Source: Bugula neritina (Eukaryota > Animalia > Bryozoa). From it: a stretch of DNA of 64,000 nucleotides. The position numbers and the translations under genes are program-made. Positions 1 to 64,000 of the stretch are shown piece after piece. The notes under the pieces are model-generated. The model made no database searches, had not been told where the DNA came from, and saw only the letters and a list, made by a program, of their open reading frames with translations. Each line of letters begins with the position of its first letter. The first letter of the stretch is position 1. Location of the stretch: positions 32,673,504-32,737,503 of the forward strand of contig OZ037765.1 of the NCBI GenBank assembly GCA_964035545.1, written 5' to 3'.

Positions 1-258
1 TTCGTGTGCGTACAGTATTCTTTATTGTAGTAGAGATGTATCCAGTCCGGGCTCCAGTCTTCAAGTGACTGAAGCTCGAAAATGCGTGTTTTTTTATACT
101 AGTAAAACAAAGGACTTCTAGAACCTTCCACCGACAGCAGGCCGATATTCGGCAGGAAATGCAGCATGTCGCCAACCGACACTAAAAATGTCGGGAACCG
201 ACATTTGGTCTGTCTGTCTGCGTCCAGCTGCCGAACTAGGTCCAACAGTCAGTTTACA
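1..258 (-). mobile_element. Partial LTR of an LTR retrotransposon (5' or solo LTR, running off the left edge)
   Basis: GC-richer block that ends abruptly at 258. The minus strand starts TGT(AAAC) at 258, then has TATAAAAAAA (98-89) and AATAAA (26-21) in U3-R order. No polypurine tract abuts the TG end. Confidence 0.5.
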
Positions 259-779
259 TAAATAAGCAAAAAGAAATGAACCCAACCAAGTGTATGTATT
301 GTACTTATAATTAGGGAAAAAGGGATTATCTATTCACTATGCTAAAAGCTTAACAATAGACATAGTATTTAAAGTATTGGCAAGTTAAGCCACAGACTTG
401 GCTATAACTACAGTACTAGCCATAGGGAAGGGTCAAGGGGGATGACTCCAATATTTACTACCATATTCTCTCAAATATTTCTAACAAAGAATGGTAGGAT
501 GCGTGGCTCATCAAAACAAGAAAATGTTGCTAAGCCAAAGTTAATACTTTTTAAAGGATCATCAATTAGTTTTTCCCTATGCTATTTTCAGTAATTAGTT
601 TCATAGAAATTTTACTTTAGCTTCATTAAAAGTTAATAAACTTAACACTTATTTCACACAGTATCACACACCCACATAGTTTATCATTTTCTATAGAGTT
701 CCTCTGCAGGGCAAGTTATTCTATCACAATATTAATATCAATATGAAACAGCTTCGGTCTAGATAATAATTACAAAAAT

Positions 780-1250
780 AATAAATTAGTATCACTATGA
801 CTATCAGTACTACTATCATTATAATTATTTAGATTAACCATACTAATGTACACTAACACTATGACTAATAGTAATACACTGACAGCATGAGTGTAACTGT
901 ATAAGTATGAGTATACTCATACTTATACAATTACACTCATACACTGATACAGTATGATACTGCTAGGACTACTAGGTCTAGTAGTACTAGTAGTGCTACT
1001 ACTAACACTACTTCTACTTCTAGTAATACTAACACTGTAAATGTAATAGTATCAAATAATCAATATGCGACTATTACCATTATGGCATTAGTATTGCTAT
1101 TAGTATTAGTATTACTATCAATATTACTATTAGTAATACTAATAGTAATAGTATTTCTCGAGTCCAACTCCAAGTCCAAGTCTAAGAGTAAGTGAGTCAG
1201 TTACTCTTACTCTAACTCTTACTGAGTCTAAGTCTTAGTAATAGTTAACA
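780..1250. repeat. Low-complexity AT-rich degenerate hexamer repeats (ACTAAT/AGTAAT/AGTCTA-like), including a 54-bp palindrome at 887-940
   Basis: Seen directly; a similar tract lies at about 1840-2480. Confidence 0.7.
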
Positions 1251-1439
1251 AATAAACATTTACATTTATTTTTAAATTGAGATAAAACTTAAAGCCTACA
1301 GGATAAATAAATTACCTTGCAGGAAAAAAAAAATTTAAAAAGTTGTCATCGACAAGGATAGACCATTGAAATATTTAAAGTATAGAATTATTATGAATTA
1401 TTATTATCAATTCGCTTTTAGTTTTAATCATTAATCTCG

Positions 1440-1680
1440 GGTTCAGCACTGGGCACACACAAATAATAACGGGGAATTCCCTACTGGTTGACTTAACAGC
1501 GCAGAATCCAACTAGCAACTCGGTCTATATTTAGTAAGCTCCGCCGACACCAACGTTAGAAAAGTTACGTGTAGTCATTATACGAGCTTAGCATATATAA
1601 GGCTTCGAGCTAAGGTCAAAGTTAAACTCGGTTAAACAATTTCCGGTTTATTATAGTTTATTTCATTTTTCCCCGAGGAA
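1440..1680. promoter_or_regulatory. CpG-richer island, candidate promoter or first non-coding exon of ZC3H11A
   Basis: Local CpG enrichment within AT-rich DNA, GGGAATTCCC at 1472-1481 and TATATAA near 1594. The first coding exon has an acceptor at 3956-3957, so an upstream UTR exon is needed. Confidence 0.3.
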
Positions 1681-4011
1681 TTTTTTTCGTATCAATGTTT
1701 GTCTATATTCTATAACTGCAACTTTCCAACATTTTCTTGCCACTGCTCTTCAAACTTGACTCTGAAGCTCGTATTCAATACTGCTGAAAATTATTATTTT
1801 CGTATTTGTTTACTTGTATTCTTTACCCAATGGCCAAGACTTAGAGTTAGAGTTAGACTTAGATTAAGTCTAATAAATATAATTTAATTTATATAAATAA
1901 TAATATTATTATTATTAATAATATAATCATAATGATTATCTATAAAAGTAAAACCAACAATGAACAAAATGAAAATATAATGAAATAATTATATTATAAA
2001 TATAGTGAATATAATGTTAATAATCATAATGATAGATAATAGACATTCAGTTTTACATGCTCATACTCCATACTGATACTTACTGCTTAGTCTTTTAGTT
2101 TTAGTCATACTCATACTCATACTCATAGTGATACTGATAGTGACTGATACTAACTCACATCATCAGTGACTGTAAACTGTGATTGATGCTCATTTAGTTT
2201 ATCTTTTACTTTTATATATTTTTAGTTTTAGCCATAATCATAGTGATTTACTTTCACTTTTAGATTTTTTGATAGTCATATTTATAATCATAATGGTTGT
2301 ATTTGTGACCATTATGATTATGATTATTAGTATGAATATTAGTATGAATATGATTATAAAGGTATACTCATATTATTGATGATGACCATAGTTGATAACG
2401 ATAAAATAAGGAATAATATTATGATAGCCATCTAGTTTAACTCCAAGTGTTTAGGATTATCATTATCATGATGATGGTCACAATAGTAATGATGTTTAAA
2501 ATTAATGGTTAGTGCTACTGGTTTTGGTCTTGTGATAAACTTGAAGGGGTCGCACAAGTTGTTTAGTATACAAATTGCTGTCCATTCCATGCAAAAATGG
2601 ATTATAATTTGATCCGCTGGATAACCACTTAAATGATGTTAGTTTAATAATTTATTCTTATTGCATTCCAGCATGTATCTTTCACACTTCCCATGTCACT
2701 TATTGATCAATCTTATATTAATCAATTATCTATTATGATTTAATATGAACAGGCTATTATTTTTCAGTTTTATTTTGATCTAGGTTTTATATCACTCTAT
2801 TAACCTATGTATGTACTGATGTATAACTCATAAATCAAATATTAAATAAATATAAAAAATATTGTATTTTAGTTAATTTATATTGATGTATATGAAACAG
2901 CTTATCTGATGTGTACGAAATGACCTGATGGTGACATTCACAATCATAATGATAATCAATGTTTAGGAATATTCTTGCTTTTAAGTTTATCTGAAGCTTT
3001 AATTTTAATTTTTTTTTTATAAAATTTACCATTTAGGCATAGCTCAAGTTCACTACTAGTTATACTAAATCTCACATTTTAGTTGTATTTATACTTCTAG
3101 TAATACTAATTGTAAATCACTAAATTTGATAGCTATTCTTGTCAGTAAGTTTTAGTTAGGCTCACAAAAATATTAGTATTAGAAAAGCTATTGAGCTATT
3201 TCGCTAAATAATATTGTGAAGGATCAGTTTAACAATAATATAGGCCATTTACATCACTGTGAGTGTGTTAAATGCAGGAAGCATTATCGTCTTGTATTGT
3301 GCTGATGGTGGTTAACTAATCGAAGCAGTTAAATTTTGTTTTGTTTACATTGCTGCTGTTTTTGCATCTTTATTTGTTTGTCTCATTTTCATTTTGTGTC
3401 TGCGCATGTGTACTTCATTTCGTCTTCCTTCACCCAATCTCACATTGTATCCTAGTTATACTAGTATCAGTATGGATAATTGTGGTAATATAACATTACC
3501 AGAATGTATTTATTTTTTTATTCGCCGCTATCATTCTAAAATACAAGAATGGTAATTTTTATTTACATTTACAAGCATTTACAATTAAAACAAATTGATT
3601 GGAGTCTTTATAATTATGACTATCATTAGGCTTTTTCTTTACAATATTTTTAATTACAATATTTATCAAAAATGAACTATAATAATCTTTTCACTGATAG
3701 TTTATCTTTATTTTTTGTTAGGCTTTTAAGTGGGGCTTAGTGACTGAGCAGCCAAGTAGGGGTCTACTTACACATATATACTAAGTGATATAGTATATTA
3801 GTGTTAAATCTATAGAACCCTTATAACTCAGTCTGGAATTTAAAAGTAGCATTTCTTATAAAGTATAGCAGAAACTGACTAACTGAAAAATTGTAAAATG
3901 TGTTCTCATTCATTTGTTTTCCATTATGTCTATATCCTATTTAATTAATTTTTTTAGAATATTTGGGGTATCTTGGAGTTATCCTATCTAAAGTAACACT
4001 GCTTCAGCACT

Positions 4012-20051
<16,040 letters not shown>

Positions 20052-23000
20052 ACCAACTTTTGTGTATTTTATTTCTTTCTCTCCAATCTTCAATTAGCCA
20101 GCTGGAAAATCATGTCTATTTTGTTGAGTCATTTTTAATGAAGGATGTAATTTCATTCACTTTATAAGTTTCCAAGGGTTACGAAGTTAATGGATTTTTA
20201 ATAATATTTTTTTCATGATTATCCCCTTATTTTATGCTGTTATGATTTAGTGTATATAACTTGTAAAATTTGCATATATACAACTATGTGACCCTTTTAG
20301 CATGTACCATTCTAATATGATAATTATATTTTAAGCATGAATTTTAAAAGCATCAATTATGTGGCTTTAATTCTCGAGAAAAATATACATTTTGTGGCAT
20401 CCTTCAAACTCAATGTCATCTGTGAATTAAGAGCTAATTTTTGCTGAAAGTGGGTTTCCTGGCATTCAAAGAAGAGCTGCCAAGTTAGCTTTTTCGTTTA
20501 CGCAGCAGCGAAATATCCTGTATAATTTAGATCTACCTGTATGCACTGGCGGTGCATAACGTACTTGGAACAGGTACACTTATGGTCCCATATGTCAAAG
20601 TACATACCATGTATTATAATGTATCTGTGTGTGCACCAGAACCTTGGCTTACTTTGTTGACCAACATTAGAATGTAATCAACTCAGCGCTCTGTCCAACT
20701 ATGCTATGGGACACACCCTCTTTGACATAACGTAATTGCGAGTTTGTAGCACCAGTTGGTACAACTTGGTACACACACTGCGAGTAGATCCATCCTGCAA
20801 GCTGACATCTAAATGTCTTCATCAATTAATATTCTGATTTAATTAGTCTAACAATGTTTATTTCTTTCCCCTCCCTCTCTAACTATTTCACTCTTGAATT
20901 TGGTCTAGGTAGGGTAAGGTTAGTTGATGTTGCTATTGAAATTGACTAATGAATGAATATAAAACATGATGTCAATAGATTTAGCACAAACTGCATCATT
21001 TTGGGGCACCCATAATATACTATATTTGCATAAGCTTTATGTTGGTATTTGAACTATTTCTATTCCGCTTCTCAACAGTAAAATAAAGAGGTAATACTCT
21101 CATGCAATGCAACAGAGGACTTCTTTTTACATGAAAGAGTCCATGAGCGCCAAATGCAAGCACAAGCGCTCATATACTTCCGAATTCCCAAAGTTTAAAT
21201 TGGCATGGGTTTCATCCTGTTATGTAATTGTAAACTTTTTCTTAAATAGAAAGCGGCAATTCATTTGTTATCAAAAATCAAATTATTTGGACAGGTTTTT
21301 GCTGCATTTCCTTTCAGGAAACTAAAAGCATTTTATTGGCCTGTTAATGCTCGTTGAGTTTCTCAGAATTCTGCACTTATTGCATTCAAAAGCAACCACT
21401 TTAAATGGTGATAACGGTTTTTGTTATTTTATTGTATGGTGAGCTCAATTGACCTCAGTTATCCATCTTTGGATCTTGACTTGATGCAATTTTCTAAAAT
21501 ATACCTACTAGAAACTTTTTTAAACCTTCAACTTTTGATTATATGTTTAATTTTGCCTGCTGTACTTTAATTTTGTTAAAACTTGTTAGAGATAATCAGT
21601 TCTGCTATTGGTAGGTTTTGCCTTTGTTCCTCTACTTCATCTTAAGCTGCTAGGTGGTAAAACTACTATAGCAGGTCTGACGAGTTTCATTATACTTAGG
21701 CTCAATTGCATTTGATTGACCGACTTTCTTTTAAATCAGAACTTTGCAGTATAACATCCCCATGAGATATTTCTTGCAAGCAGAAGTTTTTCACTAGAAG
21801 CTGTTTGATGGCAATTATATGCATTGCACTTTAGATAAAACATTGCCGAAGCATTTAGTTTTTATTTTAATATGGAGGTGTTGCACCCCAAACCCCATAC
21901 AAATAGTAAACCATTTGTGGCTCCAGCTTCTCGTTGATCAACAGTTAATTAAAGTGTTTTCATTATTCAGAAATAAACTGAAGTAACAAAGTTTTCTATT
22001 GGCTGACCAACTATGCTCTGAAGGGTGTAGTTTACAATTTATTTTATCTCTAAGTGTGCTATAAATAGCACATTCGGTCTAAAATTGTCCACTTTTGTGA
22101 ATTCTCAACCATTATGTCATAATATACAGGATTTACTGAGTAGGTGGAGAATCAACCTATTTGTCTCTCAAATCGCCTTCCTGAATTGTAATAGATGCAA
22201 CGACTCCAGAAAACCTATTTTTATTTTATTTACTTTTCAAAGTTTGCCAAAGATGTTTTGGATTCATGGCAGTTTTTCAAGCACCTGGTGCCGTTTGTCA
22301 ATTAGCTATTTGCCTTACGGTCAGGGTCACATTCAAGGTCAGTTTTATAGTCGTGATGCTATGAGGGTACACGTATGAAACATGGCCATGGAGTTTTTCA
22401 TTTCACTGCATTGTAGCATAAGCTAAAACAATGATTCCTATATGAGGTCCATTTTTTCACAACCAAGCGAAATCAACATTTGTGTGCAGAAAAAGTTCTC
22501 CCTTCAAGATGATTGCTTGTCATTAGCTCTAACACTTAAGCACCTTGACCTATATTCAAAGATTTCCTGCTAATAAAAATGTAAACATATTTAGAGTTGT
22601 TTAAAGTTTGACTAGAAATATTGTTATTCAAGACAACTGATAAGCCAGCTATAATTGCCACTCTGAAATTTTGAACAGCATTTTATTTGACTTGTAATTG
22701 GTTCCGTATATCAATTTTTCCTATATTCAAAGATACAGGTAAAAGTTGAAGTTGTAAGCACGGAATCAATAAGAGTTTATTACATTTATCTCAAGGTTCT
22801 TTTGTACTTTAGTCATGCAAACAAGTTCTAGCATAACTATAAACATTAGCTATTGCATCACAGTTGTAGTTATTATAGACTTTTGTGATGAGTCACGATT
22901 TATTTTAATTTAGTTATTAGCAATGATAATGCTCAACTTAGTGACAGTCTTTCAAACAGTGAATAATCTAAATTTATAGGAAAGGCGTTCATTATTTTAA

Positions 23001-23684
23001 TGAAGGCCGTGATTTTTAAAGCATTAAATTGAGTGTAATGTGGGGGAGATAGGACACTGGATTGCCATGGAACCATTACCAACAGTTACAGCAACATTAG
23101 ATACTAAGGCGTGTTGGAATCTGACATAATGAAAATGCTAATAAGGGTTATCACCCTTCCTCGTTAATAATAGATAAGCCCAGAGAGCATACTATTGGGT
23201 TAGACTTGAAGCCAACCATCAAACTCCAAGCCAATCAATCTTCATCAAAATGTATACATACTGCAGAATATCCATTGTTTTAAATACAAGCAATTTCAAT
23301 GCAAATCAGTATTTCTTCACGTGATGCTGCAATCATTAATGATATACACATAACCATAGCAACTGGAGTTTAGAATTCACATTAGCAAATAACGAGAGCT
23401 GGCTAAACATTCTCGAGTAGATCTTTAGAACACAGGCTTTTTTCAAGTAGCATATTTTACAGTCATTACAGCTAATAATGATTTCCATAGATCTGGGCAT
23501 ATAAAATAAAATGATTTTATCTCGAGTGCATATTTGACAGAATTCTAGCACATCAAGTAGATCTAGATAAAAGGATAACAAGAATACGTGATATTTTCTC
23601 ATGACAACAACAGCTTTAATTGTTAAACTTTTATAAAGCTAGCTACGCTGATTTTATCTGTGACATTTTCCTTCACCTGCAAAC

Positions 23685-26600
23685 ATGACCATCCCTCATG
23701 ATCCTGTACAAAGGAAACCTCCAGCTAAGAAACAAAAGTGAGTATCTAAAATAATTTAAGTTTATTTAAAATTCAAACTAGCAAAATTATGCTCAATTAT
23801 TCTTGAAAAAAATTTTCTATTCAAAAATTTAAAGCTGTATAAGCATGCTATATAAACTGATATATTTTACTACACTTTTAATTCAAAAAATATTATGAGA
23901 AAACTTTTTGAGATTATCTTTACAAAGTTAACTAAGTAGTGTATTTAAAACCAATATTTTTCAATAGCATAAATAATTTTTTTTTGAAAATAAAATTTTG
24001 TTAAGCTAGAATATCATAAGTAGTATGAAGTAAACATCTCATGCATACAGATATAGTGCATAGAGTATGTAGGGATACATTGCAGTAGCTATATCTTATA
24101 AATTCTAAAGCAATATACTGCCTATTTTAGGTTCCACGAGTACCTTGCTAAAATATGTGTGAACCACAAGTTCATGTTGTTTGTTTTGATCGTATCCGTT
24201 GGCGACGCTCTGCTTGTTGCCACTGAGCTCACCGTGGATATTCTTGCTATCAAGATTCGTAAGTAAAACATCTGCTGGTTTTATTATTTGCTAAAATATC
24301 ATTCATTAATTGCATGCAGTAAAATATTTAACCAATTGATTATGCAAATTAATTGCCAATTTTTCAATCTTCATTATAAGCTTATTGAATCAACTTTTAT
24401 TCCTTTATTTCTTAATCCCAGATTTTAATAAAATTGTGAGTGTATAAATTATTCAATTTACTCTTGTTATATTTTAAAAAATAAATTACATATATATTGA
24501 TATAATATTGAAGTAACAAGTTATATTAGACTTGGTTTAACACTCTCTGCTATTTTCAATAGAAAAAGCTGAAGTGTGTGACACTAAGGACATTCTGAAG
24601 TACTTGAAGCGAGAGCACCCTGGCGAGCTTGACGAGTTGTTTGCCAACTACACGCTGAAGGAAATACTGTACAAACTGAAGACGAGGAATGACCATCACT
24701 ACCACCACAAGAGGGACGTCTCGGCAGTTCTAAACTCCGAGCACTTCCTTGACCGTAGTAAGAGAGCCGCTCCTTCAGGGGGTAAAGGGGCGTATGAGGA
24801 GAACCCCATGTCTTCTGTTCTACTATTTGAAGTGGCCCATGCTTGCAGATATGGAAGTATTGCACTGCTGAGCTGCATGTTTCTCATTGTAAGTATAAAA
24901 TGAAGAAATCTAATAAAAGTGTGACGCTAATGTGAGCTAAGCACGCTGTTTGGGTGTTGAGCAATCAATCATGGCAAGCTGAATGTTGAGTAACCAAACA
25001 TTTTGGTCTATTCAATTATAGTTTCTTCATTTGCTTCTGTGACATTATAATGCGTGGCATTTCAACAATAGCATAATGTAGCAATATAATTTAATATAAT
25101 ATAATATAATGTGATAATATATTATAATTTATATTCCCCGATTTTGTAGAACATATTCAGAGTGTATGCTATGAGGAAAGATTTCTTCCATTCAAAACTC
25201 CAGGTAAAGATTTTATCATATATAAAACAAGCTTACTAGAATTTTATTTGCTATTTAATTAACACAAAATACAAAGGATTTTGTATATTATAATACAAAA
25301 TAAAATATTATTGCTGACTGTTTTGTAGGTACTTGATGCTATCGTGGTTATCATCTCTCTCCTGTTAGATATTAGCTTCTTACCACAAGTGTGGACATTT
25401 ACCGATGCCACCCTCACTGCTATTCCTATAATCATAGGGCTATCGTGGAGAGTTGTGAGAGTTATCAATAGTGAGTCAAGTTATTCAATCATTTAAAAAT
25501 TTTTAGTATCAATTTGAGAAACGTGAAATCATGATGTAACATTTGGATAAAAAACACTATCCTGAAGAAAAAGCTTTGATATAGCTGAAAATTAAACTGT
25601 AGATTTAGTTGATTATTGCTTATCAACACTGGTTATAAACGAATTTTAAAGGGTTTCTATTTTATTGCTTGCAAATAAATAACTCGGTTTACAGAATGAT
25701 AATATTTTAATAATTGTTTATTACTTTAGACTCTCTCATTAACTTACACGAGAAAGATAAAATCTTACTAGCTAGAGAAACCGCTTTACTCAAAGAGTCA
25801 GAAAAGAGAAACAGACACAAAAAAGTAAGTACTAGTAAATCTCAATCGTTTATAAAACATATCTATAGCTAGACTTGCTAACAAGGAAGTGTCAAAAAAA
25901 TGTGTGCACATTTTGCTATTATTTGCTTTTATTTTTACTTGTTATAAAGTTTAGTAATTGAATTTTTTTTAATTTATCTGTTTTTGCAAAAGGAAGTCTG
26001 TTGTTGATTCAATTGATTTTATGTATAGCCTGTGTTTCCTATTTTTAGCATGAAATCTACAACTTAAGAGGTCTGTGCAGAAAACTGGGAGCTGAAGAAA
26101 CCGACATTACTGCTTGTGCCAAACTGGGTAAGTTCATCTCACGTTACATAATAGGAATCCTAAAAACTTTAAAAATATTCTAATTTATTCTTCCATTTTC
26201 TATTTGCGTTTAACGGATACTTTTTGTGTAAATTCAGGCAACTGCATTGCATAATTTCTTGGCTACTTTTATTGGCAGCTGGTATTAGATGCATAAAACA
26301 AGGCATACAATAAGGAAGTAAATATTTCTTTAGATTTAATAGATGTTTGTTGCATTTATCTATTTAGGAAGTTCTTAAGTTGACTTTCTTTTCAAAGGTT
26401 CTGAATATAGCAATATGACATAATATAATATAATATAATATAATATATTCTTTATAGTAAAAACTATCAAGAAAAAAAGATTTAGTAAGATTTCATTGGC
26501 TAGTGGAATCATGTCCGTCAACTCTCTTGCCTTCCTCGGAACGCTTTCCCGAGAGAAGCAACCTCATGAGCCAAACTTGGACCGAGTGGAAAGCTTCACC

Positions 26601-27231
26601 AAGACGGATGAGACAAAAGGAGACGAAGGCTTCGATACTTTACAGCGATCCGGCGACTACGTCAGACGTAATAGGAAGGGCTCCACAACCAATAAGAAAT
26701 GGGCTCGAAACACCAGTCACCGAATGTAAGTATTTGAGTTTAATTTCTGTTGCTTGAAACCCTGAAGCCTCTGTAGCTAATTGGTTAGCACGCTTGCTTG
26801 CAAGCCGGAGGTTTGTGGTTCGAATCCCGGTGGGGCAATTTTTTTACATTTTCATTGTGTGTGAAAACTAATTCTAACTTAGAACGTGTATATTCATTTT
26901 GAGAGATGGAAATGAAAATGTAATAGCCCTAGTTTAAAACTTTGAATGCTTTAGATTAAAGTTTTATGACCTGTTTCACACACTCAGGTAGTGATTGCCC
27001 AATGCAAAGTGCAGTGAACACGCTTCACGACTGCTGCAATGTTTTTGCAGGTCAAATGTTTCCTCCATTGGGTCTATTTCGATGGCGTCCAGTTTTGATC
27101 ATGACCTAGATGAAGAGGATATTGACAACACGTCTTACGAGAGAGCGACGGAGACGTCTGATACTGACAATGATGACTCTGATGGCAGAGACAGCAGCGG
27201 CAAAAGTGATAAGGTCAGCATCAAGCTGTAA
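23685..27231 (+). CDS. HVCN1: Voltage-gated proton channel family protein (HVCN1-like, Hv3-type S4 lacking the first Arg; 9 exons, ~441 aa)
   Basis: Exons 23685-23737, 24131-24258, 24563-24888, 25150-25203, 25329-25470, 25730-25824, 26049-26127, 26458-26725, 27051-27231. All are GT-AG and phase-consistent; total 1326 nt. S1 HKFMLFVLIVSVGDALLVATELTVD keeps the D112/E119/D123 equivalents. S2-S3 reads RYGSIALLSCMFLINIFRVYAMRKDFFHSKLQVLDAIVVIISLLLD and S4 reads GLSWRVVRVIN, followed by a coiled-coil-like segment and no pore domain. The symbol denotes family, not strict orthology. Confidence 0.9.
26767..26845 (+). pseudogene. tRNA-Ala(TGC)-like pseudogene or tRNA-derived Pol III unit in Hv intron 8
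   Basis: A box TAGCTAATTGG, B box GGTTCGAATCC, TTGCA anticodon-like loop and a T7 terminator at 26839-26845. Acceptor and T stems are mismatched, so it is not a functional cloverleaf. Confidence 0.65.
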
Positions 27232-29732
27232 ACATGTGGAAATAGTTCACAATTTTTTCAACTGATAAATTTGTTTTTCAAACTTGATCTCTTGTAATTG
27301 ATTTTCACATATTAAAGATACAAGATGGTCAATTTTTGAGATGTTAAATTTGCTGCGTTTCGTTTCTTCATTGCTTATGGTGAAAAAAGTATACAACCAT
27401 ATTTTAATATTAGATAGGTCTTATTTATTTATATTTACGTCATGACCAAAAAAAATAGCAACGAAGGTAAAAAGCGATTCACCAGGCAGCTGCCCTGGAC
27501 ATTATTTTTAACTCATTATTATTCAAACTGATTATATTACAATAATGTGAATTCAATTATTTAAATATTATATAAAAAGACTTGGCCTCAAACACTGCAT
27601 AATAAATCCACTTAGCAATATTTAAATGAACTGGGTGTGTATTAGAAAATGAATATTTTGTAAGGGGATATGGTGGCACATGGTTTACCTATTCTAATAT
27701 GTACATTTAGATTATTCTGTTTTTATTAATTGGAAAAGAGGCAGTGCATTTCTAACAACAAAAATATCTATTTTTCAAAACTAATTTCTATGCTAATTAT
27801 ATTTTTTAGAGTCAAAGAAAATTCTTCTAAAATTATATGTTGGCATATAACGTAATGTGAAGAATTCACTGAGTATTGGGGATGAGAATGAATCTATCTG
27901 TCTTGTAGTACTGAGACGTGCTGCCTCCCGCTGCCCACAGCAGCAGAGCCAGGTTGAAGTGGTGCTAAACTTTTATTAGACAAGGCGTAACACTGGCTAT
28001 TGTGTAATTATGTGGAATTGTCATCTACTATGCTACACATTGAGGAATTCCATTAATCGGAATGAAAACACTGTTAGATTTATTGACAATTATGTTTCAT
28101 GTACATTTTTGCTTTTTGCTTTTCATATGCCTTGTGAATTATGTAGTATTGCTTTCAACATATTATATATTTTGTACATATCTATAATTTTTTATTGCAG
28201 CTTTTGTACGTGTTGTGACAGTCACACTGGTCATGAATTTTAATGCCAAATTTTTGTGCAATTTTTTTGTAAATACTTAAAAAATACTGCTATATACTAA
28301 CACTTTGACGATTATGGCGTAACTGCTATAATATATTTCGCTAACTCTTAAATTTTTAATAAAAATACAAGTAAAAACTTTTTTAATACAGTCAAGTCTT
28401 TGGGATGAGTTCCTGTGAAATCATTGTGCTTTTACTTACTTATATAAAGTGTCTAGCGACATCATAAACAGGAAAGGTATTTCACATATGAGGAAACAGA
28501 GTCATTAAGTCAAGATAAATAATAATTTATATTGACAAGTTTTAAATAAAAAAACTATAGTCGCAATTCTAAAATTAAGATTTATTGTATCCTTGGTACA
28601 GCTAACTGTATATAGTATGAATATACATGCAACAATATGTTAGAACGCACAGTGCATACACTACCAGGACTGTCAAATTTGTCAACCACCTTGTCATGGG
28701 TGTCATTGATTTTTATTATAACAAATTATTCCCATCTTCAACTTGCCAACTGTATTTTAGACAGCTGTTGTATGAAACATTAGCAAGTCATGAGGCATAT
28801 AATTGTTGAAACTTAGTAAGCAAATTTTTATGTTTTGTTGAGTCATTAAAGAAAAAATAAAATATAGTTTTAAATAGTTTTTGCTGTTGCTAGTTTTTTA
28901 TGAAAGAAAGTTTATTAAAGATTTTGTTAAAATTTGCAACAAGTTTGTTGTAAAAGTTTCAAAACTCAACAACATACATGCGACAGAAATAAATATTTGT
29001 GCAAATGTGTTGCATATGTTGTGTGTAGATGCAGCTACTTTATATATGGTGTTTACATTCGATCAACTTACGAACTGACTCCTAAATTAATACAATTTAC
29101 GTATTAGTTGAGTGAAATATTACACTCAGCAGAAATGCTGCAGCTGTTTTGATTTCTAGACACATTTAAATAAGAAGGCTGTCAACCGTGCAATTTGCTT
29201 AGATTCAGTTTCTATTATTAAATATTATGCGGCAATTTTCATATAATGTGTATTTAATTTCATGTTAAACTGATACAAAATGATGAGCAAACAAAATTGA
29301 GTGCTGTAATTCTGAATAATTTATAGCACTTCCTTGAAAGAGATCACGTACTCTGTCTTGAAACTATAATTTTTATAATTTGAGGATATGATATAAGTTA
29401 TGTTGCTATAAATTACATGCATGCAGCAGCTTGTGTACACCTCTTTCTAAAATTCAGACTATATCATAAATAATAGCAAACTTCTGTACAGTTTTAATTA
29501 ATATATTACAATATGGCTTTAAAAAGTAATTGGATTTAAGCATGTTGATAAGCTAACTGTGATTGGCATATTACATAACAGTTGGTGTGAAAGAATTAAG
29601 CTATAATAGATAAATCATTAATTCATACTTTACTTAAATTTTCACAAAGACCAATAACCAAAATTAGGAAAATTAACATTTATAAACACAGGTAGCAGAA
29701 AATTTCACTGACTAAGTAATCTAATGCATAAA

Positions 29733-29759
29733 GTATATATATATATATATATATATATA
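29733..29759. repeat. (TA)n microsatellite
   Basis: Seen directly; a 12-bp unit AGACATAAAGTG x3 lies nearby at about 29872-29908. Confidence 0.9.
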
Positions 29760-31400
29760 CACCTGTGGCTTGAAAAAACATTGCAACGCATAAATTATTA
29801 AAACTTTAAGATTGTATTCAATTACGTTAAATAGAAGTTAGGTATGACCTTGAATCTAAAACTTGAGTATCAAGACATAAAGTGAGACATAAAGTGAGAC
29901 ATAAAGTGTTACAAAGCACTGATGGCAGCTGAATTTGCAGTCTTTTACTCATTACTAAAGCTAAAATGAGTTCAAATATTGTAAAAATAAGATAACTTCT
30001 AAATATGAAAAACTATTATACATTAATTCATAAATATCAATAACAAAAAATAAATAGCCTATTAAAGTTAATCTATAAATGAAGCTTGTAGAGTCTGCTT
30101 AGATATTATCATTATGAAGCTGAGATCGAAGAAACAAAAAAGTAGCACAACTCCAATTATCTTCTTAGAAGTCATAATATGGCTATGTTGTCACATATTT
30201 TATTTCTGGTGGAGAGGTAAGCATGGGGGGAAAGTGTGCAAAAACAGTAGCTTATGTTCTTGCTCATGACAGGCTCTTTAAAATCTTGTGGAATTCATAA
30301 GAAAATGTTTAATTCCTCTCTCTGTCTCATTGCAAGGCTTTTAGGACCCACACTTTCCTGCTCTGCAGAACTAATAAATTATAAGTATCAACTGCTAATC
30401 TGCTTTATGAAATATTTCAGTCTCAATTGTCAAAAGTAAAATATCTTTTAATGCACTATATATAAACAAAGCGTTTATCTATCTTATTCTAATTATGTTG
30501 ACGCAGGCAAAGATGCTTATTATAAATTAAAGAGTTGTGTGAAATTTCAATAGTTTAAGAAATACTACCAATTTGACGTTTATTTAATGTTAAAGACTAT
30601 ACCAATAGGCAGTACAACTGCAAATAGTAACAACACACAGTACACTGATGCTTATTATGAAATACACACTGAATGCACAGAACTGAGAAATAAACAGAGC
30701 CTAATTACTTTAGCTTTAAAGAATCTATAGCTATTGAAGATATTCTCCAGAGTTCTTCTAACTAAAAGTTTTTGTTTAATTATTCTAAAATAATTAAACC
30801 AGAGCACATGTAATTTTCTATAAAAAAATGTTTACACTTTTACACTTTTTAGCTTCCTATACAAATATGTTTTGAAGATATATAAACTCAAACTTTCTGG
30901 TTTATGCTGAGGGAAAGATATTAACACTGGTACCATGTCTCTTTGAAAATATTTCATTACAAAATCTTTCTAGAAATTCCTACAAGCTTTTAGAATTTAA
31001 TAAATAGTATTCTAGGGCTTGGTCAACAATAAACTTCATCAAATTAAATTTGAAATGAGAAGCAAAAACATTGTATAATTGAGGGTTTTATGTTGAACAA
31101 GAAAAATTATTACAATTTTTTTAATTTTGCAAAGAACTTATAAGTTCATTGTATCAAATAATTGCAAAACAAATTTGGTTCAAAGTGGCAAAACTGCAAA
31201 ATACATATTAAAACGCAAATTCTTTTGTCAGCAGAATTTTCATTCCTTAAATTTTTAATTGAAATTGGATTACCGCTCTGTTATATAATGTAGAGTAATG
31301 CATGTAAAATGTAAATGAACTTTTTAAAATTATTTTAATCAATAGAATACTTTGTCACCCTGCAAGCAGTTTACTGCAGCTATTCATAGAAAGTAGCAAC

Positions 31401-32324
31401 ATGCTGTGTGAAGGTGTTACTAAAACCTGCGTAGAACCAGAGCTATCTGCTGTACATTTGCTATTAAACTGTGTCAGCATAGTGAGCAACATTGTACATC
31501 TTGTCGTTCTAAGTGGGATAGAAAAATCGAAGAAAACGAAACACTACTGGAGCATAATAAACATTGGCATTACTGATATAGCAGCAGGTGTATCTCAAAT
31601 GCTCGCAGGTAGCTGTGAAATTATTACACCAGTTTTGAGTTTGACCAATCAGCAAGCTCAGCAGTACCAGATCGTGGTGTTTATACTAGCAGCGGGTTCT
31701 TCAATGGTTCGCTTAGCTGTTCTGGCTTTGAGCAGCTATGAAAGGTACGTCTCTATTTGCCGACCCTTGCAGTCTACCTCTAACAAAGTATTGGACAATT
31801 TTGGGGTCTCCGTCATTGTAATCTGGATCATCAGCTATGGGACAGTAACTCTAACAATCCTCACAAAGGGTGACATGTACTGCTATGGTGAATTTGGAGC
31901 TTTACCCATTCAAGTCGATACTGCAACTTTGATAACATACTGCGTGATAATTCTGGCCACTTTCCTAACATGTTCAGTATGTTTGTATAAAGTTAGAGTA
32001 GAATTAAAACGGATGGCTGAAAGAAATGTTCCTGGACATGATGATGAGATTATCAAGAGATCTGCAACTTATATTATACTGATTTGCGCCCTCTTTTATT
32101 TATCCTACGTTCCCACACTGATCTCTATGCCGGGTTACAGTGTGAAGGCTTTAAGAGGGGTAACGCAAGCTTTGTCGTGGGGAGTGATGATTTATAACGC
32201 ATTTTATGGTACTCTGAACATTGTGATATACATAAGCATGACTCCAGGATACAGAGTACATATAAGGAAACTGTTCAAGTGTAGAGGCAGCCTTTCACAA
32301 GTAGCACCTGCTGCACCTGCCTAA
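31401..32324 (+). CDS. Intronless rhodopsin-like (class A) orphan GPCR, copy 1 (307 aa)
   Basis: Seven hydrophobic segments; TM1 SN, TM2 NIGITD, TM3 SYERYVSICRPL, TM6 LFYLSYVP, TM7 LNIVIY, helix 8 GYRVHIRKLFKC. The upstream MES start seen in the other copies is ATA here. Confidence 0.93.
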   Translation: MLCEGVTKTCVEPELSAVHLLLNCVSIVSNIVHLVVLSGIEKSKKTKHYWSIINIGITDIAAGVSQMLAGSCEIITPVLSLTNQQAQQYQIVVFILAAGSSMVRLAVLALSSYERYVSICRPLQSTSNKVLDNFGVSVIVIWIISYGTVTLTILTKGDMYCYGEFGALPIQVDTATLITYCVIILATFLTCSVCLYKVRVELKRMAERNVPGHDDEIIKRSATYIILICALFYLSYVPTLISMPGYSVKALRGVTQALSWGVMIYNAFYGTLNIVIYISMTPGYRVHIRKLFKCRGSLSQVAPAAPA

Positions 32325-35300
32325 TAGAACTTGCTACTTAATAGTGCCACACAAAGTTGAGATATTTTGTTTAGGTTAGTTTACTATATGTTATAGATAT
32401 TATGTCTTGTTTCACACAAAAAGCAAAAAAGAATTTAAACATAAACAATTTTGTCAAAAATTTATTGTATTACTAAATGTTATTTAGTGTTGTCAATTAT
32501 TAAATGGTGTTTTCTATAACGTAACAGTAGATTACTATTTGATTGTTTGGCTCTGCAGTTTTGCTTTCATGTATATCGCAATCATCTGATGTTTGGAATA
32601 TTGCGCTTTTTCCCAGGTATGGTTATTATAATAAGTAAATGATTATTGAGAAGCTAGACTCATTTATAAATAAATTACTAAAATATGTCGCGTGCTGTTT
32701 ACATTACATATAACAGCATTATAACAGCTGTCCAGCTTGCCATTGTTATTAATTTGTGCAGTTTATATTCAAGTATAACATTTGAGGTTGTTCAAATTAA
32801 GCTGATGCTTCTAATAAATGTCATGTAACCTTTCAACTCTCTTTGAATTTCTAGCTATTGCATGAATGAGAAACATTTGATCGCTGAGTGAAACAGTGCA
32901 GAATCAAAACTGAGTTGTTAGATTTCTCCCCCAAACAATAATACAATCTTTCACTGCTCTGAATCTGTATTATAGTTCTACAATCTTTTACTCAAGTGGA
33001 ACGAGCAGTCAATACAGTAATATAAAAAAGTATTGATTTAACGACATCATTCTGCCTAAACTATCCTATTATTGGATACTATATATATTATGTATATTCT
33101 TATATGAGATGATTGAAACTTCTAAGCTTTCAGATTTATTCAAGTAGAAATTCTATCAACTGGTTCAAAGATAAACAAGTAGTTATTCAATATTAAAGCC
33201 GTCTAACTTCACATAATAATATTTTTGTTATTAAAATATTTATTAAGAAGTTTTCTTAATAATTCAAATTGCAGTATTATTAGAAGATAGTACAATGTGC
33301 TGTTCAACACTTCTCAAACTAAAAGCTTTGACAATAAGAAGCTATAAGGGATAAACGTTATTTCGTATTGCTTTTTATTCACAGAACTACCACTAAATAA
33401 TGTCTTTATTATACGTATTGTGATAGTTGCTTGGTACGTTTTGAGAATGTGCAGGAACACTTGTGCAATATTTGGAGTATATTACAATATTTAATGTTTT
33501 ATTATTGCAAGCATTATTTAATTACAGTCTATTGATTTAGAGTATTGAAAGTCATTTCCAAGCTACCAGAATACTGAAAGTTACAACTTATTCTAAATTA
33601 GTTCATGTAGCCAAAATGGTAAAAAAATAATTGGAAATTGCTTTCTAAACATCAGTTACATATAAATTGATAATGTAACAATAATAATTTAACAAACTTT
33701 AAATTGCTATAAATTCAAATAAAATTATGCTAAAATTGAGTTGTTAACTGGTACATGTACTGCTATTTTAGTAGTATAATTTTCTGTAACCAACTCATCT
33801 TGGAAAATAAATTCACAGATGCTACCTTTGCTTATAATAACAAATGTATTATATTAGATTAGTAGCTAACGATTATTTATACAATTATTGAAATTGAGCT
33901 TATGTTTGCAGCATAAAGTTTAAGAAAATGTTTAGATTTTCAACAGGATGACAATAGCCATGTTTCTGATTGATAGATAGATAGACTGAAAGGTGGTTAT
34001 CAAAAGCAATTACTAATAGCTTCAACTAAGAAAATAAACCAAGACAAACCTGGAAGCTGAACTACACTTCAATTTTGATGCAGTAACAGAGAGGTTTTAA
34101 TAGCCTGAGTCCATTAACTGCTTTGCTCAATTTCTCAATCACTTTGCCAAATTTTACTATTCGACTAGCTGTTTTCACTTTCGGCTACTGCTTAATAATA
34201 GAAATATAAAAACAGATGCTTCTTCTCCTCTGGGTCTAAATAGATTTTTAATATCTTACAGCTAGACTGTATACGGTAGCAGTTGGTTACTTGATTAAAT
34301 TCCAAATGTGTTGTGAAGATGTTGCACTACATAAATTTCAATTTTTATATTCTTATTCTACTGGGACCATCTGTAACACTGAAATTGGTACATTATTTTC
34401 AACGGAATGGTATTTCTTAAACTGTTGAAATATTACACAATTCTTTAAACTATATGCATTTGTGCCATATGCATGTCAATGTGTAATGTGTTCTCATAGG
34501 GATGTACTTTGTGATGAGGATATGCGACTTTTATTGAATTCAGCATCCTTTATTTATGCATTGTGTCATTATGTTATTAGAAATACAGTTGAGCAGCTAA
34601 ACCGTAATTCCTAAGCAACTACAAGCGAATCAGAAAACCTCTTTCCCTCCAATAAAGTGTCAACTGGTTAAAAATAAATATTTAAAAATATTAACTTACA
34701 AGCTATAAGTAACAAAACTAAACTGGCCAACTTTTTTCAAGTGACAAAAATTATAAATACTAAATTTTTTTATAATTTAGTAGATAATATTCTAATGTTT
34801 AGTTGACAATCAACTTTATCAAAAGAAATTTGACATAAGTAACAAATTTTCTGTTACGAGTTGAACAAGAAAAGTGTTACAAAAAATGTATTTAATTGTT
34901 TGGAATTAAGCTTATGTGCTCATATTGTATCGTTTTATTGCAAAACGTATTTGGTTTAAAGTGGCAAAACTGCAGACTATATATTTGTCTTGGTTTAATT
35001 AAAAAAGCTCTCTATTACTCGGTTTCAATTATTTGCAGAATGTAATTTTTATTTGTTGTGTGAATGAAACCACAAGCATAAGTTCATGCAAAACCGTAAC
35101 CAAAAATTAATCTGTATAGATTTGCATATAATGCAAAGTCATGGAAAAACAGTGTACGTGTACGTATTACCAAGTTTGGGGATACATAATTTTCAAAAAA
35201 ACTATATTGTATAAAAAAACTACATGCTATTTAAACCGATTTAATTTAGTCAATGATTATTGTATGAATAACACAATAACGCAGCACAAGTACTATAAAT

Positions 35301-36308
35301 AAATGACACTGAACTCAAATTCAAATATCCTCATCATAAACTGTATTCCTATAATGAAAACATATTTAATTTTCAATTTACAAATCATACACAATTTCAA
35401 CTTGCATAAATGTAATATACAACTTCATAAAAATATCAATATTACACAGTTATAAGTTTCTTTGTTTTAGTAAAATGATCATATACTTGTAAGCTTGATT
35501 GACTGATACTTTAAAATTGATTGACCTGTTTAAGAAGAAAGCTTATGTTTTTTATTAAAAATAACTGAAAATCACACAGCATTAAAAACTGTGTTTAGGA
35601 GACTAAAATGCATGCATATGAATGCCTTTATGACATTTTCTTCTAGTCATTGCTGAAATATGCATACGAAAAGTAATTTTTTTTTTGTAATCAGTTTATT
35701 TAGTTAGCCTAGAACATCTTTAATAATCAACTGGTTTAAACTATTGAAAGCTAGTTATAGTTTTTGTATTATAGCCTAAATTTATCCCTTTATGTGCTGC
35801 GTGTTGCAATTGGTAGAATGTAACCAATTTCACTACCAGGGAAAAAGAGCAAACAACTACCAACCACTCGAACAGTTGCTATATTTGATTATTGGATTTG
35901 ACTAAAAATATTTGCACATATGAATAACGGTAATGATTTGAACAACTATTAAAGATGCTATATGCATATATAGTACGTAAACAACACGTATAAGCAGTAG
36001 TTTATCCATAAAGTGTTTATTTAAGCTTATGAAGAAACAACCAACATACGACATTGACCACATTTGGAGCAAGCACAATTTTCAGCACTAATTTTTTTAT
36101 CGTTTATATTAAAATGGTACAATAGTGTTATTTAATTAAAATATTATTTAACAGTGGAGAATATACATTGAACACTACTTGAAATATTTAAACTAGAACA
36201 TTTTATTTAATTTACTACAAAGAATTGACAACATTTTCGAACTGACACAAAAAAATCAAACAGAAAGAAAACCTTACTTTTTTATGAACTAAAAAACTTT
36301 AAGTTCAA

Positions 36309-37247
36309 TTAGGCAGGTGCAGCAGGTGCTACTTGTGAAAGGCTGCATCTACACTTGAACAGTTTCCTTATATGTATTCTGTATCCTGGAGTCATGCATA
36401 TGTATATCACAATGTTCAGAGTACCATAACATGCGTTATAAATCAACACTCCCCATGTTAAAGCACGAATCACCCCTCTTAAAGCCTCTAAATTATAACC
36501 AGGCGTAGAGATCAATGAGGGAACGTAGGATAAATAAAAGAGGGCACAAATCAGCATAATATAAGTTGCAGACCTCTTGATACTCTCATCATCATGTCCA
36601 GGAACATTTCTTTCAGCCATCCGTTTTAATTCTACTCTAACTTTATACAAACATACTGAACAGATTAGGAAAGAGGCAAAAATTGTTACACCGTATGTTA
36701 CTGAAGTTGCAGTATTGACTTGAATGGGTACAGCTCCATACTCACTGTAGCAGTACATGTCAACTTGTGTGAGGATTGCTAGAGTTACGATCCCATAGCT
36801 GGTGATATAAATTACACAGATTGAAATCCCAAAGTTTTCCAATACTTTGTTAGACGTAGACTGCAAGGGTCGGCAAATAGAGACGTACCTTTCATAGCTG
36901 CTCAAAGCCAGCACAGCTAAACGAGCTATTGAAGAACCCGCTGTTAGTATAAACACCACGATCTGGTACTGCTGAGCTTGCTGATTGGTCAAACTCAAAA
37001 CTAGTGTAGCAATTTCACAGCTAGCTATAAGTATTTGAGATACACTTACTGCTACGTCAGTAATGCCAATGTTTATTACGCTCCAAATATGCTTTGTTTT
37101 CTTCGATTTGTCAATTGCACTTAGCACGATGAGATTTACAATGTTGCTCACTATACTGACACAGTTTAATAGCAGATGTATTGCAGATAGCTCTGGTTCT
37201 ACGCAGATTTTAGTAACACCTTCACACAGCATGTCACTGCTTTCCAT
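36309..37247 (-). CDS. Intronless class A orphan GPCR, copy 2 (312 aa from MESSD)
   Basis: Paralogue of copy 1. The start is placed at the ATG shared by copies 2-5 (939-nt ORF), just after a TGCAG acceptor-like site; the ORF track extends it to 37328. Confidence 0.93.
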   Translation of the reverse strand: MESSDMLCEGVTKICVEPELSAIHLLLNCVSIVSNIVNLIVLSAIDKSKKTKHIWSVINIGITDVAVSVSQILIASCEIATLVLSLTNQQAQQYQIVVFILTAGSSIARLAVLALSSYERYVSICRPLQSTSNKVLENFGISICVIYITSYGIVTLAILTQVDMYCYSEYGAVPIQVNTATSVTYGVTIFASFLICSVCLYKVRVELKRMAERNVPGHDDESIKRSATYIMLICALFYLSYVPSLISTPGYNLEALRGVIRALTWGVLIYNACYGTLNIVIYICMTPGYRIHIRKLFKCRCSLSQVAPAAPA

Positions 37248-39890
37248 GTCTGCACCATCAAAGTGGCAGAAGCAAACTGATTGCAAAGTTCGAAGTATTT
37301 TATTGATGAAAAAAGTTGCAAGGATCATTTAAATTTTTTATCATCATAAAACCATGTCTCTATAAGAGCATATTTAGTTTTCAGTTTGCAAATCATACAT
37401 AATTTCAACTTGTTTAAATGCAATATAAAATCTCAAAAAGATATCAATATTACATCATTAAAATTTGCTTTGTTTTAGTAAAATAATCATATACTTGTAA
37501 ACTGGACTGACATGGTACTTTAAAATTGATTGACCTGTTCAAGTAGAAAGCTTATGTTTTTCATCAAAATGACTAAAAAATCATTCAGCATAACTGGAGT
37601 TTAGAAGACTAAAATGTATGCATGCGAATGCCTTTATCACATTTCTTCTGGTCATTAATGCTAAAATATGTATTCCAAAAGTAAACTTTTTATCTTTCAA
37701 TAATTTTATTTAGTTAGTTCCAAAAATCTTCAATAATCAAATACTTATTGTTTAATAATCAACTATACAGGTTTAAACTACTGACAGCTACTTGTAGTAT
37801 TTGTATTTCTTAATGCCTATATTTATCCCTTTATGTGCTGCGTGCGGTAGAATGTAACTAATTCCGCTACCAGAAAAAAAGAGCAAACAACTGCCAACCA
37901 CTTGAGCAGTTGCTATTTCATTAATGGATTTGACTAAAAATTAATATTACACCACTTACAGCATATAAATATTATAGGAATAAAACTGTAATGTATGTTT
38001 TTTGCTTGAACTATTATGTAGTGTTTCACTACTGTTATGTATGTGTAGGTTGTTAAAAGTACAGTTGAATTTGCTGTCTTTTACTTATAACTATATGGCA
38101 ATAATTAGGAGTTCAAATACAATGGATATGATAACTTCTAAATATAGAACATATATATTGTACATCTATTTAGGTTTGATCTAACCAAAAAGTAAGAATG
38201 TATTAAAACTTATTTATTTAATCAAAACTGTTAGACTCTGTTTAGATATTATTATTGTGAATTGTATGAAGAAGCTGAAATTAAAGATGCAAAAAAGTAG
38301 CATAACTCCAAATACTTTCTTAGATGAAAGGTTTCATAAGTCTTACATATTTTAGACCAGCAGAGGAAAGGGTGAGTAGCCCATTAAGAGAAAAAGAGTG
38401 AACGACATGAGTTCAAACTAAAAACAACTTGTCAACCTTTAAACATTTTTAATGTATAAGAAAATTTTCAACTTTTCTCTTTCTCATGGTTTTAGGGACG
38501 GCCAAACTTTACTACACCTGTGTAAATAACAAACATCAACAATTTTATTAATCTGCTTTATGCGTGATTTAAGTCCCATTGCCAAGGATTAAATGTTTTG
38601 AATACATACTATATAAGCTGATTCATATGAAAAGGCAATTTATATATTTCTCATTCAAGTTATGTTGAAATGAGCGCAAATGCTTGTTATAAATTGAAGA
38701 GTTTCGAGATATTTTAACAATTTTAGAACTGCCACTACTTTGACTATAATGTGCAGCTTTCGATGTTGAAGATAATACCAGTGGCCACAAGAATATAAAA
38801 AGTCATAGTATTTATCTAAACCCACGTGTTTGCAACATATATAACTTTGAATTCAACTGTTGAAAGTTTGCAGTCGATCTATCAGGTAATTAAAGAAGAC
38901 AAATCCTATTTATTTAGACTCAGGAGAGAATAAACCACTGTTTTTTATTTATAATTTAAAATAGTGGATGAAAGTGACAAGTGCTATTAATTTGAATTGC
39001 AAGATACAAGAACTTTAGCATTGCAGGCCTTTCTCTTGATCTTTTTTCTTACATATTTGCCATCAGCACATGAAAATATCCTACCTTGAAAATACCAAGC
39101 TTCCATAAATTTTTGAACAAATTTTCCCATTTTGCCTAATATCAGGCTGGTGTGTATTAATTAAAGTCAAATGACTGACATATAATGCTTCACCTGTTGA
39201 AGATCATACAGACGTATCTTACAGGCGTATGATAATTAAAACACACTTTCTGAATAACTATTTGAATGACAAAACTATTATTATGTAAAAGTTAGATGCA
39301 CATTCATTTCAAATGACTACTTTGTTGGTAAAATTTCCACTGAAATAATTCTAAAAACATAGAACGGTCAATCACCTACTACGATGTTATATAATATATT
39401 GTGTGTGGAATCATTTTGCTATAAATCAATGGTTTATGTATTAAACTATTGACTGTTCACTCCACTTGCATGAAAAGTCAATTCTTTTATATATTATAAT
39501 ATATATTTGCTAGAATCATATTGCTAAATTAATGCATTTTATATTAATATTGACTTCTTGTCCCAGTTGAGTGAAAGATTATATTATTGTGTTAATAAGA
39601 AGTCTAGCAGTAAAATCTTTACTCGATTAAATTTCAAATGCTTTCAATTTAAAAATTTAAAAAGTAGAAACAGTTGAAAGTCAAATAAGAATTTATTAGA
39701 AGTATTTGAGTTACTTGAACCAGTCTAAAACTTATGTTTGTATACATGCACTACGCAGATTAAAGAGAGTGACACGTTAAACAGTTATTCACTGCGCTCC
39801 CATACATCAAATGAAAGATCCAATCATGCGAAGTATGGTAATGCAGTCATGCATCTTAATTCTTGTAAACAACAAACATACATTTAGTAA

Positions 39891-40180
39891 GCCTAGGGCC
39901 ACACGGTGCGCGTTGAAAAAACCTTCGCACTTGTCGCTCTGCATTTTCAACGCAAGTGCGAATCGTCTCTGTCATCGTCACCTAATTGGCTGGTAGCTAT
40001 TCAGCGAGCCCAATTTCTTTATTTAGTGCTATATTCCAGTAAATTGCGTTTTATTGAAAGCGAGTGCGATTTAAAAATGAAAGCTTTATTTATCACGCAT
40101 CACTGACGCTACAGTGGACACCTTTGCTACTCGTGATTTTAATTTTCGCATGCGAAAATACGCACAGTGTGGCCCTAGGC
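39891..40180. mobile_element. PIF/Harbinger-type MITE with a 52-bp deletion in the left TIR
   Basis: Ends GCCTAGGGCCACAC...GTGTGGCCCTAGGC, flanked by a TAA duplication (39888-90 and 40181-83). The empty site is at 53753-55. Confidence 0.9.
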
Positions 40181-40530
40181 TAACTTATCTACAAAATTGT
40201 TTATAAGCTTTTCAAGGCAAAACCACCAGCATGCCATATATTGATAGCATTTGAAATTACAAGCACAATTTTCAACATTAAACTTTTTAAGGTTTATATT
40301 AAAACAGTAAAATATATAATGCCATAGATTTGTTTATTAAAAACTGCAATTTAATAGCAGACAACATACGTTAAACACCATTTGAAACAATGGAACATTT
40401 CACCACAAGCACTTGAACTATGATACTTGGTGTTTTACTATGAAGCAGAACTTGATCTTTCGTAAACTGCAACAATTAAATAAAATAAGCTAAAAAAAGT
40501 TTTCACCGTTTGATGCATTATAGAAAGAAG

Positions 40531-41070
40531 TTAATCTGGTAAGGCGGTTGTCACAGGCGCTACTTGTGAGCGTCTAAGCAGCTTCCTTATATGTACTCTG
40601 TATCCTGGAGCCATGCATATGTATATCACAATGTTCAGAGTACTATTACATGCATTTTAAATCATCACTCCCATGTCAAAGCTTGCATTACTTCCTTCAT
40701 AACTGAGATACTCTTAATTATTATGATTAGTATTGGTGGAGCTAGGAGCAATAAAAGATAGTATTATTGAACTATGACCCCTATTAGTTTTAATTCATTG
40801 GATAACGAATAGGAACATGACTTTCATTGTGAACTTCATGATATTTGCATTCATTGTCTCCAGCAAATTTTCTTTCAGCCATTCAATTTAGAACTACTCT
40901 ATAACTTTATACAAATATATCGAACATATCAAGAAGGTGGCTAAACTTATCGCTTGCCATATGTTATTTAAGTTGCACCGTTGACCTAGATATAGCCATA
41001 TATAGCTCTGTATAATAGAATGTGTCAAATCTTGCGAGGATTGTTAGATTTACTGCCTCGTAGCTGGTTT
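40531..41070 (-). pseudogene. GPCR pseudogene (TM4 to C-terminus) of a divergent subtype
   Basis: Remnants TSYEAVNLTILARFDTFYY, ATFLICSIYLYKV, MAERKFAGDNE and TLNIVIYICMAPGYRVHIRKLLRRSQVAPVTTALPD*, with frameshifts and in-frame stops; 5' half absent. Confidence 0.85.
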
Positions 41071-42172
41071 ACCAGTCATAGACTCAACAAATTCTCAAAT
41101 TTATTTTAATTCAACCATCTCTACAGGAGCCTTGATGGTAAAAGTTCTTAAAGCAGGTAAAGACTTTGTGCTGCTCTTCCTGGCATCAACTATAGCTTGT
41201 CTGAACACTAAGCCTGTGCTTTACGTATACTAGATCCCCATTTATCTTGTTTATATTTAATAAAATACTACACATTCTCAAAGGATAACCTGCAAATATG
41301 TATAATGAATTATTGAGTATTGAATTATTCAAGGAAAACTTTGCTTTGGTTTTAGATTCATTTTTGAATAGAAAGCACCCTTCATAGACTTTACAATGCA
41401 ACATCATTGAACTGTTATTCTTTTAGCAAACTTTGACTGTGAGAGCTATTGAATTGAAAAGTGTTGATCAGTAAATTGTAATATCACATCTCTTTCACAT
41501 TGTATAGTATACAATACTTTTACATCAATGCTTTATATATTACTATTGACTGCTCATCCCACTTGAGTGAAAGATTGTATTATTACTTGCATGAGGAATC
41601 TAGCAACTCAGTTTGATTCTGCACTGTTTCACCCAATTATCAAATGTTTGTCAGCTAAAAATAGATAGAGTTGAAAAGTTACATGAAATTTATTAAAAGT
41701 ATTAACTTAATTTGAATACCTCAAAAGTCATAGCAGTAATATTATATAATTTGCACAAATTGATAAAAGCAATAACTTGAACAGTTACAAGGGCGGTATA
41801 TATAATGTAAACAACACACATAATTCTATTAATTTATTTATACATTACAGTCTAGCTTCTCAAAAAATGATTATGTAACTTATTGCAATCTTTTTAACAC
41901 CAAATGATTGTGATATACATAATAGCAAAACTTCAGAGGCACACAATAAAATATAAATCTGCTTTTAGTTATAAAATATATCATTTAAAGATTGACAACA
42001 TTAAACGGCATTTAACAATACAAAATATTTTTTGACAAAACCAATCGAACTATAACATTTGTTTTGCCTTTATTATGAAGCAAGACTTAATATTTATGAC
42101 ATTCACCACAAAATTAAACTAAACTAAACAAAAATTTCTATTTTGTGTTGCATTATTGAGTAGCAAACTCTA

Positions 42173-43111
42173 TTAGGCAGGTGCAGCAGGTGCTACTTGT
42201 GAAAGGCTGCCTCTACACTTGAACAGTTTCCTTATATGTATTCTGTATCCTGGTGTCATGCATATGTATATCACAATGTTCAGAGTACCATAACATGCGT
42301 TATAAATCAACACTCCCCATGTTAAAGCTTGCGTTACCCCTTTTAAAGCCTTCACATTGTAACCTGGTGTAGAGATCAGTGTGGGAATATAAGAGAAATA
42401 AAAGAGAGCACAAATCAGCATAATATAAGTTGCAGACCTCTTGATACTCTCATCATCATGTCCAGGAAAATTTCTTTCAGCCATCCGTTTTAATTCTACT
42501 CTCACTTTATACAAACATACTGAACAGATTAGGAAAGTGGCAAAAATTGTTACACCGTATGTTACTGAAGTTGCAGTATTGACTTGAATGGGTACAGCTC
42601 CATACTCACTGTAGCAGTACATGTCGACTTGTGTGAGGATTGCTAGAGTTACGATCCCGTAGCTAGTGATATAAATTATACAGATTGAAATCCCAAAGTT
42701 TTCCAATATTTTGTTAGAGGTAGACTGCAAGGGTCGGCAAATAGAGACGTACCTTTCATGGCTGCTCAAAGCCAGCACAGCTAAACGAGCTATTGAAGAA
42801 CCTGCTGTTAGTATAAACACCACAATTTGGTACTGCTGAGCTTGCTGATTGGTCAGACTCAAAACTAGTGTAGCAATTTCACAGCTAGCTATAAGTATTT
42901 GAGATACACTTACTGCCACGTCAGTAATGCCAATGTTTATTACGCTCCAAATATGCTTTGTTTTCTTCGATTTGTCAATTGCACTTAGCACGATGAGATT
43001 TATAATGTTGCTCACTATACTGACACAGTTTAATAGCAGATGTATTGCAGATAGCTCTGGTTCTACGCAGGTTTTAGTAACACCTTCACACAGCATGTCA
43101 CTGCTTTCCAT
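42173..43111 (-). CDS. Intronless class A orphan GPCR, copy 3 (312 aa; SHERY variant)
   Basis: 939-nt intact ORF from MESSD with the same motifs as copy 2. Confidence 0.93.
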   Translation of the reverse strand: MESSDMLCEGVTKTCVEPELSAIHLLLNCVSIVSNIINLIVLSAIDKSKKTKHIWSVINIGITDVAVSVSQILIASCEIATLVLSLTNQQAQQYQIVVFILTAGSSIARLAVLALSSHERYVSICRPLQSTSNKILENFGISICIIYITSYGIVTLAILTQVDMYCYSEYGAVPIQVNTATSVTYGVTIFATFLICSVCLYKVRVELKRMAERNFPGHDDESIKRSATYIMLICALFYFSYIPTLISTPGYNVKALKGVTQALTWGVLIYNACYGTLNIVIYICMTPGYRIHIRKLFKCRGSLSQVAPAAPA

Positions 43112-45775
43112 GTCTGCACCATCAGAGTGGCTGAAGCAAACTGATTGCAAAGTTCAAAGTATTTTATTGATGAAAAAAGTTGCAAGGATCATTTAAATTT
43201 TTTATCATCATAAAACCATGTCTCTATAAAAGCATATTTGGTTTTCAGTTTGCAAATCATACATAATTTCAACTTGTTTAAATGCAATATAAAATCTCAA
43301 AAAGATATCAATATTACATCATTAAAATTTGCTTTGTTTTAGTAAAATAATCATATACTTGTAAGCTGGACTGACTGGTACTTTAAAATTTATTGACCTG
43401 TTCAAGTAGAAAGCTTATGTTTTTCATCAAAATGGCTAAAAAAATCATTCAGCATAACTGGAGTTTAGAAGACTAAAATGTATGCATGCGAATGCCTTTA
43501 TCACATTTTTTTCTGGTCATTAATGCTAAAATATGTATTCCAAAAGTAAACTTTTTATCTTTCAATAATTTTATTTAGTTAGTTCCAAAAATCTTCAATA
43601 ATCAACTACTTATTGTTCAATAATCAACTATACAGTTTTAAACTACTGACAGCTACTTGTAGTATTTGTATTTTTTAATGCCTATATTTATCCCTTTATG
43701 TGCTGCGTGTTGCAATTGGTAGAATGTAACCAATTTCGCTACCAGAGAAAGAAAGCAAACAACTGCCAACCACTTGAGCAGTTGCTATTTCATTAATGGA
43801 TTTGACTAAAGTTAATATTACACCACTTACAGCATATAAATATCATAGGATCAGGAATAAAACTGTAATGTATGTTTTTTGCTTAAACTATTATGTAGTG
43901 TTTCACTTCTGTTATGTATGTGTAGGTTGTATAAAAGTACAGTTGAATTTGCTGTCTTTTACTTATAACTATATGGGAATAATTAGGAGTTCAAATACAA
44001 TGGATATGATAACTTCTAAATATAGAACATATATATTGTACATCTATTTAGGTTTGATCTAACCAAAAAGTAAGAATCTATTGAAACTAATTTATTTAAT
44101 CAAAACTATCAGACTCTGTTTAGATATTATTTTTGTGAATTGCATGAAGAAGCTGAAATTAAAGATGCAAAAAAGTAGCATAACTCCAACTATTTTCTTA
44201 GATGAAAGGTTTATAGGTTTTATACCCTTACATATTTTGTACCAGCCGCGGGAAGGATGAGTAGTTCATTGAGAGAAAAAGAGTGAGACGACATGAGTTC
44301 AAATTCAAAACAAACTTGTCAACTTTTAAAATCTCTCAATGTATAAGGAATTTTTAAACTTTTCTCTTTCTCATGCATGGTTTTAGGGATGGCCGAAATT
44401 TGCTACAATAAATAACAAACGTCAACAATTTTATTAATCTGCTTTATGCGTGATTCAAGTCCTAATTACCAAGGATTAAATGTTTTGAATACATACTATA
44501 TAAGCTGATTCATATAAAAAGGCAATTTATATATTTCTCATTCAAGTTATGTTGAAATGAGCGAAAAAGCTTGTTATAAATTAAAGAGTTTGGAGATATT
44601 TTAACAGTTTTAGAAATGCCACTACTTTGACTATAATGTGCAGCGTTCAATGTTGAAGATGACACCAGTAGCTAAAAGAATATATATAAGAAATCATAAT
44701 ATTTATCTAGAGCCACATGTTTGCATCATATAATTTTGAATTCAGCTGTTGAACGTTTGCAGTCGAACTATCAGGCAATTAAAGAAGACAAATCCTATTT
44801 ATTTAGACTCAGGAGAGAATAAACCACTGTTTTTTATTTCTAATTTAAAATAGTGGATGAAAGTGACAAGTGCTATTAATTTGAATTGCAAGATACAAGA
44901 ACTTTAGCATTGCAGGCCTTTCTCTTGATCTTTTTTCTTACATATTTGCCATCAGCACATGAAAATATCCTACTTTGAAAATACCAAACTTCCATAAATT
45001 TTGAACAAATTTTGCAATTTTTGCTAATATGCTGGTGTGTATTAATTAAAGTCAAATGACTGACATATAATGCTTCACCTGTTGAAGATCATACAGGTGT
45101 ATCTTACAGGCGTGTGATAATTAAAACACACTTTCTGAATAACTATTTGAATGACAAAACTATTATTATGTAAAAGTTAGATGCACATTCATTTCAAATG
45201 ACTACTTTGTTGGTAAAATTTCCACTGAAATAATTCTAAAAACATAGAACGGTCAATCACCTACTACGATATTATATAATATATTGTGTGTGGAATCATT
45301 TTGCTATAAATCAATGGTTTATGTATTAAACTATTGACTGTTCACTCCACTTGCATGAAAAGTCAATTCTTTTATATATTATAATATATATTTGCTAGAA
45401 TCATATTGCTAAATTAATGCATTTTATATTAATATTGACTTCTTGTCCCAGTTGAGTGAAAGATTATATTATTGTGTTAATAAGAAGTCTAGCAGTAAAA
45501 TATTTACTCGATTAAATTTCAAATGCTTTCAATTTAAAAATTTAAAAAGTAGAAACAGTTGAAAGTCAAATAAGAATTTATTAGAAGTATTTGAGTTACT
45601 TGAACCAGTCTAAAACTTATGTTTGTATACATGCACTACGCAGATTAAAGAGAGTGACACGTTAAACAGTTATTCACTGCGCTCCCATACATCAAATGAA
45701 AGATCCAATCATGCGAAGTATGGTAATGCAGTCATGCATCTTAATTCTTGTAAACAACAAACATACATTTAGTAA

Positions 45776-46117
45776 GCCTAGGGCCACACGGTGCGTATTT
45801 TCGCATCGAAAATTGAAATCACAAGTAGCAAAGGTGTCCACTGTGCGCGTTGAAAAAACCTTCGCACTTGTCGCTCTGCATTTTCAACGCAAGTGCGAAT
45901 CGTCTCTGTCGTCGTCACCTAATTGGCTGGTAGCTATTCAGCGAGCCCAATTTCTTTATTTAGTGCTATATTCCAGTAAATTGCGTTTTATTGAAAGCGA
46001 GTGCGATTTAAAAATGAAAGCTTTATTTATCACGCATCACTGACGCTACAGTGGACACCTTTGCTACTCAAGATTTTAATTTTCGCATGCGAAAATACGC
46101 ACAGTGTGGCCCTAGGC
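45776..46117. mobile_element. PIF/Harbinger-type MITE, full length (342 bp, ~70-bp imperfect TIRs)
   Basis: Left TIR GCCTAGGGCCACAC(G)GTGCGTATTTTCGCAT...AGTAGCAAAGGTGTCCACTGT is mirrored at the right end; TAA TSD at 45773-75 and 46118-20. Confidence 0.92.
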
Positions 46118-46466
46118 TAACTTATCTACCAAATTGTTTATAAGCTTTTCAAGGCAAAACCACCAGCATGCCATATATTGATAGCATTTGAAATTACAAG
46201 CACAATTTTCAACATTAAACTTTTTAAGGTTTATATTAAAACAGTAAAATATATAATGCCATAGATTTGTTTATTAAAAACTGCAATTTAATAGCAGACA
46301 ACATACGTTAAACACCATTTGAAACAATGAAACATTTCACCACAAGCACTTGAACTATGATACTTGGTTTTTTACTATAAAGCAGAACTTGATCTTTCGG
46401 AAACTGCAACAATTAAATAAAATAAGCTAAAAGAAAATGTTCACCGTTTGATGCATTAGAAAGAAG

Positions 46467-46647
46467 TTAATCTGGTAAGGCGGGTGTCACAGGCGCTACT
46501 TGTGAGCGTCTAAGCAGTTTCCTTATATGTACTCTGTATCCTGGAGTCATGCATATGTATATCACAATGTTCAGAGTACCATAACATGCGTTATAAATCA
46601 TCACTCCTCAAATCAAAGCAATTTTTACTTCCTTCATAGCTGAGATA
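46467..46647 (-). pseudogene. Truncated GPCR fragment (TM7 to C-terminus), divergent subtype tail
   Basis: GVMIYNACYGTLNIVIYICMTPGYRVHIRKLLRRSQVAPVT.ALPD*; homology stops abruptly near 46650. Confidence 0.85.
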
Positions 46648-48531
46648 TTTTCTAAAAACTAAAAACTAATAAGCTACTTAAACTGATCTTGGTCAATAAT
46701 TGTTTTAGCACTACATGTAGGTTATTGTCTTGATCTTCAATGTAGAAGTTATCAGTTCCCATGATATTCGAAATGATCATTGATTATTTCTCCATTTTTG
46801 ATGACAAAAAATTTAAAGCTTGACTTTTTGTGATATCTGGTTTTGAATTAATTGGCAGTTTAATTGTTTTCTAAAGTGCATATTTTGCTGAATGCTATAC
46901 TACCACGATAGCAGTACGTATCAGTCTGTCTAAACCCTTTAAAAGGTTGACAACTCCATATTACAATAACTTTTTAAAGTTGCACCAGCTCAAAAGTTGT
47001 TCAATTACTATTTTTACATTTTTAATTTATGTACCTGCTGTTTAAAAAGTCAATTTATTATTTCACCATCTGTATACTTTTTGGCTAAATAAAACTTTAA
47101 AATCAGTTTTCACTTTCAATATTTTTGTAATTTGGAAATCATGTTCACTACTATAAATCATTACCTGTAATTAAATAATGCAATAATAAGATGTTACATA
47201 ATGTAGTATGTGCTTGAATATTGCATAAGTGTTTAGTGCTCATTTTCAAAACGTATCTAGCAAATGCCACAATATTTTATTAAGACATATTAAGCTATTA
47301 ACTGTGTAATAAAAACATTGTTAACTGGTAACGTTAGGAATAAAAAACAAACCGAAATAATGTTTACTAATTGAAGCTTCTTATTGCTTTAGTTCAGCTT
47401 CACCAGTAAATATTTTAGCTTAAAGAATATTGAACAGCATATTGTACTATCTTATAATGATACTGCAATAAAACACAACTTTTCACTAGAATATTACTAC
47501 GTAAAGTTAGACAGCTTCAATATCAAGTAACTATTTGTTTTTCTTTGAACCAGTTGATGGAATTTCTACTTGAATAAATATAAAAGCTTAGAAGTGTCAA
47601 TCATATCAAATAATAATATATATGATATATCAGAACATAATAATTATATATTTGCTAGAATCTTATTGCTAAATCAATGCTTTTTATATTACTATTTACT
47701 TCGTGTCCTACTTGAGTGAAAGACTGTATATAGTCATACAGATACTGAGTTTAGCAGATGGATCTTCACATTGCTTGTTTCAAAAAACAGCTATCAAACT
47801 AGCTATTTTAGTTTATGATAAAAGAAGCAGGCAGGGCTATATAAGAGTATTATATGTATTGTAAACAACAAGCATAAAGCAGTTCCAGCTCTTTAGAGGT
47901 AGCCAACAACCAACAAAATATTAAATACCATACTGGGGGAGCGCAATTTTCAACATAGCTATAATAGCTAACATGAATTATCTAGAATAATATTCTAATT
48001 TTCATAGATTTGTGTGACACAAAAAGCAGTAATATATTAATAATAATTATTATCTTTAAAAGTGAATACTTATTAAAAGATATCTGTTCAAACAACAAGC
48101 AGCGAATATTTAAAATTAGTATGTTAATGCAAATCAAAGAAATTTATTTATGTGCTCAATACGTGCTTTATTTAAATATACATGTATTTAGATACTATTC
48201 AAATAACTTGCACATAAAATATACATTGAACCAATGTAAATAAATAGCGTCTAACTGGGAGACGTATATATATTTAAGATGACACCTCTTTAACATCTAA
48301 TGATTTAGGTGTGAATTACGCAGTAAAATGACATTATATTGTTATTACTAAAAATGTTATTTAGTTTTTGACAATATGCATTGAAGTGCAACATATTTTA
48401 GCAACACAGTGTTTCTCGACAAACCATTCAAACTATTTCTATTGCTTTCACTGTGCAACAGGAGTTAATATTCATAATGAAAGTAAACTGAGTAAACTGA
48501 AATCTTTATTTTTCAATATATCATGAAATCG

Positions 48532-49050
48532 TCAAATCAGTGCAGCAGGTGCTACTTGTGAAAGGCTGCCTCTACACTTGAACAGTTTCCTTATATGTAC
48601 TCTGTATCCAGGAGTCATGCATATGTATATCACAATGTTCAGAATACCATAACACGCGTTATAAATCATCACTCCCCATGTTAAAGCAATTTTTAATTCC
48701 TTCATAACTGAGATACTCTCGATGTGATTAGTATTGGTGGAGCTAAGAGAAATAAAAGATAGCACTATTGAACTATGACCCCTATTAGTTTTAATTTATT
48801 GGATAAGAAATACGAGCATAATTTACTTTGTGAACTTCATGGTATTTGCATCCATTCTCTCCAGCAAATTTTTTTTCAGCCATTCAATTTAACTTTATAC
48901 AAATATATCGAACATATCAAGAAGGTGGCCATACTTATCACTCGCCATATGTTATTTAAGTTGCACCGTTGACCTAGATATAGGCATATATAGCTCTGTA
49001 TAATAGAATGTGTCTAATCTTGCGAGAATTGTTAGATTTACTGCCTCGTA
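48532..49050 (-). pseudogene. Chimeric GPCR pseudogene
   Basis: The decayed TM4-TM6 part matches 40700-41070, but the 3' part ALTWGVMIYNACYGILNIVIYICMTPGYRVHIRKLFKCRGSLSQVAPAA matches the intact genes. Confidence 0.85.
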
Positions 49051-50184
49051 GCTGGTTTACCAGTCATAGACTCAACAAATTCTCAAATTTATTTTAAATC
49101 CACCATCTCTACAGGAACCTTGATGGTAAAAGTTCTTAAAGCAGGTAAAGACTGTGTGCTGCTCTTCCTGACATCACCTATAGCTTGCCTGAACACTAAG
49201 CCTGTACTTTACCTACTAGACCCCCATTTATCTTGTTTTTATTTAATAGAATACTACATATATTAAATTTTCCATGCAGATTCTTAAAGCATAACCTGAA
49301 AATATGTATAATGAATTATTGAGTATTGAGTTATGCAAGGAAAGCTTTGCTTTGTTTTTAGAATCGTTTTTGAATAGAAAGCACCCTGCATAGACTTTAC
49401 AATGCAACATCATTGAACTGTTATTCTTTTAGCAAACTCTGACTGGTAGAACTATTAAATTGAAAAGTGTTGATCAGTAAATTGTAATATCTCATCTCTT
49501 TCACATTGTATAATATACAATATCTTACATCAATGCTTTATATATTATTATTGATTGCTCATCTCACTTGAGTGAAAGATTGTATTATTACTTGCATAAG
49601 AAATTTAGCAACTCAGTTTGATTCTGCACTGTTTCACCCAATTATCAAATATTTTTCAGCAGTATAGCTAAAAATAAATAGAAATAAAAAGTTACATGAA
49701 ATTTATTAAAAGTATGAACTTAATTTGAATACCTCAAAAGTCATAGCAGTAATATTATATAATTTGCACAAATTGATAAAAGCAATAACTTAAACAGTTA
49801 CAAGGGCGGTATATATAATGTAAACAACACACATAATTCTATTAATTTATTTATACATTACAGTCTAGCTTCTCAAAAATGATTATGTAACTTATTGCAA
49901 TCTTTTTAACACCAAATGATTGTGATATACATAATAGCAAAACTTCAGAGCCCAACAATAAAATATAAATCTGCTGTTAGTTGTAAATTACATCATTTAA
50001 TAATTGACAACACCAAACAACATTTAGCAATACAAGATACTTTTTGACAAAACCATTTGAACTATAACAGTTTTTTTGCCTTTATTATGAAGCAAGACTT
50101 AATATTTATGACATTCACAACAAAATTAAACTAAACTAAACAAAAATTTCTATTTTGTGTTGCATTATTGAGTAGCAAGTTCTA

Positions 50185-51123
50185 TTAGGCAGGTGCAGCA
50201 GGTGCTACTTGTGAAAGGCTGCTTCTACACTTGAATAGTTTCCTTATATGTACTCTGTATCCTGGAGTCATGCATATGTATATCACAATGTTCAGAGTAC
50301 CATAACACGCGTTATAAATCATCACTCCCCATGCCAAAGCTTGCGTTACCCCTCTTAAAGCTTTCAAACTATAACCGGGCGTAGAGATCAATGCGGGAAT
50401 ATAAGAGAAATAAAAGAGAACACAAATCAGCATAATATAAGTTGCAGACCTCTTGATACTCTCATCATCATGTCCAGGAACATTTCTTTCAGCCATCCGT
50501 TTTAGTTCTACTCTAACTTTATACAAACATACTGAACAGATTAGGAAAGAGGCAAAAATTGTTACACCGTATGTTACTGAAGTTGCAGTATTGACTTGAA
50601 TGGGTACAGCTCCATACTCACTGTAGCAGTACATGTCGACTTGTGTGAGGATTGCTAGAGTTACGATCCCGTAGCTGGTGATGTAAATTACACAGATTGG
50701 AATCCCAAAGTTTTCCAAAATCCTGTTAGAGGTAAACTGCAAGGGTCGGCAAATAGAGACGTACCTTTCATAGCTGCTCAAAGCCAGCACAGCTAAACGA
50801 GCTATTGAAGAACCCGCTGTTAGTATAAACACCACGATCTGGTACTGCTGAGCTTGCTGATTGGTCAGACTCAAAACTAGTGTAGAAATTTCACAGCTAG
50901 CTATAAGTATTTGAGATACACTTACTGCTATGTCAGTAATGCCAATGTTTATTACGCTCCAAATATGCTTTGTTTTCTTCGATTTGTCAATTGCACTTAG
51001 CACGATGAGATTTACAATGTTGCTCACTATACTGACACAGTTTAACAGCAGATGTATTGCAGATAGCTCTGGTTCTACGCAGGTTTTAGTAACACCTTCA
51101 CACAGCATGTCACTGCTTTCCAT
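50185..51123 (-). CDS. Intronless class A orphan GPCR, copy 4 (312 aa)
   Basis: 939-nt intact ORF from MESSD with the same motifs. Confidence 0.93.
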   Translation of the reverse strand: MESSDMLCEGVTKTCVEPELSAIHLLLNCVSIVSNIVNLIVLSAIDKSKKTKHIWSVINIGITDIAVSVSQILIASCEISTLVLSLTNQQAQQYQIVVFILTAGSSIARLAVLALSSYERYVSICRPLQFTSNRILENFGIPICVIYITSYGIVTLAILTQVDMYCYSEYGAVPIQVNTATSVTYGVTIFASFLICSVCLYKVRVELKRMAERNVPGHDDESIKRSATYIMLICVLFYFSYIPALISTPGYSLKALRGVTQALAWGVMIYNACYGTLNIVIYICMTPGYRVHIRKLFKCRSSLSQVAPAAPA

Positions 51124-54101
51124 GTCTGCACCATCAGAGTGGCAGAAGCAAACTGATTGCAAAGTTCGAAGTATTTTATTGATGAAAAAAGTTGCAAGGA
51201 TCATTTAAATTTTTTATCATCATAAAACCATGTCTCTATAAGAGCATATTTAGTTTTCAGTTTGCAAATCATATACATAATTTCAACTTGTTTAAATGCA
51301 ATATAAAATCTCAAAAAGATATCAATATTACATCATTAAAATTTGCTTTGTTTTAGTAAAATAATCATATACTTGTAAACTGGACTGACATGGTACTTTA
51401 AAATTGATTGACCTGTTCAAGTAGAAAGCTTATGTTTTTCATCAAAATGACTAAAAAATCATTCAGCATAACTGGAGTTTAGAAGACTAAAATGTATGCA
51501 TGCGAATGCCTTTATCACATTTTTTCTGGTCATTAATGCTAAAATATGTATTCCAAAAGTAAACTTTTTATCTTTCAATAATTTTATTTAGTTAGTTCCA
51601 AAAATCTTCAATAATCAAATACTTATTGTTCAATAATCAACTACACAGGTTTAAACTACTGACAGCTACTTGTAGTATTTGTATTTCTTAATGCCTATAT
51701 TTATCCCTTTATGTGCTGCGTGCGGTAGAATGTAACTAATTTCGCTACCAGAAAAAAAGAGCAAACAACTGCCAACCACTTGAGCAACTGTTATATTTGG
51801 TAAATAGATTTGACTAAAGTTAATATTACACCACTTACAGCATATAAATATCATAAGAATAAAACTGTAATGTATGTTTTTTGCTTGAACTATTATGTAG
51901 CGTTTCACTTCTGTTATGTATGTGTAGGTTGTATAAAAGTACAGTTGAATTTGCTGTCTTCTACTTATAACTATATGGCAATAATTAGGAGTTCAAATAT
52001 AATGGATATGATAACTTCTAAATATAGAACATATATATTGTACATCTATTTAGGTTTCATCTAACCAAAAAGTAAGAATGTATTGAAACTTATTTATTTA
52101 ATCAAAACTGTTAGACTCTGTTTAGATATTATTATTGTGAATTGTATAAAAAAGCTGAAATTTAAGATGCAAAAAAGTAGCATAACTCCAAATACTTTCT
52201 TAGATGAAAGGTTTTATAAGTCTTACATATTTTAGACCAGCAGAGGAAAGGGTGAGTAGCCCATTAAGAGAAAAAGAGTGAACGACATGAGTTCAAACTA
52301 AAAACAACTTGTCAACCTTTAAACATTTTTAATGTATAAGAAAATTTTCAACTTTTCTCTTTCTCATGGTTTTAGGGACGGCCAAACTTTACTACACCTG
52401 TGTAAATAACAAACATCAACAATTTTATTAATCTGCTTTATGCGTGATTTAAGTCCCATTGCCGAGGATTAAATGTTTTGAATACATACTATATAAGCTG
52501 ATTCATATGAAAAGGCAATTTATATATTTCTCATTCAAGTTATGTTGAAATGAGCGCAAATGCTTGTTATAAATTGAAGAGTTTCGAGATATTTTAACAA
52601 TTTTAGAACTGCCACTACTTTGACTATAATGTGCAGCTTTCAATGTTGAAGATAATACCAGTGGCCACAAGAATATAAAAAGTCATAGTATTTATCTAAA
52701 CCCACGTGTTTGCAACATATATAACTTTGAATTCAACTGTTGAAAGTTTGCAGTCGATCTATCAGGTAATTAAAGAAGACAAATCCTATTTATTTAGACT
52801 CAGGAGAGAATAAACCACTGTTTTTTATTTATAATTTAAAATAGTGGATGAAAGTGACAAGTGCTATTAATTTGAATTGCAAGATACAAGAACTTTAGCA
52901 TTGCAGGTCTTTCTCTTGATCTTTTTTCTTACATATTTGCCATCAGCACATGAAAATATCCTACCTTGAAAATACCAAGCTTCCATAAATTTTTAAACAA
53001 ATTTTCCAATTTTTCCTAATATCATGCTGGACTGTACTAATTAAAGTAAAATGACTGACATATAATGCTTCACCTGTTGAAGATCTTACAGGCGTATCAT
53101 ACAGGCGTATGATAATTAAAACACACTTTTTGAATAGCTATTTTAATTACAAAAACTATTATTATGTAAAAGTTAGATGCACATTAATTTCAAATGACTA
53201 CTTTGTTGGTAAAATTTCCACTGAAGTAATTCTAAAAACATAGAATGGTTAATCACCGACTACGGTATTATATAATATATTGTGTGTGGAATCATTTTGC
53301 TAAATCCATGCTTTATGTATTAAACTATTGACTGTTCACTACACTTGCATGAAAAGTCAATTCTTTTATATATTATAATATATATTTGCTAGAATCATAT
53401 TGCTAAATTAATGCATTTTATATTAATATTGACTTCTTGTCCCAGTTGAGTGAAAGATTATATTATTGTGTTAACAAGAAGTCTAGCAGTAAAAATGCTT
53501 TAAATGCTTTCAATTTAAAAATTTAAAAGCAGAAAAAGTTGAAAGTCAAATAAGAATTTATTAGAAGTTTTTGAGTTACTTGAACCAGTCTAAAACTTAT
53601 GTTTGTATACATGCACTACGGAGATTAAAGAGAGTGACACGTTAAACAGTTATTCACTGCGCTCCCATACATCAAATGAAAGATCCATTCATGCGAAGTA
53701 TGGTAATGCAGTCATGCATCTTAATTCTTGCAAACAACAAACATACATTTAGTAACTTATCTACAAAATTGTTTATAAGCTTTTCAAGGCAAAACCACCA
53801 GCATGCCATATATTGATAGCATTTGAAATTACAAGCACAATTTTCAACATTAAACTTTTTAAGGTTTATATTAAAACAGTAAAATATATAATGCTATAGA
53901 GGTGTTTATTAAAATCTGCTATTTAATAGCAGACAACTTACATTAAAAACCATTTGAAACAATGAAACATTTCACCACATGCAAACACTCAAACTATGAT
54001 AATTTTTTACTATGAAGCAAAACTTGATCTTTCGGAAACTGCAATAATTAAATAAAATAAGCTAAAAGAAAATGTTCACCGTTTGATGCATTAGAAAGAA
54101 G

Positions 54102-54640
54102 TTAATCTGGTAAGGCGGTTGTCACAGGCGCTACTTGTGAGCGTCTAAGCAGCTTCCTTATATGTACTCTGTATCCAGGAGCCATGCATATGTATATCAC
54201 AATGTTCAGAGTACCATAACATGCATTATAGATCAAGACTCCCATGTCAAAGCTTGCATTACTTCCTTCATAACTGAGATACTCCTAATTATTATGATTA
54301 GTATTGGTGGAGCTCGGAGAAATAAGAGTTAGCACTATTGAACTATGACCCCTATTAGTTTTAATTCATTGGATAACGAATACGAACATGACTTTCATTG
54401 TGAACTTCATGATATTTGCATTCATTGTCTCCAGCAAATTTTCTTACAGCCATTCAATTTAGATCTACTCTAACTTTACACAAATATATGGAACATATCA
54501 AGGAGGTGGCCAAACTTATCACTCGCCATATGTTATTTAAGTTGCACCGTTGACCTAAATATAGGCATATATAGCTCTGTATAATAGAATGTGTCAAATC
54601 TTGCAATTGGATTGTTAGATTTACTGCCTCGTAGCTGGTT
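54102..54640 (-). pseudogene. GPCR pseudogene (TM4 to C-terminus), divergent subtype
   Basis: Duplicate of 40531-41070, with the same frameshift at the TM7 WG codons and the RRSQVAPVTTALPD tail. Confidence 0.85.
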
Positions 54641-55781
54641 TACCAGTCATAGACTCAAAAAATTATCAAATTTATTTTAACTCAACCATCTCTGCAGGAA
54701 CCTTGATGGTAAAAGTTCTTAAAGCAGGTAAAGACTGTGTGCTGCTCTTCCTGGCATCAACTATAGCTTGCCTGAACAGGGTAAACACTAAGCCTGTACT
54801 TTACCTACTGGACCCCATTTATCTTTTTTATATTTAATAGAATACTACCTATATTAAATTTTCCATACACATTCTCAAAGCATAACCTACAAATAATATG
54901 TATAATAAATTATTGAGTATTGAGTTATTCAAGGAAAACTTTGCTTTGTTTTTAGAATGTTTTTGAATAATAAGCACCCTGCATAGATTTTATAATGCGA
55001 CATCATTGAAGTGTTATTCTTTTAGCAAACATTGACTAATAGAACTATTGAATTGAAAAGTGTTGATCAGTAAATTGTAATAATTATCTCATCTCTTTCA
55101 CATTATATAACATACAACAATATTGTTAAATCAATACTTTATATATTACTATTGACTGCTCATCCCACTTGAGAGAAATATTGTATTATTACTTGCATGA
55201 TAAATCTAGCAACTCAGTTTGATTCTGCACTGTTTCACCTAATTATCAAATATTTGTCAGCAGTATAGCTAAAAATAGATAAAGTTGAAAAGTTACATGA
55301 AATTTATTAAAAGTATGAACTTAGTTTGAATACTTCGAAATTTATAATAGTTATATAACTTGCCGAAATTGATAAAAGCAATAACTTGAACAGTTACAAC
55401 AGTGGTATATGTAATGTAAACAACACACATAAATCTAGTAATTTATTTATAAATTACAATCTATAGCTTCTCAAGAATTATTATGTAACTTATTGCAATC
55501 TTTTTAACACCAAATGATTGTGATATACATAAAAGCAAAACTTCAGAGCCAAACAATAAAATATAAATCTGCTGTTAATTATAAGATATATCATTTATTG
55601 ATTGACAACACCAAACGGCATTTAACAATACAAAATATTTTTTGACAAAACCAATCGAACTATAACATTTTTTTGCCTTTATTATGAAGCAAGACTTAAT
55701 ATTTATGACATTCACCACAAAATTAAACAAAACTAAACGAACATTTCCATTTTGTGTTGTATTGTTGAGTAGCAAGTTCTA

Positions 55782-56720
55782 TCAGGCAGGTTCAGCAGGT
55801 GCTACTTGTGAAAGGCTGCCTCTACACTTGAACAGTTTCCTTATATGTACTCTGTATCCTGGTGTCATGCATATGTATATCACAATGTTCAGAGTACCAT
55901 AACATGCGTTATAAATCAACACTCCCCATGTCAGAGCTTGCGTTACCCCTTTTAAAGCCTTCACATTATAACCCGGTGTAGAGATCAGTGCGGGAATATA
56001 AGAGAAATAAAAGAGAGCACAAATCAGCATAATATAAGTTGCAGACCTCTTGATGCTTTCATCATCATGTCCAGGAACATTTCTTTCAGCCATCCGTTTT
56101 AGTTCTACTCTAACTTTATACAAACATACTGAACAGATTAGGAAAGTGGCAAAAATTGTTACACCGTATGTCATTGAAGTTGCAGTATTGATTTGAATGG
56201 GTAAAGCCCCAAATTCACCATAGCAGTACAAGTCGACTTGTACGAGGACTGTTGGAGTTACTACTCCATAGCTGATGATCCAAGTTACAAAGAACGAGAC
56301 CCCAAAATTGTCCAAAATCTTATTAGAGGTATATTGCAAGGGTTGGCAAATAGAGACGTACCTTTCATAGCTGCTTAAAGCAAGCACAGCTAATCGAGCT
56401 ATTGAAATACCCATGCCTAGTACAAATGCGATAATTTGGTAAAATTTAGCTTGCTGATTGGTCAAACTCAAAATTGGTGTAGCAATCTCACAGCTGACTA
56501 AGAGTATGTTAGACGCACTTGCTGCTACGTCAGTAACGCCAATGTTTATTATGCTCCAGTAGTGTTTTGTTTTCTTCGATTTTTCTATCCCACTTAAAAC
56601 GGCAAGATGTACAATGTTGCTCACTATACTGACACAGTTTAATAGCAGATGTACAGCAGATAGCTCTGGTTCTACGCAGGCTTTAGTAACACCTTCACAC
56701 AGCACATCTCTACTTTCCAT
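55782..56720 (-). CDS. Intronless class A orphan GPCR, copy 5 (312 aa from MESRD)
   Basis: 939-nt intact ORF. The N-terminal half resembles copy 1 and the C-terminal half resembles copy 3. Confidence 0.93.
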   Translation of the reverse strand: MESRDVLCEGVTKACVEPELSAVHLLLNCVSIVSNIVHLAVLSGIEKSKKTKHYWSIINIGVTDVAASASNILLVSCEIATPILSLTNQQAKFYQIIAFVLGMGISIARLAVLALSSYERYVSICQPLQYTSNKILDNFGVSFFVTWIISYGVVTPTVLVQVDLYCYGEFGALPIQINTATSMTYGVTIFATFLICSVCLYKVRVELKRMAERNVPGHDDESIKRSATYIMLICALFYFSYIPALISTPGYNVKALKGVTQALTWGVLIYNACYGTLNIVIYICMTPGYRVHIRKLFKCRGSLSQVAPAEPA

Positions 56721-57640
56721 GTCTGCACCATCGGAGTGGCTGAAGCAAACTGCACACAAAGCGACAAATTATTGTATTGATTAAAAACTCATTCAATGAT
56801 TATTTAAATGTATTATAATCTTTCTTATTTAACAGTTACTACAGGCAACTTGTTATTTAAACAATGTTTATATATAGGTGATGTTAACTGCAAATTTTAG
56901 AGAATTGCCAAGTAATCTGAAAGAATTATGACATATATGCACGAAAGACATTGTAAGACTATTGCAGCAGTGCTGATTGCTTTTTTCTCAGTGTAATGCT
57001 GAGACTTTTAGTTCATCTGCTCAAAATTTATTTATGTGTTATGAGGCAAAAAATTGCTTTGGCATAAATTTATGTATCCGTGAAATTGTTTTTATGAAGT
57101 TATGTCTTTTTGCGAATGATTTAGTTTTTTTGGCCAGGAGTACAAAACATATTTAATTACATACAAAAGAGTTCTATCAGTTAAAAGAAATTTGGAAAAA
57201 TTCAAATTCTTTGCAAATAAATTAATCAAGTTTTGTTTGCTAATGGTAATTATATTTTATGTTGTCAGTGTGTATTATAGGCTATAAGTTATTACAGTAC
57301 ATCAACGTAAAAATTAGACAGCAGTCAGAGTGGATAAGAACACTTTCAATTATTGTGTAGCCTATTCTGCTGTTTCCCCATCCTATAATGAACCACATAG
57401 GTAGAATGAAAATATATGTTAAAATGCAACTGTACTTCTTCTCACTTTGTATTTATTATCTAATAATAGGAGTTGAAGTTGACTAATGAAGTTGTCCTCC
57501 GGATGAAAGCCTGAGGGGGGTTAAAACTATAGCAAATAACCTCATCAGTCTACATATGACTAATACTGCAATATCAGTTCATATACATATAACCTGAGGT
57601 TCAGGTATAAAAAAATTTAAATAGTTTCTTTTATTTATAA

Positions 57641-57867
57641 GAGGGAGCAGCCGTGGTCTAGGGGTTAAAGCGTTTGCTTTGTGAACACGAAGTTGTGGGT
57701 TCGAACCCGACAAAGGCCATTGGTGATGTTAGGAAGAGCATCCAGTCATAATTGCTCCTGTGCCTCATTTAAACAAGTCCTTAGCCCGTTCTAGCAAAAA
57801 CCCTTTTCATCAGGGGTTTCTCACAGGGATAGCGACTATAAACTTGCGTGAGTTTTTTTATTTATAA
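57641..57867 (+). mobile_element. tRNA-derived SINE, first of a tandem pair
   Basis: A box TGGTCTAGGGG, B box GGTTCGAACCC, shared body and TTTTTATTTATAA tail; a dispersed copy lies at 10482-10683. Confidence 0.88.
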
Positions 57868-57868
57868 T

Positions 57869-58094
57869 GAGCAGCCGTAGTCTAGGGGTTAGAGCATTTG
57901 CCTAGTAAGCACGAAGGTCATGGGTTCGAGCCATGACAAAGGCTATTGGTGATGTTAGAAAGAGTATCCAGTTGTAATTACTCCTGTGACTCATTTAAAT
58001 AAGTCCTTAGCCCACTTTAACAAAAACCCCTTCCATCAAGGGTTTCTCACAGGGATAATGACTATAAACTTGCGTGAGTGTTTTTTATTTATAA
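57869..58094 (+). mobile_element. tRNA-derived SINE, second of a tandem pair
   Basis: Diverged head-to-tail copy: A box TAGTCTAGGGG, B box GGTTCGAGCC. Confidence 0.88.
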
Positions 58095-60914
58095 TTTCTT
58101 TTTATATTACATAATATAATAGTTACTAAATTATTAGCTTTGAAATAACTGTCATTGCCAGATGAACACTTCATTAAGGAAAAACAGATTCTCTGGTATA
58201 TGGTTGTAGTTGGGTGGAAAAGATAGCTCTGCGGACATAAAATTGCATCATTTCGTGCTCATCCGTATTGTGAGTGACACAGGGCAGTAGACTAAATGAC
58301 GCACTCAGCCACATGCCAAACGCTATAGAAGAATAACACACGGCACTCTGTTAGGTTTAAAAGTCCTCATCATAAACGATACTAATCAGTGGAAAACCTT
58401 TCAACTTTCAGACTTTAAATGATATATTATTTTGACTTTCATGGCATACAATGGTGAAAATTGTCAATATTACATAATTATCACTTTCTTTGTTTTAGTA
58501 AATTAATCATATACTTGTCTGCATGATTGGATGATACTTTAGAATTGATTGACTTCCTTAAGTAGAAATGCGACATTTTTCATTAAAAATACTCAAGAGC
58601 ATACAAAATATTTATAAATTAAGAAATTGAAATAAATGCATATATAAATGCACATTTATCACAATGCTTTATATATAACTTGATTATTAAAATATGCATA
58701 AAAGAGCAAATTTGTATTACTCTAAATTTTCACTTCGCAATAATCTTATAAAGTAGTGATATAGTTAGCCCAAAAGTATCTGACATAGATTACTAAAAGT
58801 TGTAATTTTTATAAGGTGTGGCTGAGACAAGTACTTGGCAACTTGCCACTTGATTGTGTAGTCAAAATAGGTACATTTTAGCTGTCAGATGTACTTAGAG
58901 AGCCTGCGCTGTTTTTCTTATGACTCATTATGACATCTCAGTATGTAGATTTAGAGATTTTACAATGACACACTTTACCTTAAGCTGTACTAAAATTGTC
59001 TTATATAAATATTAGCATTGGTTTACTTACTGTATATGAGAGGTATGTTTATGTTTTATAATAAATTTTGTAGGTATATGTGCGGAGTTAATTTGATATT
59101 TTTGATAGCTTGTGGATTGCATTTCCAGTCTGCTCTAAAGTTGGGGGGGGAACTCTCGGAACTATAAAGACAATTATTGCTCAATTGTATTGCGGTGTAT
59201 TCTCAGCTGCTGCAACGCAAAGCTTATTAATTAAACTGCTTTAAAACCTAAATGTTTCAATTTGAACTTTTAAAGCTAAAAATAGCTCCAAATTTTGTAA
59301 TATGGTTAAAGCCATAACCTACCTGAATTTCATCTGAAAGCTATCAGAAATTTTAAATCAATTTAGCATGCAGCAACAGTATAAAAATGAACACGCTAAT
59401 ACCAAATTTGTGCCCTGAAAAAGCTAATGAATTCAAAAAGTATTTTTTATATACCTGTCAGAATCTGTTATTGGTAACTGAGGACCCTCTAAATCAATAA
59501 CGTTAATTTGTGAGTTTGCAAATGCAATGGCTATTTTAATTGACTACATTAACATAAGGCTGCTGACCAAACATCATATTAATGTATAGTTAATTAAAAT
59601 AGTTTATGACCGTGTGTTGGGCTTTTCATGTAGTTTAATCAGATTTTATTCTGTGGAGTGGATACAACACACTGCAAGTTAGATTCCATCATTCTGAATT
59701 CACACTCATGGGAAGCATGTAGCTAAACTTCCTTCCATATGCAGAAATTAGCTACAGTAGCAGTGCTACACGTTGGTTACGAATGTTGCTCGGGCATCTC
59801 TCCCTTTCCATAATAAAATGGTGCAGCCATTTTATTCATATGAAAGGTAAGGCAACTCTGAAAGCTGTACCTAATCTTCTAGAACTTCTTGTTAAGGTTA
59901 TTTTGGCAATAATTTCCGGTAGATTATGGCAATTTTGAGAAGCTTGCTTTACAAAAGCTAGATCTGAAATTGTGTTTATGATTATAGGCTACATAATATT
60001 TTTTAATATTATTTATTATTGGTTTTAATTTATCTATATTTATATTTTTTTTGGAGTTTTGAGAAGTTGTTTTCTTTTTACTTGGTTCGCTGCAGTTGAA
60101 GTTTATTCATAAACATACATGCACCTGTTTTTCAGTATTTTTAAATTTACTTGCAATTCCTTAGCTTAATTGGCTAGAACTTGAAGTGATGTGTTTTTAT
60201 GGTTGGCTATTTGTATGTAGCCAATAGCAATGTTAACTTGATTCTAAATTTTTCAACCCAATAGGTGAAACTTTTGGTACTGAATAATATAATTTTGCTA
60301 TTGATATACAAGAGGACTAAATTAATGAAGGCACAGATCAATGGTGACTCAGGTGGTGCGAGGCTCATTTGCAGATAAAGTTTATTTTTTCGCTAAATTC
60401 ACATGATTAAGTCACTTTCAGGTAATATTTAGCAGAGTGTTTCAGCACACATCGTGACTATTGTTATACATGACAATGCGCTTTTCTAGTAATGACCAAG
60501 CTATAATTATATATTCATAATAATTGTCATATTAACTGTCATTTGGAACGAATCAGCATGACACAATTTGTTTTCTATAAACTTAGCCGTCTGTGAAGAT
60601 ATTTTTTCCTTGCAGCCCATCAGTGCGTGTCAAAAATTTCATAGCTGGATCAATATAATTATTAGCAATTTGCTAATGAATATATTTCAAAGTGATTATA
60701 TATTTTATTCTAGCTAGGATCCCAGTCTATTTATGACTGCATGGCATGCTTTATAAGAGCAGGCTATTAACTTTAGATAACATTTCAAGTCAAAGATAGA
60801 CGAGGGTTGCGACAGATCAAATCAAGATAAGACAAGGACTTATTGTTCAGTTAGAATCTGCTGCCCTGGCTGTCCAACACTTGCTATTAGAATATATGTA
60901 TAGAATCAGCAGAC

Positions 60915-61544
60915 ATGGAGAGAATCATAGCAGACGTCTCTGCAGCTGATGATACAGAGGCTCTGAACCAATCCACCTCAAGCAAGTATGCATGTAACTT
61001 TTCTACCTCACCTTTAAAAGAATTAAATACAGTCTTGTTGTTTTAGGGTACAAAATAGATAATTTGTGCAAAAGCAAAATGTAAAAATATAATACGTATT
61101 TTGTACATTAAAAACTTATATTATACGTATATATGATACATAATAACATATGATGTAGAAGAAAAGCCTTGCATTGTCATAAATAACTTGCCTTATATAT
61201 AGCGCTATAATAAATGTTGAAATATAATTTAATGTGCTGTAATTTAAATATATAATAAATAATAATATTACCAACAAAATATCAATTAATTCTTAATGTT
61301 TATGTATTGCATAATATAATATAGTTAAAATATTTGTACTCAGATAATTAATTTAATTTTTTAGTTGCATGCAGCCTTTGCTTCATTTTCAACTATTTCC
61401 TGATTTCGTTGTACAGAAATACCAGCAGAAGAACTCATATTCTCTCCTCTCAGAGGTTTCTGGTGTTTATCCTCCTGGTGGCCGTGTTTGACATGCTACT
61501 GGCTACTACAGAACTTGCGTGTGATGTTCTAGCAGAAACATATG
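60915..61544 (+). CDS. Second Hv-family (HVCN1-like) paralogue, first two coding exons; the gene continues beyond the window
   Basis: Exon 60915-60985 (MERIIADVSAADDTEALNQSTSSK) and exon 61417-61544 (NTSRRTHILSSQRFLVFILLVAVFDMLLATTELACDVLAETY). Exon 2 has the same length (128 nt) and phases as the S1 exon at 24131-24258 and keeps D112/E119/D123. The window ends on an acceptor-like TTTGTTGACAG. Confidence 0.82.
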
Positions 61545-61860
61545 GTCAGTATCTGCAGTACTCAGTATATAGTCAGTACTCAATATAGTCAGTAGTTAGT
61601 ACTCAGTATATAGTCAGTACTCAGTATATAGTATATAGTCAGCACTCAATATAGTCAGTAGTCATTACTCAGTATATAGTCAGTACTCAATATAGTCAGT
61701 ACTCAGTATATAGTATATAGTCAGTACTCAATATAGTCAATAGTCAGTACTCAGTATATAGTATATAGTCAGTACTCAATATAGTCAGTAGGCAGTACTC
61801 AGTATACTGTATAGCCAGTTGGTACTTAATATAGTCAGTATTCAGTAACCAGTATAGTAT
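61545..61860. repeat. Degenerate minisatellite (GTCAGTACTCAGTATATA-type) starting at the splice donor
   Basis: Seen directly. Confidence 0.9.
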
Positions 61861-64000
61861 AGTTGGTACATACACTAGAACTTAGCAGGTCATTCTAGCA
61901 CGCTCTTCCTAATCTTTTAATTGTTTTTAGATCACAACTGTTGTTGAGGTAACCAGAAATTAAAAAGTTGCATCCTAATTAGCAGAATGTTTGGGGTGTA
62001 ACACTTAAAACATACTAAGCTACCAAATATAAACAAAAGACACTATTTTATGATTTGATATTTTGATTGGTTATGTTGCTGAGTTTATGTTATTAATTTC
62101 CTAATCTAAGAATAATTACAAATAGGTTTGATTCAATCAATAACATAATATTTTATTGAAGCTCTCAGCTTTTATAACAGAACAATGCTTTTTGGTTCAG
62201 TGTACAAATTTGCAGTTTATTATAGCTACTATTAGCCCTTATAAGAACATTTAAAGCCTTTGCGACAATGTATTGCTTTAGCAACTTTTCAAACTGCTCC
62301 ATATTTGAATATTTATTGCACAGTTATTGCATGAGACATAAGCAATTTACAGATGGGGTTAGGTTGGCTTATAGTTGCTATTCACTCGCGTGAGCTCGAT
62401 TAATGTCTTTATATATAATGATTGTTTACTTTGTTTGCATCAAGCTATGCTGACAACATATTACAGTTTAAGGCAAGAAAAGTGGGGCAAGGAGCAATTT
62501 TGATTGGTTGCCCTCCTTATCATTTATAAGAACCTTGTAGGGTTCCAAGCACCTGCCTAACATGACATGTGTCACACTGATACTTATAAGGTTAGGTTAG
62601 ATATAGCAACATGTAGTTGAAGTACCAAACCTTACAGGTCAACTTTATATTGCTTGCTGTTGTTTGACACAAAATATCAAAGTACTCAATATTAAGATTA
62701 GTACTATTGAGAGTAGAATTAGTAGACCAGTATTAGTCTGAAAGATCACATTGTGAAATAATGTTTACAAACAGCCAAATTTTCATTTGTCAATAAAATT
62801 GAAGAAAATTATATTAAAAAATATATTGGTTTTAAAAAAGTTGGATAAACCATACAGATGTAATAACATCAAACATTTTTTAGTAAGAAATACGTATTCA
62901 ATATGAGGTTTCTAACACGTTTTAATTACTTTTGTTTAGGAAGTAGATGTGCACCCATGAATAAAATCTTTATTCCAATAAGTAAACTTTTGAAGGATTT
63001 TTTTTCTGGGCTAAGAAGTTTCAGACTTGCTAACTAGCGGTGTATTATGTACTCCTTCAATATATTTTCTATCAACAAACATTAAGATAAAACACATTAT
63101 GCAGAAATTACATAGCATTGCACCGTGCATTACTATATATAACATAAAATCAACTTCATCCTACGTGCATGTCTGGGTAGATTTATTGAAATTCCAGCTT
63201 TCTAGGTATATAAAAAACTTCAGGTATTGAATGACGCTTAAAAGGAAATCCTGCCCATAATTCCATCCTAAACGTGTCAAGGTCCATAATTCATTAGTTT
63301 TGGTTTATATAATATATATTATTTATTTATTTGATGTCTCAATAATGTAAAACAATTGCACCAGTTTTAGAAGCCACCAGGAAACAGTCAAATGAATTTG
63401 CATATTTATTTCATCATAACTTCAAGTCTTCAAGGAAATGATGCATAGATCAGATATAAATTAGCTTTTTATTTTAGTTTTGGCAAACAGAAAGCATCAG
63501 GTAATAAAATACCTCACTTGTTTGTCTGTAAATTCTTCTAATTAAATTCTAATTAGTATAAACAGTTTATGCTTTCTCTGTCAACCTCAATTTGATCCTT
63601 TTGGTAGTAAAATTGATTTGGTTTAGTAGATTAGTAGTAGACTATTGACTAAGCAAACAAATCAGTTATTTTATTGATTTAAAAAACAATAAAAATTAGG
63701 GCTACAACTTTAAAAGTTAATTTGGCAATTATTTTTAGCGAGTTTATAGGCACTTCAACTGGAAGGAAAGCGGCAGGCTTATAGGTTTATGATGAATGTT
63801 ACACGCAGCTCTTGCTATGATGACATAATTTATGCTGCATCTGCCTAATTAACATTATAAACTGTATTCGGAGTCAAAAAGTACTTATTGCACCTAATTT
63901 TATTCCAATGCATTCATCTGGTATAAAATATGTTATTTATTTAATCCTGTTGTTATAAAACAGAAAGCTGTCAACGTATCTAATTTCTCTTTGTTGACAG

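Follow-up and report, generated by a model that had tools for sequence, protein, structure and literature searches.

Two conserved convertase-type motifs in the long S1-S2 loop of a Hv3-like protein of Bugula neritina: candidate sites of proteolytic maturation

Introduction

The usual picture of Hv channels is one of simple four-helix proteins that are not cut. In lophotrochozoans, bryozoans included, channels of the Hv2/Hv3 type have long and often His-rich S1-S2 loops (PMC10377628, PMC10911540), and a 2023 review counts approximately three Hv genes in Bryozoa, among them long-loop forms that lack the S4 Pro (PMC10377628). Aplysia californica AcHv3 is without R1, its S1-S2 loop runs to 299 residues and contains His, and its C-terminus is huge; it nevertheless conducts protons, with leak (Chaves et al. 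2023, PMC10911540). What the large outer loops do in the expanded lophotrochozoan Hv families is a question that specialists themselves have raised.

Cleavage is known from the sperm form of human Hv1, where it falls in the cytoplasmic N-terminus and not in an outer loop (cited in PMC10911540). Outside the Hv family, ENaC alpha and gamma have inhibitory tracts that are excised by furin, and the dual-cleavage layout of these subunits is documented (PMC9163703; bioRxiv 10.1101/2024.02.12.579964). The two papers on Hv3-type channels (PMC10911540, PMC10377628) make no mention of conserved convertase motifs or of loop cleavage, and a literature search that combined voltage-gated proton channel with furin returned no case of Hv loop processing among the matches listed.

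We describe here a Hv-type gene of Bugula neritina whose S1-S2 loop carries two basic motifs of convertase type. The initial annotation of this locus had set the loop against the short one of vertebrate Hv1; long and often His-rich loops have been described before in bryozoan and other lophotrochozoan Hv proteins (PMC10377628, PMC10911540). The long loop itself is thus already known, and it is the conservation pattern of the paired convertase motifs that is new.

Results

Gene model and RNA support

The window, which is the whole stretch of 64,000 nucleotides of B. neritina DNA that was analysed, holds a Hv-type gene of 10 exons whose lengths sum to 1329 nt, that is 442 codons plus the stop (Table 1). 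Its 3' UTR runs beyond 28500. Spliced RNA contigs were drawn from four runs: two that carry the label of this same organism, an oligo-dT biofilm metatranscriptome and a symbiont RNA-seq. Across the four runs they supply GT..AG joints for all nine introns, among them 23737>24131, 24258>24563, 24888>25150, 25203>25329, 25470>25730, 25824>26049, 26725>27051 and 27213>27810. At 26127 an RNA contig has a loose end that matches the sequence from 26458 on, with three substitutions.

Exon 3, which encodes the entire S1-S2 loop, carries AG and GT signals at its boundaries 24563 and 24888, and the contigs of 4/4 RNA runs connect it to exons 2 and 4. The joint that would skip it (24258>25150) was found in none of the spliced contigs of the four runs, a form of evidence in which rare isoforms can hide. 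Exon 3 is constitutively included, in keeping with what the initial annotation had presupposed. Divergence between the RNA contigs and the window is approximately 3%, and the five listed differences within exon 3 are all synonymous; an apparent TG..AG joint at 24887 was set aside as an alignment effect, the RNA contigs having a synonymous T>C at 24888. The exon is single copy in the genome. Its translation is 99% identical to the public record KAF6038149.1 ('hypothetical protein EB796_003544 [Bugula neritina]', P0001 below), a truncated model of 173 residues that reads through the exon 3 donor into the intron and ends ...VSIK. All searches described below were run with single exons or with this public record as the query.

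Table 1. Features of the Hv-type gene and its S1-S2 loop (positions of the window)
Feature	Position	Strand	Remarks
Exon 1	23553..23737	+	5' UTR (RNA contig back to at least 23553); start codon 23685
Exon 1, coding part	from 23685	+	17.7 codons; N-terminus short, basic, cytoplasmic; N-terminus of P0001 maps here
Exon 2	24131..24258	+	S1 helix with selectivity-filter Asp (VGDALLV); E119 and D123 equivalents
Exon 3	24563..24888	+	entire S1-S2 loop and first half of S2
Conserved loop-proximal module, residues 1-42	24565..24690	+	Cys5 at 24577-24579; predicted short helices (low-confidence model)
N-glycosylation sequon N28-Y-T	24646-24654	+	kept in 7/8 close orthologues, 3/3 distant orthologues and the paralogue
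His/Tyr patch HHYHH	24694..24708	+	adjoins site 1 upstream and supplies its P3-P7
Site 1, K49-R50	24709..24714	+	invariant in 8/8; followed by D or S
Variable spacer	24715..24753	+	10-13 residues between sites; low column identity; candidate excised tract
Site 2, R64-S-K-R67 then A68	24754..24768 (RSKR 24754-24765)	+	furin-type R-x-K/R-R
Variable linker into S2	24769..24810	+	orthologue indels of up to 10 residues
S2 outer half	24811..24888	+	invariant A-C94-R95-Y-G-S; Cys94 at 24844-24846
Exon 4	25150..25203	+	S2 inner half and S2-S3 turn; conserved in orthologue loci
Exon 5	25329..25470	+	S3 (D174, D185 equivalents) and S4 LSWRVVRVIN
Exons 6, 7	25730-25824, 26049-26127	+	post-S4 helical, probable coiled coil; ~80% identity in orthologues
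Exons 8, 9, 10	26458-26725, 27051-27213, 27810-27830	+	Ser/Asp-rich cytoplasmic tail; exon 10 ends in the stop codon (27828-27830)

A Hv3-like, voltage-sensor-only protein

The family of the protein was determined by HMMER comparison of its exons with PDB sequences. The S1 exon has its best matches in human Hv1 (5oqk) and a mouse Hv1 chimera (3wkv), and the S3-S4 exon matches only these two Hv1 chains, so the assignment to the Hv family made in the initial annotation holds. In S1, the Asp of VGDALLV aligns to the Asp of VLDALLV, human D112, and is kept in the orthologue loci. In S3 and S4, the equivalents of D174, D185, W207, R208, R211 and N214 are present. S4 reads L-S-W-R-V-V-R, with R205 (R1) aligned to Leu, and therefore lacks the R-x-W-R-x-x-R signature; R1 is likewise absent from every orthologue locus, where the SWR-x-x-R motif is kept. 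The HMMER alignment places Trp at the equivalent of H193. At the position of human H140 we place an Arg (R95), as had been proposed, by taking an ungapped register from S2 to the 'LDA' of S3, the flanks of which are supported by the HMMER alignments. The same ungapped register presumably puts Ile at the E153 equivalent, and it is backed by identities at Tyr, Ser, Ile and Leu and across an FFH-K stretch.

Beyond S1-S4 the gene continues with helical and acidic tail exons up to the stop, forming a post-S4 tail of approximately 210 residues that contains no more hydrophobic segments and no S5-S6 pore domain. Three features of the Hv3 type are found in this protein: R1 is missing, the S1-S2 loop is large (~85 residues), and there is a large intracellular domain. 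The residue preceding the S4 Trp is Ser, so that the Pro of the Hv3-type xPWRxxR motif is lacking. Judged by its sequence, the protein is a Hv-family gene product of the "unconventional", Hv3-like type. R1 and the E153 equivalent are missing, so that a working proton channel is the putative function of this protein. Pfam scans of the single exons, which are too short for this purpose, gave nothing significant. A profile of the loop found no meaningful match among PDB sequences, the S2 piece alone found no match there, and the loop had no usable match in the ESM Atlas.

Anatomy of the loop

Translation of 24565-24888 (+) reproduced exactly the loop sequence given in the initial annotation, whose coordinates for the His cluster, the KR pair, the RSKR motif and the NYT sequon were also correct (Table 1). 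Its placement between S1 and S2, in exon 3, agrees with the alignment of S1 to human Hv1, and the loop of human Hv1 is indeed short (~8-10 residues). The leading Gln codon of the loop is split over the intron, with C at 24258 and AA at 24563-24564. Along its ~85 residues the loop consists of a conserved module, the His/Tyr patch and a variable linker that holds both motifs, KR(D/S) and R-x-K/R-R-A, at a distance of 14-17 residues from each other. Homology to Hv1 and the conserved N-x-S/T sequon are consistent with a lumenal side, and we infer that the loop is extracellular.

The tract between the motifs is weakly patterned across orthologues (D/S, aliphatic, x, Ala, aliphatic), and the window and P0001, both from B. 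neritina, differ in it by one F/L exchange. If both motifs were cut and the ends trimmed by carboxypeptidase, a piece of 15 residues ending in ...LDRS, and not in ...LD, would be excised. The loop of Bugula has a third dibasic pair (K15-R16), which was rejected as a site: it is not conserved and lies within the helical module. An AlphaFold2 model of the 173-residue public record, built from a 14-row alignment, was poor overall (mean pLDDT 49.9, pTM 0.22). In this model the region around both sites is unstructured with pLDDT below 50, and the predicted exposure of the sites thus comes from a low-confidence model.

Conservation of the two basic sites

Relatives of the loop were collected with HMMER, in a full scan, and with a word search; both yielded short single-exon predictions from metagenome and SRA assemblies. 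The orthologue contigs come from ENA metagenome assemblies and from SRA runs SRR25569777/79/87. The close relatives returned are P0022, P0023, P0024, P0003, P0004, P0005 and P0025, at 49-79% identity, and eight close loop sequences were compared. Several of the relatives' contigs have the same exon order and encode S2b, S3-S4 (SWR-x-x-R) and two tail exons at 60-85% identity, and the shared exon order and tail exons identify them as orthologues from other animals. These animals are presumably bryozoans, and a single bryozoan family may have supplied all of the close orthologues.

Within the loop-proximal module, Cys5, Thr7, Asp9, Leu11, Tyr13, Gly20, Leu22, Asp23, Phe26, Leu35 and Arg41 are invariant in the eight sequences. 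Residues 42-83, a segment of 42 columns, vary in sequence and in length, and only K49, R50, R64, R67 and A68 are invariant there (n=8). Four of the five positions that had been flagged beforehand (K49, R50, R64, K66, R67) are invariant, compared with 1 of the 37 other columns (hypergeometric p = 2.2e-4). At site 2, P2 (K66) is Lys or Arg in 7/8, and P0003 has RYAR, the minimal motif only. At site 1, all eight sequences have His, Tyr, Arg or Lys at P4, and P0004 has a full RHKR. At P1', site 1 has Asp or Ser and site 2 has Ala; Pro never stands there in the clade that conserves the sites. A ninth sequence (L015/L016, from a JGI scan) keeps both sites as HHKR-S and RYRR-A. His or Tyr occupies columns 44-48 in most of the eight orthologues, so the His/Tyr patch, for which conservation had been a point to check, is largely conserved among them.

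By themselves such motifs are not striking, as a loop of this size is estimated to contain one RxKR by chance in approximately 4% of cases and a KR pair in approximately 40%. It is because they are conserved that the sites stand above chance. Their codons vary synonymously between lineages (AAG/AAA and AGG/AGA, and for the P4 Arg CGT/CGA/AGA, that is CGN versus AGR), and this turnover argues that selection holds the residues, rather than recent common descent. The codon and residue patterns together indicate that both motifs are under purifying selection.

More distant orthologues (P0011, P0007 and P0009) retain the loop architecture without usable sites. In P0011/L018 KR stands at both places, but with a Pro after each, an arrangement that convertases disfavour; a clean site is missing from P0007/L011, and P0009 has none. 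The family as a whole therefore cannot depend on cleavage. Conservation of the basic sites, on which the initial annotation had staked its proposal, thus proves to be divided: KR and RxxR-A are kept throughout the Bugula-related clade (8/8, and the ninth sequence as well) and the sites are lost in the distant orthologues. A tandem paralogue (L009), located just past the end of the window, shares the exon boundaries and the module of this gene and carries RQKR where site 1 lies; its linker is Pro/Thr-rich and without site 2, and its S4 is without the Trp. The lineage of this paralogue keeps Cys5 and is without Cys94. Given the RQKR of the paralogue, site 1 may be older than the tandem duplication, and the pair of sites is, as far as these sequences go, a feature of one clade. 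Four proteins that phmmer matched in multiple stretches (P0002, P0006, P0008 and P0010) were considered as carriers of a repeated peptide module and rejected, being low-complexity repetitive proteins without the conserved residues of the loop.

Discussion

We propose that furin-like convertases cut the lumenal loop of this protein, which would yield a two-chain sensor from which a spacer of approximately 15 residues has been removed, and we put the probability of this reading at about 0.5. By homology to Hv1 the loop would face the lumen of the ER and Golgi and later the cell exterior, and furin-like proprotein convertases would cut one or both motifs late in the secretory pathway. The genome has at least six loci with the convertase P-domain PF01483 above the Pfam cut-off. 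As in convertase substrates, RSKR is followed by Ala and HHKR by Asp, and conserved motifs stand amid a variable segment. Chain 1 would comprise the N-terminus, S1 and the module, ending in a His-rich tail after carboxypeptidase trimming; chain 2 would comprise S2-S4 and the cytoplasmic tail, with the ~15-residue spacer lost between them. Helix packing would hold the two chains together, possibly aided by a disulfide between Cys5 and Cys94 at the outer ends of S1 and S2, a tie that we suggest only weakly because the paralogue lineage is without Cys94. The likely effect would be maturation or a tuning of gating, either through S1 being freed from S2 or through removal of the tract itself.

Alternatively, the loop could remain uncut and be regulatory, its His/Tyr patch and Lys/Arg residues forming an extracellular sensor or tether for pH, Zn2+, sulfated glycans or lipid head groups, with the likeness to convertase sites being incidental. 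We consider this possible, at clearly less than even odds. An alternative sensor would be sensible in a protein in which both classical Zn-binding His residues are replaced (presumably by Arg at H140, and by Trp at H193), and a putative relocation of Zn and pH sensing onto the loop, which the initial annotation had suggested, is plausible. The conserved basic residues could also serve electrostatics near the sensor, and the distant orthologues retain the loop and not the cleavable sites. In Aplysia, AcHv2 (a loop of 79 residues with 14 His) and AcHv3 (299 residues with 13 His) are functional, with no cleavage reported (PMC10911540). An incidental likeness is harder to reconcile with how closely the grammar of convertase sites is matched: both sites have Arg at P1 and Lys or Arg at P2, P4 is Arg in site 2 and either basic or His in site 1, and the P1' residues are small (D, S, A) and never Pro in the conserving clade. 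Moreover, the sequence between and around the sites varies throughout, and a binding surface normally conserves more than five scattered residues.

If the loop is indeed cut, the excised tract could have a role of its own. Under an ENaC-like model of protease gating, the spacer would be an inhibitory tract, and its double excision would activate the channel or shift its voltage or pH dependence. We hold this to be improbable. Two sites on the outer face, 14-17 residues apart, reproduce the layout of ENaC alpha and gamma (PMC9163703; bioRxiv 10.1101/2024.02.12.579964), the two are conserved jointly and not one alone, and the spacer shows its weak D/S, aliphatic, x, Ala, aliphatic pattern; yet the spacer is short and poorly conserved, to the point of an F/L difference even between two B. 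neritina records, and both its docking on the sensor and the function of bryozoan Hv proteins are hypothetical. Similarly doubtful is a fuller version, in which double excision would be an irreversible switch by which a Hv3-type sensor, inactive or tuned differently beforehand, takes on its working two-chain form, with the His-rich tail of the S1 fragment acting as an external Zn2+ and pH sensor in place of H140 and H193. If true, this would be the first protease-matured voltage-sensor domain. Far less credible than either is that the channel is a membrane-anchored prohormone whose released spacer signals, in line with the peptide release proposed in the initial annotation. Dibasic and RxKR sites do bracket a short peptide, and convertases are encoded in the genome, but the spacer is the least conserved part of exon 3, no amidation Gly precedes site 2, and neither repeated copies nor a signal peptide are present. 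Where a prohormone would be expected to differ, this protein has a basic cytoplasmic N-terminus leading into S1 and a single variable spacer without Gly, and the phmmer matches P0002, P0006 and P0008 are low-complexity sequences and not homologues. Release of a signalling peptide is therefore unlikely.

The selected pair of convertase motifs makes the question of what these loops do concrete and directly testable. Should the two-chain reading prove right and the cut occur, it would be an example from nature of a voltage-sensor domain that functions as two chains, and proteolytic maturation would join the ways in which proton channels are regulated. Should there be no cut, the basic and His residues that are conserved nonetheless show where the functional core of this otherwise unstructured loop lies.

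Among described proteins, AcHv3 and the Hv3 type resemble the Bugula protein in being voltage-sensor-only, in the S1 Asp and in the replacement of R1 of S4 by Leu. The Bugula protein differs from AcHv3 in a loop of 85 versus 299 residues, a tail of ~210 versus 535 residues and a Ser instead of a Pro before the S4 Trp, and, compared with AcHv3 and the Hv3 type, it has what we take to be Ile at the E153 position. Human and mouse Hv1 (HVCN1; 5oqk, 3wkv) align with it over the S1, S3 and S4 exons and share the D112 equivalent, whereas its S1-S2 loop is approximately 10 times longer than the ~8-10 residues of the human protein, and R205 is replaced by Leu, H193 by Trp and, in our register, H140 by Arg and E153 by Ile. 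Beyond the Hv family, mucolipin-1 (TRPML1) is cut in its lumenal TM1-TM2 loop, and its fragments remain associated; the candidate cut described here likewise lies within a large loop between the first two helices of a channel. TRPML1 is a six-helix TRP channel, and its protease is lysosomal, of the cathepsin type, and does not act on a pair of convertase motifs. With ENaC alpha and gamma the Bugula protein shares two basic convertase-type sites that bracket a short extracellular tract of an ion channel, and an inhibitory role of the Bugula tract is the hypothetical part of this comparison. The two differ in that ENaC is of an unrelated fold and family, and in that a cut in the Bugula loop would part the transmembrane helices of a single voltage-sensor domain.

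Public annotation and tandem paralogue of the Hv3-like gene

In the public B. neritina record KAF6038149.1 (an NCBI model of 173 aa), the exon-3 donor of the Hv3-like gene is read through into the intron (window 24889-24903), and the protein ends ...VSIK before a stop. As a result, S2b-S4 and the tail of the gene are absent from the public annotation. The tandem paralogue L009 shares its exon-3 boundaries with this gene and also carries the Cys and N-x-S module of the loop. RQKR occupies the position of site 1, the putative convertase motif, and the linker of the loop is Pro/Thr-rich and mucin-like. Cys94, located in the outer half of S2 in the main gene, is missing from L009, as is the Trp of S4. 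The more distant relative P0009 looks like an orthologue of L009 from another species.

Features located in and around the window
Feature	Location	Strand	Remarks
L009, tandem paralogue	G000:C1:32738552-32741695		~1-4 kb past window end; loop exon ~L009:479-819
Second partial S4-coding piece (…GLSWRIVRVIN)	L002 516-584; L003 474-542		immediately 3' of exon 3
tRNA-like stretch	window 26750-26850		intron 8, Hv3-like gene
Intronless ORF, 307 residues	window 31401-32324	+	seven-helix, rhodopsin-type GPCR look

Transcript contigs, repeats and neighboring features

Across exons (window 23553-28500), RNA contigs from 4/4 runs diverged from the window by ~3%, and divergence was greater in the 3' UTR, with several indels at ~28116-28377. 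These differences suggest that, within the B. neritina species complex, the contigs and the assembled individual belong to different lineages.

The intron-8 stretch contains motifs resembling an A-box and a B-box (TAGCTAATTGG ... GGTTCGAATCC); ARAGORN and Rfam returned no match to it. Since contig depth there was very high (~6500, run X4) and many RNA contigs ran off the window sequence on either side, at 26778 and 26835, the stretch resembles a dispersed repeat element and may be a SINE of tRNA origin.

In L002, one of the contigs carrying the orthologue P0004, the full S3-S4 exon is apparently missing from the interval that separates exon 3 from the tail exons; the extra S4 piece in L002 and L003 may reflect local duplication, rearrangement or mis-assembly. 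The intronless ORF, in which an ERY-like motif follows helix 3, is a candidate rhodopsin-type GPCR.
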